Positions 1-64,000 of a stretch of DNA of 64,000 nucleotides are shown piece after piece. The stretch is from NCBI GenBank assembly GCA_963702005.1, contig OY969696.1, positions 2,144,001-2,208,000 of the forward strand, read 5' to 3'. Within the stretch, counting starts at the first letter, position 1; each line of letters opens with the position of its first letter. Under the pieces are notes generated by a model, which ran no database searches, was not told where the DNA came from, and saw nothing but the letters and a program-made list of their open reading frames with translations. The position numbers and the translations under genes were made by a program. This DNA is from Candidatus Aminicenantes bacterium (lineage in GTDB: Bacteria; Acidobacteriota; Aminicenantia; Aminicenantales; JAFGBC01).

Positions 1-423
1 AACCCAGAGCTGTTTGCCATTTGGGTCGTACTTGATGGTGGCAAAGTCGGAGGCGGTGCCCGATCCGGCGCTCTCTCCGGTGACCAAGACGTTGCCCGAG
101 CCATCCACCTTAATGCCCGCTGCTCGATCCACGGCATTGCCCGGGCCGTTGTATCTTTTAACCCAGAGCTGTGTGCCGGTGGGGCTGTACTTGACGGTCG
201 CGAAGTCGGCGTCCGTGCCCGATCCGGCGCTCTCGCCGGTGACATAGACGTTGCCCGAGGCGTCCACGGCTAAGGCCCGCGCACTGTCATCGCCGTTAGC
301 CGGACCGTTATACCTCGCCACCCACTTTTCCGTTGGCGCGAGACCGCGCCCCTCGCCTAAAAGAATCAAAAAGGGAACCGCGGCGAGAATTAGGCTTATT
401 GTGATCCACGCCCCCTTCTTCAT
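1..423 (-). CDS. SBBP-repeat beta-propeller protein with signal peptide (5' part; runs off the window start)
   Basis: Not in the ORF track. Manual translation from ATG at 423 (RBS AAGGAGG upstream) gives MKKGAWITISLILAAVPFLILLGEGRGLAPTEKWVARYNGPANGDDSARALAVDASGNVYVTGES..., open to position 1. Confidence 0.9.
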   Translation of the reverse strand, partial: MKKGAWITISLILAAVPFLILLGEGRGLAPTEKWVARYNGPANGDDSARALAVDASGNVYVTGESAGSGTDADFATVKYSPTGTQLWVKRYNGPGNAVDRAAGIKVDGSGNVLVTGESAGSGTASDFATIKYDPNGKQLWV

Positions 424-436
424 GGCTTCCCTCCTT
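307..436. repeat. 130-bp direct repeat, copy 1 (RBS + signal peptide + start of first blade of the SBBP genes)
   Basis: Aligns without gaps to 1741-1870 with 13 mismatches in 130 nt (manual count). Confidence 0.9.
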
Positions 437-495
437 GCAGGAACGCGCCCGGCGGCCGGCTCCTTCAGGAGCCGGTCGGGCCCGCGGGCCCAATA

Positions 496-1857
496 TCAAT
501 ATTTAATGGTGGCGACGTCGATATCGGTGCCAGAGCCTTTGCTTTCTCCAGTGATATAGACATGGCCCGCGCCGTCCACCGCGATGTCCGCTGCTGCATC
601 AAAGCCGTTACCCGGTCCGTTGTACCTTTTAATCCAGATCTGTTGACCGTTGGAATTGTACTTGATGGTAGCGAAATCGGAATTGCTGTTTGAGCCCTCG
701 CTCCATCCTGTGATAAAGACATTCGCCGCGCCGTCCAAGGCAATTGCCACTGCTTCATCCATGCCGCTAGCCGGCCCGTTGTACCGTTTGACCCAGAGCT
801 GTTTTCCGTTTGTGTCGTACTTTACGGTGAGGTAGTCGTAATTGTAATCTGAAATTCTGCTCTGTCCGGTGACATAGACATTGCCCGAGCCGTCCACGGC
901 GAGTGCCCTGGGCATATCAAAGCTATTGCTCGCCACGCTAAGCCTTTGGACCCAGAGGCGTTTGCCGTTAGTATTATATTTTATTGTGGCGTAGTCGAAA
1001 TAGGTGCCCAAACCTCTACTGGCTCCGGCGATATAGACATTGCCGAAACCGTCCAAGGCAAGACATAAGGCGAAATCAGGTCCGTTATCGGGGCCGTTAT
1101 ATCTTTTAATCCAGAGTTCTTTGCCGTCGGGGCCGTACTTGATGGTGGCAAAGTCGCCTTTGCGGACGGATATGCCGCCTTCTCCTCCGGTGACGTAGAC
1201 GTTCCCGGTGTCATCGACGGCGATTGCTTGAGGGCAATCCGAGTCGTCCGGGGGCCCATTATACCTTCTGACCCAGAGTTGCGCGCCGTTCATGTCGTAT
1301 TTGATAGTCGCAAAGTCAAAGGTAGCGTGAATGCCTGTGCTCCAGCTGATGCCGGTGACATAGACGTTGCCCGAAACGTCAACGGCTATGTTTCCAGCCT
1401 CGTCAATTCCGTTCCCGGGTCCATTGTACCTTCGGATCCAGATTTGTTTGCCGTTTGTATTGTACTTGATGGTAGCGTAGTCATATTCGGTACCGGAGCC
1501 TTCGCTATATCCCGTGATATAGACATTGCCCGAGCCGTCTACCGCAATGTCCGCCGCTATATCCCTGGCATTGCCCGGCCCGTTGTATCTTTTGACCCAG
1601 ATTTGTTTGCCGTTTATGTTGTACTTGATGGTCGTGAAGTCGGCTTGCGTGCCCGAACCGGCGCTCTCTCCTGTGACATAGACATTGCCAGCGCCGTCCA
1701 CGGCAATGGCCCAGCCGCCATCGAATTTGTTACCGGGCCCGTTATACCTCGCTACCCACTTCTCCGTTGGCGCAAGGTCGCGCCCCGCGCCCAAAAGAAT
1801 TAAAAAGGAAACCGCGGCGAGAAACAAGCTTATCGTGATCCACGCCCCCTTCTTCAT
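496..1857 (-). CDS. SBBP-repeat beta-propeller protein, 8 repeats of about 53 aa, with signal peptide
   Basis: Eight W-x-x-RYNGP...IAVDxxGNVY(V/I)TG...D(F/Y)ATIKY repeats. Start set at MKKGAW, which has an AAGGAGG RBS. Confidence 0.92.
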   Translation of the reverse strand: MKKGAWITISLFLAAVSFLILLGAGRDLAPTEKWVARYNGPGNKFDGGWAIAVDGAGNVYVTGESAGSGTQADFTTIKYNINGKQIWVKRYNGPGNARDIAADIAVDGSGNVYITGYSEGSGTEYDYATIKYNTNGKQIWIRRYNGPGNGIDEAGNIAVDVSGNVYVTGISWSTGIHATFDFATIKYDMNGAQLWVRRYNGPPDDSDCPQAIAVDDTGNVYVTGGEGGISVRKGDFATIKYGPDGKELWIKRYNGPDNGPDFALCLALDGFGNVYIAGASRGLGTYFDYATIKYNTNGKRLWVQRLSVASNSFDMPRALAVDGSGNVYVTGQSRISDYNYDYLTVKYDTNGKQLWVKRYNGPASGMDEAVAIALDGAANVFITGWSEGSNSNSDFATIKYNSNGQQIWIKRYNGPGNGFDAAADIAVDGAGHVYITGESKGSGTDIDVATIKY

Positions 1858-1870
1858 GGCTTCCCTCCTT
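1741..1870. repeat. 130-bp direct repeat, copy 2
   Basis: See 307-436. Confidence 0.9.
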
Positions 1871-1966
1871 AAAGGGTTAAGAAAATAAACTGGTCGCAAA
1901 ACATGGCAACAGAAGAATCGAACGGCACGAGGATGACAGTCATCAACGGCATTCCCTCTTTTTTTA

Positions 1967-1996
1967 ATGATAGTGTAGGCTGATATCCGATGTCAA
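1967..1996 (-). promoter_or_regulatory. Putative sigma70 promoter for the SBBP genes
   Basis: Minus strand TTGACA-N18-TATCAT, about 110 nt upstream of the ATG at 1857. Confidence 0.55.
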
Positions 1997-2101
1997 ATAT
2001 ACCATTAACGCGCCCGGCGGCTTTTCTTGCGGGAAGGGGAGGGCAAGGTTGGCGAAAAGGGGACGCCCCAGCCTTCGAGGGAGCGAAAACCGATAACTCG
2101 T

Positions 2102-2425
2102 CTACATTAAAAAATAGAACGGCCGGCGCATCCTTGAATAGATCCGGGCCCGGATTGTCTCCATGGTCAGGGCCAGCCCCGGATCCTCGGCCAGCTCCTT
2201 CAGGAATCGCGAACGGTTGCGGGACAAGGCCGCCGAGCTGAGCCGGAAATAGCGGAGGATTTCCGCGCGCCCGATTCCGCTCCAGGTTTCGCACAAAAAC
2301 AGGACGATTTTCCGGCAAAGCGCGGGGTCAAGCGGCATAACGGATTCGGCCTCCTGGACGATGAGATGGACGGAGGGGAGCGCTCTCTTTCTTTGCGAGT
2401 TCAAGCCCAGGAGAGATCTTGACAT
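2102..2425 (-). CDS. Small HTH protein resembling the DnaA C-terminal domain or the C-terminal HTH of REP-associated tyrosine transposases
   Basis: RKIVLFLCETWSGIGRAEILRYFRLSSAALSRNRSRFLKELAEDPGL pattern resembles DnaA domain IV-type HTH (by eye). Confidence 0.45.
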   Translation of the reverse strand: MSRSLLGLNSQRKRALPSVHLIVQEAESVMPLDPALCRKIVLFLCETWSGIGRAEILRYFRLSSAALSRNRSRFLKELAEDPGLALTMETIRARIYSRMRRPFYFLM

Positions 2426-2549
2426 GGACGCCGCCCGCCGCGCCGTTTTCCCCGATCCGTAAGATTAAGACGCGGCAGGGGACGACTCTTTCTCAATTAA
2501 GCCGCGGCCGCATTTGTGCTATGATATCGCCCGAAGGAGAAGACGGCCC

Positions 2550-3722
2550 ATGATCGAAGGTCAGGACGCCCCGGGACGGAAGGCGAGGCTTCGCTACGGC
2601 ATGGTCGGCGGCGGACGGGGCGCCTTTATCGGCGACGTCCATCGCAAGGCCATCGCCATGGACGGCAGGGCCGCCCTCGTCGCCGGCTGCTTTTCCCAAT
2701 CCCACGAAAACACTCTCGCGACGGGCGAGGCGCTTAGGATCGATCAGAGCCGCCTGTACCGTTCCTACAAGGAGATGATCGAAGCCGAGGCGCGCCGCGA
2801 CGACCGGATCCAGTTCCTGGTCGTCGTCACGCCCAACGACTCCCACTACGACATCGCCCGGCGCGCCCTCGAAGCCGGCTTCCACGTCGTCTGCGACAAG
2901 CCGCTGACGACCTCGAGCCGCCAGGCCGAGGAGCTTGCCCGGCTGGCCGCCTCGCGCCGCCTTCTTTTCTGCGTCAGCTACGCCTATTCCGCCTATCCGC
3001 TCGTCAAACACGCCCGGGCCCTGGTAGCCGCCGGCGAGCTGGGGACGATCCGCTTCGTGAGCGCCGAATATCCCCAGGAATGGCTGGCGACCCTTCTGGA
3101 AAAGACGGGCCAGAAGCAGGCCGCCTGGCGGACCGATCCGGCCCGGGTCGGGATCTCGAACTGCGTCGGCGACATCGGGAGCCACATCGAGCACACGGTC
3201 GCCTACACGACCGGGCTCCGGATCGATTCTCTGTTGGCGCGGCTCGACCGCTTCGGCGAAGGCCGAGCCCTCGATGACAACGCCTCGATCATGGTCAATT
3301 ATGAGGGGGGCGCCAAGGGCCTCTTCTGGTGCTCCCAGATCGCGGTCGGCCACGATAACGGCCTCCGCGTCCGTGTCTATGGCACCAAGGGCTCTTTCGA
3401 ATTCGCCCAGGAAACTCCCAACGTCCTCAAGGTCAGTTTCCTCGACCGGCCCACCGCGACCATCTCCCGCGGCCGCGACCCGATGGCGCCGCGGGCCCAG
3501 GCCCTGTCCCGGATTCCGTCGGGCCACCCCGAGGGCTATTTCGAGTGCTTCGCCAACATCTATGCGACCTATATCACGGCCCTGGCCAAGACGCTGGCCG
3601 GCGAGACGCCGACGGCCGATGACCTGGATTTCCCTAACGCCGAGGACGGAGTCCGCGGCGTCCGCTTCATCGAGAAATGCGTCGAGAGCTCCGAAAAGGG
3701 AGCGGTTTGGGTAAAGTTTTAG
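2550..3722 (+). CDS. Gfo/Idh/MocA family oxidoreductase
   Basis: GMVGGGRGAFIGDVH Rossmann motif, HVVCDKPL, GDIGSH, PSGHPEGY. Start at MIEG after an AAGGAG RBS. Confidence 0.93.
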   Translation: MIEGQDAPGRKARLRYGMVGGGRGAFIGDVHRKAIAMDGRAALVAGCFSQSHENTLATGEALRIDQSRLYRSYKEMIEAEARRDDRIQFLVVVTPNDSHYDIARRALEAGFHVVCDKPLTTSSRQAEELARLAASRRLLFCVSYAYSAYPLVKHARALVAAGELGTIRFVSAEYPQEWLATLLEKTGQKQAAWRTDPARVGISNCVGDIGSHIEHTVAYTTGLRIDSLLARLDRFGEGRALDDNASIMVNYEGGAKGLFWCSQIAVGHDNGLRVRVYGTKGSFEFAQETPNVLKVSFLDRPTATISRGRDPMAPRAQALSRIPSGHPEGYFECFANIYATYITALAKTLAGETPTADDLDFPNAEDGVRGVRFIEKCVESSEKGAVWVKF

Positions 3723-3733
3723 AGGAGGCGACC

Positions 3734-4729
3734 ATGGCGCGACCCGTGACGCTCTTCACCGGACAGTGGGCCGATCTTCCCTTCGAGGAGATCTGCAAGA
3801 AGGCGAGCCGCTGGGGCTACGACGGCCTCGAGATCGCATGCTGGGGCGATCACCTCGACGTCCGCAAGGCGGCCTCGGATAAAGCCTACGTCGAAAAGAA
3901 GAAAGCGATCCTCAAGAAATATAAGCTCGGCTGCTGGGCCCTGGGCGCCCATCTGTCCGGCCAGTGCGTCGGCGACAGCCACGACAAGCGGCTCGACGCG
4001 TTCGCCCCGGCCCGCCACAAGGGCAAGCCCGACGACATCCGGGCCTGGGCCGTCAACGAAATGAAGGCGACGGCCCACGCCGCCCGGGCCATGGGCTGCA
4101 CGGTCGTCACCGGCTTCATGGGGTCGCCGATCTGGAAGGCCTGGTACTCCTTCCCGCCCACGACCGAGGAGATGATCCAGAAGGGGTTCGAGCGGATCAG
4201 GGAGCTCTGGACGCCCATCCTGGACGAATTCGACAAGTGCGGCGTCAAGTTCGGGCTCGAAGTTCATCCGACCGAGATCGCCTACGACTTCTACACGACC
4301 CAGCGCCTGTTCGCGGTCTTCAACGGCCGCCAGGCCCTCGGCCTCAATTTCGACCCCAGCCACCTCGTCTGGCAGGGGATGGAGCCGCAGCTCTTCATCC
4401 GCGAGTTCGGCGAGCGGATCTACCACGTCCACATGAAGGACGTCGCCGTAACGCTCGACGGCCGGGCCGGCATCCTCGGCTCGCACTTGCCCTTCGGCGA
4501 CCTGCGGCGGGGCTGGAACTTCCGGTCGCTCGGCCACGGCGACGTCGACTTCGACGCCGTCGTCCGGGAGCTCAACGCGGCCGGCTACCAGGGCCCGCTC
4601 TCGGTCGAGTGGGAGGACAACGGCATGGACCGCGAAGCGGGCGCCAAGGAGTCCCTCGAGTTCGTCCGGTCCGTCAACTTCGCCCCCTCCGGGGTTGCCT
4701 TCGACAAAGATATGAAAGCCAAGACATGA
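3734..4729 (+). CDS. Sugar phosphate isomerase/epimerase (xylose isomerase-like TIM barrel)
   Basis: LFTGQWADL, LEVHPTE, NFDPSH, HVHMKD and SVEWED metal motifs; GAGGAGG RBS. Confidence 0.93.
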   Translation: MARPVTLFTGQWADLPFEEICKKASRWGYDGLEIACWGDHLDVRKAASDKAYVEKKKAILKKYKLGCWALGAHLSGQCVGDSHDKRLDAFAPARHKGKPDDIRAWAVNEMKATAHAARAMGCTVVTGFMGSPIWKAWYSFPPTTEEMIQKGFERIRELWTPILDEFDKCGVKFGLEVHPTEIAYDFYTTQRLFAVFNGRQALGLNFDPSHLVWQGMEPQLFIREFGERIYHVHMKDVAVTLDGRAGILGSHLPFGDLRRGWNFRSLGHGDVDFDAVVRELNAAGYQGPLSVEWEDNGMDREAGAKESLEFVRSVNFAPSGVAFDKDMKAKT

Positions 4730-6117
4730 TATTCAAAGGAATTCATACTCCTCGGGTCGTTTCGCGCCGCGCCTTCCTGAGGTCCTCGGCCGCGGCGGGA
4801 CTGGGCGCCGCGCTGGCCGCCGGAGCCTTGGGAGAGGAAGCGCGAAACGGAATGCCCCAAACGCCCGCTAAGCCGCAGGATTCGGAACATGCTCCCGGCG
4901 ACCTTCGGGTAGCCCTGATCGGCGCGGGCGAGCAGGGCCGGGTCCTGATTGAATCCTGCCTTCGCATCCCGGGTGTCCGGATCGTCGCCCTGTGCGATAT
5001 CTGGGAGTACAGCCGCCAGTACGCGAGCGGATACCTCCGCAAGTACGGCCAGCCCGTGACGCTCTACGAGGACTACCGCGAGCTCCTGGCCAAGGAGAAG
5101 GGGCTCGACGCGGCGATCGTCGCGACGCCCGACTGGATGCACGCCGAACACGCCAACGCCTGCCTGGAGGCCGGACTCCCCGTCTACTGCGAGAAAGAGA
5201 TGTCGAACTCGCTCGACAAGGCCCGCTCCATGGTCGAGACGGCCCGGCGGACCGGACGGCTCCTCCAGATCGGCCATCAGCGCCGCTCCAACCCCCGCTA
5301 CCTCCATGCCATCGACCGCCTCATCCGGGAGCGCCGGCTCCTGGGCCGGGTCAACCTGGCCTACGCTCAGTGGAACAGGTCCAAGGCCGACATGCTCGGC
5401 TGGCCCAAAAAGTACACTCTCGACGCGGCGACGCTGGATCGTTTCGGCTACGGCTCCATGACCGAATTCCGCAACTGGCGCTGGTACAAGAAATACGGCG
5501 GCGGTCCGATCGTGGACCTCGGCTCGCACCAGATCGACCTGTTCGGCTGGGTGTTCGGGACGAACCCGGCCACGGTCGTCGCCAGCGGCGGCGTCGATTA
5601 TTACAAAGGCCGCGAGTGGTACGACAACGTCATGGCCATTTACGAGTTCGAAACGGCCCAGGGCGCGGCCCGGGCCTTCTACCAGGTCCAGACGACGACC
5701 AAGCACGGGGGCTTCTACGAAACGTTCATGGGCGACGACGGCTCGCTCGTCATCTCCGAAGTCGCCCAGAGGGGCAACTGGGCCATGCGCGAGGCCCACG
5801 CCCCCGAATGGGATTCCCTGGTCAAGGAGGGTTTGCTCCTGAGCGAGGCGGCCCCCATCCAAAAGGTCGACACCCGGAATATCTTCGTCGACGTCCGGGT
5901 CACGGCCGAGGCGGGCCGCTGGCCGCTGCCGGTCGACCTGGCCAAGCCCGCTCACCAGCCTCATCTCGAGAATTTCTTCAGTGCCGTCCGGAGCGGGACG
6001 CCGCTCAGCTGTCCGGCCGAGCTGGCCTACGAAAGCGCGGTGGCCGTCCTCAAGGTCAACGACGCCGTCCGGTCCCGGGATCTCATCCGCTTCCGGGCCG
6101 GGGAGTTCAGGGCATGA
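4726..6117 (+). CDS. Tat-exported Gfo/Idh/MocA family oxidoreductase
   Basis: SRRAFLR Tat signal, IGAGEQG, VATPDWMH, YCEKEM, QIGHQRRS, NWRWY, DLGSHQ. ATGA overlap with the upstream stop. Confidence 0.92.
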   Translation: MIFKGIHTPRVVSRRAFLRSSAAAGLGAALAAGALGEEARNGMPQTPAKPQDSEHAPGDLRVALIGAGEQGRVLIESCLRIPGVRIVALCDIWEYSRQYASGYLRKYGQPVTLYEDYRELLAKEKGLDAAIVATPDWMHAEHANACLEAGLPVYCEKEMSNSLDKARSMVETARRTGRLLQIGHQRRSNPRYLHAIDRLIRERRLLGRVNLAYAQWNRSKADMLGWPKKYTLDAATLDRFGYGSMTEFRNWRWYKKYGGGPIVDLGSHQIDLFGWVFGTNPATVVASGGVDYYKGREWYDNVMAIYEFETAQGAARAFYQVQTTTKHGGFYETFMGDDGSLVISEVAQRGNWAMREAHAPEWDSLVKEGLLLSEAAPIQKVDTRNIFVDVRVTAEAGRWPLPVDLAKPAHQPHLENFFSAVRSGTPLSCPAELAYESAVAVLKVNDAVRSRDLIRFRAGEFRA

Positions 6118-8459
6118 GGCGCCGCGGAAAATTCCGGGGACACGCACCGAAATTAAGAAATTTCGGAGCATGTCCCCTGGTTGCCGTCGCTTTAATTTGT
6201 TTGGTCGGGTTCGCATTCGCTTCGACGGACAAGCAGGCCCAGTGGACCGGGAGCCGGACAAGCCCCGTCCATCGCATCCCGCTTAAGGACGAGCTCAACC
6301 AGGACATCATCCCAAGCGAACCGAACCCGCTCCCGTTTTCGTCCCGGCATTCCTGCGCCCCCTGCCACACTTACTCCGTCATCGAAAAAGGCCTCCATTT
6401 CAGCGCCGGTCGGGGCGGGAGCGACGGCCGTCCCGGCGAGCCCTGGATCTGGCTCGACGAAAAAACGGGAACGGTCCTGCCTCTTTCCTACCGGAAATGG
6501 AAGGGGAGCTGGGACCCCGCGGCCCTCGGCCTGTCGACCTGGGATTTCACGCTTCTGTTCGGCAGGCACTTGGCCGGGGGCGGCATCGCCGAGCCCAAGG
6601 ACGGCGAGGCGACTCCCGGATCACGTTGGGATGTCTCGGGCCGGATCGAGATCAACTGCCTGGGCTGCCACAGCGGCTCGCCCCGCCAGGACCACAGCGA
6701 ATGGGCCAGGCAGATCCTGCGCCACAACTTCCGCTGGGCGGCGACCGCGGCCGCGGGCTTGGGCGAGGTCGGCGGCATGGCCTCGCGCCTGTCCGGGACC
6801 TGGGACGTCTTCGACGGCCCCAACCCCGACGACAGCGAATGGGCCGTCGCGCCCTCGGTCCGCTACGACCGGACGATTTTCGACTCCAAACACCGCGCCT
6901 ATCTCGATATCGTCCTCAGGCCGGAGGACGCCCGCTGCCTCTCCTGCCACTCCGTGACGCCGGTCGGAGCCGCGAAGGCGGGCACCGACGGGGACGTCCA
7001 CGCGGCGGCCGGGCTCCGCTGCGTGAGCTGCCACCGGAACGGGATCGATCATGATATGATCCGAGGCTATGAGGGGGAGAACGGAGATGAACCGGCGGAG
7101 GCGGCCGAGCAACTGACTTGCGCCGGCTGCCATCTCGGGAAGGACGCCGCCGCGGGAGGCAAGGGCTGGTCGGGCCGGATGGGAGCTCCCTATCCTCTCC
7201 ATAAAGGCCTGCCCAAGGTCCATTTCGAGAGGCTGAGCTGCGCCGTCTGCCACTCGGGGCCGCTGCCGGCCGGGGAGCCGACCAAAGTCCGGACGGCCCG
7301 GGCCAACCGGCTGGGTATTTTCGGGATCGCCGATTGGTCCACGAAGCTCCCGTCCGTCCTCGAGCCGGTCTATATCAGGGACGCCGCGAACAAGCTTACT
7401 CCGCATCGAATCATCTGGCCCTCCTTCTGGGCGCGAAGAAAAAAGGACGGGACGCTCGTCCCGCTGAGTCCCGAGGCCGTCCTGGCGGCGGCCGGTCCGG
7501 TCTTCGCCCCTCCCGACAAAGCGGCGCGCATCCTCTCCTTTCTGACCGGAGCGCTCGGAGAAGGGGAGAGGGCCGTGCTCGTCCTGGAGGGGAATGCTTT
7601 CGAACTCAACGTTGACGGAGGCCTGGCGCCTTCGTCCGTGCGGGTCGCGCCCGATATCAAAGGGCTGCTGGGAATGGCGGGCGCGGACGGCGTCCTCAAG
7701 CCGCTCATCCCGGAGGTCGATCCGGCGGCCGCCGAGCCGCAGCTCGACGCGGAAGCGAAGGTTCAGAAGTTGCTTGAGGCACTGGGGACGGAGGCCGGCA
7801 TTCCAGGCCCGCCCGTCTTGGCGATTAAAAACTTCGTCTACAAGATCACGGATGGATATTTGGATAAGGCGGAAACAGCCGGCCCGGCCCGGACCGAGCC
7901 CGAGCTCGGATATCTCGTCGGCAAAAAGGTCCAGCCGCTCCTGTCCGATTTTGAGCGAAGGACGCTCGCGGCTGTTGCCGGGAAAGATTCGGCCCTGACC
8001 GAAGAACAAGTCGCCCTCGCCCTTGCCGAATTGAATAGAGACGCCGTCTACATCTCGGCCGGAAAGCTCCACGAGCTTGACAAAAACGGCCGCCTCAAGT
8101 CCCGCGACCACCGAGCGGCCGGCTTCGTCGCCTGGCCGCTCGGCCACGACGTCCGTCCCGCCCGCCAGGCGCTGGGCGTTCACGGCTGCACGGACTGCCA
8201 TTCCATGGATTCGAAGTTCTTCTTCGGCACGGTTAAGGCCGAAGGGCCGTTGATCACGGCTGGGACGATCGGACGTCCGGCTTCGTCCTTCATGGGATTG
8301 GGCGGGCTCTTTCATAGGATGTTCGGCCTCAGCTTCACGGTCCGGCCCGTGTTCAAGATGGTCCTGGCCGCCGCGGTCGCCATCCTCGGCCTCACGGTGC
8401 TGCTGGCGGCGCTCCTGGCCCTGGGCCGCCTGTCCGGTCTTCTGGAAAAGAGGAGATGA
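6114..8459 (+). CDS. Multiheme cytochrome c (7 CxxCH) with N-terminal signal and C-terminal membrane anchor
   Basis: CAPCH, CLGCH, CLSCH, CVSCH, CAGCH, CAVCH, CTDCH. ATGA overlap with the upstream gene; hydrophobic C-terminal helix. Confidence 0.9.
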   Translation: MRRRGKFRGHAPKLRNFGACPLVAVALICLVGFAFASTDKQAQWTGSRTSPVHRIPLKDELNQDIIPSEPNPLPFSSRHSCAPCHTYSVIEKGLHFSAGRGGSDGRPGEPWIWLDEKTGTVLPLSYRKWKGSWDPAALGLSTWDFTLLFGRHLAGGGIAEPKDGEATPGSRWDVSGRIEINCLGCHSGSPRQDHSEWARQILRHNFRWAATAAAGLGEVGGMASRLSGTWDVFDGPNPDDSEWAVAPSVRYDRTIFDSKHRAYLDIVLRPEDARCLSCHSVTPVGAAKAGTDGDVHAAAGLRCVSCHRNGIDHDMIRGYEGENGDEPAEAAEQLTCAGCHLGKDAAAGGKGWSGRMGAPYPLHKGLPKVHFERLSCAVCHSGPLPAGEPTKVRTARANRLGIFGIADWSTKLPSVLEPVYIRDAANKLTPHRIIWPSFWARRKKDGTLVPLSPEAVLAAAGPVFAPPDKAARILSFLTGALGEGERAVLVLEGNAFELNVDGGLAPSSVRVAPDIKGLLGMAGADGVLKPLIPEVDPAAAEPQLDAEAKVQKLLEALGTEAGIPGPPVLAIKNFVYKITDGYLDKAETAGPARTEPELGYLVGKKVQPLLSDFERRTLAAVAGKDSALTEEQVALALAELNRDAVYISAGKLHELDKNGRLKSRDHRAAGFVAWPLGHDVRPARQALGVHGCTDCHSMDSKFFFGTVKAEGPLITAGTIGRPASSFMGLGGLFHRMFGLSFTVRPVFKMVLAAAVAILGLTVLLAALLALGRLSGLLEKRR
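6136..6177. repeat. 42-bp palindrome (GGGGACA...TGTCCCC) inside the cytochrome N-terminus
   Basis: Arms GGGGACACGCACCGAAATT and AATTTCGGAGCATGTCCCC, 17/19 complementary, 4-nt loop. Confidence 0.8.
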
Positions 8460-9148
8460 ACGCCATGCTCTTCAGGCTCGTCGCCATCCTCGTCCTCCTG
8501 GCCGCAGCCTTCCGGCTGAGCTTGTTCCGCTTCCAGGCCGCGGCCTCGCCCAAGGGCCGGCCGTCGGAGCCCTTCCGATTCAAGGCTTATTTGGGATGGG
8601 TCCGCGAGCGGTTGTCCCGGCTTGCCCAGCCGGCATTCTGGCCGCGTTCGGTCAAGGTTGTCGAAGCCTGGCTGAAGCTCCATTATCCCGGCTGGAGGAT
8701 CTGGGTTTGGGCGGGGCTCGTCCTGAGCTTCACCTATAACGCCGTGAGCGGACTCGGCTATGCCGTTTTCATCCGGCGCGGCCTTTGGGGCGCGCCCCTG
8801 CTCCTCCATGTCATGTCCGGGGAGCTGTTCGCCATCTGCCTGGCCGCCGTCGTCATCCTCAGGGCTCGCCGCTACGGATTCGAGGCGGACAAGGGCAAGG
8901 GCGAGGTCGAGTGCCTCGTCTGCCCGGTCGTGAAACGGGTCCCGCTTCCCCTGGCGCGTACGCTCGCGTTTTGGATTTTCGTCCTGGCCGGCCTCGTCCT
9001 CGGGGCGACGGCCCTATTCTCGATGCTCCCCTGGTTCGTCTACACGGCCCAGCTCACGTTTATCGGCGTCCACCGCTATGCGGCATTGGCGGCGGCCCTG
9101 GCGGCCATGATCTTCGCGGACCTCGACCTCATCCCGCGCCGCTCCTGA
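8456..9148 (+). CDS. Integral membrane protein, cytochrome b-like partner of the multiheme cytochrome
   Basis: 4-5 hydrophobic helices, with His in LLLHVMSG and IGVHRYAA. ATGA-coupled to the cytochrome c. Confidence 0.65.
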   Translation: MNAMLFRLVAILVLLAAAFRLSLFRFQAAASPKGRPSEPFRFKAYLGWVRERLSRLAQPAFWPRSVKVVEAWLKLHYPGWRIWVWAGLVLSFTYNAVSGLGYAVFIRRGLWGAPLLLHVMSGELFAICLAAVVILRARRYGFEADKGKGEVECLVCPVVKRVPLPLARTLAFWIFVLAGLVLGATALFSMLPWFVYTAQLTFIGVHRYAALAAALAAMIFADLDLIPRRS

Positions 9149-9150
9149 CG

Positions 9151-10059
9151 ATGGCCGAACCGGAATCCGTCTTTCGCTTCGGCCATGAGGCCATGTCCAC
9201 CGCTTTCGAGATCTTCGCGGCCGGCCCTGACGAAGATGACCTCCGTCAAGCGGCTCAGGCCGCTTTCCGGGAGATCGACCGAATCGAGCGGATCTTGAGC
9301 CGGTTCGATCCCGGGAGCGACATCGGGCGAATCAATAGACTCCGTCCGGGCGAATCCCTCCGGATCGGGGTCGAGACCGTCGAGTGTCTGACGGCGGCCG
9401 AGGATGTCCGCCTGGAGACGGCCGGTGCTTTTGATATCCGTTTCCGGTCTCTGATAAAATACGGCTGGGAGATCGGGCCCTCCGGCGGAGGGTTCGAGTT
9501 CCGCCTCCGGGAAGCCGAGACGCCAGAGGGTAAGCCCTCTCAAGCTCCGCTCGAGCTCGACTTAGGCGGAATCGGGAAGGGCTATGCCCTGGAAAAGGCC
9601 TGCGCCGTCCTGTCCGAATGGGGCGTCGAGCGGGCCCTCGTCCATGGCGGGACGAGCACGGCCTTCGGGCTCGGAGCCGGCCCCGAGCCGGACGGCCGTT
9701 CGAAGGGATGGCCGGTGGGCGTCGCCGGACCCTGGGCGGGGCCGGGCGTCCCGCGGAGCGTCCTCCTCGCGGATATCGCTTTGAGCGGATCAGGGACAGA
9801 GGTCAAGGGCGCCCATATTCTGGACCCGAGGACGGGCGAGCCCGCCCGGGGGCATATTGCAGCCTGGGCCGCCCATCCTTCGGCCGCCGTCGCGGACGCC
9901 CTCTCGACGGCCTTCATGGTCATGGCGACGGCCGAGGTCGAAGCACTCTGCCGGCGCCGGCCGGAGGTTTGGGCGCTGGTCGTCGCGGACGGAGGGTGCG
10001 TGATGATTTTCAACCGGGAGGCGCTCCCGGAAGCGGATGTCGAGCGCATGATCCCATGA
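9151..10059 (+). CDS. apbE: FAD:protein FMN transferase (ApbE family)
   Basis: AMST, LSRFDPGSDI, DLGGIGKGY, HILDPRTG and ADALSTA motifs. Confidence 0.9.
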   Translation: MAEPESVFRFGHEAMSTAFEIFAAGPDEDDLRQAAQAAFREIDRIERILSRFDPGSDIGRINRLRPGESLRIGVETVECLTAAEDVRLETAGAFDIRFRSLIKYGWEIGPSGGGFEFRLREAETPEGKPSQAPLELDLGGIGKGYALEKACAVLSEWGVERALVHGGTSTAFGLGAGPEPDGRSKGWPVGVAGPWAGPGVPRSVLLADIALSGSGTEVKGAHILDPRTGEPARGHIAAWAAHPSAAVADALSTAFMVMATAEVEALCRRRPEVWALVVADGGCVMIFNREALPEADVERMIP

Positions 10060-10073
10060 TGAAGGAGTCAGAC

Positions 10074-10760
10074 ATGATGAAGAAACTGCTGTTCGGGACC
10101 GCCGCCGCGGCCATCCTGGCCGCCGGAGCCCTGGCCTTCGCCGCCGCTCAAGCCCAGGACCAGGACAAGGTCGAGCTCAAGCTCCAGCTCCCCAAACCCA
10201 TGTTCATCGGGACGCCCCGGAACATCCGGACGCCGAACCTGGAGCCAGTAACGGGGAGGCCGCGCGGGCCGGTTTTCGTCCCCAAGGGGACGGTCCTCCT
10301 ATCGCTCCACAAACCCGTTACCTCGAGCGACATGCAGCCCGTCATCGGCGAGCTGAGCTTCGTCACGGACGGCGAGAAGTCGGGCGAGGACGGCTACTTC
10401 GTCGAGCTCGGCCCGGCCAAGCAGTGGGTTCAGATCGACCTCAAGGGAACCTACACCCTGAGCGCCATCCTCGTCTGGCACTACCACAGCCAGGCCCGCG
10501 TCTATCGGGATGTCGTCGTCCAGGTCGCCGAAGACAAGGATTTCGTGAGCGGAGTCCAGCCGCTCTTTAACAACGACCACGACAATTCCTCGGGGCTGGG
10601 CGCCGGCAAGGACAAGGAATACATCGAAACGAACGAAGGCCGCTTCATCGATCCCAAAGGGGCCAAGGGCCGTTATATTCGACTCTACAGCAGCGGCAAT
10701 ACCTCGAACGACATGAATCACTATGTGGAGGTCGAGGTCTACGGCCTCCCCGTCAAATGA
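10074..10760 (+). CDS. Secreted discoidin / F5/8 type C domain protein
   Basis: Signal peptide MMKKLLFGTAAAAILAAG; WVQIDL, GRYIRLY, YVEVEVYG; AAGGAG RBS. Confidence 0.8.
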   Translation: MMKKLLFGTAAAAILAAGALAFAAAQAQDQDKVELKLQLPKPMFIGTPRNIRTPNLEPVTGRPRGPVFVPKGTVLLSLHKPVTSSDMQPVIGELSFVTDGEKSGEDGYFVELGPAKQWVQIDLKGTYTLSAILVWHYHSQARVYRDVVVQVAEDKDFVSGVQPLFNNDHDNSSGLGAGKDKEYIETNEGRFIDPKGAKGRYIRLYSSGNTSNDMNHYVEVEVYGLPVK

Positions 10761-12244
10761 AACGGACGGTTTTCGTCGGCGGGCTCGGGCTCATTGTCCT
10801 GGGCGGCCTTCTCCTCCGGACGGCCGACCTGGGCCTCAGGCCCATGCATCCCGACGAGGCCAACCAGGCCGTCAAATTCGGCGCCCTCCTCGAGAAAGGG
10901 GAGTACCGCTATGATCCCGCCGAGCATCATGGCCCGACCCTCTACTATCTAACCCTGCCGGTGGCCCGGCTGGCGGGGCGGTCGACCCTGGCCGCGCTCG
11001 ATGAACGGACGCTGCGGCTCGTCCCGGCCTTGTTCGGGGCGGCCGCCGTGCTCTTGCTGGCCCTGTTCGGGAAGGCCATGGACCGGCGCGCCATTCTCGC
11101 CGCGGCCTTATTTGCGGCCGTCTCGCCGGTTCTCGTCTATTACAGCCGGTTCTATATCCAGGAGACGCTCCTGATGGCCTTCGTCGTCGGATTCCTCGCC
11201 TCGCTCTGGCGGGCATCGGCCCGGCCGTCGGCCGGCTGGGCCGCAGCGGCGGGCCTGTTCGCAGGGCTCATGTTCGCCAGCAAGGAAACGGCGGTCATCC
11301 TATTCGCGGCGGCCGGGATTGCGCTCGTGGTTCTCAGGCCTTGGAGAGAGCGGGGCCCGCGCCAAGCCCTAGCCGGGCTCGCCGCGTTCGCGGTCACCGC
11401 CGGGCTCTTTTTTTCATCCTTCCTCCGTTATCCGAAAGGGATCGTCGATTCCTTCCTCAGCTTCGCGAGTTATTTCCAGAAAGCGGGGGAGCCGGGTTTC
11501 CACGTCCAACCCTGGCATTATTATCTCGAGCTGCTGGCCTTTTTCCGCGAGGGACGGGGGCCGGTCTGGACTGAAGCCCTCATCCTGATCCTGGCCGTCG
11601 CCGGGGGAGCCGCCGCTTTTGCCCTCAGGAAACGGAAGTCGTCCGGACTGATGCGCTTCATCGCCTTGTACACCCTCGTCGCGACGGCCGTTTTTTCGTT
11701 TATCCCATATAAGACGCCCTGGAACCTGCTCCCTTTTTACGCGGGATTCGTCATCCTGGCCGGGGAGGGGGCGGTCGTCCTCATCGAGTTGTTGCGGGGA
11801 CGGGCGGCCCGGGTTGCGGCCGCGGTCGTCTTGATCGCCGGCGCCGGCCATCTCGGCCTCGAGAGCTACCGGGCGAGCTTCGTCTATCATTCGGACCCGC
11901 GCAATCCCTGGGTCTATGCCCAAACCGTGCCCGACATCCTGAGGCTCGTTCGCCGGGTCGAAAAACTCAGCCTGGCCCGTCCCGAGGGGAAGGACGTGCT
12001 GATCAAGGTCGTGGCCGACCCTTCGGAGACCTGGCCCTTGCCCTGGTATCTGAGAAGTTTCCGGATGGTTGGGTACTGGACCAAAGCGGAGGACGCCGGG
12101 GGATTCGAGGGCGTCCCCGTCGTCATCTGTTCGGTCGAAGCGGCCGAAAAACTCGGCTCCCTTTTCGAGGACGCTTATCAAACCGAATACTTCGGGCTGC
12201 GTCCCGGCGTTCTTCTCATACTCGGATTCAGATCCCGCTTATAG
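10757..12244 (+). CDS. TIGR03663-like polytopic GT-C membrane glycosyltransferase (Agl23/GT39-like)
   Basis: RPMHPDEANQA, YRYDPAEHHGPTLYY, YYSRFYIQE, SKET, PYKTPW; many TM helices. Confidence 0.8.
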   Translation: MKRTVFVGGLGLIVLGGLLLRTADLGLRPMHPDEANQAVKFGALLEKGEYRYDPAEHHGPTLYYLTLPVARLAGRSTLAALDERTLRLVPALFGAAAVLLLALFGKAMDRRAILAAALFAAVSPVLVYYSRFYIQETLLMAFVVGFLASLWRASARPSAGWAAAAGLFAGLMFASKETAVILFAAAGIALVVLRPWRERGPRQALAGLAAFAVTAGLFFSSFLRYPKGIVDSFLSFASYFQKAGEPGFHVQPWHYYLELLAFFREGRGPVWTEALILILAVAGGAAAFALRKRKSSGLMRFIALYTLVATAVFSFIPYKTPWNLLPFYAGFVILAGEGAVVLIELLRGRAARVAAAVVLIAGAGHLGLESYRASFVYHSDPRNPWVYAQTVPDILRLVRRVEKLSLARPEGKDVLIKVVADPSETWPLPWYLRSFRMVGYWTKAEDAGGFEGVPVVICSVEAAEKLGSLFEDAYQTEYFGLRPGVLLILGFRSRL

Positions 12245-12262
12245 CTCGCCGATAACAAAGAG

Positions 12263-15200
12263 CTATTTTTTGTGATAGTTGGGGTAGGGGGGATGATCCG
12301 GGATGACGACGGGATTCTTTTTCAGCGCCTCCAGCGTCACCTGAACGGCCTTTTCGAGCTGGGGATCACGGCCGGCGGCGACGGAGGCGGGGTCGTTCTC
12401 CACCTCGATGTCGGGCGCGATGCCGCGGTTCTCCACCTCCCATTCGCCCTTCAGGCCGTAGATGGCCACCCGGGGAGCGGTCACAAAGCCGCCGTCCAGA
12501 AGGACAGGATAACCATAGATGCCGACCAGCCCTCCCCAGGTGCGCGTCCCGACCAAGGGGCCGATTTTATCCTGCTTGAACATCCAGGGAAGCGCGTCGC
12601 CGCCCGAGCCCGACATTTCATTGATGATCATCGTCTTGGGGCCGTAGATCTGCGCCAGGGGCGAGCAGAATTTCTCGCCCTCCCGGGTGACGCTGCAATT
12701 ACGCAGGGGACGGCTGAGAAGGTCGATAATGTAGTCGGCGATTTCACCGCCGTGGTTGTAGCGTTCGTCGATGACGGCGGCCTGCTTGCCGACCTGGGCG
12801 AAGTAGAAACGGTTGAAATTCTGGTAGCCGCCGACGGCCGTATCCGGCACGTGGACATAGGCGATCTTCCCGCCGCTCAGCTCATCCACCCGGCGGCGGT
12901 TGTCTTCCTCCCAAGCGCGGTTGCGCAGGGGGAATTCCGACTCGACCGGGATGACCGTGATTTCGCGCGAGTCTCGGCCGTCCGGATTCACGCCCACCTT
13001 GATCTTGACCTGTTTTCCGGCCGTGTTCTCCAAGAAGCCGTGCACGTCCGCCGGCGGGCGAACGGCCGCTCCGTTGATCTCCAGGAGATATTCGCCCGGC
13101 TTCACTTCCGCGCCGGGCTGCGTCAGGGGGGCGCGCAGCTCGGGATTCCAATTTTCGCCGCTGTAGATCCGCGCGAAGCGGTAACGCCCGTTCTCGATCG
13201 TGTAATCGGCGCCGAGCAGTCCGCCCTTGACCCTCTTCGCCGGGGGAAGGTCGCCCCCGAACACGAACATGTGGCCGATGGTGACCTCTCCGAGCATCTC
13301 TTCGAACAGATAATTGAGGTCGGCGCGGCCGCCCAAGCCCTTCAGGTACGGCGCATACTTCGTCTCGGCGGCGGCCAGATCCAGGCCGTGATGGTTCGGG
13401 TCATACAGGAAATCGCGCTGGATGCGCCAGACTTCATGGTACATCTGGTTCCAGCCGAGGCGCGGATCGACAGCGACCTCCATCGAACCGAGGTTGAGGG
13501 CGCCCTCGCCGGGCTTGGGCGCGGGCGGGCCGGAGGCGATAAACCAGCCGGGGCCCTGCCGGTAGAGGACCTTGTCTCCGCTGAACGAAACGACGAAGGC
13601 GGAGATTCCGCCCAGGAAGGGCTCGGTTTTGCGGGTGCTCAGGTCGAAGCTGGAGACGGTCAGCGGCGCGGGTTCGGTCAACGAGGGAACGGAAGGGATT
13701 TCGCTGAGGAAGAGCGTTCCCGCTTTGCCGGCGTCCAGACGGACGTAGTTCGCGGCCTTGATCGGCAGGGCCAGGATGCGCTGGCCGATGCCGTCGAGAT
13801 CGATCGTGACCTTGACGGCCTCTTCCTTCTTCTCCCCCTCTTTCCCCTTAGGGCTCTGCTCGGCCTTCGCGGCCTCTTTGGCCTTCTCGCCTTCCTTAGC
13901 CTTCTCGGCTTCCTTGGCTTTGTCCGGGGCCTTTTCCTCGTCGCTTTGCGGCTCGACCGGCGAGGGATCTCCCTTCTTCAACACGACCGCATAAATGCTG
14001 CGCGAAACGGGGCGCTGGTAGCTGGAAAGGTCGAGCCAGCCGACCGAAAGGCCGACGTCGGTGCTGGCCGCGAAGAACAGGGTCTTTCCGCCCTTGTCGA
14101 AGACGGGCATGCGCGCATCGCTCAAGCCGTCCGTGATCGGAGCGCTCTTCCCGGTTTCCAGCGAGAACAGGAACAGGCTGCGCAGGTGGTTGGGCAGGCA
14201 GCGGGAATAGACGATCCAGCGGCTGTCCGGCGACCAGGCCGGATCGAGGCCGTAGGTCGGATCTTCAAAAAGATCCTCGTCTACCTTCAGCGGCGCTCCC
14301 TTCTCGACGTCCAAGCACCAAAGATTCAGCCGCTTGTCGGTGTAGGCGATTTTCTTGCTGTCCGGCGACCAGCGCGGGCTGTAGAAGAACGACGGGGGAT
14401 CGCCCAGGCTGATCTTTTTCACCGGGCCGAGGCCGGACTGCGGGATCAGATGGAGCGCGTACTCTCCCGACTCGTCGGAAAAGCAGGCGATCCAGTTGCC
14501 GTCGGGCGACCAGGCCGGATCGCGCTCGGCGACCCCCGGCGTCCGGGTCAGGTTCCGGATGTCGCCCTTGGCGGCCGGCACCGTCAGGATCTCGCCGTAG
14601 GCTTCAAACAGGGCGCGCGCCCCCGACGGCGAGATCGCGGCGTTGACGATCTTCTCTCCGACATTTTCAAAGTGAGGCCGTGTCGAGGGCAGGTCGGCCG
14701 AAATCCGGATGTCGACGGGCCGGGACTTGCCGGTCTCCGGCTCGAACAGATAAATCCCGCCGAACTGCTCGTAGACGAGAGCATCGGGTCCGGCCGAGAG
14801 CGACTTGAAGTCCAGGCCGCCGTTGGCGACGAGCTGTTTGACGGTCTTGGATTTGGTCTCGTAGCCGAACAGCGTCACCGGTCCGTTGCGATCCGACAAA
14901 AAATAGATCGTGTCGCCCCGCCAGACCGGGTTCGAGTCATTGGAGTTGTCGCGCGGTATCTTCTCGAGGCTCAGGTCCTTGAGCCTCACGATATAAATCG
15001 GAGTGGTCTGGCCGCCCCGATAACGCTTCCAGGCGTTTTGCCATTTCAGGTTCGGGACGTAGGCGATCCGTGAGGCGTCGGGAGAAAAAGAACCTTCTTC
15101 GGCCCGCCACATGGGCAGGGCTTCCGGCCAGCCTCCACCGACCGGAATCGTGTAGAAACGATCGAAGTCGGCGTAGGCTTCCCGATCCGAACGAAAGAGC

Positions 15201-15565
15201 ACCCGCTCGCCGTCCGGCGTCCAGCCGACGGCGACGTCGGCGCCCGGATGCCAGGTGAGCCGCCGGGGCGCGCCGCCGGCCGCGGGCATGACGAAGACGT
15301 CGACGTTTCCGTCGTATTCGGCGGTGAAGGCCAGCCGCTGTCCGTCGGGCGAAAAGATCGCGCCCCTTTCGCGGCCGCCCGTCGTCAACTGGCGGGCCTG
15401 GCCGCCTTCACGCGAAACGCTCCATAAGTATCCTCCGTAGTTGAAGACGATCTCGGTTTTGCTCAGGGTCGGAGACTGAACGAGCAAGCGGGCATCGTCC
15501 GCCGCGGAAGCGGCCCCCAGACAGAGCGCGAATATGAAAAGAGCCATTACGAATCGAACGCGCAT
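12263..15565 (-). CDS. Tricorn-type S41 peptidase (beta-propellers + PDZ)
   Basis: PD40-like SPDG repeats, WKRYRGG, IDERYNHGG, SGSGGD catalytic region, GTRTWGGLVG, ENRGIAPD. Confidence 0.95.
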   Translation of the reverse strand: MRVRFVMALFIFALCLGAASAADDARLLVQSPTLSKTEIVFNYGGYLWSVSREGGQARQLTTGGRERGAIFSPDGQRLAFTAEYDGNVDVFVMPAAGGAPRRLTWHPGADVAVGWTPDGERVLFRSDREAYADFDRFYTIPVGGGWPEALPMWRAEEGSFSPDASRIAYVPNLKWQNAWKRYRGGQTTPIYIVRLKDLSLEKIPRDNSNDSNPVWRGDTIYFLSDRNGPVTLFGYETKSKTVKQLVANGGLDFKSLSAGPDALVYEQFGGIYLFEPETGKSRPVDIRISADLPSTRPHFENVGEKIVNAAISPSGARALFEAYGEILTVPAAKGDIRNLTRTPGVAERDPAWSPDGNWIACFSDESGEYALHLIPQSGLGPVKKISLGDPPSFFYSPRWSPDSKKIAYTDKRLNLWCLDVEKGAPLKVDEDLFEDPTYGLDPAWSPDSRWIVYSRCLPNHLRSLFLFSLETGKSAPITDGLSDARMPVFDKGGKTLFFAASTDVGLSVGWLDLSSYQRPVSRSIYAVVLKKGDPSPVEPQSDEEKAPDKAKEAEKAKEGEKAKEAAKAEQSPKGKEGEKKEEAVKVTIDLDGIGQRILALPIKAANYVRLDAGKAGTLFLSEIPSVPSLTEPAPLTVSSFDLSTRKTEPFLGGISAFVVSFSGDKVLYRQGPGWFIASGPPAPKPGEGALNLGSMEVAVDPRLGWNQMYHEVWRIQRDFLYDPNHHGLDLAAAETKYAPYLKGLGGRADLNYLFEEMLGEVTIGHMFVFGGDLPPAKRVKGGLLGADYTIENGRYRFARIYSGENWNPELRAPLTQPGAEVKPGEYLLEINGAAVRPPADVHGFLENTAGKQVKIKVGVNPDGRDSREITVIPVESEFPLRNRAWEEDNRRRVDELSGGKIAYVHVPDTAVGGYQNFNRFYFAQVGKQAAVIDERYNHGGEIADYIIDLLSRPLRNCSVTREGEKFCSPLAQIYGPKTMIINEMSGSGGDALPWMFKQDKIGPLVGTRTWGGLVGIYGYPVLLDGGFVTAPRVAIYGLKGEWEVENRGIAPDIEVENDPASVAAGRDPQLEKAVQVTLEALKKNPVVIPDHPPYPNYHKK

Positions 15566-15611
15566 GATTTCTCCTTGTCGGGAATGGGATATCCCTTAGT
15601 CATCGTTTGAA

Positions 15612-15641
15612 ATCCTACTCCTTGACTCTGGAATCTGTCAA
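15612..15641 (-). promoter_or_regulatory. Putative sigma70 promoter for the tricorn gene
   Basis: Minus strand TTGACA-N18-TAGGAT. Confidence 0.4.
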
Positions 15642-15733
15642 GACGATGAGATCCTCAATCCAAGCTCCTATCCCTACCATTTTTTTAGTATACTTAAGGG
15701 GCAATGAGAAGGGACACGAAAGGAGTCAGGACT

Positions 15734-17149
15734 ATGTCCGGAACCGCAATCGATAATCTGTTGAAGAATATGTCCGGTGTCGTCGCCAAAACGAAGAGCG
15801 GACTCAAGGTCGAGGATGAGACCGGCCTGCGCGGCCGGATGGACGTGCTTATTTTCGATGCCGTATTCGGCGACGATGAGACCAGGGCGGCCGCCCGCTG
15901 GATCGTGTGGGAGGCGGCCCAGGCCCTCGGCATCCGGCCGGCCTCGATCCAGGACCTCTACCTGGCCCGTGGCCGGGGGGCGGTCGACCGGGTCTTCACC
16001 GTTCCGGCCATAAACCTCCGGATGCTGGCCTACGATTCGGCCCGGGCCGTGTTCCGGGCCGCCCGCGCGCTCGAGGCCGGGGCCCTCATTTTCGAGATCG
16101 CCCGGAGCGAGATCGGCTACACCGACCAGCGGCCGGCCGAATACGCGACGGCCCTCCTGGCCGCGGCTGTCAAGGAGGGAGTCCGAGGCCCCGTCTTCAT
16201 CCAGGGCGACCACTTCCAGACGTCGGCCAAGAAGTACGCAGCCGCGGCCGAGAACGAGCTCAAGGCCATCCGCGACCTTATCCTCGAGGCCCTGGCGGCC
16301 GGGTTCTACAACATCGACATCGACACCTCGACCTTGGTCGACCTCTCCAAACCGACGCTGGCCGAACAGCAGGCGCTCAACTACGGCCTTTGCGCCGAGT
16401 TCACCCGCTTCATCCGGGAGCACGAGCCGAAGGGGATCACAGTTTCGGTCGGCGGCGAGATCGGCGAGGTCGGCCAAAAGAACTCGACGCCCGAGGACCT
16501 CGACGCCTTCATGGCCGGCTACCGGAAGAGCGTCGGCGGCCTCGCCGGCATCAGCAAGATCAGCGTCCAGACCGGGACGAGCCACGGCGGGGTCGTCCTC
16601 CCCGATGGCACGTTGGCCAAGGTCGCCATCGACTTCGAGGTCCTGCGCGTTCTGAGCGAGAACGCGCGCAAGAAATATGGGATGGGGGGAGCCGTCCAGC
16701 ACGGAGCGAGCACGCTCCCCGACTCGGCCTTCCACAAGTTCGTCGAGGCGGGTGCCTGCGAAGTCCATCTGGCGACGGCGTTTCAGACTCTGATCATGGA
16801 CCACGAGGCGACGCCCGAGGCCCTGCGCGGGGAGATCCATGATTGGCTCCGGGCCCACGCCGCCGACGAGCGCAAGCCCTCAGACACCGAGGCCCAGTTC
16901 CTTTACAAAGCGCGCAAGAAGGCGATCGGCCCTTTCAAAAAACAGTTTTGGTCGCTGCCGGAAAGCGGCCGGGCGGCGATCGGGGCCGGCCTCGAGAAAC
17001 AGTTCCGGTTCCTGTTCGAGCAACTGGGGATCGCCGGGACGGCGGGCATCGTCGCCGAGTTCGTCCGGGCGCCCGAGGTCCATCAGGCGGTCCCGGCCGG
17101 CGGGGTCCAGAAGGTCAAAAAAGAATCCGTCCACGGCCTGGCCGACTGA
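15734..17149 (+). CDS. Class II fructose/tagatose-bisphosphate aldolase family protein
   Basis: VPAINLR, FIQGDH, GGEIGEVG, GTSHGG and VQHGAS metal-binding motifs. Confidence 0.85.
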   Translation: MSGTAIDNLLKNMSGVVAKTKSGLKVEDETGLRGRMDVLIFDAVFGDDETRAAARWIVWEAAQALGIRPASIQDLYLARGRGAVDRVFTVPAINLRMLAYDSARAVFRAARALEAGALIFEIARSEIGYTDQRPAEYATALLAAAVKEGVRGPVFIQGDHFQTSAKKYAAAAENELKAIRDLILEALAAGFYNIDIDTSTLVDLSKPTLAEQQALNYGLCAEFTRFIREHEPKGITVSVGGEIGEVGQKNSTPEDLDAFMAGYRKSVGGLAGISKISVQTGTSHGGVVLPDGTLAKVAIDFEVLRVLSENARKKYGMGGAVQHGASTLPDSAFHKFVEAGACEVHLATAFQTLIMDHEATPEALRGEIHDWLRAHAADERKPSDTEAQFLYKARKKAIGPFKKQFWSLPESGRAAIGAGLEKQFRFLFEQLGIAGTAGIVAEFVRAPEVHQAVPAGGVQKVKKESVHGLAD

Positions 17150-17200
17150 ACGGATTCCAATAAAGCCCGCCCGGGCGGGCCGCTAACTGAAGGAGGGAAC

Positions 17201-17512
17201 ATGAACCGGTCTTTTCGGATCGCATTGGCGGTGGTCGTCCTATGTCTGATGCTGGCGAGCCTGAGCTGCGCTCCCGGCCCGAACGATATGGAAAAGACGG
17301 CAGACCGCGAGGGCCGGACGGCGGGTTTCCTGAGGGGGATCTGGCACGGCTTGATCTCGCCGATCACCTTCGTCATCTCGCTCTTCAGCAGGAACGTCCG
17401 CTTCTACGAGGTCCACAACAATGGCTCCTGGTACAACTTCGGTTTCGTCCTGGGCGCGGGCCTTTTCCTGAGCGGAGGCATCCTGGGCCGGAAGCGAGGC
17501 TGGAAACGCTGA
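17201..17512 (+). CDS. Small membrane lipoprotein, hypothetical
   Basis: Lipobox-like LASLSC, GFLRGIWHG, YEVHNNGSWYNFGF; AAGGAGG RBS. Confidence 0.8.
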   Translation: MNRSFRIALAVVVLCLMLASLSCAPGPNDMEKTADREGRTAGFLRGIWHGLISPITFVISLFSRNVRFYEVHNNGSWYNFGFVLGAGLFLSGGILGRKRGWKR

Positions 17513-17525
17513 ACCGGATATTTTC

Positions 17526-18248
17526 TTAGAACCGCTTCGAGGTGTAGCGGTCCAGGGCTTTCTTGAGGTCGTCGACGGCGGACGGCGTCTTGAGGGCTTT
17601 ATCGAAAAAGATGTCCGGAGGCTGGAGGTTACGGCCGTAGAACGCCTGGTCGGCGTCCTCGTCGACCTTTAAGCTGGCCCCTTTGATGGAGATGCCCGCG
17701 AACAATCCCTTGCTCTTGGAGTAGGAATAGATCTCGGCCTTCATCTCCCAATCGGTGCTGGCCTCGGCCGAACGTCCGACCGGCCCGGCCGCGACGCCGA
17801 CGTCGGCCCCCAGCGTGAGGTCTCCCTTGACGACGTTGTCGATGCCCCGCCGTGTCTTGAAGACGAGGATGACGTCGGCCTTCTGGACGCCGATCTGCCA
17901 GCCGATGCTCCCGCCGATCAGGGAGATGAAGACGGGGTTCGACCATTCGCCCCGATCGTTCTTGACGACGATCAGGCCCCGGCCGTACTGGCCTCCGAAT
18001 CCGTAGGCGGCTTTGATGACGCCGGGGATGATGGCCAAACCATAACATTTGTCGAGAAGCGCCGAGGGAAGCCCCTCCTCAGGGATGTCGACGAGCTCCC
18101 CGAGGACCCGGATGGATTCGGCGATCCGCTCGCCCCCCGGGGAATCGGCGACTCCGGCCGGAGCCGGCCGGGCCGGGAGCGCGAGGCCGGTCGAGCCGAA
18201 CGCCGCTATCGCCAGAATAACAATCAAACGACGTGTCTGTTTGATCAT
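17526..18248 (-). CDS. Lipid-binding SYLF (Ysc84-like) domain protein
   Basis: GFGGQYGRG, GGSIGWQIG, VAAGPVGR, YSYSKSKGLFAG; signal peptide. Confidence 0.9.
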   Translation of the reverse strand: MIKQTRRLIVILAIAAFGSTGLALPARPAPAGVADSPGGERIAESIRVLGELVDIPEEGLPSALLDKCYGLAIIPGVIKAAYGFGGQYGRGLIVVKNDRGEWSNPVFISLIGGSIGWQIGVQKADVILVFKTRRGIDNVVKGDLTLGADVGVAAGPVGRSAEASTDWEMKAEIYSYSKSKGLFAGISIKGASLKVDEDADQAFYGRNLQPPDIFFDKALKTPSAVDDLKKALDRYTSKRF

Positions 18249-18344
18249 GGTATTCTCCTCGCCTGAAACGTTCATCTTAACATATATACGGCTAAAAATA
18301 GCTGGAGTTTGAGAACGAGAGAGCTGACCCGTTCGCCGACGCCA

Positions 18345-18452
18345 CCCCGCCCTAGAAGGCGGGGCTAAAAATCGGAGCCCCGCCTTTCAAGGCGGGGATG
18401 AGAGCGAGGCTCAGGGTTAATCATGAACAAGCCCCGGCCTTCAGGCCGGGGA
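18345..18452. repeat. Cluster of three IS200/IS605-end-like or REP-like hairpins, the first inverted
   Basis: CCCCGCC-ctagaa-GGCGGGG (18345-18364), CCCCGCC-tttcaa-GGCGGGG (18378-18397) and AGCCCCGGCC-ttca-GGCCGGGG (about 18430-18451). Confidence 0.7.
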
Positions 18453-18517
18453 GTCGATGATTTGACTATAGGTCGCCTTGGCGCGGCTGGCCGCTTGGCC
18501 TCATGAGAAATATTAAG

Positions 18518-18545
18518 GGGCGGCCCTCACGGCGAGAGCCGCCCT
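18518..18545 (-). terminator. Possible terminator hairpin downstream of the Trx-TPR gene
   Basis: GGGCGGC...GCCGCCC stem, followed on the minus strand by the AT-rich TTAATATTT. Confidence 0.45.
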
Positions 18546-18568
18546 GATCGATTCGAGTCAGACGGAAG

Positions 18569-20092
18569 CTACTTTTTCTCCGCGGCTTTTTTTTCCTCGT
18601 CCTGGGCTTTCTTGATCCGCTCCAGCCTCTGCTTGAAATAGTCAACCTGGTCGCCGGCGAGCTTGATCGCCTCCTGGGCGGCCTTTGTCGCCTCGTCGTA
18701 CTTCTTCATCTTGAGGTAGATGGTGGCGACGATATCCCAGACATAGGAGGAGGGCGTCAGCTCGAGGGCCCGGTTGGCCGCGGCCAGCGCGCTCTCGAGA
18801 TTCGCCCCCTGATTAGCCCAGAAGCGGGCGTAGGGCGCGAGGGAGTCGGACTTGTCCCAGTTTTTTTTGGCGTAGTCCGAACCGAGAACGGCCAGGGCCT
18901 GGTCCTTTTTATCAAGGTTCCAGTAAACGCCCGCGGCCTGCATCAAGAGATAGGCGCTGTCGGGATTCAACTTGAGGGCTAAATCGACCATCTTGAGGAC
19001 GCTTTCGGTGTTGGCCTTCTGCTTGGTCCAGAAGTTCGCATATTCGATGAGGTCGTAGCCGAGGCGGGTGACCTTATCGTTCATGACGGCCTTGCCGTAG
19101 ACGTCATCGGCCTTAGCCTGATCGCCCTTGAGAATGTAGAGCTCGGCCAGGTTCTGCTGGAAGGAGGAGATCGGGTTGTATTCGGTGAGCTTCTCGATCT
19201 TCTTGGCGAGTTCGATCCCATGATCGACGTCCGCTTTGTTCTTGATTAAGAATTCCACATAGGAATTGAGGGCGAAGGGTTTATCGGGGAACTTGGCGAC
19301 GTATTCCTCGAAGAAGGGCGCAGCCTTGTCCCTGGACTCGTCCCGATAATAATAGCTCAAATACTGGTAGGCATTTTCGAGGAGCTTGCTCTGGGGATAC
19401 TTGGCGATAAAGGCTTTCAGCGGGGCCGCGTCTCTATTCGGCCAATTGAAGACGGCCATCTGGCCGAGCGAGAACTCTGCGTATTCGGTGTAGCTGACCT
19501 TCTCCCCGTTCCAGGTTTCGGTCGTGCCGAGCTTCCCCTCGGGGTCGAGGGCGATGACTTCCTTGAAGAGAGCCTTGGCCTTGTCCTGGGCGGTATAGCG
19601 GTCGTCGTATTTCTTGGCGAGCTTGAAGATGACATCGATCGCCTTGGGCTCTTTGGCGTAGCGCTCGGCCAAGACCTTGTAGGTGTCGATCCCGTTGATC
19701 GTATTCTCGACCCTGGCGTGGAACTTTTCGGCGGGCGGCCCGTAGCCGACCTGCCAGTCGACTTCGCTCCCGTCGCCAGCCACGAAAAGCACCGTCGGAG
19801 TCGCGCTGACTTTATAGCGCTTGAAGATCGCCTCGCCTTTCCGGTCGGCGCGGTCGGCCAGGAACATGACGAAATGGGTTTTAAAGAATTCCTGAAACTT
19901 CGGATTTGCGAAATACTGCTGACCCAGCAGTACGCAGGAGCCTCAGCCACCGGAGAAGAAGTCGATGAGGACTAACTTCCCTTCGGACTTGGCCTTGGCC
20001 AGGGCTTCGTCCAATGAGCCCTGGAACCAGCTCTGTCCGAAGGCCGCGGTGGCGAGGAGACAGAACATCAGCATGGCAGCGAATTTTTTCAT
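18569..20092 (-). CDS. Predicted selenoprotein: signal peptide + thioredoxin-like domain (UxxC = U-G-S-C) + TPR repeats, 507 aa
   Basis: ATG at 20092 with an AAGGAGG RBS gives MKKFAAMLMFCLLATAAFGQSWFQGSLDEALAKAKSEGKLVLIDFFSGG[TGA at 19945-19943]GSCVLLGQQYFANPKFQEFFKTHFVMFLA..., in frame with the annotated 18569..19867 ORF. The Trx cis-Pro motif TPTVLF follows, and a SECIS lies just downstream of the TGA. Confidence 0.85.
19907..19936 (-). promoter_or_regulatory. Bacterial SECIS element
   Basis: mRNA UGA-GGCUCC-UGCG-UACUGCUG-GGU-CAGCAGUA-UUU-CGCA: 8-bp upper stem, G-initiated apical loop 18 nt after the UGA, and a 4-bp lower stem. Confidence 0.8.
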
Positions 20093-20224
20093 GAACGTCT
20101 CGCCTCCTTGGGCATTCTTGAATACTCTATCCTATGTATAATCCTATACGCAAAACACCCTCTCTATCAATACGCAGGTCAAGACGCCTTGGTTGCCGCC
20201 GTTGGGCGTCCTTTCGCCGTTTCT

Positions 20225-21033
20225 CTATTCTTTCTTCAGACGGAGGCGGAATGTGGGGGCGGGCTTGTCCTCGAGGGCGTGGGCGGCCCAAAGCATCCCG
20301 CGCTGGACGATCGTCCGGGCCTGGGGGACATCGAAGTCCTTGGCGACGTGGCCGAGCGAGGTGTAGAAGACCCGTCCCTTTCCGTAGTACTTCTTCCAGA
20401 CAACGGGCATGACGACGCCCTCGACCCAGGGCGCGTACTTTCCGGAGAAGGTCGTCGCAGCCAGGACCTCGTTGCCGGGGTCGACCAGCATGTAGTACTG
20501 CTCGGAGTTCATCTTGAAGTCGGTCAGGCCGGCCGTGATCGGGTCGTCGTGGTTGACGATGTTGACCTCGTAATCGATGACTCCGCCCGGGTGGGCGGCC
20601 CAGGCGCCGCCGACCATGAATTCATACTCGGTATTGCTTCGGAACGCGTCGGCCATGCCGCCGTGCCAGCCGGCCATGCCGACTCCGCTCTTGATGGCTT
20701 CGAGCAGGCCCGACTGCTGCTGGGGGGTGATCGTCGACATGGTGAAGACCTGGACGATGAGGTCGAGGGATTTCATTTTCGCGGCGTCAAGGTAGGAATC
20801 CAGGGTCGTCGAGATCTCGACCTCGAAGCCCTGCTCGGCCAGCCAGGGCGCGAAGATGTCCACGCACTGCTTGGGTTCGTGGCCCTCCCAGCCGCCCCAG
20901 ACGAACAAAGCCTCTTCTTCTTTTCCTGGCTCGCTCCGGGAAGGGTCATCAGAAATGCGCCCAATAAAATGACGATCGGCCAAAAAGCAAGCTTGGACCG
21001 GGCGGCGGGATGTCGAGTTGTTTTGTCAGTCAT
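20225..21033 (-). pseudogene. ThuA-like domain protein with signal peptide, split by a -1 frameshift near 20911-20925 (real or assembly error)
   Basis: The 21033 frame gives a leader ...[10 protein letters not shown]. The 20983 frame continues [13 protein letters not shown]...GWHGG...SEQYYM...VFYTSLGH. Confidence 0.75.
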
Positions 21034-21038
21034 GGCGG

Positions 21039-21794
21039 TCAGAGCTCTCGAATCCAGATATTGCGGTAGCGGACCGGGTTCCCATGGTCCTGGAGCGAGA
21101 GGGGGAGCTTGTCCGGATGGGCCTTGTAGGGCGGACGCGCCTTGTGGGCGGTCGGACCGGTCAGCACGTCGTTGTCATGGACGAGGATGCCGTTGTGGAA
21201 GACCGTCATCCGGGCCGGCTTGAGAAGAGACCCGTCCGGCGCGAATCGGGGCGCGTGGAAGATGATGTCGTAGCTCTGCCACTCGCCCGGAGGCCGGCAG
21301 ACATTGACGAGGGGGGGGAACTGGCCGTAGATGGCGGCGGCCTGTCCGTCGGCGTAGGTCCGGTTCTGATAGGAATCGAGGACCTGGACTTCGTAAGTGT
21401 CCATCAGGAAGACGCCGCTGTTGCCGCGGCCCTGGCCTTCGCCTGCAACGACCGCCGGCGACGCCCATTCGACGTGAAGCTGGCAGTCGCCGTACCCTTT
21501 TTTGGTCCGGATCGAGCCCGTCTCGGCGACGACTTCCATGAAACCGTCCGCGACCTTCCAGCCGGCCGGATTCCCTTTAGTATCCTCCCATTGGGCGAGG
21601 TCCTTGCCGCTGAAGAGGACGACGGCGTCCGAGGGGGCGGGGGAGGGCGGTCCGGACGAACCCGGATCGACGACCGCCGGGACGGGCCGGTTCATATCGT
21701 GGATAGCCCAATCCTGGCCGCCGGACGCGCCGGCCCACACCAAAGCGGCCGAAATTAATAGACCTGTCAGCGCTAGAATTCGGAGGCTCGTCAT
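21039..21794 (-). CDS. DUF1080 / 3-keto-disaccharide hydrolase family protein
   Basis: PSDAVVLF, GNSGVFL, YEVQVLDS, GEWQSYDI, LQDHGNPVRYRNIWIR; signal peptide. Confidence 0.92.
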   Translation of the reverse strand: MTSLRILALTGLLISAALVWAGASGGQDWAIHDMNRPVPAVVDPGSSGPPSPAPSDAVVLFSGKDLAQWEDTKGNPAGWKVADGFMEVVAETGSIRTKKGYGDCQLHVEWASPAVVAGEGQGRGNSGVFLMDTYEVQVLDSYQNRTYADGQAAAIYGQFPPLVNVCRPPGEWQSYDIIFHAPRFAPDGSLLKPARMTVFHNGILVHDNDVLTGPTAHKARPPYKAHPDKLPLSLQDHGNPVRYRNIWIREL

Positions 21795-21816
21795 GGCCGG
21801 ATTCCTCTCGGCCCGG

Positions 21817-23208
21817 TCAGAGGGACCAGCCGGAACGGTATTCCTTGTGGACGAACGGGTTGGCCTCCGGGAAGTTGGGGAACACCATTTTCTCAGAGTC
21901 CCATTCGAGGATGACCTTCGATTCCTTGAAGCGGAGCGCGATATTCCCCAGGAGCATCATCTCGGTCAGCGCGCCGGCGTAGCTGAAGTCCGTCGTCGAT
22001 TTCTTGCCCGCTTTGATGGCCGCGATCCATTCCTCGTGGATGCCGGGAGAGCGGGGGATGGTTTTGTCAGGCCGCTTGTAGTCCTTCATGAGCTGGTCGG
22101 GGAGAAGGCGGGGGCTCTCTCCGTAGGTCGAACAGACGAGCATGCCTTTGTCGCCGACGAACAAGCAGCCGCCGCCTTCGTCGCCCAACATCAGGCCGTT
22201 GGCGAGGGCGGCCGGCCGGGGCGGCGTCAGGCCGCCGTCGTACCAGGTGAGCTTGACCGGGGGGAATTTGTCCCGGGCCGGAAATTCGTAGCTGATGACC
22301 TCGGCCAGAGGGTAGGAGTCTTTGGTGAACGGCGTGCCGCTCGCCTGGATTCGTTTGGGAGCGCCCAGCTTGAGGGCCCAGAAGGGCTGGTCGATGAGGT
22401 GGGCGCCCATATCGCCCAGCGCGCCCGTCCCGAAGTCCCACCAGCCTCGCCAGGCGAAGGGGAGGTAAGCCGGGTGATAGGGCCGCCAGGGGGCCGGCCC
22501 GAGCCAGATGTTCCAGTCGATGGTCGGGGGGACGGAGGGAATCTCGGTGGGGGCGTTAATGCCTTGGGGCCAGATGGGGCGGTCCGTCCAAACATGGACC
22601 TCGCGGACCGGTCCGATGGCGCCGTTCCAGATCCATTCGCAGACGAGACGCGCGCCTTCCTTGGAATGGCCCTGATTGCCCATCTGGGTGACGAGGTTCC
22701 GCGCCTTGGCTTCCTGGGCGAGCAGGCGGGCCTCCTTGACGGTATGGGTCAAGGGCTTCTGGACGAACGCGTGCTTGCCCTGCTTCATGGCCGTCATGGC
22801 GGCCACGGCGTGGAAATGGTCGGGGGTGGAAACGGTGACGGCGTCGATATCCTTGACCTTGTCGAGCATCTCCCGAAAGTCGCGGAACTTGGCGGCCCGC
22901 TCGAACTTCGCTTTCTGCTCGGGGGTGGGCTCGTCCCATTTCAGGAATTTCTCCATCATGACGTCGTCGACATCGCAGAGCCCGACGATATTCTCGGTCG
23001 AGACGCTGACGATATCGGAGGCGCCCTTGCCCCAGACCCCGATGCAGCCGATGTTGAGGGTGTCGCTCGGCGCCTGGTAGCCGCGGCCTCCCAAGACGCG
23101 GCGGGGCACGATCATCAGCCCGGCGGCCGCGGCGGCCGTCCGGCCCATGAACTCGCGGCGGGTCAGGTTCGTAGGCTTGGCTGAAGCATTTTTGCGGGAG
23201 TTAGACAT
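21817..23208 (-). CDS. Tat-exported Gfo/Idh/MocA oxidoreductase
   Basis: TRREFM Tat signal, STPDHFH, QKPLTH, TQMGNQG, WRGWWDFGTGALGDM. Confidence 0.93.
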   Translation of the reverse strand: MSNSRKNASAKPTNLTRREFMGRTAAAAAGLMIVPRRVLGGRGYQAPSDTLNIGCIGVWGKGASDIVSVSTENIVGLCDVDDVMMEKFLKWDEPTPEQKAKFERAAKFRDFREMLDKVKDIDAVTVSTPDHFHAVAAMTAMKQGKHAFVQKPLTHTVKEARLLAQEAKARNLVTQMGNQGHSKEGARLVCEWIWNGAIGPVREVHVWTDRPIWPQGINAPTEIPSVPPTIDWNIWLGPAPWRPYHPAYLPFAWRGWWDFGTGALGDMGAHLIDQPFWALKLGAPKRIQASGTPFTKDSYPLAEVISYEFPARDKFPPVKLTWYDGGLTPPRPAALANGLMLGDEGGGCLFVGDKGMLVCSTYGESPRLLPDQLMKDYKRPDKTIPRSPGIHEEWIAAIKAGKKSTTDFSYAGALTEMMLLGNIALRFKESKVILEWDSEKMVFPNFPEANPFVHKEYRSGWSL

Positions 23209-23363
23209 GGAGTTCCCTCCTCAGGAATTAATGGTTTTGAAAAACATTCTCCTTACTATAGCCGCAGACCTTTCTTCGAGTCAAGCCGTGCAGGCTCAGC
23301 CGACGAGGCTTCTAGTACTCAGGGCTTCCCTGAGTATGAAGCTCGAAGAACGCGAACCGATCC

Positions 23364-26153
23364 CTATTCCCGGATGAAAACGTTCTTGAACGAGAGCGGC
23401 GTGCTGTGGGCCTGGAGCTCGATCTGGCCCGATGGGTAGATGGGCTTATCCCGCTCCCAGTAATTCTCCATGACGACATTGTCCACGACCAGGATGCCGT
23501 TGAGCCAAGCCGTGACCCGCTCGCCCTTCATCAGGATCCGGAAGGTGTTCCAAGTCCCGATGGGGTTGTCGGCGGGCCGCAGGGGCTTGGATGGATTGAC
23601 TTTATTATTGTAGAGGCCTCCCGAGCCTTCGGGCCAGCGGGCCGGGTCCCAGATCTGGACTTGGGGCGATCCGCGCAGGTAGATCCCGCTGTCGCCCTGG
23701 GGTTCGATCTTCCAGTCGACGAAAAGCTCGAAGTCGGTATAATCCCCTATCGTGCACAAGCTGGCGCCCTGGCCGTCGAACATGAGGCACCCGTCGACGG
23801 CCCGCCAGTGGCGCCGCATATCCTCGTCGGCCGCGGCCTGAGCCTTTTGGAATTCCCGAGCCGTCATCTTGGCCCTACTGACGGGATCCTCGACCAGGCC
23901 TTTCCAGCCCGAGAGGGTTTTCCCGTCAAAGAGCCGGACAAATCCCTCGCGGATGAGGAGGGCCGCGGCGTAATCCTCGACGCGCCGCCGGTCGAAATCG
24001 TTGTCCATGAGCGGGGCGGCCTTCTTGAGGGCCAAAGCCGTTTCCATGCCGCCCAGCCCTTCCGCTCCGGAGCCGGGAAGGGCGATCCCGACAACGGCTT
24101 CGGCCGCGAACTCGCGGAGCTCGGGATCGTCGAGGACCGCGGCCGCCAGCGCCAAGGATTCCGCGGAGCGGCTATTGCGGAGGGCTTGGAGGATGAGCTT
24201 CTTTTCGCCCGGCTCTTTGGCGTCGGCCCAGACGCTGTTGAGCAGACGGGATAGGTCCGCCGCAGAGAGACCGGGATCCTTGGCTAGGCGCGTCAGACCC
24301 TGGACCGCCAGATAATGAAACTTCGGGTCTTCCGTTCGCTTCAACACCGTGAACAGTCCCTCGAGCGCGTCCGGGCTCGGCCAGATGGACAACGCATGGA
24401 CGGCTACCGCCTGGACGAGAGGATCGCTGTTTTGAGTATCAGACAGGACCGCATCGAGGGCTTTCGCCCCTCCCACTTTGGGCAGGATCCGAATGAGATC
24501 AACTCGCTTGGTGCCCGATAGGGATGCCAAAGCCCTTAAAATGGGCTCGACCCTGCGATCGGGCTCGGGAATCCGAATGGCCGAGGCGGCCAGTGCGTTC
24601 TGGAGCGGCGCCGTTTCGGCGGCGTCGGTGCTTTTCAAGAGGAGATCCAGCAGCCGAGGCAGATCTTCGGCGCGGACGACCCGCTCCAGGGCGGCCAATG
24701 AAGCGTGTCTGACCTCCTCCGAATCGCTGCGGATCAGTCCTAAGATTCGATCCGTCTGCTCCCCGGCCCGGCGCTCGGCCAGGACCTCGATCAGCGCGAC
24801 CTGAGATACGGGGGGAACGCCGTCGAGGAGAGCGGCCGCCTCGGTGACCGCTCGGGCCGCCGGGGCTGAAAGCAGAGTCTCCTTGACAATCGTCGTTTCC
24901 TCCGTCTCTCCCGAGTTTAAAAAAGGAAGAAGCTCGGGGAGCGAATCTTCTCCCGCCAGGCGGGCCAGGGCCGCCATCGCGGCGAGGCGGACGCTACGGT
25001 TGGAATCCTTCAGTCCTTCTCGGACGGCGGGGAGCGCGGCCGGATCCCGCCGCCGGCCGAGCATGGCCATGATCTCAACCTTGCTCTCGGTCGAGGCCCC
25101 CGCCATCTTGTTCAGGAAGCGCGACGTTGCCTCCGAGCCGGGGAGGGTCTCCGCCATATCGAGGGCCCGGACGCGGTAATCTTTATCCCCCGAATCGACG
25201 GCGCCGAGGAGGTCGTCGAGGGCGGCCGGGCCGAGGATGTCGGCGAGGAGGGACAGCGCTTGACAGCGAACCTGGCTTTCTGAGGGCTGGAGATAATTCT
25301 TGAGAATTCCGCGGCAGATATCCTCGGCCGCCTTCCGTTCTCCGTTTTCAAAAAGGCGCCGGCCGTAGAACAGGTATAGCGAAGCCGTCCTCGTTCTCTC
25401 CGCGGCCGGGGCGAGCAGGGGGATCCGTTCGAAGGCGGGCGCGGCCGCCGGGTCTCCACTCTGGGCCAGGGCCTCCATGGCGGCCATCCTCAATATCCCA
25501 TCCTTGTCTTGGGCGAGGGGAAGGAGCTTGGCGACGGCCTTGCGGCTTCGCAGCCGGCCCAGGGCTTGGGCGATGGAAACCCGGATGTCCGTCGGCGCGC
25601 CGGCCAAGGCTTTGACGAGATTTCGTTCCGCGTTTTCGCCGCCGATCGCGGCGAGGGCCCGGGCGGCAGGATCAGCGATCCGTCCGTCTCCGAGACAAGC
25701 CGTCAAGGCCTTGATCGCCTCTTTTCCCCCCGCCAGCTGGAGCTCGCTGATGAGAAAGGCCCTAACCTCGGCGGGCGCGGCGTTCTTCAAGTTGTCGGCG
25801 AGGGCTTTGGCAAAGGACGTCTTTTCATTCGCCGCCCCGGATCTCGACGCGTAGACGGCCAAGGCGTCCAGGGCATAGCGGACCAAAGTGTCGTCGGCCG
25901 CTCCGGCCGGAACGAGCCTCGCGCAGAGGTCGCCGACGGCACGCGGCCCGAGAGCCGTAAGCTCCGCCGCCAGAGCATCCCGCTCCGCGGAGGTCCGGGC
26001 CGGGAACCGGACGAGAATCGAGTCGAGGGACGGCCTGACCGCGCGCGTCTCGGTTCGAGCGTCTCCCTGCGAGGATATAATGAGGAGCGCGAAGACCAGG
26101 GCGGCGGTCGCCCTCGAGGGGCGTCTTGCGGTTTTCGCGATTCTTGGCGTCAT
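23364..26153 (-). CDS. HEAT-repeat protein with a C-terminal DUF1080 domain
   Basis: Many HEAT-like repeats (e.g. VRLAAMAALARL), then LFDGKTLSGW, DSGIYLRG, GEWN-like GTWNTF, LQAH. Confidence 0.9.
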   Translation of the reverse strand: MTPRIAKTARRPSRATAALVFALLIISSQGDARTETRAVRPSLDSILVRFPARTSAERDALAAELTALGPRAVGDLCARLVPAGAADDTLVRYALDALAVYASRSGAANEKTSFAKALADNLKNAAPAEVRAFLISELQLAGGKEAIKALTACLGDGRIADPAARALAAIGGENAERNLVKALAGAPTDIRVSIAQALGRLRSRKAVAKLLPLAQDKDGILRMAAMEALAQSGDPAAAPAFERIPLLAPAAERTRTASLYLFYGRRLFENGERKAAEDICRGILKNYLQPSESQVRCQALSLLADILGPAALDDLLGAVDSGDKDYRVRALDMAETLPGSEATSRFLNKMAGASTESKVEIMAMLGRRRDPAALPAVREGLKDSNRSVRLAAMAALARLAGEDSLPELLPFLNSGETEETTIVKETLLSAPAARAVTEAAALLDGVPPVSQVALIEVLAERRAGEQTDRILGLIRSDSEEVRHASLAALERVVRAEDLPRLLDLLLKSTDAAETAPLQNALAASAIRIPEPDRRVEPILRALASLSGTKRVDLIRILPKVGGAKALDAVLSDTQNSDPLVQAVAVHALSIWPSPDALEGLFTVLKRTEDPKFHYLAVQGLTRLAKDPGLSAADLSRLLNSVWADAKEPGEKKLILQALRNSRSAESLALAAAVLDDPELREFAAEAVVGIALPGSGAEGLGGMETALALKKAAPLMDNDFDRRRVEDYAAALLIREGFVRLFDGKTLSGWKGLVEDPVSRAKMTAREFQKAQAAADEDMRRHWRAVDGCLMFDGQGASLCTIGDYTDFELFVDWKIEPQGDSGIYLRGSPQVQIWDPARWPEGSGGLYNNKVNPSKPLRPADNPIGTWNTFRILMKGERVTAWLNGILVVDNVVMENYWERDKPIYPSGQIELQAHSTPLSFKNVFIRE

Positions 26154-26155
26154 GT

Positions 26156-27409
26156 TCATAGCGTCCAGGGCGAACGCATAGGTTCGCCGATCAACCGGTT
26201 CGCCTCATCATCTCCGATGAACCTCTCGCGCTCGGGATCGAAGCGAAGCCCGCGTCCGAGCCGGACCGCGATCTTGGCCAGGTTGACGAGCGTGCAGGAG
26301 CGGTGTCCGTTCTCCTCGTTCAGCGGGAATTTTCGGCGCTCACGGACGGCCCTGCTGAAATCGGAATCCTGCGGTTCGGGGTCGGGCAGGGAGGCCACGG
26401 TCTCCTTGATCCTGGGGATATCCGAATCGAACCCCCGCATGAGCTTGCCCAGAGGACCTTGGAGAAAAGGAGCGTTCGGATCTTTGTTTTCGCCGTCGAG
26501 AAAAATCTCGCAGCCGTCCGCATATCGCAGCCGGACCCAGCTCCAGGAGCCGCAGGCGTCCGGGTGCTGCTGGGGCGCTTCGGCTTCGACCTCCACCGGG
26601 CCCGTGCCGTCCTTGTCGAGGAGGTACTGGACGGGGTCGAGATAGTGCTGGCCCATGTCCCCCAGGCCTCCGCCGTCATAATCCCAGTAACCGCGGAAGG
26701 TCCCATGGACCCGGTGAGGGTGGTAAGGTTTTTCGGGCGCCGGGCCGAGCCAGAAATCATAATCGAGGTCCGCGGGCACGGGCTGGGGCGGGAGCCAGGT
26801 CTTGCCGCTCCAGTAGAATTTCCAATCGAATCCGGTGGCCCGGCTGACCGTGACCTTGAGCGGCCAGCCCAGCAGTCCGCTCCGGACGAGCTTTTTGATC
26901 GGCTTGACCTCCGTTCCGAAGCCGTAGAAAGTGTCCTGGAACCTGAACCAGGTGTTGACGCGCAGCATCCGGCCGTTTCTGCGGACCGCCTCGACGAGCC
27001 TCCGGCCTTCTCCGATCGTCCTGGTCAACGGCTTTTCACACCAGATGTCCTTGCCCGCCTCGGCGGCGGCCGCGGCGATCAGGGCGTGCCAGTGGGGCGG
27101 GGTCGCGACGTGGACGATATCGATGTCGGGACGTGCCAGGACCTCGCGGAAATCCCGATAACCCTTGACGCCGGGCCCGCCGATCTCCAGGGCTTCTCTG
27201 AGGTGACCGGCGTCGACATCGCAGACGGCCAGGAGTCTCGCGCCCGGATAGGTCAGGTGGCCCTGCCCCATGTTCCCCACGCCGATGACGGCCTTGGTCA
27301 GCTCGTCGGAAGGGGCCGTGAAGCCGGAGCCGCCCAGGACGCGGCGCGGCACGATGGTCGCCGCGGCGGCGGCCAGGGCCGCCCGCTTGAGGAAGTTGCG
27401 TCGATCCAT
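26156..27409 (-). CDS. Tat-exported Gfo/Idh/MocA oxidoreductase
   Basis: DRRNFLK, ATPPHWH, WCEKPL, GLGDMGQH. Confidence 0.93.
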   Translation of the reverse strand: MDRRNFLKRAALAAAAATIVPRRVLGGSGFTAPSDELTKAVIGVGNMGQGHLTYPGARLLAVCDVDAGHLREALEIGGPGVKGYRDFREVLARPDIDIVHVATPPHWHALIAAAAAEAGKDIWCEKPLTRTIGEGRRLVEAVRRNGRMLRVNTWFRFQDTFYGFGTEVKPIKKLVRSGLLGWPLKVTVSRATGFDWKFYWSGKTWLPPQPVPADLDYDFWLGPAPEKPYHPHRVHGTFRGYWDYDGGGLGDMGQHYLDPVQYLLDKDGTGPVEVEAEAPQQHPDACGSWSWVRLRYADGCEIFLDGENKDPNAPFLQGPLGKLMRGFDSDIPRIKETVASLPDPEPQDSDFSRAVRERRKFPLNEENGHRSCTLVNLAKIAVRLGRGLRFDPERERFIGDDEANRLIGEPMRSPWTL

Positions 27410-27526
27410 GTCTGCCTTTCCGGAGGTCGAGTCCTATATTATCTTTTCTTGGGCTCGGACTTCAACCTCTCGCAAAGCCCCGGAAAAAGAACTGAGATAG
27501 TCTTATAATAGCATCCGGAGGGACAA

Positions 27527-27766
27527 GTGATCCCGCAGATTCCTTACGGCGGCATCGGCTTAGGCATCGCTTTGATCTTCATCGGTCTGGCTTTCTATGA
27601 AGCCGAAGCGACGGGCAGGATCATCATCCTGTGCGTGCTCGCCCTGTCCTTCATCCTCCCGGCGATTGCATCTTCTTATGCGTTGGGGGTCGTCTGCCAG
27701 ATCGGGCGCCTGGTCTTTGGCGCGTGCTGCTACGTCTATTGGAAATATCGGGTCGCAACGTCCTGA
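27527..27766 (+). CDS. Small membrane protein, hypothetical
   Basis: GTG start after GGAGG; 3 hydrophobic segments. Confidence 0.6.
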   Translation: MIPQIPYGGIGLGIALIFIGLAFYEAEATGRIIILCVLALSFILPAIASSYALGVVCQIGRLVFGACCYVYWKYRVATS

Positions 27767-27822
27767 CGGGAACGACGAGCGAAGCGGCCCCAGGGCCGTT
27801 TCCGCAGCCTAAGGAGGATATC

Positions 27823-28011
27823 ATGCCCCTCATCGAAATTCACATGCTCGAGGGCCGAACCGACGAACAGAAGGAGAGGCTCCTGGGGGCGGTCACCAAG
27901 GCCGTCCATGAGTCGATCGGCGCGCCGCTCCCGACCATCCGGGTCTGGATCCAGGAGTTCTCGCCGCGGGAATACATGTCGGCCGGCGAGTTGGCCGCTC
28001 ACCGAAAATAG
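27823..28011 (+). CDS. 4-oxalocrotonate tautomerase family protein
   Basis: MPLIEIHMLEGRTDEQKE with catalytic Pro1; AAGGAGG RBS. Confidence 0.92.
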   Translation: MPLIEIHMLEGRTDEQKERLLGAVTKAVHESIGAPLPTIRVWIQEFSPREYMSAGELAAHRK

Positions 28012-28028
28012 GCTGAGAGGGGACTCGC

Positions 28029-28991
28029 TCAGGCGCCGTTCCGCTTTCGCATCCGGAACGTGATCTTGCGGCTTTTAAAAATGGTGACCCGTCCGCCGAT
28101 CGGGATGGCCATCGGGTCCCGGCTGACGCCGTGGCCGAAGTTGGAAACGGCCAGGATCGGAAGCGGGTAGCCCTGGCGCCGTCTCCAGCGGATGATATCG
28201 TCGAGGTAGGTGAGGACGAAGGCCCGCGCTTCGTTCTGGCTCTTCCGGTCGTGGGCGTTCTTGCCGTAGGGGATGAGGGAGCCGATGACGAGACCGCGGA
28301 CTCTGCGGAAGATGTTATGGCGGCGCAGGGCGGCCAGCAGCCTGTGGACGTCCTCGACGTCGATCTGGACATCTTCGAAAAAAAGGATGTGGCGTTTCCA
28401 GTTGAACTTGGGCGGCTCCTTCCGGTTCAGGAAGTTGACGAAGGTCGACAGGTTCCCGCCGATCGGGATCCCCGAGAAGCGCCGGACCGGGGGCGCCGTC
28501 AGCCAGGCCGATCCCTGGTAGTGGATCTCCTCCCCCGAGATGAGGGACAGGACCTTATTGATGCGCCCGCCCCCCAGCTGGAGGGAGGGGAAGTAGATCA
28601 GGGGGACCCGGGAATGATAGTAGATTTCGTTGAGAAGGAAGGTGAAGTCCGAGAAGCCGACGATGAGGGGGCGACGCTCCCGGATGACCCGGAAATCCTT
28701 TCCGTCGATCTTGAAGGCCAGGTCCTCGGCGCCCGTCCCGCCCGCGACCGATACGACGAGATCATAGTCCCGGACGGCCCGCTTGAAGTCATCGGACCGC
28801 TGCTCGGCCGAGGCCGAAACGTGCTCGATCTGGTCGTCGCTCGAGAAGAGGTACTCGCTGAAGGCGATGTCCTTGACGCCCAGGAATTTCTTGAGGCGGC
28901 TGCGGGTCCGGAGCAGGGCGCTCCGGTCGTTACGAGACAGACAGGTCGAGGGGGCGATGAAAATAGCTTTGTCGAAGGAGTGAGCGTTCAT
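28029..28991 (-). CDS. LD-carboxypeptidase (S66 family)
   Basis: IAPS, GGTGA, VGFSD (Ser), GGNL, FEDV (Glu), NFGH (His). Confidence 0.82.
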   Translation of the reverse strand: MNAHSFDKAIFIAPSTCLSRNDRSALLRTRSRLKKFLGVKDIAFSEYLFSSDDQIEHVSASAEQRSDDFKRAVRDYDLVVSVAGGTGAEDLAFKIDGKDFRVIRERRPLIVGFSDFTFLLNEIYYHSRVPLIYFPSLQLGGGRINKVLSLISGEEIHYQGSAWLTAPPVRRFSGIPIGGNLSTFVNFLNRKEPPKFNWKRHILFFEDVQIDVEDVHRLLAALRRHNIFRRVRGLVIGSLIPYGKNAHDRKSQNEARAFVLTYLDDIIRWRRRQGYPLPILAVSNFGHGVSRDPMAIPIGGRVTIFKSRKITFRMRKRNGA

Positions 28992-29213
28992 GGCCCTCGA
29001 AGAAAGACATACATTAGCAAAAAAGGGTCCGGTTTTCAATGATCTAAATAACGCAGTTTTAGCGCGGCCGGGTCCGAAAAGAAGACGGCAGGAGGAGGGA
29101 GAGACGCCCTGTTCGCCTAATTGTTCTCCATGTCGGCGCTAGCTGACAGGGACTTAAAGGCCCCTCCCAGCGTGGAAAATCACGGCGCCGCGGGGATAAA
29201 TAAAAAATCCGGC

Positions 29214-30659
29214 TCAGTTCAAGGTTTCGAGGGGCTTGTAGAGTTTTTTGAGGGCCTTGAGCTCGATCTGGCGGATGCGCTCCCGAGTCAGGTTGAAGTA
29301 CTGGCCGACCTCCTCGAGCGTCCGCTCCTGGCCGTCGTCCAGGCCGTAGCGCATGCGGAGGATCCGCATCTCCCTGTCGTTGAGGGTTTTGAGGGCCGCT
29401 TCGATATGTTCCCGGAGATTGATGTGGATGACCGCGTCGGGCGGGGAGGGGAGGGTCTTATCCTCGAGGAAATCGGCCAAGCTGCTCTCCCCGCTGTCGC
29501 CGATCCGGGTTTCGATCGAGACCGGCTCCTGGGTGTTCCTGAGCATCTCGCTGACCTTGCTGACCGGGAACCCGGACTTGCGGGCCAGGTCCTCCGTGGT
29601 CGCCTCTTTCCCGTTCTTCTTGAGGATTTCCTGGGCGGCCCGAGACAGGCGCTGGAGCGTTTCGACCATGTGGACGGGGACCCGGATGGTCCGGGCCTGG
29701 TCGGCGATCGCCCGGGTGATGGATTGGCGGATCCACCAAGTCGCGTAGGTCGAGAACTTATGGCCGCGGCGGTAGTCGAACTTATCGACGGCCCGCATCA
29801 GCCCGATATTCCCCTCCTGGATGAGATCCAGGAAATGGAGGCCCCGGTTCTGGTAGTGCTTGGCGATGGAGACGACGAGCCTCAGGTTGGCCGCGATCAT
29901 CTCTTGCTTGGCTTCGTCGCGGGCCCGCTTGCTTTCCCCGATGAGCTTGAGGAGTTTCCGGGCGTGGACTCGACGGGATTTGGGGCCCCGGAATCGCGCG
30001 GCCATAAGCTCAGACTGCAGGCTGACGACGAAGTCCTCGACGCCGTCGGGCTTGAGGTCGAGTTGCTTGAAGAGGCCCATCATGCGGACGACCAGACGTC
30101 CCCTGGCCATCCGGTTCTTGGCGGCGGGCCTGATCCGCTTGAGCCGTCGTTCAAGACCGTTGAGGGCCTTCAGGATCTCAAGAACGGCCTTGTGCCGCCG
30201 GGCCAATCCGGCTTCCTCGAACTCGTCCTCATTCAGATGGAAGCCTTTTTTGACCGCATCCGGAGATGTCTTGACCATGGCCTCGAGGGCTCTGAGCTCG
30301 TCCATGGTACGGGGGCTCCGGGCCAGGGCTTTGAGGATCCCTTTCTGGCCCTTCTCGATCTTCTTGGCCAGGAGGACTTCTTCCTCCTTGCTCAAGAGAA
30401 GGATGCTCCCCATCTCCCGGAGGTAGAGGCGGACGAGGTCGGTCGTCTGCTCGGACTCACCCGGGGGAGGCCCCGCCTGGGGCTGGGCCGGCTTGGGCCG
30501 CGGCTCCTCGTCGGGGAGGGGCATTCCGAAGGCGGAGTCCTCCCAGGATTCCTCTTGGGAAGCCAACGGAGAGGGTAGGCCCTCTAGGGGGAGAGATTCC
30601 TGGGCTCGAACCTCGGCCTCGAACAAGGCCTCGTTCGTATATTTCTGATCCTTGGACAT
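29214..30659 (-). CDS. RpoD/SigA-like sigma-70 factor
   Basis: Region 1.2 [11 protein letters not shown], region 2 [11 protein letters not shown]...[12 protein letters not shown], region 4 TLEEVG...TRERIRQIE. Confidence 0.92.
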
Positions 30660-30723
30660 TGTCTTCTCCTGACCTCTTTATCAATCATATGGGATAACTC
30701 ATGTTAATCGAATTTGGTTTCAA

Positions 30724-30752
30724 ATAATACGAGGAAATTGTTTCAAATGCAA
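30724..30752 (-). promoter_or_regulatory. sigma70 promoter of the RpoD-like gene
   Basis: Minus strand TTGCAT-N17-TATTAT with an A-rich upstream (UP-like) tract. Confidence 0.6.
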
Positions 30753-30787
30753 GCATTTTTTTTACATTTTTCGAGGCTGGCCGCCCC

Positions 30788-31828
30788 TTAAAACCGGCAG
30801 GAGCCGCCGTGTTTTTCGTAATATCTCTGGTGGTAGTCCTCGGCCCGGGTGAACGTCGCGGCCGGGACGACCTGGGTCACGATCGGCTTAGGAAATCGTC
30901 CGGACGCCGCCAAGCCGGCCATAGCCTCGAGCGCCTGCCGGCGCTGGTCCTCGCCGTGAGCGAAAATGGCCGAGCGGTACTGAGTTCCTGTGTCCGGGCC
31001 CTGACGGTCGAGCTGAGTGGGGTCGTGGATGCGGAAAAAGACATCCAGGAGCTCCCTGTAGCTGACCCGTGAGGGATCGAAACGGACCTCGACGGCTTCG
31101 GCGTGGCCGGTCTGGTCCGTACAGACTTCCTGGTAGGTCGGATGGTCGGTCCGGCCGCCCGTGTAGCCGACTTGGGTGTCGACGACGCCCGGGACCCGGC
31201 GGAACTCGGCTTCGACGCCCCAGAAACATCCCGCCGCGAAAGTCGCGATTTCGGCCTTCGTTTCCGGGGCGACCGGGGCCGACCCCTCCGCCCGGCCGTC
31301 GGCGGAGCGACCGTCCGGCCGGAAATCCAGGGCCGCCGAATTGATGCAGTAGTGGAGGCGCGAAGGAGCCGGCCCGTCGTCGAAGACGTGCCCTAAGTGG
31401 CCTCCGCAGACGGCGCAGCGGACCTCGGTCCTCTTCATCAGGAAGGAACGGTCCTCCCGGAACTCGAGCTTGGAGAGGTCGATCGGCTCGAAAAAGCTGG
31501 GCCAGCCCGTCCCGTGCTCGTACTTGGCCTTCGAGGAGAAGAGAGGGGTCCCGCAACCGGCGCAGAGATAGGTCCCTTCCTTCCAGAAATCATTGAACTT
31601 GCCGCTGAACGCGGGCTCCGTCCCGCACATCCTCAGGACTTTATACTGATCCGGCGTCAGCGTCGTCTTCCAATCCTGGTCCTTTTTGGGGGTTTTGTCG
31701 TTCATGGTCCTTCCTTCGCGGGCCGCGATGCGCCCCGGGTGAGGGGCGCCCGTGACCAAGGCGTTGAAAGCGGCCCAGCCGGCCGCCGTTCCCGCCGCAA
31801 TGATCAGGGACGCGACGATTTTACGCAT
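30788..31828 (-). CDS. msrAB: Bifunctional methionine sulfoxide reductase MsrB-MsrA with N-terminal export signal
   Basis: GTEPAF, GWPSF, GHLGHVF and HYCINS (MsrB); AGCFWGVE, GHAEAV and AEDYHQ (MsrA). Confidence 0.95.
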   Translation of the reverse strand: MRKIVASLIIAAGTAAGWAAFNALVTGAPHPGRIAAREGRTMNDKTPKKDQDWKTTLTPDQYKVLRMCGTEPAFSGKFNDFWKEGTYLCAGCGTPLFSSKAKYEHGTGWPSFFEPIDLSKLEFREDRSFLMKRTEVRCAVCGGHLGHVFDDGPAPSRLHYCINSAALDFRPDGRSADGRAEGSAPVAPETKAEIATFAAGCFWGVEAEFRRVPGVVDTQVGYTGGRTDHPTYQEVCTDQTGHAEAVEVRFDPSRVSYRELLDVFFRIHDPTQLDRQGPDTGTQYRSAIFAHGEDQRRQALEAMAGLAASGRFPKPIVTQVVPAATFTRAEDYHQRYYEKHGGSCRF

Positions 31829-31953
31829 GGTCCGTGGCCTCCTTCCAAACCTACTATTCCCATAGGAACATTATAGTAGTATTTTAATAAAAAGCAAGAG
31901 GGGCCGGCTTCGCCCGGCAGGGGAGCCTCCCCGGCCCAGCCCGTCATTTTCTC

Positions 31954-31984
31954 TTGACTTTTCGGACTTATTTTGTGCTAAACT
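31954..31984 (+). promoter_or_regulatory. Putative promoter upstream of the candidate sRNA
   Basis: TTGACT at 31954 and an extended -10 TG-C-TAAACT at 31976-31984. Confidence 0.5.
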
Positions 31985-31990
31985 AATATC

Positions 31991-32060
31991 GCTGGCTGGA
32001 GAGGGATCCTCCTTAGCCCCGCTTCCTTTTCCTTTCAACCTTGGCGCCTCGCCAGCCAGC
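31991..32060 (+). ncRNA. Candidate ~70-nt small RNA (closing stem with a CU-rich loop)
   Basis: GCTGGCTGG-A-GAGG pairs with CCTC-G-CCAGCCAGC; the loop contains TCCTCCTT and TTCCTTTTCCTTT; followed by TAAATTTATTTTT. Confidence 0.45.
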
Positions 32061-32179
32061 TAAATTTATTTTTCCCTCCGAAAATACAAAGCTCCTGGTG
32101 GCGGTGGCCTTTTCTCGAGCCGTGTCTAAATGGTTGTTCGGGACGGGGCGTATAATACATAAACGCGGGTTTTTATGTC

Positions 32180-33775
32180 ATGCGGAATAAGTCGAACCCG
32201 AGGCTGACAAACGTCCCATCCGCTCTTGAGTTGACCCTGGCCACGGTCATGATCCTGGCGGCGGCGGCCTGCAGCCGGGTCGGCACGCCCCGCCAGGCGC
32301 CCGACCGGCGACAAGACCAGGTCTTGCTGGAAGAAGCGAACCGACTCAAGGAGCGGGCCAGCTTCGTCTCGCTGAAGAAGGCCTTCGCTCTTTTTGAAGG
32401 CCTGTCGACCCGGCCGTCTCTTCGGGACGCAGCGCTGGTTCCTTACTTGGAAACGTCTCTCCTGCTGGCCGTCCGCGGCAAGGACCTGGGGATCGGCGAT
32501 TCCGTTCCCCTCGCTGTCGCCGAGCGGCTCATCCGGGGCCATCGCGTCCTCTCCCGATTCCGGCCGTTTTTCGATATCGCCGTCCTCCTTCCGGTCAAAA
32601 CCAAGGGCGTCCTAACCGACATCGACAACAAGTTCAGCTGGGTACGGTTGGGGGAGGATCTTCAACCTCAGGAGCCCTTGATCAGACAAATGGCCGCTAC
32701 CGACGAGTTCGCGGCCTATCTTTATGCGGCTTGGATCTGCGACCGTTTCGATTACGGGAAAATCGAGAGCCTTGCCGAAATCTTCGCCCGTTATCCGGCC
32801 TCGAAGCCCCTCCTTTACAAAGCCGCGACCTCGATCCAATCCGTCGACTCGGCCGCCCTCCGGAAGCTCATCGACCTTGATCCGGAGTTCTACGAAGCCC
32901 ATTATTACTTGGGACAGGCGGCTTTGGAAAAAGGCCTGCTTCTCGAATCCGAGACCGAGTTCCTGAAATCCTACGCTGGGATCCCGGAATCTCCCGAAAC
33001 CCGGATCCTCCTGGCCAGCATTTATTTCGCGACCGAGGAGACCGAGAAGAGCCTCGAATTCTACGAAAGGACCCTCGAGATCGCGCCCGAGTACCGGGAC
33101 GCCATCCTGGGCAAGGCCATCTGTTTGTCTTCCCTGGGCCGGAACGCCGAAGCCATCGCCGTCCTGGAGAAAAACCTGTCCCTCGGCTATTGGCTCCTGG
33201 GCGAGACTCATTTCTGGCTGGCCTGGAACTGGCATGAGCTTAAGGACAACGCCAAGGCCGCCGTCCATATCGAGGAGGCCAAGAGCCGCCTGGGGACGGC
33301 CAGCGAGGTCTTCAGCCTGTCCGGGACAATCCAGCTCGAACTCGGGGACTCGGGCCGGGCCGAAAGAGATTTCAGGGAGGCGCTCAACTTTAACGGTGTC
33401 AATACCGAAGCCCTGCTCGGGCTCGGCCAGCTGTTCGCCAAGAGAGAGATCTGGGCCGAGTCGGGCGAATGGTATCTGAAGGCCGGAAACGCCTGCGAAG
33501 CGACGGCGGAGGCGGTCAGGATCAAGATCAGCGAGATCGAGGATTCCAGCCTCCCTCCGGACCGGAAAAACGCGCTCCTCAAGAAGAAAAGGGCCCAGCT
33601 CGAAGGCCATCTCCAGTCCCGGGCCATGGCGTTCTACCTGGCCGCCGCGACCCTCGCCAACGCCGGCCGGACGGCGGACGCGCTAGGGGCGGCCGAAAAG
33701 GCGGCCGGCCACCCTCTCTATAAGCAAAAAGCCGATGAGCTCGCGGCCAAGATCAAGTCCATGAGGGAGAGATAA
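32180..33775 (+). CDS. TPR-repeat (lipo)protein
   Basis: TPR units (EAHYYLG, DAILGKA, EALLGLG); possible lipobox LAAAAC. Confidence 0.85.
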   Translation: MRNKSNPRLTNVPSALELTLATVMILAAAACSRVGTPRQAPDRRQDQVLLEEANRLKERASFVSLKKAFALFEGLSTRPSLRDAALVPYLETSLLLAVRGKDLGIGDSVPLAVAERLIRGHRVLSRFRPFFDIAVLLPVKTKGVLTDIDNKFSWVRLGEDLQPQEPLIRQMAATDEFAAYLYAAWICDRFDYGKIESLAEIFARYPASKPLLYKAATSIQSVDSAALRKLIDLDPEFYEAHYYLGQAALEKGLLLESETEFLKSYAGIPESPETRILLASIYFATEETEKSLEFYERTLEIAPEYRDAILGKAICLSSLGRNAEAIAVLEKNLSLGYWLLGETHFWLAWNWHELKDNAKAAVHIEEAKSRLGTASEVFSLSGTIQLELGDSGRAERDFREALNFNGVNTEALLGLGQLFAKREIWAESGEWYLKAGNACEATAEAVRIKISEIEDSSLPPDRKNALLKKKRAQLEGHLQSRAMAFYLAAATLANAGRTADALGAAEKAAGHPLYKQKADELAAKIKSMRER

Positions 33776-33819
33776 ACGCGCGGCCGAGGGAGGGCGTAAT
33801 AATTCACGGAATCGGAAAC

Positions 33820-34380
33820 ATGGAAGCCGTGGACGAACGGACCCTCGTCGAGCGCGGTCTGCTCGGAGAGGCCGAGGAGTTCAAGAAGATCGTGGACGCC
33901 TACAGCCCGCCGCTCTTGGCCCTGGCCCTCAACATCCTGGGGAACAGGGAGGACGCCGAGGACGCCTGCCAGGAGACGTTTCTGAGGGCTTTTCATCACA
34001 GGGATTCCTTCGACGTCGAACGAAGCCTCAGGAACTGGCTGATGACCATCCTTTATCGGCGCTGTCTGGATCACCTCAAGAAAAGGAAGCGCTTCAGGGG
34101 CTTCGTCAACCGGTCGGCCTGGAATTCGCCGAATCCCGTCCACAGACTCCCGGCCGCTCCCGATCCCGGTCCGAAGCCGCTGCCGCCCCGGCTCCTCGAG
34201 TTTCTGACCCCGCGGGAAAGGACGGCCCTTTCGCTCTGGGCGAATGAGGACTATACGGCCGAAGAGATCGCCCGGGTCATCGCCTGCTCGGCGAGCACGG
34301 CCCGCGTCTACCTCTTCAACGCCCGCAAGAAGATCAAGGCTTTTCTGGAGAAGGACCATGTGGCGATGCAAACTCGTTGA
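33820..34380 (+). CDS. ECF sigma-70 factor
   Basis: DAEDACQETFLRA, WLMTI, EEIARVI...STARVYLFNARKK. Confidence 0.92.
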   Translation: MEAVDERTLVERGLLGEAEEFKKIVDAYSPPLLALALNILGNREDAEDACQETFLRAFHHRDSFDVERSLRNWLMTILYRRCLDHLKKRKRFRGFVNRSAWNSPNPVHRLPAAPDPGPKPLPPRLLEFLTPRERTALSLWANEDYTAEEIARVIACSASTARVYLFNARKKIKAFLEKDHVAMQTR

Positions 34381-34834
34381 CATCCTGGACCGCCTTGTTC
34401 CATTGAAGGCCTGGCGGGGCTATCTGATCGAGAAACACCGGGAACGTTGTCCCCGCTGCCTGGCGCTTCTGGCCAGCCGCGAAGAAGCCCGGCGGTTTCT
34501 GGTCCGGGCCGATGATGTCGTCCCGGGCTTGGACCTCTGGCCGTCTCTCCGGAAGGCGCTCGCCCGAACGCAGCCTCTCGGCGGGCCCGCGGCCGCCGTT
34601 CCGGCCTTTGTCCGGAAGCGGGCGCTCGCCCTTGCCGGAGCGGTCCTGTTGGCCGTTTTCGGCCTCTGGTTTCTCAGGTCCGGGATCTCGGTCCGGACGG
34701 ACCGGACCGCGGCCTCTTCGGACGATGGATTCAAGATCAACTACATCCGGATCGGAGGCGAGCCGGCCACGGCTTATATCTATCAGCCCAAGGGGACGGA
34801 CATGGTCGTCGTCTGGGCGGAGAGGAATCCATGA
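34358..34834 (+). CDS. Putative zinc-binding membrane anti-sigma factor
   Basis: HRERCPRC (HxxxCxxC), one TM helix; overlaps the ECF stop. Confidence 0.75.
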   Translation: MWRCKLVDILDRLVPLKAWRGYLIEKHRERCPRCLALLASREEARRFLVRADDVVPGLDLWPSLRKALARTQPLGGPAAAVPAFVRKRALALAGAVLLAVFGLWFLRSGISVRTDRTAASSDDGFKINYIRIGGEPATAYIYQPKGTDMVVVWAERNP

Positions 34835-34857
34835 CTATAATTTTAGGAGGCGGTGAT

Positions 34858-36552
34858 ATGAATAAAAACAAAAAAGGAAAACTGCTGGGAATGATCTTCC
34901 TGCTGGCCGCGGCCGGGAGCTTGGCCGCCGTCGAGCCGGGACAGGATCTCGGAATGGCCGTAAGGCTCGGCCAATGGGAGATGAAGCTCAGGGTTTTCGA
35001 AGGCGTCAAAGAGGGAGCCGTCGAGCCGACCAAGGTCGTCACGGCCTCCTTCCTGAAATACACCTTCTCGGCTACGATCGAATCCGAGCTCGAGCTGGAG
35101 GCGGAACGGGAGCAGGTCCGAAAGGTCTTCAACCTCAAGGAGGTCCGGCTCCTGACCGAGTCCGAGCTGAGCTGGAGGGAAGGCTTGCCCGAGACGGTCG
35201 CCCAGGTTTTTCGCCTGGATCATAAAGAGTACCAGGTCCGGATGACGACGGCGCGGGTGGTGGGCCGGATGCCCTTCCGGATCGAAGTCTTTGAGCAGGG
35301 CGAGAAGGAAAAGGTGAGCCTCCTGGACACGGAGTTCAACCTGACCAAGACCAAGAAAAATTTCGTCGTGTTCGGGTTTGAGAACAGCCAGGGACAACCT
35401 TATTTTATCTCGCTCCGCATCCTCGGTTTCATGCCCAGCGAGGCGAAAAAGGGCGAGCCGGTTAAAGCCGTAGGTACGATCCAATCCCCCAAGCTTGTTA
35501 AAATGGTCAACCCCGCCTATCCCGAGGAGGCTAAAAAAGCCGGGGTTGAGGGCATCGTCATTCTCGAAGCCACGACCAACGAGGATGGACGCGTCGTCGA
35601 CGCCAAGGTCCTAAAATCCCTCGATCCGGCTCTCGACCAGGCCGCGCTGGATGCCGTTAAGCAGTGGGTCTACGAGCCGAAGGTCATTGACGGGAAGCGC
35701 CGGGGGATCACGTTCACCGCGACGGTGAGATTTGCTCTCGACAAAGGTAAATCTACGAAGGGCGGAGTCGAGAGCGGAGTTAAGGGCGGCGTTGAAGGGG
35801 GCGTTGTCGGGGGCGTTTTAGGCGGCGTCGGGAAAGAGGAAATCCAAAAGAAGCTCGACGAATTCGCGAAGGGCGCCGTCCCCTGCAAAGGCGATATCAA
35901 GCCTCCCAAACTTCTCAAAGAAGTTCTCCCCGTCTATCCCGAAGAGGCCAGGAAGAATGGCATCGAGGGCATCGTCATCCTCTCGGCCAGGACGGATGAA
36001 TACGGCCGCGTCGCGGATACGTTCATCCTTAGGTCCATCCCCGCGCTGGATGAGGCCGCTCAAACCGCGGTCAAACAATGGGTCTACGAGCCGATGCTGA
36101 TCAACGGGAAGGCGACGCCAGTCCTCTTCACCGTGACCGTCCGCTTTCAGTTGGATGGGAAGGGCAAGAAAGGATCGGCCGAGACCGCGTTGAGCATAAT
36201 GACGGCCGAGGATGCTGTTAAAAAGGAGCTCCTGACCGACTCCGAGCTCCGGGACTTCGCTCAGGGCGCGGTCGTCGTCAAGGGCGACGCCGAGATGCCC
36301 AAAAAGGTCCACTCCGTCTCTCCCCAATACCCCCATAAGGCCATGATAAACAGAGTCGAGGGCGTCGTGATCTTGCTCGTGAAGATCGACGCGCAGGGCA
36401 ACGTGGTCGCTCAGAAAACGATACTCTCCATTCCCGTCCTGGACCAGGGCGCGATCGATGCCGTCAAACAATGGAAATATGAACCCCTCATGAAGGACGG
36501 CAAACCCGTTCCCGCCGTCTTCCCGGTGACGGTCGCCTTCAAATTGATATAG
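34858..36552 (+). CDS. TonB family protein with three TonB C-terminal domains
   Basis: Three YP..A....(V/I)EG.V.L...A..AVKQW.YEP units, a GGVEGGVVGGVLGG linker and an N-terminal signal/anchor. Confidence 0.88.
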   Translation: MNKNKKGKLLGMIFLLAAAGSLAAVEPGQDLGMAVRLGQWEMKLRVFEGVKEGAVEPTKVVTASFLKYTFSATIESELELEAEREQVRKVFNLKEVRLLTESELSWREGLPETVAQVFRLDHKEYQVRMTTARVVGRMPFRIEVFEQGEKEKVSLLDTEFNLTKTKKNFVVFGFENSQGQPYFISLRILGFMPSEAKKGEPVKAVGTIQSPKLVKMVNPAYPEEAKKAGVEGIVILEATTNEDGRVVDAKVLKSLDPALDQAALDAVKQWVYEPKVIDGKRRGITFTATVRFALDKGKSTKGGVESGVKGGVEGGVVGGVLGGVGKEEIQKKLDEFAKGAVPCKGDIKPPKLLKEVLPVYPEEARKNGIEGIVILSARTDEYGRVADTFILRSIPALDEAAQTAVKQWVYEPMLINGKATPVLFTVTVRFQLDGKGKKGSAETALSIMTAEDAVKKELLTDSELRDFAQGAVVVKGDAEMPKKVHSVSPQYPHKAMINRVEGVVILLVKIDAQGNVVAQKTILSIPVLDQGAIDAVKQWKYEPLMKDGKPVPAVFPVTVAFKLI

Positions 36553-37380
36553 CTATGAGCCGAGCAGGCTGTGGGGAATAAGGTAGACTAAAAGCGTCGC
36601 GATCGAAGCGGCCAGGATCCATCCCCTGGCCGGCCGGCTTTTCCGCCCCGCGACGAGAGCCGCGGCCCAGAGGCCGATGATGGCCAGGGTTTTTGTGTCG
36701 GTGAGGTCGTTTCCCAAAGGCAATCCGGTCCAGAAGGCGCCGAAGGCCAGTTTTTGTACAATCGGACCGAGAATCATTCCGCCCGCGAATAGGAGCCCAA
36801 ACGCCCGGATCGCGAAGGCGCGCGCTTTCCGGCCGCGCGCCGCCGCTTCCAGGCCGGCCCGGGTCGAGAAGATCATGCCCGCGAACATGATCAGGACGTG
36901 GGCGATGAGGACGGCGGCCGGAACGGCGCCCTTGAAACGGATGACGACAGCCGTTTCACCGCTGAGCGAGGTCTCACGTCCCTCCCGCGACAGGATGACC
37001 CGGTATTCGAGCTTGCCCGTCCGAGGCTGCTTGGGCAGAAGTCCCGTCAAGAACTCGCCCCGCCTGTCCATTGAAACGACGAGAGGCGGCTTAGCGCTCC
37101 CCAGGGGCTTGAACTCGAGACGTCCGGACACGGCCGGATCCGGGACGCGGACATGGATCTCGAAGTCGCGGACCGATCCCGCGCTCCGGGGGAGACGGAA
37201 GGAGACGGCCCCGGCCCCGATCACGGCTTGGCCCCGGACGGGATAAGTGGGTCCCGTCACGCGCTGGTAGAAGGCCGAACCGATCGTGATCAGCCCGGCC
37301 AGGAGCCAAAGCGCGGTTGTTTTAATGGCGGTCCCTTTCCTTTCCGGTCGTTCGTCGGCCGAGGTGATCCGCAACGCCAC
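36553..37380 (-). CDS. Hypothetical membrane protein
   Basis: YQRVTGPTYP, multiple TM helices, DLTDTKT, YLIPHS. Confidence 0.8.
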   Translation of the reverse strand: MALRITSADERPERKGTAIKTTALWLLAGLITIGSAFYQRVTGPTYPVRGQAVIGAGAVSFRLPRSAGSVRDFEIHVRVPDPAVSGRLEFKPLGSAKPPLVVSMDRRGEFLTGLLPKQPRTGKLEYRVILSREGRETSLSGETAVVIRFKGAVPAAVLIAHVLIMFAGMIFSTRAGLEAAARGRKARAFAIRAFGLLFAGGMILGPIVQKLAFGAFWTGLPLGNDLTDTKTLAIIGLWAAALVAGRKSRPARGWILAASIATLLVYLIPHSLLGS

Positions 37381-37392
37381 GGGGCTCCCGCC

Positions 37393-38091
37393 TCAGTTCT
37401 TGATCTCGACGTTTCCGAACACGGCCGTCGCCTTGAGATAAAGAGTGGCGGTGGTCCCAGACTCCTGCGGCGCGCTCCTCCGGTCGTGAATACCGCCCAG
37501 GATCGGGGTGCCGGCCAGGACGACTTTCCAGTTTTTAGGAACCCGGACTTCGACCCCGCCGAAAACGGCCGTCAGCTCGACCGTCGCCTGGTCCGCGCCC
37601 AGGGCGGCCGGCGTGAAGTCGAGCTCCACTGAACCGAACACGGCCGTCGCCTCCCCGCCCTTGAAGGCCTTGGATTCGATCCGTCGGCGCAGGGTGGTGA
37701 ACACGGCCGTGGCGTCCAGGTCGTCCTCCTTGATCTCCGGAAAACCACCTCCGCCCGAGCCGCGCAGAGCGGGCTTGAGGATGATCCACAATCCGAGGAC
37801 GATGATGGCCAGCGGCCAGACGTAGTGCCAGAAGTGATGGTCGAGGATGCCGAGCTCGAAAAGGAGGAAAACCGCCCCGAACAGGATGAAGAACATACCC
37901 GAGCCGACGTCGCGGAATCCGCTGTTGATGAGGATGGAGAATCCGATCAGGATGAAGATGACGGGCCAGTAATGCCCGATGATCTCGCCGAAATCCAGCT
38001 CTCCCATCTGGTCGAGCAGAAAAAGGAGGCCGAGGATGATGAGGAGCAGCCCCCAGAAGATCCGTCCCGATCCGTGGCGATGGTGGCTCAT
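37393..38091 (-). CDS. LiaF-like cell-wall-active antibiotic response protein (TM region + C-terminal beta repeats)
   Basis: IFWGLLLI, YWPVIFI and repeated TAVFG motifs. Confidence 0.85.
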   Translation of the reverse strand: MSHHRHGSGRIFWGLLLIILGLLFLLDQMGELDFGEIIGHYWPVIFILIGFSILINSGFRDVGSGMFFILFGAVFLLFELGILDHHFWHYVWPLAIIVLGLWIILKPALRGSGGGGFPEIKEDDLDATAVFTTLRRRIESKAFKGGEATAVFGSVELDFTPAALGADQATVELTAVFGGVEVRVPKNWKVVLAGTPILGGIHDRRSAPQESGTTATLYLKATAVFGNVEIKN

Positions 38092-38223
38092 GGTGTCCCT
38101 CCCTGTCAAGGAATTTATATCACAACATCTATACGTATAGAAACTGCCGGGGTTGATCTCCGTCATCCCCCCGCCGAAAAGAAAAGAAAGGCCGGAGCGA
38201 AGAAGTCTTATGCTCCGGCCTTA

Positions 38224-39015
38224 TTAGAGCCGGCGGATGTTCATGCCGCCGCTGACCTCGATGACGGCCCCCGTCGAGTAGGCGAACCCGCCCGTCGCCA
38301 ACCCGGCCACGGCCTTGGCGACGTCCTCGGGCTCCCCCCAGCGGCCTTGCGGGACGAAGCCTTCGGCGATCAGCCGGTCGTACTTCTCTTTGACGGGTTC
38401 GGTCATGTCGGTCCGGATGAGGCCGGGCCGCACTTCATAGACATTGATATTCCGCCCCGCCAGCCGGTCGGCGAACAGGGAGGCCGTTTGGCTCAGGGCG
38501 GCCTTGGATACGCAGTACTCGGGGCGCGAGGGAGACGAGACGACCGCCGAGATCGAGGTGATGAAGATGATGGAGAGCGGGCCGGTTTCCCCGGCTTCGC
38601 GCCGCTTGATCATCTCCCGGGCGATCCGCTGCGAGAGGAAGAAGGCGCCCCGGGCGTTGACGGCCATGACCCGGTCGTAGCTTTCGGGCGGCGTCTCGAG
38701 GAGGTCCGTTCGCCGCTCGGGCGCGATCCCCGCGTTGTTGACGAGGACGTCGATCCGTCCATAGGCGTCGAGGACCTGACCGACGAGGCGTTCCTGGTCG
38801 GCGAGCGACGAGATGTCGCCGGGCGCGGCAAAGAATCGGGCGCCCAGGCTTTCGACCCGCTCTTTGACCTCGAGTAATCCTCGGCTCCGATTGTCCGGCT
38901 TGGAGATGATATCGTTGGCCGCGATATCGTATCCATGGCGGGCGAGCTCGAGGACGATGGCGCGGCCGATGCCGCGTCCCGCTCCCGTCGTTAAAGCCAC
39001 CGGTTTGGAATTCAT
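38224..39015 (-). CDS. SDR family oxidoreductase (3-ketoacyl-ACP reductase-like)
   Basis: TGAGRGIG, NNAG, YCVSK. Confidence 0.92.
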   Translation of the reverse strand: MNSKPVALTTGAGRGIGRAIVLELARHGYDIAANDIISKPDNRSRGLLEVKERVESLGARFFAAPGDISSLADQERLVGQVLDAYGRIDVLVNNAGIAPERRTDLLETPPESYDRVMAVNARGAFFLSQRIAREMIKRREAGETGPLSIIFITSISAVVSSPSRPEYCVSKAALSQTASLFADRLAGRNINVYEVRPGLIRTDMTEPVKEKYDRLIAEGFVPQGRWGEPEDVAKAVAGLATGGFAYSTGAVIEVSGGMNIRRL

Positions 39016-41030
39016 CCTTCCTCCTTGATGATCCGGTCCGCCCGGAAGTCTTTCCAGACCTTCTCGAACCAGGGATCGGTCTTGGGCACGGGACGCGTCT
39101 CTCTCCAGGCCTTGCGGACGCGGCCCTTTTCGTCCAGGCCGATCTCAAGAATCCTGCCGCTCACGAAATCCCCGGACTCGCTCAGCTCGAACCGCCAGCG
39201 GTCCTCGATCGTCGGGCAGGGCTTTTCTCCCTTCGGCCCCGGGACAAGGTAGGAGCCGCGGCTCCGGCCCCCTTTCTCCAAGTATTCCCGGATGGCTTCG
39301 AGGTAGAGGGCGTGGGTCAGGGCCAGGTCCTTGAGGCGGAACACGGCCGCCAGCGCAGCGCGGTTCGGGACGGCCATCTCGTTTGCGACCCGCCCGACCA
39401 GGTCCCAGGCCTTCCGGCTTTCTCGGGAGACCTGGGTCGGGTCTCGGACCATGGCGCCGCAGGCCGACATCCGCTCTTGGAGCTCGGCCAGGGCCGTCCG
39501 AGGAGAAAGGGCGCGGCCGGGCTTTCGGGCTAAGGCCGATTCCGCGAAAGCAATCGTCTCCGAAATGCGGGGCGAGGCCAAGGCCAGGAAAGCTTTGAGC
39601 GGCGGCGGCCGCTTCCGATAGCGCCGAGCGACAAACTGGGCGGCCCGCAGGCTCCCGACCTGGCCGGCGTTAAGGGCCGAACCCCCCGGCCGGGTCACGC
39701 CGTGGCTGCCGTTGACCTCTCCGATCGGAAAAAAATGCCGGAGGTTCGATTCCCACCAAAGATTTCCCTTGAAGCCTCCGTTGTTGTGCTGGGCGCAGAC
39801 CCCGATCTCGAGAGGCTCGCGGCCGAGGTCGATGTCGTGCGCCCGAAACAGGTCGACCGCCGGCCGGTTCAGGCGACGAAGCCTGGCGATGGGCGTCGAC
39901 CGGAGGGCGTCCGACCTTTCGAGATAGGTCCGCGCCTCCTCGGCCAGAAGATCGAGGGAAAAATCCGCGAGCCTCCCGGCCCCCGACGGGTTCCGCGTGT
40001 AGTCGAGGAAAACCCGGCGCCCTTTTTCGATTCGCTCCCGATGGACGAGGAGGTCGATAAGCGAAGATCCGAAGGACGCGATCTTGCGCGGATCGAACGG
40101 CCACTCGTATCCTTTGCGAAAGATGGCCGAGGCGAGCGTCTCCATATCCGGGAAATGGTCGTTGAGGAACTCGCGCTCATCCCCGCCCCGACGGTCGGTC
40201 GAGACGTAGCGGGGAATTACCTGTTGGTAGCTTCCGGACAGGTTCCAGCGGAATTTGAGAGAGGCCATCCCGTACTGGGACTCCGTCAGGTTCTGGGCCA
40301 GGGCGCCCGCCTCGAAGGCCAGGCCGTGGGAGCCCGCTTGGCCGCGCGGATAGACCGAATCCCGATAGATCCCGGCGGGACCGCCCGTGGCCAGGACGAC
40401 GTTGACGGCGTTATAGAGGATGAGTCCGAAAGTCCGCGACGCGCTCTGGCCGAGGTCGATCGCGACGGCGCCGGCAACCCTCTTCTCCTTGCCTCGTCCG
40501 CAAGTCAGGAGCGCGACGGCCTGGTGCCGGTCGAAAACCCGGATTCTTTTTCGGTCCACTTCGCGAGCGAGAGCCTCCCACATCAGGCGCGAGGTCAGGG
40601 GGCCGGCCGACGTCGCCCGCTGCCTCGGGTCGTTGTCGGTCTTATAGCCGACATAGGCGCCGAAGGCGTCATGCGGGAAGGGAACGCCGAGCCGGACGAG
40701 ATGAAAGAAGGCCCGAAGCGAGTTCAAGGCTTCGCAGAGGGCGATATCGCCGTGCATGGACCCCCCGGCCGCCAGGTCCCGCGCCATCTCGAAAGGTGAA
40801 TCGGGGACGTCGCCGGCCAGCGAGAGCTTATAGTAAGTCTGCTTGTCCGATCCGGCGTTACGGGAGGTCCCTGCCGTCCAGCGCTCGGTCAGGATCGCGA
40901 TATCCCGCTGCCCTTCCTCGTGGAGGCCGACGGCCGCGTTGAGGGCGGCCGCGCCGCTCCCGATGATGAGGGTGTTGAGAGAATGAACCGGGAAGGTCCG
41001 GCCCCCGATCCTGACTCGTCCGGTTGTCAT
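39012..41030 (-). CDS. FAD-binding SdhA/FrdA-like flavoprotein
   Basis: IIGSGAAA, SDKQTYYK, VVLATGGP, QHNNGG, GEVNGSHG. Confidence 0.85.
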   Translation of the reverse strand: MTTGRVRIGGRTFPVHSLNTLIIGSGAAALNAAVGLHEEGQRDIAILTERWTAGTSRNAGSDKQTYYKLSLAGDVPDSPFEMARDLAAGGSMHGDIALCEALNSLRAFFHLVRLGVPFPHDAFGAYVGYKTDNDPRQRATSAGPLTSRLMWEALAREVDRKRIRVFDRHQAVALLTCGRGKEKRVAGAVAIDLGQSASRTFGLILYNAVNVVLATGGPAGIYRDSVYPRGQAGSHGLAFEAGALAQNLTESQYGMASLKFRWNLSGSYQQVIPRYVSTDRRGGDEREFLNDHFPDMETLASAIFRKGYEWPFDPRKIASFGSSLIDLLVHRERIEKGRRVFLDYTRNPSGAGRLADFSLDLLAEEARTYLERSDALRSTPIARLRRLNRPAVDLFRAHDIDLGREPLEIGVCAQHNNGGFKGNLWWESNLRHFFPIGEVNGSHGVTRPGGSALNAGQVGSLRAAQFVARRYRKRPPPLKAFLALASPRISETIAFAESALARKPGRALSPRTALAELQERMSACGAMVRDPTQVSRESRKAWDLVGRVANEMAVPNRAALAAVFRLKDLALTHALYLEAIREYLEKGGRSRGSYLVPGPKGEKPCPTIEDRWRFELSESGDFVSGRILEIGLDEKGRVRKAWRETRPVPKTDPWFEKVWKDFRADRIIKEEG

Positions 41031-42316
41031 CTAGTGTCCTTGTTGTCGAACTCCTTGTCCTCTCCCTCTTTGAGGCTGAAGGGAATCCGCTCCCCGCCGA
41101 TCTCGATCGCGTAGTTGCCGGGAGGGAGCGGGATCCAATCCATGGTGTTGCTGACCGAGCCGACGACCTCCCCCGACGCGTTGAAGATCTTATGTCCCCT
41201 GTAGTCGGCCCGCTTGACGGTGACCGTGCCCGGGTTTATCTTCGACTCCTGTCCGCCCTTGACTTCGACTTCCCATGGGATGGATCCGAACATGACCAAG
41301 TAGCGCCCCGGCATGAGCGTCGCCGTCGAGTCGAGGCTGCTGACCGTCCCGTGGACGGCCCCGGTCTCGGGGTCGACGATGTCGTGGCCGTGGAGAGAGG
41401 CTTTGGCCATGGAGATCCAGCCCGGCTCAAGGACGGTCGTCTCGCCGGCTTTGACCTCGACGCTTTTCCAGAGGGCCTTTCCGAAGGCGACGTTGTAGAG
41501 GCCGGCCGGGAGGGCGACCGTCGAGCGGATCGAGCTCGCGGTCTCGACGAGTTTCCCGGACTCGGCCTCGGTCACGGCGTGACCGTGGAGGTCGGCGCCC
41601 TTGACCTCGAGCCAGCCCGTTCCTTTCTTTTCGACGACGACGACGGACGCCGTCCTGATGGCTTGGCTCAAAGCGGCGATGAGCTGACCGGCGTCCGCGG
41701 CCCCGAAATAGGCGCCGCCCGTCGCGCGGGCGATGCAGTCGAGCTGACGGCGGGCCGCCTCGTCGACGCCAAACCCGACCGTATGGATGAGGATCTTGGG
41801 GTTGGCCTTGTCCAAAGCCTTGGCGGCCGCGCAGGGATCGCCCTCGCAGGTTTCGATCCCGTCGCTGACGAGGATGATCATCCGTTCGTCGCCGAACGCG
41901 GCGGGGAAATCCTCGGCTGCTTTCTGCAGGACGTAGGTGATGGGCGTGTAGCCCTTGGCCTGGAGGCCGCTGCTCAACGCCAGGATTGTGTCTTTGCTCT
42001 GGGCAAGCGGGCCAAACGGGACGAGGAGCTGCGTGTCCATACAATCATGCTTGTCCTTAGCCGACTGATGGCCATAGGCGCGGAAGGCGATCGTCAATGT
42101 CCCGGGCAACTTTGAGGCCAGCTCGGCCACGGCTTTTTTGGCGGCCTCCAGCTTGGGCTCGCCCGTCGCCAGCTTTCCCGCCATGCTCCCCGATGCGTCG
42201 AGGATGATCTCGATCATCTTTCCGTCGCCGGAAGCCGGGGGATTCGGCTGGGCAAGATCCGCCCAGAGCGGGCTGAGGAGGAAGGCGGCCGAGACCAGGA
42301 TGAATCGTATTTTCAT
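41027..42316 (-). CDS. Secreted VWA domain protein
   Basis: MIDAS motif DASGSM, GYTP, LVSDG; signal peptide. Confidence 0.9.
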   Translation of the reverse strand: MKIRFILVSAAFLLSPLWADLAQPNPPASGDGKMIEIILDASGSMAGKLATGEPKLEAAKKAVAELASKLPGTLTIAFRAYGHQSAKDKHDCMDTQLLVPFGPLAQSKDTILALSSGLQAKGYTPITYVLQKAAEDFPAAFGDERMIILVSDGIETCEGDPCAAAKALDKANPKILIHTVGFGVDEAARRQLDCIARATGGAYFGAADAGQLIAALSQAIRTASVVVVEKKGTGWLEVKGADLHGHAVTEAESGKLVETASSIRSTVALPAGLYNVAFGKALWKSVEVKAGETTVLEPGWISMAKASLHGHDIVDPETGAVHGTVSSLDSTATLMPGRYLVMFGSIPWEVEVKGGQESKINPGTVTVKRADYRGHKIFNASGEVVGSVSNTMDWIPLPPGNYAIEIGGERIPFSLKEGEDKEFDNKDTR

Positions 42317-42370
42317 GGGACCCTCCATAAGAAAGGATTATCCCAAAGCGGCCGGAAAATCAACAGGGCG

Positions 42371-43084
42371 TCAATCGACGGCTGGAGTCGTCTTTTCCGC
42401 GCAGGCCTTTTTAATCCTTTCCTTCTCAAGAAGGCGGAGCTGCCAGATCCAGACGAGGAGGATGAGGAAGGCCGAGAGGAGGCGGCGGGTCGGCGCGACG
42501 GTCAGGAAGTCGAACAGGCCGTGGATGAGGGCGGACAGAAAAAGCCCCCGGAGGGCGGCCTGCCAGATCGGGCGGCCCAGGATGGTCGCCGAGCCGACCA
42601 GGTACCCCCAGATCGAGGCGAAGACGGCATGGGTCAGCGGCGAAGCGAAGGCCCGGCCGACCAGGGCCCAGCCCTTCATGTCGGCGAGGTAGCCCAGGTT
42701 CTCGAAGCTGGCGAAGCCCACGGCCAGAACCGAGGCGTAGATGATCCCATCGATCTTCTCGTCGAAGGCCTTGAGCCTGCGCAGGATGAGGAGGAAGGGG
42801 AGGAACTTGAAGACTTCCTCGACGATCCCGATGATGCCGATACAGTAGATGAGGAAGTCGAACCGGGAGCCTCTGAGAAATGCCATTTGAAAATCGACCT
42901 GGAAGCCGAGCCCGGAGAGAAGCCCGTAGAACGCCCAGCACAGGAACCCGGCCAGGAAGCCCAGCCCGAAGGCCTCGATGAGGTTGACGACCGGCTCGCG
43001 CCGGAAGCAATCCTTGTAATAAAGATAGCCGACCCAGAATACGGCCGGCCCGAAAACCGCGGCGAACAGGATCCAGAGCGACAT
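42371..43084 (-). CDS. prsW: PrsW family intramembrane metalloprotease
   Basis: EEVFK, FASFEN, HAVF and HGLFD motifs. Confidence 0.88.
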   Translation of the reverse strand: MSLWILFAAVFGPAVFWVGYLYYKDCFRREPVVNLIEAFGLGFLAGFLCWAFYGLLSGLGFQVDFQMAFLRGSRFDFLIYCIGIIGIVEEVFKFLPFLLILRRLKAFDEKIDGIIYASVLAVGFASFENLGYLADMKGWALVGRAFASPLTHAVFASIWGYLVGSATILGRPIWQAALRGLFLSALIHGLFDFLTVAPTRRLLSAFLILLVWIWQLRLLEKERIKKACAEKTTPAVD

Positions 43085-43089
43085 GATTG

Positions 43090-44373
43090 TCAGAGATCCT
43101 TGCAGACCTTGGCGACGCGCTTGGCCAAAGCCATGATCGTCCAGATGGGCGGGTTGCCGAGCGAGGCGGGAAGCAGGCTGGCGTCGGCGATGTAGAGGTT
43201 CACCGGAAGCCGCTCGGGATGCAGGGATGACGCGTCGCGTGCCGTCAGGGGGATCATCCCGCCCGGGTGTCCGGCGTTGAGTGTCCCAAAGAACATCTTT
43301 TCCTTGGGGACGCCCAGCTCGCCCAAGATGTCGGCGCAAAGGTTTGTCCCTTCCCCGAGCCGAGCCGCGTCCTCGCCCGTTAATGGCTTATCGATTCCGG
43401 CCTCGCTGACCCGACCTGAAGGCGTATCCGCCAGCTTGACCATGAGGCTCAAGATATTCGCCGCCGGGACGGGCCAGCTCCCGTTGAAGAAGAAGCTGAG
43501 ATGGTCGAAGTAAGGAGATAGAATATAGCCGTCCCGTTGAGCTGCGAACGGCATCGGAAGTTCCGTGTCCTGGCGGGCGCCCTCCCATTCGGCGGCCAGG
43601 CAGAGGACCGGGTCCACAAACAAACGCGGCTCGCAGGGGATGCCGGACCGTTCGAGCAGGGGCGGCGTTCCCAGTCCCCCCGCGGCCAGGACAACGAGGT
43701 CGGAGGGGATTTCAAACCGGCGTAGGCCCTTCCGGGCCAGGACGCCCGCGGCCCGTCCCTCCCGAACTAGAACCTTTTCGACGCGGCGGCCCGTGATGAG
43801 GCGGGCGCCCCGGGCGCGCGCGTCGGCAAGAAATACCCGGCTGTCCCATTTAACGCCGTGAGGGCAGCCGAGGGTGCAGCGGCCGCAGCTCCGGCAAAGC
43901 TCGTAGCGGCCCATTTTGGGAAGGGGCCGCGGGTCGAGCCTCATCCCGGCGAAAACATCGAAGAGCCGCCGGGTGGGTTCGCGCCAAAGCCGGCCGTGGT
44001 CGGCGCTGACGGGAATATCCCTTTCGAGCTCTTCAAACTCCGGAGAAAGGTCGATGCCCAGCGCTTTAAGAGCCGCGTCCTGGCGGAGGGCGTTTCCGCA
44101 GGAGAGCGTCGTCGTGCCCCCCGTCCCGCGGCCGGAGATGAGGACCATGCCCTCGGCCGTTTTATCCACTCTCATAGCCGGGAAGAGGAGCTCGATCTCC
44201 TTTTCATTGAAGAGGAGTCCGAGCCGCTTGAGCCGGGCGGCCCGTTCGAGCGGCCAGCCGAACGGCCGAAACTCGCGTCCCGCTTCAATAACCGTCACAT
44301 CGAAGGAGCCGGCGAGGTCGCGCGCGGCGGCCGCCCCGCCCGCCCCGCTCCCGACCACGATTGCCTTTCTCAT
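43090..44373 (-). CDS. GMC family oxidoreductase
   Basis: VGSGAGG, GTGGTT, CRSCGRCTLGCP, LAAGGLGTP, HPGG, ADAS, NPPIWT. Confidence 0.88.
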   Translation of the reverse strand: MRKAIVVGSGAGGAAAARDLAGSFDVTVIEAGREFRPFGWPLERAARLKRLGLLFNEKEIELLFPAMRVDKTAEGMVLISGRGTGGTTTLSCGNALRQDAALKALGIDLSPEFEELERDIPVSADHGRLWREPTRRLFDVFAGMRLDPRPLPKMGRYELCRSCGRCTLGCPHGVKWDSRVFLADARARGARLITGRRVEKVLVREGRAAGVLARKGLRRFEIPSDLVVLAAGGLGTPPLLERSGIPCEPRLFVDPVLCLAAEWEGARQDTELPMPFAAQRDGYILSPYFDHLSFFFNGSWPVPAANILSLMVKLADTPSGRVSEAGIDKPLTGEDAARLGEGTNLCADILGELGVPKEKMFFGTLNAGHPGGMIPLTARDASSLHPERLPVNLYIADASLLPASLGNPPIWTIMALAKRVAKVCKDL

Positions 44374-44921
44374 GAACGGTCCTCTTCGAAGCGGAACACG
44401 GCCCGGCAGGCCGCCTTGCCCTCGGTCAGCCGTTCCCGGAATTTGAGGCGGCCTCCGCCGGCCAGCCCGGCCAGGACGCCTTCGTCGAGGGCGGAGATGA
44501 GCGAGCAGACCTCACGGCTGTAATGGCGGCTGAAGCCGCAGGCGCGGATGAGGACCTCGCCGTCGGGCCGGGCGTCGAAATCGATCCCGATCGTGCCGTA
44601 GAGGAGGCGAGCGAGCCGCAAAACCTCCTTACGCGAGGACGGTCCGAAGCGCCGTCTCAAGCGTTCTCCGAACCCGAACGCCCGCGCCCGGAGCCTGGCG
44701 CGGAGGACGGACTGTTCCTCGGGATGAGCCAGGGCCTTTTCGGCCTCGGACCGGCTGAAAAGGGCGTAAGCCTCGAGACGGGCCGGCCAGTCGCGGCCTT
44801 CGAGCGGCGGCGGCGGAACGCCGAACGCGTCGGCCGTCAACCCGGCCAGCTCCGAGAGCGCTCTCGTCTTCAGGGCCGGTGGGATCCAGATTTCGGCCAG
44901 TCTCAGCAGGATTCGGCTCAT
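44370..44921 (-). CDS. Hypothetical protein, ATC-hydrolase/4VR-like small-molecule-binding fold
   Basis: C-x-F, C-x5-D and ERLTEGKAACRAVF pattern (by eye); ATGA-coupled to the GMC gene. Confidence 0.6.
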   Translation of the reverse strand: MSRILLRLAEIWIPPALKTRALSELAGLTADAFGVPPPPLEGRDWPARLEAYALFSRSEAEKALAHPEEQSVLRARLRARAFGFGERLRRRFGPSSRKEVLRLARLLYGTIGIDFDARPDGEVLIRACGFSRHYSREVCSLISALDEGVLAGLAGGGRLKFRERLTEGKAACRAVFRFEEDRS

Positions 44922-44940
44922 GACAGGATTCCCCGCCGCG

Positions 44941-45360
44941 TCATGAGTCCTTCAGACCGCGCCGGCCGGCCAGGGCGACGACGGCCATGCCGATGAAGCC
45001 GTCCACAATGCCGTTGATGAGGAGGATGAGGAAGCGTCCCGTCGCGACGAACAGGATCAGGGACAGAAGGGCGCTGGCGAACTTGGCCTGGGCGAGGAGC
45101 GGGGGATAGGCCCGGCTTTCGGGACGGCGGTACATCAGATAGGCGAGGGCGGTTACGACGTACATATAAGCCGCCGCCAGGGCGACGAAAAAGGGCGATA
45201 CGGCGGTCGGGGAGGGCGGGAAGCCGAGCGGCCGGGACAAACCGTTGAAAAAAAGGAGGACGCGACCCGGGATGAGCAGGAAGCAAAGGCCGACGGCGGC
45301 GAAGACGGCCGCGGCGGCCAGGCTTCCCCTCCGGTATAACGTGGTGATCCGTTCCGTCAT
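44941..45360 (-). CDS. Small 4-TM membrane protein
   Basis: Four hydrophobic helices; sits in the operon between the radical SAM and GMC genes. Confidence 0.75.
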   Translation of the reverse strand: MTERITTLYRRGSLAAAAVFAAVGLCFLLIPGRVLLFFNGLSRPLGFPPSPTAVSPFFVALAAAYMYVVTALAYLMYRRPESRAYPPLLAQAKFASALLSLILFVATGRFLILLINGIVDGFIGMAVVALAGRRGLKDS

Positions 45361-45372
45361 GTTTCCTCCGGA

Positions 45373-46569
45373 CTATCGGGAATAGTAGAGCCGCATGAAG
45401 CGGGCCCGCGGTCCGAACCGGACCTTCTTTAACATCTCGCGGGTCTGCGAAGCCGAAAGCGGGATCCGGCCCCCGGAGACTTCCGCGAGGAGTCCGTAGT
45501 TCCGGTTCATGAAACAACTCTCCTCGGACGGGAAAAGGGATTTCATCTCCCGGATGATTTCGGCTAATGGCCTCTCCCGGATGTTCCCCAGGCTCAGCGG
45601 CGTGAAGACGCAGGGGCTGACTTCCCCGAAGGCGTCCACGTACACCATCTTGTGGCCGGCGTTGCAGCCGAAGTATTCGCGGCCCTCGAAATGCCCGAGA
45701 TAGTTGACGGTCATCCCGCCTTTTTTATTGTAAGCGTCCTGAAGACGGACAAGCCGGAGCCGGTCTTCCTCGGCAATGATGAGGTCTTCGGACCAGAATG
45801 CAGGAAGGCTCGGCTTGGCCTCGCTGATCCAGGCTTCATGGATGCCCAGTTCCTCCAGGAAGCTGAGCAGCTCCTCGGTTTCGCCGCGCCGGATTCCGGC
45901 CCGGGATAAAACTGCCGAGACGCCGACGTGGAGGCCGCCGGCGCGCAGGCAGGTTTCGATCGCCCGGAGAGCTTCGCGGTAGGCGCCCTTCTTCCCGCGG
46001 CAGCGGTCGTGCTCCTTCTCCCGCCAGTCGTCGAGGCTGACCGAGACCGAGAAGAGCCCGGCCTCAACCAGGTCCCGAGCGAGGGCTTCGGTCAGCCCGC
46101 ATCCCGTCGTGAACAGCTTGACGGCGCAGTCATGGGCCGCGCTCTCGGTGATCCGGACGATATCGCGGTTCAAGAGGGGCTCGCCGCCCGTCCAGCCCAT
46201 CCAGACGACCCCCAGCTCTTTGAGCTCGCGAACGACGCGGAGAATGGTCTCCGTATCCATGGGCCGGCCTTTGCGGCCGCGGTTGTAGCAGTAGACGCAT
46301 TTTTGAGGACAGGCATTGGTCAAGCCGACCTGGGCGTGGGTCGGCCCGTCCGACTTCCGGCGGAGATGCTCGCGGATAAACCTTCGGTAGGCCCGGCCGT
46401 TGACGGGCGGCAGATGGGAATGAAGAATGAGCCGCCCCCCGACATTGCGGACTCGGAATTTCCTCAGGTAGCGATTGAGGAACCAGACGAGCGGCGGCTT
46501 GACCAGGAGGATCTCCGGAGTCCCGGCCAATGCCTTCCACAAGGCCAACTGATCTTTGATGCGCGCCAT
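45373..46569 (-). CDS. Radical SAM protein with a SPASM/twitch domain
   Basis: CPQKCVYC, TGGEP, CNAG...YVDAFGEVSPC. Confidence 0.92.
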   Translation of the reverse strand: MARIKDQLALWKALAGTPEILLVKPPLVWFLNRYLRKFRVRNVGGRLILHSHLPPVNGRAYRRFIREHLRRKSDGPTHAQVGLTNACPQKCVYCYNRGRKGRPMDTETILRVVRELKELGVVWMGWTGGEPLLNRDIVRITESAAHDCAVKLFTTGCGLTEALARDLVEAGLFSVSVSLDDWREKEHDRCRGKKGAYREALRAIETCLRAGGLHVGVSAVLSRAGIRRGETEELLSFLEELGIHEAWISEAKPSLPAFWSEDLIIAEEDRLRLVRLQDAYNKKGGMTVNYLGHFEGREYFGCNAGHKMVYVDAFGEVSPCVFTPLSLGNIRERPLAEIIREMKSLFPSEESCFMNRNYGLLAEVSGGRIPLSASQTREMLKKVRFGPRARFMRLYYSR

Positions 46570-46593
46570 AAGAAGTTCTTCCCCCGCTGTCCC

Positions 46594-47229
46594 TCAGTCG
46601 AACACGGTCTCTTGATCGGGATGCCCCAGAAATTTATAGAAGAGCTCGATCTGACCGCGCGTGATCCGCTCCTTGGAGAGGGGCGGAAGTTTCTTTCTGT
46701 CGAAAAACCTGGCGTCCGTGACCTCCCAACCCTTCTCAAGCGTCCCGCCGCGCTCGCGGCACAGGAACAGGAGTTTGTAGATATGGAAAGGGGAGGGCGG
46801 ATGGGGATGGAGGGCCTTGTCCAGGACCGCGATAAGCCGGATCGGTTCGACCTTAAGGCCCGTCTCTTCCCGCGTTTCCTTGACGACCGTTCCGGCCGGG
46901 GAGTAACCGATGTCGGCGAACCCGCCCGGCGGCGCCCAGCGGCCGTCCGCCTTTTCGCGGACGAGAAGAATCCGGCCCTCCCGGAAGACGCCGGCCCGGA
47001 CGTCGACCTTGGGCGTCTGGTAGCCGCGATTCCCCTCGAAAAACGGACCGATCGTCCCGACGGTCGTTCCGGTCAGGTTCGCCATCATCTTGAGGCTGAT
47101 CCTCTCGAGCTCCCGATAGCGGTCCCGCTCGTAGTCGTTGTCCGCGTAGGCGAGCCCCGTTTGGGCCAGGGCCAAGATCCGCTTGGCGCGGGCCAGCCAG
47201 GCGTTTTCCTTGACGGTCTTTCTCGGCAT
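46594..47229 (-). CDS. NUDIX hydrolase (YjhB-like)
   Basis: AQTGLAY, GYQTPKVDVR, Nudix box GGFADIGYSP...KETREETG. Confidence 0.92.
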   Translation of the reverse strand: MPRKTVKENAWLARAKRILALAQTGLAYADNDYERDRYRELERISLKMMANLTGTTVGTIGPFFEGNRGYQTPKVDVRAGVFREGRILLVREKADGRWAPPGGFADIGYSPAGTVVKETREETGLKVEPIRLIAVLDKALHPHPPSPFHIYKLLFLCRERGGTLEKGWEVTDARFFDRKKLPPLSKERITRGQIELFYKFLGHPDQETVFD

Positions 47230-47233
47230 GGCG

Positions 47234-48580
47234 TCAGACCTTTCCCGTCCGGCGTCCCGTCGTCCGGACCGCGGGGCTCGGCAGCCGGTTGTCATAAACG
47301 AGACAGCGAACGGGCTTGCCTTCGCGGAGATGCTTGGAACAGAGCGAGCAGGTCGTGCAGACCCGGTCCGCCGCGAGCGTCCCGTCGCGGTCCAGGGCGG
47401 CCGGCCAGTCCGGGTAGGCGAGGCTGCCCCGTCCCTGTCCGGCGATCGTCATCAGCCCCCCGCCGACGGCGGCGGCCGCGACCTGGGGAAAGAACTGGCG
47501 AAGCCAGGACATCCCGGTTCCGATGACGGCCAGCTCGGGGAACTCGTTTTGGATGCGGCCGGCGATGCGCAGGAGCCGGGCCGTGCCCTCGAGCGGATGC
47601 TCATCCGGCGTCGCGCCGCCCGGGATGGGCTTGTCGAAAGGACGTCCGAACCACGGCTTGTAAGCGGGAATCCCGACCGAAAAGCCCAGGAGAGAGACGC
47701 CCGACTCGGTGAGCCGGCGGATGACGGCGATGGGTTCGATCAGGTCCTCGCGGCCGGGGTCGTCCTCGTCGACGCCGAACCCGAAAGGCGAAGGAATCGT
47801 GTCGAAGGCGCTCAGACGGCCGGTCAGGATAAGGGAGGGCGTATCGTTCTTGATCCGGATGAGAGTCTCCAGAAGGAATCGCGAGCGGTTGGCGAGGGAG
47901 CCGCCGTAGCGGCTGTCGCGGCGGGTGAAGGAGGCGAGAAGCTCCGAAACGAGGTAGCCGTGGCAGGCTTTGACATCGACGCCGTCGAACCCGACTTCGC
48001 GGGCGATCCGGGCCGCGGTCAAGTAGCGATCCTGGATGGCCTGGAGGCTGCCGTCGTCCAAGAGCGGATAATTCCCAGGCAGGCTGAGGAGTCCGTCCAG
48101 GAAGGGGCTCCGGTGGGTGATAATGGGCTGGGGGATGCCCTCGGGCTTCGAGAAACGGCCGGAATGGGTCAGCTGAAGGATGAGAAGGGGACTCCGATCA
48201 GCGGCGCGGGCGGCTTTCCGGACGCGGGACACGAGACGCTTGAAGGCGGGCTTGGTCTCGGCCGTGATCATGAGCTGGTGGGGGTTGGAGCGGCCTTCGG
48301 CCGTAACGGCCGTCGCCTCGAACAAAATCAGGGACGCGCCGCCGGCCGCGTATCTTTCGTAGCGGCGCGCCGTCAGCGGAGTCGGGGACCCGTCGGCTTC
48401 CGCGTCCGCTGCTTCCATGGGCAGGACGGCCAGGCGGTTGGCGAGCGTCCGGCCCGCCACGACGATCTTGCTAAAGAGGGGCGAGATATCGTCTGCGAAG
48501 GGGATGTCGACCCCGAGCTCCTGCGTTTTACCGAGAAACTCTTCCCGGGTCTTGAAGGCGAACTCTTCGTGGGCGGCCAT
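47234..48580 (-). CDS. NADH:flavin oxidoreductase (old yellow enzyme family)
   Basis: NRLAVLPME, QLTHSGR, DVKACHGYL, YGGSLANR, CTTCSLC. Confidence 0.9.
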   Translation of the reverse strand: MAAHEEFAFKTREEFLGKTQELGVDIPFADDISPLFSKIVVAGRTLANRLAVLPMEAADAEADGSPTPLTARRYERYAAGGASLILFEATAVTAEGRSNPHQLMITAETKPAFKRLVSRVRKAARAADRSPLLILQLTHSGRFSKPEGIPQPIITHRSPFLDGLLSLPGNYPLLDDGSLQAIQDRYLTAARIAREVGFDGVDVKACHGYLVSELLASFTRRDSRYGGSLANRSRFLLETLIRIKNDTPSLILTGRLSAFDTIPSPFGFGVDEDDPGREDLIEPIAVIRRLTESGVSLLGFSVGIPAYKPWFGRPFDKPIPGGATPDEHPLEGTARLLRIAGRIQNEFPELAVIGTGMSWLRQFFPQVAAAAVGGGLMTIAGQGRGSLAYPDWPAALDRDGTLAADRVCTTCSLCSKHLREGKPVRCLVYDNRLPSPAVRTTGRRTGKV

Positions 48581-48590
48581 ATCTTAATCC

Positions 48591-49595
48591 TCAGCGGGCT
48601 CGGGCTGCGCCGGCCTCGACAATGCCGCGGATGGCGTCCAGCCCGCGCCTGACCCTGCCCTCGCAAACGGATGGCCAGTCCTCCCGGCTCACGACGCTTA
48701 AAGAACCGCTCCGGACCAGGGACTCGGTCCTTGCCGCCGAACGGAGGAGCTTGGAGAATTCGGAGGCGTCGAGGTCGGGGAAGCCCGAAAGGAAGTCCGG
48801 GTCGAAGACGGGCATAGGGAAGCTCCCGCCATGGTCCTCGAGCGAGAGCGTGATCTGCCTTTCGATCCCGGATAGGGCTTCAAAGATGCCGGGAAAGTCA
48901 ACGATCCCGAGCCCGGCTTCGGCCGGAAACGAGATGAGCCCGGCTTCGTCGAGCAGGAGGCCGCCGTCCTTGACGTGGGTCGAGACGATCCAGGGCAGGA
49001 TCCGGAGCGTGGCGGAGAGAGGATCTTCGAGCATGGTCAAGAGGTTCATGGTGTCGAGGCAGATCCCCAGCGGGCCGCCCGGCTCGGCGCCGCTTCCTTC
49101 GAGAAGCCGGACGAGCTCGAAGGTCGTGAACTCGAAATGGGTCTCGATGGCGAGCGTCACTCCGAAATCACGGAGCATCGGGAGCTGGGAGCGAAGGCTT
49201 TCGGACGCGGCGCCGAGCAGGGTTTCCGTCGCCGACCCCTCGTTCTTCCAGCGCATCAACCCGCCCGAGCAGGAACGGATGAGCCCCACGCCGAGAGTCC
49301 GGGCCTGTTCCGCCGCGCGCTTGTTGATGGAGACGATGTCCTTGGGGCGGCCGGTCTCGAAGTCGATCGGAACGTGCTCGCCGCCGCCCCATTCCAGGTA
49401 GAGGCCTTTCTCCCGGGCGGAACCCTCGAGCTCGGACAGGAACGCGCGGTCGAGGGAACGGCCGGGCGGGAGGCCGACCTCGGAGAACTGAACGCCGTCG
49501 GCCCCGTTGGCGGCCGCCCAGTCCAGAAGCTCGGGCGCGGGCAGTCCGAGCGGCTTGAGGCTGTAGGCGTCTATCCCGACTTTGAAGGATTTCAT
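48591..49595 (-). CDS. Xylose isomerase-like TIM barrel protein
   Basis: AIETH, CLDTMN, THVKD, SLEDH. Confidence 0.88.
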   Translation of the reverse strand: MKSFKVGIDAYSLKPLGLPAPELLDWAAANGADGVQFSEVGLPPGRSLDRAFLSELEGSAREKGLYLEWGGGEHVPIDFETGRPKDIVSINKRAAEQARTLGVGLIRSCSGGLMRWKNEGSATETLLGAASESLRSQLPMLRDFGVTLAIETHFEFTTFELVRLLEGSGAEPGGPLGICLDTMNLLTMLEDPLSATLRILPWIVSTHVKDGGLLLDEAGLISFPAEAGLGIVDFPGIFEALSGIERQITLSLEDHGGSFPMPVFDPDFLSGFPDLDASEFSKLLRSAARTESLVRSGSLSVVSREDWPSVCEGRVRRGLDAIRGIVEAGAARAR

Positions 49596-49607
49596 GTCCC
49601 AATGCGC

Positions 49608-50663
49608 TTAGCGGGTGGTCGGCGCCTCCGAGGTATGTTTCACGGAATAAGACAGGGCCACGAAGACGACGCCGATGACGGCGACGACCGCCGCCACGTG
49701 GATCACCGGAGTAAACAGCTGGTCGACGATGCGCAGGGGGATCCAGCGAAACTTGACCAGGACGAGGTCTCCCAGCTCCGAGGTCCAGGAACCTCGCCAG
49801 GCGAAGGGCCCGCCGGCGATCGCCCAGAGGGAAAAGCGTTTGATCACCAGGGCGAGCAGAAGGACGGGAAGGCTTCCAGCGATCACGGAAAATCCCGACC
49901 AGCGGAGAAATCCCGCACGCGAAGAAGCGGCGATGAGCGCGCCCAGGAAAATAAACAGGGCCGGGATCAAAAACAGGGCGTAGGACATCATCGCGACCGG
50001 CCGTGAAATCCCGGTTCGGAAGAGCGGGAAGGGCCGGGCGTCTTCGAAGAACGGCATTTCATCGTTCATATGAGAGACCATTCGGGTGCGGGCGTTGAGA
50101 AGGACGTCCTTGGCGACGGCCACGTCGGGAATACAGGCGGGGAGCTTGCGGCCGGCGCCGCCCGAGAGGGCGAGGTCCTGCCAGCGCTTCAGCCCCCCCT
50201 CGTCGCAGGTCGGGAGGTTCTTGAGCGTCTCTTCAAGGAAGCGGTCCACCTCCGGATGAAGGAGCGCCCGCTTGAGCGGCCGTAAATCGAGGGAGAGCGG
50301 TCGGACGGGTTCCTCCCCTCGGAGCATCGCGCCGATCCGCCGCAACGAATCGGTCAGTTCGCCTTGCAGCCAGTCCAGGAAACCGGTTTTGGCCATCAAC
50401 TCCCGCGGCGAGATCCCGGTTTTAGCGGCCGCTTGAAACCAGGCGCGCGTGTCGGGGTCGGCGATTTCGGTTTCGTCCCGGGCGGCGAGGAAGATCTGGT
50501 CCGCCTTGTCCGGAATTTCGGCTATGATTTTCCGCGGCAATTCGGACAGGAACTCCGCCGAGACGGTTGCCTTGACCAGGCCGACGGCCCAGATAATCCC
50601 GAACAGGATCGGCAGGCCGATGAGGACAATGATGAGCATTCCGATGATTTTTCTGGCGACCAT
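49608..50663 (-). CDS. Hypothetical membrane protein
   Basis: N-terminal TM helix, soluble loop, 3 C-terminal TM helices; AGGAGG RBS. Confidence 0.8.
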   Translation of the reverse strand: MVARKIIGMLIIVLIGLPILFGIIWAVGLVKATVSAEFLSELPRKIIAEIPDKADQIFLAARDETEIADPDTRAWFQAAAKTGISPRELMAKTGFLDWLQGELTDSLRRIGAMLRGEEPVRPLSLDLRPLKRALLHPEVDRFLEETLKNLPTCDEGGLKRWQDLALSGGAGRKLPACIPDVAVAKDVLLNARTRMVSHMNDEMPFFEDARPFPLFRTGISRPVAMMSYALFLIPALFIFLGALIAASSRAGFLRWSGFSVIAGSLPVLLLALVIKRFSLWAIAGGPFAWRGSWTSELGDLVLVKFRWIPLRIVDQLFTPVIHVAAVVAVIGVVFVALSYSVKHTSEAPTTR

Positions 50664-50879
50664 GAGAATCCCTCCTATGGCATGATCTGCGTTTATCTTA
50701 TCAGAAAATACGAAAGGGCGGAAAAAAATGTTCCGCCCCGGTCCCTCCCGGTTCCCGCTCCCTCCCGATATCCCGGCTTTTAGCGGCGGGCCCGCCCTGT
50801 CCGCCCCCTATCCGCTCTTGACTTTGGGCCGGGCTTCGTGACATATAATAATGACCGCATACCTCAAGGAGAGGGATTT

Positions 50880-51503
50880 ATGCTGACCGAACTCCAAGAC
50901 GCCCTGCTTCAAGGAAAGAGAGACGAGGTCGTGGCCCTGGTCCAGAAAGCTCTGGACGCCGGCATCCCGACCGCCCGCATCCTCGACGAAGGCCTGATCG
51001 CCGCCATGGAAAAACTCGGGGTCATGTTCAAGAACAACGAGGTCTTCATCCCCGAGGTCCTAGTGGCCGCCCGGGCAATGCACGCCGGGCTGGCCCGGCT
51101 CGAGCCGCTCCTGGTCCGGGACGGGATCGAGCCCAAGGGCGTCGTCGTCATCGGAACGGTCAAGGGGGACCTCCACGACATCGGGAAGAACCTGGTCGCC
51201 ATGATGCTCCGCGGCGCCGGCTACAAGATCGTGGACCTCGGGGCCGACGTCACCCCCGACGCCTTCGTCCAGGCCGTCAAGACCCACAACGCCCACATCG
51301 TCGCCCTATCCGCCCTGCTGACGACGACCATGGTCCAGATGAAGAATGTCATCGAAGCCCTCCGTTCGGCCGGCCTTAAGACTCCGGTCATCATCGGCGG
51401 CGCGCCGGTCACCCTCGATTTTGCCAAAAAAATCACGGCGGCCGGATTCGCCCCGGACGCGGCGAGCGGGGTCGAGGAAGTCCGCCGCCTGCTCGTCCAT
51501 TAA
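50880..51503 (+). CDS. Methyltransferase cognate corrinoid (B12-binding) protein
   Basis: FIPEVL, GDLHDIGKN (DxHxxG), SALLTTT, IGGAP. Confidence 0.95.
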   Translation: MLTELQDALLQGKRDEVVALVQKALDAGIPTARILDEGLIAAMEKLGVMFKNNEVFIPEVLVAARAMHAGLARLEPLLVRDGIEPKGVVVIGTVKGDLHDIGKNLVAMMLRGAGYKIVDLGADVTPDAFVQAVKTHNAHIVALSALLTTTMVQMKNVIEALRSAGLKTPVIIGGAPVTLDFAKKITAAGFAPDAASGVEEVRRLLVH

Positions 51504-51521
51504 AGGGGGAAGTAGGCTGGC

Positions 51522-52391
51522 ATGAAGGTTTCCGGGTACCCCAAGGTGTTTGCCCTATTCGGATTATTTTCCTTGATGGTTGCCGGCCCCGGTCTGGCCA
51601 AGGATAAAGTCGTCGTAAGCCAATGGGCGTCCGAGCCGCTCGAAGTCGACGGCCTGAATTTGGAATGGACGGCCGACGCCCTGACTTCCAAAGACGATAT
51701 GAAGGTTAGCTACGCCTTCCGGAACGACGACAAGGACCTCTATCTCGTCTTCGTTTTCAACGACCCGAAATATCTGAGCACGATCGACGCCACGGGCATG
51801 ACCGTCTATTTCAACGCCGAGGGCAAAAAGAAGAAGGACAACGGGGTCATTTTCAAGACCAAGCGGGCGACCCCCCAGGAGCTCATCGCCAACTGGGAGA
51901 AGGAAGGCCAGACGGTCAGCGACGAGCGCAAGCGTGAGCTCATGAGCCGCCCCTATTACATCGTCTTTTGGACTGATGTTATCAATAAAAAGCCGGATAA
52001 AACGACCGCGGCCGCGGCCGGAACCACCGTCTCCGACAAGCCTCCCGTCTTCCGGAACGGGTTCAAGGACAAACTCGCCGTCTACGAATTCCGGATCCCT
52101 CTGAGCCGGGCCGGCCAGCCGGGCGGAGTCGGCGCGGTCCCGGGCCAGACGATCAAGTTCGGGTTCGAGTGGGGCGGGATGACCGAGCAGATGCGCAAGG
52201 AGATGATCGCCCGCCGGGCTGCCATGGGAAGCCAGGCCGGAGCCCCCGAGGTCGATATCGATAACGCCCTGGGCGAAGGCGACGAAAGCGTCGATCTCGG
52301 CCAAGGCGGACCTTCCGGATTCTCACGCGGCCCCAAGCAATATTCTTTCTGGATCGACCTCAAGCTCGCGGCGGCCCCGGGCGGATTTTAG
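51522..52391 (+). CDS. Secreted hypothetical protein (CBM9/DOMON-like beta sandwich)
   Basis: Signal peptide; VDG..LEW, NDDKDLYL and YEFRIP pattern. Confidence 0.7.
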   Translation: MKVSGYPKVFALFGLFSLMVAGPGLAKDKVVVSQWASEPLEVDGLNLEWTADALTSKDDMKVSYAFRNDDKDLYLVFVFNDPKYLSTIDATGMTVYFNAEGKKKKDNGVIFKTKRATPQELIANWEKEGQTVSDERKRELMSRPYYIVFWTDVINKKPDKTTAAAAGTTVSDKPPVFRNGFKDKLAVYEFRIPLSRAGQPGGVGAVPGQTIKFGFEWGGMTEQMRKEMIARRAAMGSQAGAPEVDIDNALGEGDESVDLGQGGPSGFSRGPKQYSFWIDLKLAAAPGGF

Positions 52392-52394
52392 TCC

Positions 52395-53310
52395 CTATCC
52401 GGCCGTCGCCAAGTAAGCCCCCAGGAAAGCGAGTCCGATCGCCAGGATCCGCCAGGGGGTGACCTTTTCCTTGAGGAAGGTGGCGGCCAGGATGAAGATG
52501 AAGATCGAGCTGAGCTGGCTGAGGGCGGCCGCGACCGAAGCGAACGTGTATTTCATGCCCGCCATCCAGGCCATCAGGCTGACGTAGGTCCCCAAAAACG
52601 CCGCCGGCGCCATGGGCCGCCAGTTCGCGCTCCGGGCCAGGGGACGGAGAAGCTTCGCGCCGCTTGGGATGAAAGACGAAAACGAGCGCGAGCGAAATCG
52701 ACGCCCCGGCCAATCTCATGAACATGGCCCACAGGAGCGGGGCGGAGGAGAGCAGGGGCTTGATCATGACGATCCCGGCCGCCATCGTAAACATGGAGGC
52801 GGTCCCCAATCCGGTCCCGAGCATGAGGTCGCGGCGCGGAATCGTCCGCTCGTGCTTTTTTTGGGTGATGGTCAGAACGGCCGAAACGATGAGGGCCACG
52901 CCGAAGAGCTGGAGGGTGCTCATCCGCTCGCCCAGGAAGAGGAGAGAGAGCCCGATGATGAACGGGCTGTAGAAGCAGTCCACGATCGCCGAGAGGCTGG
53001 CTCCGAGCATGTTGAGGCTGACAAGGAACAATGTGTCCGAGATCGTGATTCCCAGGATGCCGCTCAAAACCATCATCGCGTAGGGGCGGGCGCCCAGGGC
53101 GGGAAGAAGCGGAAGCCCGAGGACGGCCGCGGTCAAGGCGACCAGGATCGCGGCGAATAAGTTTTTAAACAGGTTGAGGGCCAGGGGATGGACGGTCCGG
53201 CCCGAGACGCGGAACAGGATGACGGCGAACGACCAGACCAGTCCGGCCCCAAGCGAGAAGATCTCGCCGATGTGGGGGACGCGGACGAGCGACTCGAAGA
53301 ATCCGGACAT
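52395..53310 (-). pseudogene. DMT/EamA family transporter split by a +1 frameshift near 52651-52665
   Basis: The first frame encodes EamA repeat 1 and most of repeat 2 up to HPKR. The second frame resumes KLLRPLARSANWRPMAPAAFLG...FLKEKVT. Confidence 0.8.
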
Positions 53311-53451
53311 GATCGGTTCATTCACCTGGCGCGGAATAGAAATCCTCTTATAGCAGAATTCCCTGAGCCGGTCAATCAATAGCACTCTGATTTCATTGTT
53401 TTCGATATGGCCCGCACGGCCGGATTTGATATGATAGGACAAACGGAGGAA

Positions 53452-55053
53452 ATGGCAATGCCGCATAAACGTTCAAATCGATTTATCTGGCTGGAGTTCG
53501 CCCTGGTTTTCGCCGCCGGCTTGCTGATCCGGGCCGGGGCGGCGCCGGAAGCTTTTCGGCCCGAGCCGGCATTCGACTCCTGCACGAGCCTGCTGGTCGG
53601 CCGGCTCGCCTCGGCCGACGGCTCGACCATGACCTCCCATTCCTGCGACAGCTCGACCGACCGGACCTGGATGACGATCGTCCCCCACGCCAAACATAAG
53701 GCTGGCGAGACGGCTAAAGTTTATTTCGAGGCCAAGAGGACCAAAGGACCCGACGACAAGGACCGGCTCGAGACTGGCGAGATCCCCCAAGTCCCCGAGA
53801 CCTACGCCTTTTTCAACGCCGCCTACCCGATCATGAACGAGCGGCAACTCGCCATCGGCGAGACGACGATCGGCGGCCGGCCCGAGCTCCAGAGCGACGA
53901 AGGAATGATCGACGCGCCCGAGCTCTACCGCCTCGTCCTGGAGCGGGCCGCGACGGCCCGGGAGGCCATACGGATCGCAGACGATTTAACCGCCAAATAC
54001 GGCTATACGGACTGGGGCGAGTGCTTCACCTTCGCCGACCCCAAGGAGGTCTGGCAGTTCGAGATTTTCGGGCCGGGTAAGAAGCGGAAGGGCGCGGTTT
54101 GGGCGGCCGAGCGGGTGCCGGATGACGAAATCGGCCTATCGGCCAACGCCTCGCGGATACGCGCCATCGATGTTGGGGACCCCGAGCGCTTCATGACCTC
54201 GGCCAATGTCGTTTCTCTTGCCGAAGAGCTCGGATTCTGGTCGAGAGCGGCCGGGCAGCCTTTCGAATTCTGTTACGCCTACGCGCCCAAGTCGCGGACG
54301 AGCCTTTATTCGCGGCGCCGGGAGTGGCGGGCTTTAAGCCTGCTCGCCCCGTCGCTCGGCCTCGACCCCGAGTCCGAGAACTATCCTTTTTCGGTCAAGC
54401 CGGAGAAAAAAGTTACGGTCGGCGACCTTCTCCGGATCTTTCGGGATACCTATGCGGATACGGTCTACGACATGACCCGGACTCTGACGACGGTCAATAA
54501 AAAGGGCGAGGTCGTCAAGAGCCCGGTCGCCGGCCCGTTTCTCAACGGCGATTGGAGGGATCTCCTCCACATCAAACGGGAGCGAACAATCTGCTCGCCG
54601 GCCGCGACCTACCTCCAGATCACCCAGTCCCGTGATTGGCTCCCGGACCCGATCGGAGGGATTGTCTGGGTCGGTTACGACAATCCTGCCACAACCCCGC
54701 ACACGCCCTTCTATATCGGAATCGCCCGGATGCCGGCCTCGTACATGGTGGACGGCCGCTGGCGATTCCGCCGCGATTGCGGCTGGTGGGCGTTCCGGAC
54801 CGTGAGCAAGCTGGCCCTCCTCCGCTGGCAGGAGATGACCAAGGATATCGAGAAGGTCTGGTCGGGGATCGAAAGCGCCGCCTTCGCCGAACAAGCCAAG
54901 GTCGAGGCGGACGCCCTCGCGCTCTACAAAGCCGACCCGGCCAAGGCCCGCGCCTTCCTGACCCGCTACAGCATTGATATGGCCGAGAAGGCCGTGGCCG
55001 CCTATTGGGCGCTGGCCGACGAGCTCCTGGGCAAGTACGCCGCCGATTTCTGA
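53452..55053 (+). CDS. C69 family dipeptidase
   Basis: SCTSLLVG Ntn nucleophile, ADGS, MNERQLAIGETT. Confidence 0.9.
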   Translation: MAMPHKRSNRFIWLEFALVFAAGLLIRAGAAPEAFRPEPAFDSCTSLLVGRLASADGSTMTSHSCDSSTDRTWMTIVPHAKHKAGETAKVYFEAKRTKGPDDKDRLETGEIPQVPETYAFFNAAYPIMNERQLAIGETTIGGRPELQSDEGMIDAPELYRLVLERAATAREAIRIADDLTAKYGYTDWGECFTFADPKEVWQFEIFGPGKKRKGAVWAAERVPDDEIGLSANASRIRAIDVGDPERFMTSANVVSLAEELGFWSRAAGQPFEFCYAYAPKSRTSLYSRRREWRALSLLAPSLGLDPESENYPFSVKPEKKVTVGDLLRIFRDTYADTVYDMTRTLTTVNKKGEVVKSPVAGPFLNGDWRDLLHIKRERTICSPAATYLQITQSRDWLPDPIGGIVWVGYDNPATTPHTPFYIGIARMPASYMVDGRWRFRRDCGWWAFRTVSKLALLRWQEMTKDIEKVWSGIESAAFAEQAKVEADALALYKADPAKARAFLTRYSIDMAEKAVAAYWALADELLGKYAADF

Positions 55054-55129
55054 GCCGACAACGGATTTCCTCTCCCCGCTATCCGGGAGGCAAATCAAAG
55101 AATAAGAGCCCTGTAAGGCGTTCAGCAGC

Positions 55130-55158
55130 TTGACATCGCTTCAAGATGAAGATATATA
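55130..55158 (+). promoter_or_regulatory. Putative sigma70 promoter
   Basis: TTGACA-N17-TATATA in an AT-rich intergenic region upstream of 55212. Confidence 0.55.
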
Positions 55159-55211
55159 TTAAAAGAAAATTTGGTTTTCATTAGGATTTTAGGGGACAAA
55201 CCATAAAACGT

Positions 55212-57188
55212 ATGCTGATCTTGAGTATGGCTTTCGGTTTACTGGCAATGGGATCCCTCTCATCGGCCGGAAATGCCCAGATAAGGCCCGTAGAAAAGCA
55301 TTCAAAAGCCCAAAAGCGGATTGACCGCGTTACCGTAGATCTCTATATCAGCGGAACGATCACCTGGGACATGGACGGAAGGGGGCTTGAGGGTGTAGGC
55401 ATAATTGTGGATTATTGTAATGAACGGTGGACAGCAACGCTTCCAAATGGCCACTTCTCTTTCAAACATGAAGGCCTTGGGGCTCCGGCTCACTTCGCAC
55501 CGCAACTCGGCGGATTTATTTTCTCCCCTGAATTCCGTGATGTCACCTGCAATATGTCAGATATACCAAATCAAAATTTCACAGCCACATATGTGGGTCG
55601 CCCTCTCGTCCTGACCGCTCCCGTCGGGGGGGAGGTCTGGCCTAAGGTCTCGATCCAAAAAATCATGTGGAAGTCCATAGAGCTGTCCGGACATCTCGCC
55701 CTGGATCTTTACCGGAACGGGACTAAGGTCGGCCGGATCGCCGAAAATGTGCGCCAGGAGGGCGAGTTCTACTCTTGGCCGGTCGGAACGCTGACGGAAG
55801 GAAAGGCCGAGCAAGGCGGCGGCTATAGGGTGAAAATTTCTTTGCAAAAATATTCCTTTCTTCCGGGGACGAGGGACATAAGCGACGGTGCGTTCACGAT
55901 CGGCTCAAACCCCATACTGGCTCTGACCTCGCCCAATGGAGGAGAAGACTTGGCGCTGGGGGCGAGCCACGCCATCGGATGGAAGGCCGACAAACTTGTT
56001 ACGGGTCTCGGTCGGCTGGTGCTCTTCAAGGACGGGGTCAAGCAGGGGATCATCGCCGATGACATACCGATCGCAGCCCGCTATTACAATTGGATTGCCG
56101 GGAGTACTCCCGGAGGCGCGGTTGCCCCGGGAATGGGCTACAAGGTCAAGATCGTATCCAAGGATCTTGATCTTGAGGACGCGAGCGACAAGGCTTTCAC
56201 CATGACGAAGAAGCCCTTCATATCGCTGACGTCTCCCAACGGCGATGAGGAGTGGCAGAAGGGGAGTTGGTATCCGATCACTTGGTCATCGAGGGATGTG
56301 TCGGGCTTCTGCGATCTCGAGCTCTATCGGAATGGGACGAAGCTGGGCGTCATCGCCAAAGATATCTCCGTCGCGGACGGAAATTCCAGATGGAAAGCCG
56401 GTTTGTACAGAGGCGGCATCGCGCCGATTGGGAAAGGGTACAAGGTCAAGCTCGACGTCAAGGGGACGGCTTTTTCCGATTTCAGCAACAGGAGTTTTGA
56501 ACTGGCGTTCCTGACGGCGTTGGTCATCGACCACAAATGCACGGATTTAGCGAAGATCCCGGAGGAATGGATTCGGAAGGCCGGGGCGCTCCTGAGGGTT
56601 CAGTACGCGAGCGGAGCGTTCCCCGATGATCTCAACCGGGGGCTCGACGCTCTAACCGCAAAAGAGGGTGGACCCGGCGCCTTATATCTGATTCAGGGAC
56701 AGCCGCAGCTTCATTTGCTCTCGGCGATCAAGCCCGAGTTCTTCTGGCGGGGGAGTGGGCCGACGCTGACGGTTAATGCCGTCGAGACTCTGGGTTTGAA
56801 TGTCACGGGCTGGTCATGGGGGAAAGAACTTGAGAATGGCGGGACTCAAGATGTTCGGGAATACCTCCGGAGCATGGGGTCGATGGAAGACGGTCACAAA
56901 GCTGTGAAGTTTATTTATTTCACGGCTCCGGCGCGTTCGGCGCTGAGCTCGAGAGCCAACCTCAACGCCGAGATTCGCAAATATTGCCGAGAGAAGGGCA
57001 AGATTTTGTTTGATTGGGAGGACCTGGACAGCTGGTATAAAGGAGACAGGTATTCGGAGCAGGGAATCCCGATGATTCATCCCCGCTATCGGGATTCGCA
57101 AAATCGGGTCAACTCCCTGAGCTGCGAGATGAAAGCTCGGGCCTTCTGGTGGCTCATGGCCAGGCTGGCCGGCTGGGACGAGAAATAA
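55212..57188 (+). CDS. Secreted multidomain protein with three Kre9/KNH-like (T-S/A-PxGxE) Ig domains and a C-terminal conserved domain
   Basis: LTAPVGGE, LTSPNGGE and LTSPNGDE repeats; C-terminal IDHKCTDLAKIP...WWLMARLAGWD. Confidence 0.75.
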   Translation: MLILSMAFGLLAMGSLSSAGNAQIRPVEKHSKAQKRIDRVTVDLYISGTITWDMDGRGLEGVGIIVDYCNERWTATLPNGHFSFKHEGLGAPAHFAPQLGGFIFSPEFRDVTCNMSDIPNQNFTATYVGRPLVLTAPVGGEVWPKVSIQKIMWKSIELSGHLALDLYRNGTKVGRIAENVRQEGEFYSWPVGTLTEGKAEQGGGYRVKISLQKYSFLPGTRDISDGAFTIGSNPILALTSPNGGEDLALGASHAIGWKADKLVTGLGRLVLFKDGVKQGIIADDIPIAARYYNWIAGSTPGGAVAPGMGYKVKIVSKDLDLEDASDKAFTMTKKPFISLTSPNGDEEWQKGSWYPITWSSRDVSGFCDLELYRNGTKLGVIAKDISVADGNSRWKAGLYRGGIAPIGKGYKVKLDVKGTAFSDFSNRSFELAFLTALVIDHKCTDLAKIPEEWIRKAGALLRVQYASGAFPDDLNRGLDALTAKEGGPGALYLIQGQPQLHLLSAIKPEFFWRGSGPTLTVNAVETLGLNVTGWSWGKELENGGTQDVREYLRSMGSMEDGHKAVKFIYFTAPARSALSSRANLNAEIRKYCREKGKILFDWEDLDSWYKGDRYSEQGIPMIHPRYRDSQNRVNSLSCEMKARAFWWLMARLAGWDEK

Positions 57189-57274
57189 AAGCCGATTCGT
57201 TCACCGCGACGAACCTGGAGTTTTGACAAGCTCCCGCGCTTTATGATTTACTGACCCTTCAGCGGCCAGTATCA

Positions 57275-59383
57275 ATGCATATTCTCGGCCTTCACATCCT
57301 CGATTTCGCCATCATCGTCATCTTCGTCGTCGTCATGCTTGTCCTGGGCTGGCGGGCCTCCCGGCGGACGCGCACGGCGGAAGATTTTTACATCGCCGGC
57401 CGCCGGCTCGGCAAGTTCTACCAGTTCTTCCTCAACCTGGGGACCTCAACCAACGCCGACCAGGCCATCGTCGTCTCGCGCGAGGTTTACCGCCAGGGAA
57501 TCGGCGGCATGTGGATCCAGTACCTGGTCCTGTTTCTGACGCCGTTCTATTGGTTCACGACCTGCTTCTTCCGGCGGGTCCGGCTGGTCACGATCGGCGA
57601 CTTCTTCAGCGAGCGCTTCAAGAGCCGTTTCCTGGGCGCCGCCTTCGCCGTCTTCACCCTGTTCATGGCCTTTTTGGGGAACGGCGTCGGCTACATGGTG
57701 GCAGCTAAGACCATGATCGCGCTCACCCCCAAACCGGCCGCGAGCTACACGGCCGCCGAACGGACGAGCGTCGAGATGTTCCGCGAGCTGCGCTCCCTCG
57801 AGGCTAAGCGGGACGGGCCCGGCTTGGGAGCGGACGAAGCGGCCCGCCTAGCCGAGCTCCGCGAGCGCGATAAAAGAGGCGAGCTCCGTTCGGTCATCTC
57901 CTATACGAACCCATTTGTCATCTATGCCATCTACACGATCATCGTCGGCATTTACACAATCTTGGGCGGCTTCTTCGCGGCCGTCCTGACCGACGTCATC
58001 CAGGGCGTCCTGATCACGACCTTCTCCCTTCTTCTTATCCCGATCGGATTGTCCAGGGTCGGCGGGTTCGCCGGGCTCCACGCCGCCGTCCCCGATTTCA
58101 TGTTCGCGCTGTTCGGCTCGGCCGCGGTCAGCGAATACGCCTGGTACACGATCCTGGCCATGGTCCTGGCCAACCTGGTCTCGATCATCGCCTCGGCCCC
58201 GGGCATGCAGACGGCCGGTTCAGCCAAGGACGAGATGACGGCCAGGTTCGGGATGATCGGCGGGATGTTCTTCAAGCGCTTCATCATGCTCTTCTGGGCC
58301 CTGACCGGGCTGCTGGCCATCGCCCTCTACAGCGGGAAGCTCCACGACCCGGACCTGATCTGGGGCACGATGACCATGGACCTCCTCTTCCCGGGCGCGA
58401 TCGGCCTGATGATGGCCGGGGTCCTGGCGGCCAAGATGTCGTCGCTGTCCGGGGCGAGCGTCTCCTATTCGGCCCTGTTTATCCGAAACCTCTACCAGCC
58501 CTTCGTCAAGCCCAAGTCGGACCGGCGCCTGATCGCGGTCGGCCGGGTCGCCATCGCGGTGACCCTGGTCGGCGGGGTCGGGGCCGCTCTCTTCGTCGGA
58601 AACCTGCTCGACCTGTTCAAATACTTCATCTCGCTCCCGGCCGTGTTCGGGGCGGCCATCTGGCTCGGCTTCGTCTGGCGGCGGCTGACCCGGAGCGCCG
58701 TCATCGCCCAGGTCGCGATCTGCTTCCTGATTTACGCGGTCATCCCCAATGTCTTTCAAACCCTCAACTGGGCCCGGACCAACCCGTCCTTCCTCAAGGA
58801 AACCCGGGCGCAGGTCCGTTGGGTCGAAACCAAAGCCGTCCATACAGACTTGGCGGCGGGGAGGGCGGGGACGCTCGGGGAACATATCAGGAAACAGGTC
58901 GTCCTAGAGCCGGCCGCGATATTCTATGAAAAGACCGCGCGGGTCAATCCCGAAGATCCGGAGTCGCCCAAGGTCGGGATCGGCCGCTTCCATGCCGAGA
59001 TCTGGGTTCTGAGTTGGCTCGGAATCGACTTCGTCGGCTGGTCGAAGGCGCAGCTCAGCGCGGCCCGCTTCTTTTTCGATGCCCTGTTTCCCTTCCTGCT
59101 TCTCTTCTTGTTGAGCCTGGTCAGCAAGCCCGTTCCCAAGCCCGACCTCGACCGGTTTTTCGCCAAGATTCACACGCCGGTCCAGCCGACGCCGGAGGCG
59201 GAAGCCAAGGCTCTTGCCGACGCCTACGCCGATCCCGATAAGTTTAGGGAGAGGAAGATCTGGCCGCGGTCGAACTGGGAGATCATGAAACCGGGCAGGA
59301 AGGACGTCCTCGGCTTCGGAGGGAGCTGGATCCTGGTCGGCGTCATCATCTTCCTCCTCTGGCTCATGGTCCATATTAAATAG
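57275..59383 (+). CDS. Sodium:solute symporter family protein
   Basis: EDFYIAGR, TDVIQG, GLMMAGVLAA; many TM helices. Confidence 0.9.
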   Translation: MHILGLHILDFAIIVIFVVVMLVLGWRASRRTRTAEDFYIAGRRLGKFYQFFLNLGTSTNADQAIVVSREVYRQGIGGMWIQYLVLFLTPFYWFTTCFFRRVRLVTIGDFFSERFKSRFLGAAFAVFTLFMAFLGNGVGYMVAAKTMIALTPKPAASYTAAERTSVEMFRELRSLEAKRDGPGLGADEAARLAELRERDKRGELRSVISYTNPFVIYAIYTIIVGIYTILGGFFAAVLTDVIQGVLITTFSLLLIPIGLSRVGGFAGLHAAVPDFMFALFGSAAVSEYAWYTILAMVLANLVSIIASAPGMQTAGSAKDEMTARFGMIGGMFFKRFIMLFWALTGLLAIALYSGKLHDPDLIWGTMTMDLLFPGAIGLMMAGVLAAKMSSLSGASVSYSALFIRNLYQPFVKPKSDRRLIAVGRVAIAVTLVGGVGAALFVGNLLDLFKYFISLPAVFGAAIWLGFVWRRLTRSAVIAQVAICFLIYAVIPNVFQTLNWARTNPSFLKETRAQVRWVETKAVHTDLAAGRAGTLGEHIRKQVVLEPAAIFYEKTARVNPEDPESPKVGIGRFHAEIWVLSWLGIDFVGWSKAQLSAARFFFDALFPFLLLFLLSLVSKPVPKPDLDRFFAKIHTPVQPTPEAEAKALADAYADPDKFRERKIWPRSNWEIMKPGRKDVLGFGGSWILVGVIIFLLWLMVHIK

Positions 59384-59396
59384 GCGGATAAATATC

Positions 59397-60422
59397 GTGC
59401 CCCTTCGTAAAGATATCCGCAGCCTGACGCTCGATGAGCTGCGGGCGTTTTTCGCGGACATCGGCGAGCCCGGCTTTCGCGCCGAGCAGGTTTACGCGTG
59501 GCTCTATAAACGCGGAGGGCTTGACTTCGAGGGCTGGACGGATTTCCCGCGAGCGCTCAGGGATCGGCTTCCCGATCTGTTCACGGCCCCCCGGCTCGAG
59601 CTTTACGGACGCCTTAAGTCCAAGGACGGGACCGAGAAGCTCGTCTTCAGGCTCCCCGACGGAGTTATTATCGAGACCGTCCTCATCCCGTCAGAAGCGC
59701 GGGCGACGATCTGCCTTTCGAGTCAGGCCGGATGCAAGTTCCGCTGCGTCTTCTGCGCGTCGGGCCTCGACGGATTCAAGCGCGATCTCACGGCGGGCGA
59801 GATCGTCGGCCAAGTCCTCGCCGTCCGCGATGCCGCGAACCTGGCGCCGACCAACATCGTGGTCATGGGCATGGGCGAGCCCATCGACAATTTCGACAAC
59901 CTGGAAAGAGCCCTCCGCATCCTCAACGACCGGCGGGGGCTCGGGCTCGCCGCGCGTCGGATGACGGTCTCGACGGCCGGGCACATTCCGGGAATCGATC
60001 GATTCGCGAAGCTGGGGCTCCAAGTCAACCTGTCGCTGTCCTTGCACGCCGTGACGGATAAACTGCGCAGCGAGCTCATGCCTATCAACCGGAAATACCC
60101 GCTTAAGGACCTGTTGGCCGCCTGCGAGCGCTATATTCAAGGAGGCGGGCGGAAGATCACCTGTGAGTACATCTTGATCCGGGGAGTCAACGATGGCGCG
60201 GCCGACGCCAAGGGGCTGGCAGGGATCTCGAAAAAACTCTGGGCCAAGGTCAACCTGATCCCCTACAGCCCAGTTCTCGGGCTGCCCTATCAGACGCCCT
60301 CGCCCAAGGAGGCCGGAGCGTTCAAGCGCCGCCTCGAGGCCCGGGGAGTTCCGGTCACACTGCGCCGCTCCCAGGGCGCCGATATCCTGGCCGCTTGCGG
60401 CCAGCTGGCTGGCCGCGTTTGA
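59397..60422 (+). CDS. rlmN: 23S rRNA m2A2503 / tRNA m2A37 methyltransferase
   Basis: CLSSQAGCKFRCVFC, MGMGEP, SLSLHA, DILAACGQL. Confidence 0.96.
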   Translation: MPLRKDIRSLTLDELRAFFADIGEPGFRAEQVYAWLYKRGGLDFEGWTDFPRALRDRLPDLFTAPRLELYGRLKSKDGTEKLVFRLPDGVIIETVLIPSEARATICLSSQAGCKFRCVFCASGLDGFKRDLTAGEIVGQVLAVRDAANLAPTNIVVMGMGEPIDNFDNLERALRILNDRRGLGLAARRMTVSTAGHIPGIDRFAKLGLQVNLSLSLHAVTDKLRSELMPINRKYPLKDLLAACERYIQGGGRKITCEYILIRGVNDGAADAKGLAGISKKLWAKVNLIPYSPVLGLPYQTPSPKEAGAFKRRLEARGVPVTLRRSQGADILAACGQLAGRV

Positions 60423-60446
60423 AGGCAGTTCCTCAACCCTTAGGCG

Positions 60447-61634
60447 TCACCCTGTTTTTATCAAGCGGGCCGGGCGGGCCCATTCCGCGTCGGTTTCGCT
60501 GGGCAACACGGATTCGGTGTAGCACCGCTCCATAATCTCATCCAGGCCCTCGACCCAAACGCGTTTTCCGTTGGGCTCGGCCTCATAGCGGAGAAGGCCG
60601 GAGGGGAAATCCGCGATCCCGGCCGCGGAGTCCTGCATCCCGTTGACGGCGAGCGTCTGGGCCGAGGCGGCTTCGATGCCGCAGACAGGCGCACGGCCGC
60701 TCCGCACGGCCCGGATCGAGTCCCAGAGCTTTTTTAAGGGCTCGGCGTCGGGAGACCCATAATTTTTGACCTTGCCGTCATGGAAGAAAGCCTTGATGTC
60801 CGATCCCCGTCCCGCGGCCAGCACGGTCGCCCTCTCGAAGTCGTAGGACAAGACCGGCCCCGAATCCAGGCGGCCGGCGTGGCTCACCAGGAACAATATC
60901 TCGACGCCGCTATCGGCTCTGATCCGGGCCGCGGCCGTGTCGTAGTTCTCGATCCGGTTCGCCCGGTAGAGCTCGGCCTGGACCTCGACCGGCCGGGCGC
61001 TTCGCTCCGTCAGGTCGCCCAGGATATAGAACATGTTGTGAAGATCATGGGCCATGGCGTTGTTGGCCGGACTGTCTAAAACCCATCGTCCCGCGGCGTC
61101 TTTAATCCTCCCCGCCCAGGAGTTCCGCGCATAGTAGGCATCGTCGCGCGGCCAGAGATAGAGGCAGCTCAGGCGTTTGGGCCGGCCCAGCGCTCCGCTC
61201 AGGATATCCTTTTTCAAGCGCTGGATGGCGTCGCTGAAGGACCACTGGAAGCCCACGGCGACCCAGCGGCCGGCCCGGTCGCGGGCTTCCCGCATGGCCT
61301 TGGCATCCTGGACGGTCGCGGCCAGGGGCTTTTCGCACAGGACATGGCTGCCGCGGGAAAGGGCCAGGATGGTCTGGGGGGCGTGGAACTGGATGGGGGA
61401 GGAGATGACGGCCAGCTCCGCCTCCCCCCGGGCGTAGAAATCTTCGAGGGTGGGGACGATCGGAATCCCCGAAGCTTTTAGCTCCGCAAGGCGGGGGCAG
61501 CGCGCCGGTTCGGGATCGACCGCCCCGACCATCCGGAACAGTCCTTCCGGGGCGCGGTCGAGAAGCTCCGCGACATAGACGCCGCCCATGCCGCCGATGC
61601 CGGCCAGCACGATCGAAACCGGATTCTCGTCCAT
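60447..61634 (-). CDS. Gfo/Idh/MocA family oxidoreductase
   Basis: AGIGGMG, SSPIQFH, LCEKPL, NNAMAH. Confidence 0.92.
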   Translation of the reverse strand: MDENPVSIVLAGIGGMGGVYVAELLDRAPEGLFRMVGAVDPEPARCPRLAELKASGIPIVPTLEDFYARGEAELAVISSPIQFHAPQTILALSRGSHVLCEKPLAATVQDAKAMREARDRAGRWVAVGFQWSFSDAIQRLKKDILSGALGRPKRLSCLYLWPRDDAYYARNSWAGRIKDAAGRWVLDSPANNAMAHDLHNMFYILGDLTERSARPVEVQAELYRANRIENYDTAAARIRADSGVEILFLVSHAGRLDSGPVLSYDFERATVLAAGRGSDIKAFFHDGKVKNYGSPDAEPLKKLWDSIRAVRSGRAPVCGIEAASAQTLAVNGMQDSAAGIADFPSGLLRYEAEPNGKRVWVEGLDEIMERCYTESVLPSETDAEWARPARLIKTG

Positions 61635-61639
61635 GATCC

Positions 61640-62779
61640 CTAATAGCGACGCAGCTTGCGCTGCTCGTCGAGCATGGCCATGTAATTATCGTATTTCGTC
61701 CCGACCGCGACGCTGTGGCTCGTGCCCAGGATGAACCTTCCCCCGGGCTTGGCGATCTCCATGGCCCGCCGGACGTCGTTCCGGACGTCGTCCGGCGTCC
61801 CGCCGATGAGATTCTCGACGGCGACGCCTCCCCAGATCGCGAGTCGGTCGCCGTAGAGTTCCTTGACGCGGCCGATGTCCATGCCGGCCGTGAGCTGAAC
61901 GGCTTGGTAGACGTCATAGCCGATCTCGACGAATATATCGAGATAGCTCCAGACGTTTCCGCAGCAGTGTTTGATGAGACGCTTCCCGAACCGCTCGCGG
62001 ACGGAGCGGGCTCGGGCTTTGTTGGCCTCGAGGAAGAGCTCCCTGAACATCCGGGGACTCACGAACGGGCCCGTCCTGTGGCCGAAGTCCCCGGCCCAGA
62101 GGACGGCGTCCGAGTCGCGGTGGATGAGGACCTCGTCGGCCGAGTTTTGCCGCCGGAGCTCGAACGCGGTCGCGGCCCGGACGGCCTCGGGATTCTCGAC
62201 GAGCTCGATCAGGCCGCGCTCCATCCCCCCCAGGAGGAGGATGCCGATCTCCCCGCCCGAAGGGCCGCAGATGAACTTCTCATCTTTGAAGCGCCGGACG
62301 ACGGCGTCGAGGACGGCCCAGGAGGCCGGATCGCGGCGGATCGGCTCCGGCTCTTTCCGGTACATCTCGGCCTTGAAGACCTGGGCGTCGCGGACCGGGT
62401 CCCGGACGCAGGTGATGTCCTGGGTCGCCTCGGAAAACTTATAGATCCGGCCGTACTTGTCTTCCCAGGTCGCTCCGTCGATCCGGCGCGGGGGCGCGTC
62501 ATCCGTTTCCGGCGGCAGCTCCCAGGTCGCGTTCGGGAAGGTCACGATGTCGAGGTCGAGCTTTTCATGGAGCTCGATGTGGTCGCGGCGCCAGCTCTCG
62601 GCGACCTCGGCCCGGCGGCCCTCCCAAAAGGCGATCTGGGATTTGGCCTTGGCGCGGAGGTAGGTCTCGTGGCCGATGATCCGTTCGACGGTGTCGAAAT
62701 CCACGGCGAACTCGCCGTAGGGAACGCGGTCGGGGAGGCGGCCGGCGAGGACGGCTTGGACCCGCTCCTTGGAGTTCAT
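61640..62779 (-). CDS. Uroporphyrinogen decarboxylase / MtaA-CmuA family protein
   Basis: MNSKERV...PDRVP, HCCGN, WGGV, PGGRFILGTSHS. Confidence 0.88.
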   Translation of the reverse strand: MNSKERVQAVLAGRLPDRVPYGEFAVDFDTVERIIGHETYLRAKAKSQIAFWEGRRAEVAESWRRDHIELHEKLDLDIVTFPNATWELPPETDDAPPRRIDGATWEDKYGRIYKFSEATQDITCVRDPVRDAQVFKAEMYRKEPEPIRRDPASWAVLDAVVRRFKDEKFICGPSGGEIGILLLGGMERGLIELVENPEAVRAATAFELRRQNSADEVLIHRDSDAVLWAGDFGHRTGPFVSPRMFRELFLEANKARARSVRERFGKRLIKHCCGNVWSYLDIFVEIGYDVYQAVQLTAGMDIGRVKELYGDRLAIWGGVAVENLIGGTPDDVRNDVRRAMEIAKPGGRFILGTSHSVAVGTKYDNYMAMLDEQRKLRRY

Positions 62780-64000
62780 TTGAGAGTTGGCAGGGGCCGT
62801 TCCAGGAGGTCCGTTTCCCGGAAGAGGCGGCGGCCGAGGTCGAAGGATAGGGTTTTAATCTCGAACGGCCCGAGACGGACTGAGGTCCGGGCCTTGGCGA
62901 AGGGAAGCTCGAGCCGGACCGTTCTCGCCCTTCCGGTCGGCTCGAACAGCCGGATGATGATCTTGCGGCCGGCCTCCGATTTCTTGAGAGCGGTCAGGAC
63001 GACCGCAGGGTCGTCCAGGATAAGGACCGGCTCGGCTCGCCGTCCCCGGCCTGAGGGAAAGAAGGAGAGGATGAACGGAGGCTCGTTCCTCTCCAGAGCC
63101 TCCCGTTCCACTCGCTCCAGCCTTTCCTCGGCCGGGCCGGCATTGACCCAGAAGCGGAACGACCGTTCGCCCTGGTCGTGCCTCGGGATGTGGCGGTCGG
63201 CCTTGAGCATGGCCTGGGCGGCGTCCGGGTCGGCCGCGAAAGCGGGCGCCCGGAGCAAGGACAATCGCAGCTCGCGGCCGTCGAAATCCGCGCCGTGAAT
63301 GCCGTCGTTGATAATCGTCAACGCCTGTCCGGCCGCGTCGGAGACGAGCGCCATCCATTTCTGGGCGACCGCCTCGGCGCCGTCGGCGAAGAGCTCGTCG
63401 CGGCCGTAGGCGACCTGACCCAGGAAGCGCCAGCCGTCCGGGCGGCAGGGAAGGGCGAGCTTGAGCATGCGGTCCTTTTCGGCCCAGAGGACGCGAACTG
63501 CGACTTCGAGCTCGCCGCCCCGGACGGGGATATGATATCTCATGACGAGATACGAACGCCCATAGCCGAACAGGGCCTCGACGACGGTCCTGACCCCGCC
63601 CGACTCGATGACGCGGACCGGAGCGAGCGCGGATACGGATAAGCCGCAGAAGGCGGCCGCCCGGTTCGGAGGCAAGAGATCGAACGCTCCTTCAACATTC
63701 CGGAACGACCTTGTCTTCATGCCCCAGCAATCCGCGTCATCCTCGATGACGAGCGGTTTGAACGCCCCGGCCTCAAGGATCTTTCGGCCTCGGACGCTGT
63801 AGCGGTCGACCAGGCCGGTCGTGCGGCTGATGACAATCTCAAGGTCCGGATTGCGAAGGACAATGTCCCCGGCGTCTTGGGCCCCGAGAGACGACGACTT
63901 TTTTGGGACGGGCTCGAGGCGGCAAGTGAACCTGTCGAGACCGCCGGGCTGAAGGCGGGCCGGGAAGACAACCCGCTTGCGCCATTCGACGCAGAGGTTG
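62776..64000 (-). CDS. Glycoside hydrolase family 38 (alpha-mannosidase)-like protein, C-terminal part; runs off the window end
   Basis: The frame is open from 64000 (NLCVEWRKRVVFP...EDDADCWGMK...). It contains ELRLSLLR, DQGER, ALKKSE, IIRLFE and LGPFEIKT. Confidence 0.8.
   Translation of the reverse strand, partial: NLCVEWRKRVVFPARLQPGGLDRFTCRLEPVPKKSSSLGAQDAGDIVLRNPDLEIVISRTTGLVDRYSVRGRKILEAGAFKPLVIEDDADCWGMKTRSFRNVEGAFDLLPPNRAAAFCGLSVSALAPVRVIESGGVRTVVEALFGYGRSYLVMRYHIPVRGGELEVAVRVLWAEKDRMLKLALPCRPDGWRFLGQVAYGRDELFADGAEAVAQKWMALVSDAAGQALTIINDGIHGADFDGRELRLSLLRAPAFAADPDAAQAMLKADRHIPRHDQGERSFRFWVNAGPAEERLERVEREALERNEPPFILSFFPSGRGRRAEPVLILDDPAVVLTALKKSEAGRKIIIRLFEPTGRARTVRLELPFAKARTSVRLGPFEIKTLSFDLGRRLFRETDLLERPLPTLK

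Follow-up and report, generated by a model that had tools for sequence, protein, structure and literature searches.

Does the minus strand of this window, the whole 64,000-nt stretch of Candidatus Aminicenantes DNA analyzed here, encode an ordinary tetratricopeptide repeat (TPR) protein, or is that protein the remainder of a longer gene whose in-frame UGA is read as selenocysteine (Sec)? Translation with table 11 yields two open reading frames, one of 49 aa (19943..20092) and one of 432 aa starting at 19867. On direct reading, 20092..18569 of the minus strand forms a single gene of 507 codons and a stop, which opens with ATG at 20092..20090, closes with TAG at 18571..18569, and is broken only by a TGA at codon 50 (19945..19943). 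With this TGA taken as U, the product has 507 aa and contains the motif G-G-U-G-S-C. An earlier sequence-only reading had extended the frame upstream of the annotated start at 19867 to an RBS-preceded ATG at 20092, and had described a 507-aa product interrupted solely by a TGA at the first position of U-G-S-C. Both claims agree with the frame, and a Shine-Dalgarno-like AAGGAGG is present 10 nt ahead of the ATG (20109..20103, minus strand). From the reading frame, the homologues, and an AF2 model, we consider it very probable that 18569..20092 (minus strand) is one complete gene for an exported selenoprotein with a single Sec-UGA, which probably acts as an envelope thiol-disulfide oxidoreductase.

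A sigma-70-like promoter match (TTGATA, 18-nt spacer, TAGGAT; 9 of 12 positions) is located at 20141..20170, and an intrinsic-terminator-like hairpin of 12 pairs, 9 of them G-C, starts 25 nt past the stop (18518..18544); both, on the minus strand, are consensus matches only. The neighboring genes in the window encode ThuA, 3-keto-disaccharide hydrolases, GFO/IDH/MocA oxidoreductases, a Ysc84 protein, and a tricorn-like S41 protease. No redox link or functional hint was found among these window neighbors, and all-vs-all clustering of the flanking ORFs at more than 100 loci, in which spurious high-GC frames dominate, was uninformative on neighbor conservation.

The read-through product combines a signal-peptide-like start with two domains. 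Its N-terminus, read by eye, consists of MKK, a hydrophobic core, and AFG followed by Q; a Sec-type signal peptide is thus predicted at residues 1-19 (20036..20092, minus strand) with cleavage between AFG and Q, on the basis of this reading and of similar N-termini in homologues. A basic and hydrophobic N-terminal segment that ends in A-x-A before Q is common to 47/47 order-level copies, in keeping with the signal peptide that the sequence-only reading had assigned. The thioredoxin-fold (Trx) domain covers residues ~23-132 (19697..20026, minus strand), includes U50-G-S-C53 and Pro99, and is recognized by Pfam, the AF2 model, alignment, and PDB profiles. Thioredoxin_7 (PF13899) matches residues 23-105 with 45.1 bits (E 1.1e-11, cut-off 27) and Thioredoxin_2 (PF13098) matches residues 34-125 with 44.9 bits (cut-off 27), so that the recognized domain spans the TGA codon. 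Position 50 (Cys or U), C53, and P99 are invariant across 29 aligned sequences, and Pro99 is presumably in the cis form. PDB profile matches of this domain are 2kuc (3.5e-16) and DsbD-gamma (2e-7). The AF2 model of the full read-through product has a mean pLDDT of 92.5 and shows a Trx fold with a beta-alpha-beta pattern at residues 27-132, in which motif 50-53 sits between strand 1 (40-46) and helix 1 (56-62), with the conserved Pro in the loop ahead of strand 3; the helix at residues 3-16, within the signal-peptide region, has low pLDDT.

The remaining residues, ~138-507 (18572..19681, minus strand), form an all-alpha TPR-like domain according to Pfam, AF2, and Foldseek. TPR_14, TPR_2, TPR_8, and TPR_19 all score above their cut-offs, the model is wholly alpha-helical over residues 138-506, and a Y-A-x-F-W-x2-Q-x2-N-x-E-S motif is repeated at residues 351 and 421. 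Foldseek returned TPR superhelices (E 1.8e-7) of a generic kind (SPY, OGT, designed CTPRs, and LbcA at rank 17), with no specific functional analogue among the matches.

Comparison with homologues shows that the UGA at codon 50 (19943..19945, minus strand) is conserved at the same column. The unbiased sample is a whole-protein search of 61 related genomes, of which 27 yielded 48 homologues that cover the N-terminus; each homologue carries a single N-terminal TGA, save one copy with three. Full-length homologues at 37-53% identity likewise have one TGA each. TGA occupies the same column in 47/47 distinct order-level copies, in 62/62 metagenomic copies, and in 76/76 copies from named MAGs, and the union of these sets amounts to 163/163 distinct homologous copies fetched. 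It is even retained in homologues of only 31-35% identity that belong to another family of the phylum. The dipeptide between the redox residues varies among the 163 copies, UGSC (68), UGGC (47), and UGAC (23) being joined by UPSC, UPGC, USSC, UGPC, and others. Contigs from three sequencing runs of two studies (X2, X3, and X4), which are independent wetland assemblies, span 19914-19945 with no listed difference in the TGA or in the hairpin described below, while nearby differences at 19901 and 19973 are listed. The sequence-only reading had proposed a check of the TGA in raw reads; at the level of assembled contigs, the comparison is in favor of the codon.

Cys is found at this column in other homologues. 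It is present in 17/21 N-terminus-covering representatives, in P0122 (509 aa, 610 bits), where the motif is CQGC, and in L162, a Bacteroidetes MAG protein with 32% identity over the Trx domain, whose WCGPC aligns to the Sec column. The expectation that homologues would have Cys or TGA here is thus largely confirmed. A fragment, P0188, has S at the column, and five database proteins (P0028, P0108, P0113, P0254, and P0258) have W. Trp had been named in advance as a sign against Sec, and a few such entries do exist, but the relatives of two of them carry TGA: all 62 of 62 metagenomic relatives of P0108 do so (the contig of P0108 itself is not among the 76 metagenome loci), as does L241, a genomic relative with 50% identity to P0258, exactly where P0258 shows W. 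A locus search for P0254 found none. The most plausible source of the W entries is a TGA translated with a different table, probably in a table-4-type call on short contigs.

Immediately downstream of the UGA lies a putative bacterial SECIS hairpin (19914..19932, minus strand), identified by comparison, fold, and codon constraint. It has an 8-bp stem and a GGU loop, covers codons 54-60 (V-L-L-G-Q-Q-Y), and reads UACUGCUG-GGU-CAGCAGUA at 19932..19914. The sequence-only reading had described a perfect 8-bp stem with a GGU loop 18 nt past the UGA; the stem and the loop stand, while the distance needs correction, as the stem begins at 10 nt and 18 nt is the distance to the loop. The fold of the window copy by itself is only suggestive, with z = -2.0 against shuffles for the 61 nt around the hairpin and 7/200 shuffles folding equally well. 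It is the comparison of homologues, rather than this single fold, that marks the hairpin as more than chance. Helix columns 20-27/31-38 are paired in 97.6% of cells, as compared with 17.6-62.2% when the partner is slid; 0/500 shuffles reached the observed value, and RNAalifold predicts the same helix. Three stem pairs covary among the TGA copies. At the pair that closes the loop, 33 copies have G-C and 14 have C-G, with no broken pair, and stem pair 21-37 is A-U in 41 copies, C-G in 4, G-C in 1, and G-U in 1. Additional swaps from C-G to U-A are synonymous on both sides of the stem, with Leu CUG changing to UUG together with Gln CAG to CAA, and changes from Gln to Glu in the stem peptide accompany a compensating synonymous change of the Leu codon.

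Published bSECIS criteria (as given in the Fig. 2 legend of PMC13188914) specify a stem of 4-16 bp, a loop of 3-9 nt with G in its first two positions, a UGA-to-loop distance of 16-37 nt, and an MFE of <= -7.5 kcal/mol. All 47 of 47 copies lie within these four criteria, with a stem of 7-8 bp, a 3-nt loop in which position 1 is an invariant G, a distance of 18 nt, and hairpin MFEs of -8.6 to -11.7 kcal/mol; such hairpin-conservation counts are somewhat selected, as the motif filter behind the 47-, 62-, 76-, and 163-copy sets includes hairpin-encoded residues, and so does one of the two search patterns behind the named-MAG set. The L-L-G-Q-Q residues of the stem are also conserved as protein, and part of the nucleotide conservation could be due to protein constraint. 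The covarying pairs and the invariance at the codon level indicate that this is not the whole explanation. Where two copies share a residue, the chance that they also share its codon is 0.536 over the gene as a whole and 1.00 at Leu55, Gln58, and Gln59. Of 501 seven-codon windows, the 10 with the highest codon identity all begin at codons 49-58, and the minimum of synonymous variation falls exactly over the hairpin. As for the idea that the hairpin would be conserved only in TGA copies, it is indeed conserved and covarying there, and its loss from the closest Cys form, P0122, in which DLLSRQ replaces the hairpin-encoding peptide, is seen at the peptide level only, a search of genome contigs having found no P0122 locus.

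The genome has the machinery that Sec decoding would require. The sequence-only reading had asked for selA, selB, selC, and selD, and all were found in one cluster, selA-selD-selB-tRNA-Sec, at C1:765451-770102, with scores above cut-offs for selA (561.7 bits), selB (255.3/288.1 bits), and selD (364.6 bits) and a tRNA-Sec of 73.8 bits with anticodon UCA. TGA terminates 1185/2368 long open frames and is the commonest ordinary stop of this genome, and therefore UGA has not been reassigned. Across the 61 related genomes, the gene and selA are both present in 26 and both absent in 33, the gene occurs without a detected selA in 1 (G010), and selA occurs without the gene in 1; these genomes are kin, and the table overstates their independence.

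These observations bear on how the UGA is otherwise to be understood. One alternative is that translation truly ends at the TGA; the cell would then make the 432-aa TPR protein from 19867, with the 49 codons upstream left as a remnant or as a small ORF of their own, as in a pseudogene or split gene. Table 11 gives exactly these two ORFs, and nearly all public gene calls have the shortened form. However, the gene callers place their starts at different profile positions (55, 76, 102, and others), so that a conserved internal start is lacking, and a product beginning there would lose strand 1 and the active site, given that the Trx domain (residues 23-105) spans the TGA. Unlike decaying genes, moreover, the copies (163/163, down to 31% identity) all retain the frame, the single TGA, and the signal peptide, and within the 61 genomes the gene is found only alongside selA, with G010 as the exception. 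We regard a true stop as very improbable. To the same small degree we would credit read-through without selenium, in which UGA is taken as Trp or Gly, or is passed by near-cognate or programmed decoding, and position 50 is Trp, Cys, or Arg. The five W-bearing database proteins speak for it, but relatives of such entries have TGA in their DNA (62/62 and L241), and TGA is the most frequent terminator in the genome (1185/2368 long frames). Each gene has the codon at a single place, its redox-active position; the genome encodes a full Sec system, whose occurrence goes together with that of the gene, and the downstream hairpin fits the bSECIS model. A sequencing or assembly error has a negligible probability, as the same codon recurs in 163/163 distinct copies from independent assemblies and no difference is listed at this site in the contigs of the three runs (two studies); nothing was found in favor of such an error.

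Reading the gene as one for a selenoprotein is strongly supported by this comparison of sequences. During translation, UGA at codon 50 would be decoded as Sec, and the hairpin 10 nt past it (7-8 bp stem, 3-nt loop with G first) would act as the SECIS that brings SelB and Sec-tRNA(Sec) to the ribosome, with selA, selD, selB, and tRNA-Sec supplied from one cluster. The product would have a cleavable signal peptide, a domain of Thioredoxin_7/DsbD-gamma type with Sec as the attacking residue, and a TPR-like superhelix of ~370 aa. The most likely role is that of a cell-envelope thiol-disulfide oxidoreductase. A CcdA-type channel, whose gene lies elsewhere in the genome (DsbD_TM at C1:243392-244006, the only such match found), may keep the selenoprotein reduced, and binding of partners or clients is a possible task of the TPR domain. 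Domain identity and the signal-peptide-like N-terminus suggest both the periplasmic oxidoreductase role and the recruitment of clients. The G-x and G-P dipeptides and the WCGPC of Cys relatives would favor reductase or isomerase activity over that of an oxidant of DsbA type. The genome also encodes a VKOR-type homologue, and DsbB was not found in it (94% complete); since a reductant channel (CcdA type) and an oxidant (VKOR type) are both encoded, this inventory of partners is ambiguous as to the redox direction.

It is possible, but rather unlikely, that a protein of this same structure does another job, as a DsbA-like oxidant driven by VKOR, a CnoX-like envelope holdase, or a protein that acts on peroxide or transfers selenium or sulfur. 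The presence of the VKOR homologue is consistent with the first of these, and the order of Trx followed by TPR, also seen in CnoX/YbbN, a cytoplasmic chaperedoxin, with the second; in addition, peroxidase-like proteins are among those with Sec in a UxxC motif (Table 1 of PMC13188914). Against them, the Trx domain matches Thioredoxin_7, DsbD-gamma, and "disulphide-isomerase" types and not DsbA or Prx, and the Cys relatives mostly have WCGPC-type motifs, which are typical of reducing thioredoxins; neither the 60 listed PDB sequence hits nor the displayed Foldseek matches include a CnoX/YbbN entry.

The proposed envelope oxidoreductase shares features with several known systems. Table 1 of PMC13188914 contains a "Thiol:disulfide interchange protein" selenoprotein family (PF13098, UxxC). 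Compared by Pfam domain and UxxC motif only, that family has in common with the present one a Thioredoxin_2/7 domain, Sec as the first residue of UxxC, and a bSECIS directly 3' of the UGA, whereas here Trx is fused to a TPR-like domain of ~370 aa and a signal peptide, and the distribution is centered on Candidatus Aminicenantes. The UGSC-containing family (NF041046) of the GOS and Sargasso Sea surveys (PMC2398784), mostly aquatic and with no Pfam or COG domain in the GOS table, has the U-G-S-C tetrapeptide of the window copy and likely a Trx-like fold. Membership in that family was rejected: the NCBIfam hmmscan gave no NF041046 match at E <= 1 (HMMER filters may drop very weak matches), and the dipeptide varies across the 163 copies. 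The common UGSC is a four-residue coincidence at the sequence level and not evidence of membership.

The best NCBIfam similarities of the Trx domain are to the C-terminus of the TsoB selenoprotein (E 2e-10, 39.4 bits against a cut-off of 805) and DsbD (NF001419; E 7.8e-9, 34.6 bits against a cut-off of 330), of which only the gamma-like domain aligns. DsbD-gamma and the TsoB C-terminus are envelope-located redox relay domains. The window protein has no membrane domain and has a TPR domain in its place; identity with full-length DsbD was rejected on this ground and on the low score. CnoX/YbbN consists of an N-terminal thioredoxin fold and a C-terminal TPR module that binds client proteins, in the same order as in the window protein. 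CnoX, however, is cytoplasmic, shorter, and Cys- or Ser-based, whereas the window protein contains Sec, its TPR region is much longer, and its predicted signal peptide argues against a cytoplasmic location. The same architecture, with detectable homology, is found in exported or lipoprotein Trx-TPR CxxC proteins (for example L162, P0224, P0236, and P0248; profile E 1e-44 to 1e-54), which are shorter (340-430 aa), have Cys for Sec, and lack the LLGQQ hairpin-encoding peptide.

That annotation pipelines would call the gene a plain TPR protein, as had been anticipated, is evident from the public gene calls, which are shortened "TPR repeat proteins" of ~400-450 aa. The product scores below the cut-off of every NCBIfam model. 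No description of a Trx-TPR selenoprotein family was found in the literature searched, although the groundwater-MAG survey of Deng et al. could list it. The terms "TPR", "tetratricopeptide", and "Aminicenantes" were not found in the text of PMC13188914, PMC13326102, and PMC12013277. We conclude that the family is new, that it belongs to a well-known kind, the Trx-fold UxxC selenoproteins, and that it is characteristic of Candidatus Aminicenantes. To our knowledge, Trx-fold UxxC proteins are the commonest kind of selenoprotein, and the family brings no new principle.

Whether this envelope-located, Sec-obligate Trx-TPR family is the signature selenoprotein of Candidatus Aminicenantes is in our judgment evenly balanced. 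Practically every member of the order that uses Sec may carry 1-5 copies of the gene, often arranged in tandem; where the Sec machinery is lacking, the gene may be missing altogether instead of being converted to Cys. Its SECIS may be unusually minimal (7-8 bp, 3-nt loop) and written into the conserved L-L-G-Q-Q peptide, which, just after the active site, may interlock RNA and protein constraints. If so, this selenoprotein would be a main reason that Aminicenantes lineages keep selABCD. As a predicted envelope Sec enzyme from an abundant uncultured lineage of sediments and wetlands, it tracks the Sec machinery almost one-to-one and thereby offers a concrete handle on why Aminicenantes use selenium. 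The small and uniform SECIS, with its clean compensatory changes, constitutes a natural data set for the minimal needs of a SelB-binding element and for how an RNA signal constrains the encoded peptide.

Hundreds of database entries for the family are shortened and named "tetratricopeptide repeat protein", and a simple model (signal peptide, U-x-x-C Trx, ACUGCUG-GNU-CAGCAGU hairpin, TPR) would correct them. The catalogue of ~119 prokaryotic selenoprotein families described in PMC13188914 would grow by one. In candidate division KSB1 there is also a Sec branch that is shorter and whose hairpin differs, which suggests that Sec may have been recruited more than once in the exported Trx-TPR superfamily.

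On the minus strand of the window, a frame runs from an ATG at 20092, with AAGGAGG 10 nt 5' of it, to a TAG at 18571..18569, and its sole interruption is a TGA at 19945..19943 (codon 50). The sequence-only reading had proposed the same extension to an RBS-preceded ATG across a lone in-frame TGA. Translation table 11 splits this gene into two ORFs, one of 49 aa and one of 432 aa, the latter beginning at the internal ATG 19867. With the TGA read through, the product has 507 aa and three parts: an N-terminus that resembles a signal peptide (MKKFAAMLMFCLLATAAFG then Q, with a predicted cut before Q), a thioredoxin domain (Pfam Thioredoxin_7, residues 23-105, 45.1 bits against a cut-off of 27; Thioredoxin_2, 44.9 bits), and TPR repeats over the C-terminal 370 residues (Pfam). 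The TGA encodes the first position of the U-G-S-C in G-G-U-G-S-C. A promoter-like site upstream of the gene and a strong terminator-like hairpin 3' of its stop, both consensus matches only, would fit a monocistronic unit.

The TGA is conserved wherever the DNA of this family was recovered. A whole-protein search of 61 same-order genomes, in which stops were read through and counted, yielded, in 27 genomes, 48 homologues that include the N-terminus (37-53% identity), each with one N-terminal TGA except for a copy with three. This copy (L041, G011:C31, from a genome with 6% contamination) could represent a decaying copy, an assembly problem or extra Sec codons. The pattern used to extract loci from these genomes allowed any residue at the Sec column, and TGA occupies the same alignment column in 47/47 distinct copies. 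The same was found for 62/62 distinct copies on metagenome contigs (9 of the 76 loci are without the N-terminus) and for 76/76 copies in named species-representative MAGs, and TGA is kept at 31-35% identity in three lipoprotein-type homologues from a different family of the same phylum (L143, L144 and L145; family f22, genus g48). The union of these overlapping sets comprises 163/163 distinct sequence contexts with TGA, and the motif dipeptide varies among them (UGSC 68, UGGC 47, UGAC 23, then UPSC, UPGC, USSC, UGPC and others). In three wetland-metagenome runs (two studies), contigs of strain variants, which differ from the window at 2-36 positions, cover both TGA and hairpin. The listed differences, outside which lie 23 less-supported ones, include 19901 and 19973 and none at 19914-19945.

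A perfect 8-bp stem with a GGU loop is located at 19932..19914 (minus strand). Stem and loop are those of the sequence-only reading, which had set the hairpin 18 nt after the UGA; the stem starts after 10 nt, and it is the loop that follows after 18 nt. In an ungapped alignment of 47 elements, columns 20-27 pair with columns 31-38 in 97.6% of cells, and the same helix is predicted independently by RNAalifold. Sliding the 3' partner by 1-3 columns lowers pairing to 17.6-62.2%, and 0/500 shuffles do as well as the real alignment in pairing or covariation. At the pair that closes the loop, 33 copies have G-C and 14 have C-G, and it is broken in none; this swap exchanges Gln for Glu on one side and is synonymous on the other (Leu CUG to CUC). 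Pair 21-37 is A-U in 41 copies, C-G in 4, G-C in 1 and G-U in 1, and the variable outermost pair is broken in 9/47. In further copies C-G is replaced by U-A with neither residue altered (Leu UUG opposite Gln CAA), and in one copy the compensation is double. The 7-bp core is fully paired in 162/163 copies, a count that is partly selected in the filtered sets because the motif filter, and one of the two patterns for the MAG set, include hairpin-encoded residues; TGA codon counts are free of this selection, and the 61-genome whole-protein search is unbiased.

The bSECIS model in the Fig. 2 legend of PMC13188914 describes a loop of 3-9 nt, a stem of 4-16 bp, 16-37 nt from UGA to loop, a G in the first two loop positions and an MFE <= -7.5 kcal/mol. 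By all four criteria of that legend 47/47 copies lie within the model, with a 3-nt loop, an invariant first G, 18 nt spacing and a hairpin-only MFE of -8.6 to -11.7. Across 40 non-redundant full-length genes, copies that share a residue also share its codon with a probability of 0.536 over the whole gene and of 1.00 at Leu55, Gln58 and Gln59, and the ten top of 501 seven-codon windows for codon identity all start at codons 49-58. This peak supports an RNA constraint at the hairpin.

The complete 4.31-Mb contig C1 of the window's own genome contains a tRNA-Sec (73.8 bits; anticodon UCA, ARAGORN) directly following selA (561.7 bits), selD (364.6 bits) and selB (above cut-off). The selA/selB/selC/selD set on which the selenoprotein claim depended is present in full, as a compact cluster outside the window (C1:765451-770102). 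Since the selD frame has no internal stop, SelD is not itself a selenoprotein here, and since TGA terminates 1185/2368 open frames of at least 400 codons, it has not been reassigned in this genome. Judging from its gene content, the genome is able to insert selenocysteine.

Among the 61 same-order genomes, 27 have selA; gene and selA occur together in 26, the gene only in 1, selA only in 1 and neither in 33, a table that carries no statistical claim as the genomes are kin. The gene-only genome (G010) holds its copy on a 1.5-kb contig nearly identical to another genome's copy over the Sec-flanking stretch, and its family is otherwise devoid of both genes, so that this contig is likely mis-binned; the selA of the selA-only genome (G035) is partial. 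Presence is patchy over seven families, which implies several gains or losses. The whole-protein search of these genomes found no Cys version in selA-less relatives, where the gene seems to have been lost rather than converted.

An exhaustive profile search of 1.84 billion representatives returned 402 clusters at E <= 1e-30. Among the best 150 of these, 39 by count open precisely at profile position 55/56, the first start available past U-x-x-C, and many others start at 76 or 102; these clustered starts are a truncation signature of gene calls. In a word-index search, nearly every public entry is a 'tetratricopeptide repeat protein' of 400-450 aa from Candidatus Aminicenantes, the plain TPR label that had been foreseen for standard pipelines. 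The N-terminus is covered by 21 representatives, with Cys at the column in 17, W in 2, S in 1 (a fragment) and a frame-switched call in 1; TGA or Cys had been anticipated for homologues, along with a hairpin confined to TGA copies. On the latter point, the full-length Cys orthologue P0122 (509 aa, 610 bits) has DLLSRQ after its CQGC in place of the hairpin-encoding xLLGQQ, a putative loss judged at the peptide level. In L162, a Bacteroidetes MAG protein, WCGPC aligns to the Sec motif.

Trp at the column appears in three full-length public entries, all on 2.2-2.7-kb contigs. Their relatives have TGA in the DNA (62/62), and at the very column where P0258 shows W, a KSB1 genome with 50% identity to it reads TGA; because of this TGA in relatives, we infer that W would reflect gene calling with a TGA=Trp table. 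P0188, a 153-aa fragment with Ser at the column and the KLLGEQ hairpin peptide kept, and P0202, which shifts to the +1 frame across the TGA, look like gene-calling or assembly artefacts. Many loci of clearly Aminicenantes-type genomes are titled 'uncultured Eubacteriales bacterium' (third-party MAG assemblies) and one 'Terriglobales bacterium', probably automatic labels and not true taxonomy.

An AlphaFold2 model from a 29-sequence alignment (mean pLDDT 92.5) begins with a low-confidence N-terminal helix in the signal-peptide region. Residues 27-132 then adopt a thioredoxin fold in which strand 40-46 and helix 56-62 flank the U-x-x-C, and residues 138-506 form an all-alpha domain. PDB profile matches to the thioredoxin part include 2kuc, a Bacteroides 'putative disulphide-isomerase' (3.5e-16), 2lst and DsbD-gamma (2e-7), and the remainder resembles generic TPR superhelices. 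In the NCBIfam search no model reaches its cut-off; TsoB and DsbD come closest, through their C-termini, and NF041046, the model of the UGSC family, gives no match at E <= 1. Genes for a CcdA-type channel and for a VKOR homologue are present in the genome, and DsbB was not found there. Domain identity, reducing-type dipeptides and WCGPC in Cys relatives suggest that the product may be an envelope thiol-disulfide reductase or isomerase with Sec as nucleophile, and the TPR domain may be a platform for partners. Within this domain, Y-A-x-F-W-x2-Q-x2-N-x-E-S-[AV]-L occurs twice on the minus strand (residues 351-366 and 421-436; nt about 18995-19042 and 18785-18832). The repeat, whose second copy has Y421 and W425 without variation across 29 sequences, could mark a site that binds a ligand or partner.

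No other class of bacterial selenoproteins is as common as the thioredoxin-fold UxxC proteins, and we see in the present family a new one of a familiar kind, well founded, of use in annotation and moderately interesting. Also of note are how closely it follows the Sec trait in the lineage (almost one to one), its arrangement in tandem arrays of several copies, and its very compact SECIS, which is interlocked with a peptide that is itself conserved. A 'thiol:disulfide interchange protein' selenoprotein family (PF13098) is already listed in the family table of PMC13188914, and the 'UGSC-containing protein' family, as far as its published description goes, has only the tetrapeptide in common with ours. 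No description of a TPR-fused or Aminicenantes selenoprotein was found in the literature covered, which included this review, BSepDB and deep-Sep and stopped short of supplements and the groundwater-MAG survey that the review cites.

Carrier genomes (27) have 1-5 copies. The window's own genome has a second intact copy outside the window (L066, C1:1013352-1015061; 569 aa, one Sec-UGA) with the same hairpin, a GUC loop and one extra TPR module bearing a third Y-A-x-F-W motif. Two to four paralogues stand in tandem at L032/L056 (G012:C81), L039/L059 (G018:C31) and L053 (G040:C124), and every one of them has a Sec codon and a hairpin of its own. Three longer frames (L061, L062 and L063; G040:C46, G040:C86 and G030:C169) reach 759-814 aa with TGA stops read through, match the C-terminal TPR part several more times and carry U-G-N-C or U-G-S-C.

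The distant loci L143, L144 and L145 encode 433-444 aa with a lipobox-like signal (..AAAC then QQ) and U-G-P-C, and in two of them a C-G pair of the hairpin has become U-A through changes that are all synonymous. A shorter exported-type Trx-TPR relative of about 350 aa in a candidate division KSB1 MAG (L241, match 601-1614) has TGA at the same column (DFWSDG-U-GGC). Its downstream RNA differs, with a possible 4-bp GACC/GGUC stem and GGGC loop about 22 nt after the UGA; its database relatives P0254 and P0258 show W at the Sec column. This KSB1 relative may represent a Sec branch of its own within the superfamily.

Downstream of the window gene, on the same strand (12263-18275), lie genes for a protein with a Ysc84 domain, one of 394 aa that matches nothing in Pfam, and a tricorn-like S41 protease of 1100 aa. 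Upstream, a sugar-oxidation-type cluster (20225-27409, minus strand) encodes ThuA, two GFO/IDH/MocA oxidoreductases and two 3-keto-disaccharide hydrolase domain proteins, one of which is fused to HEAT repeats.
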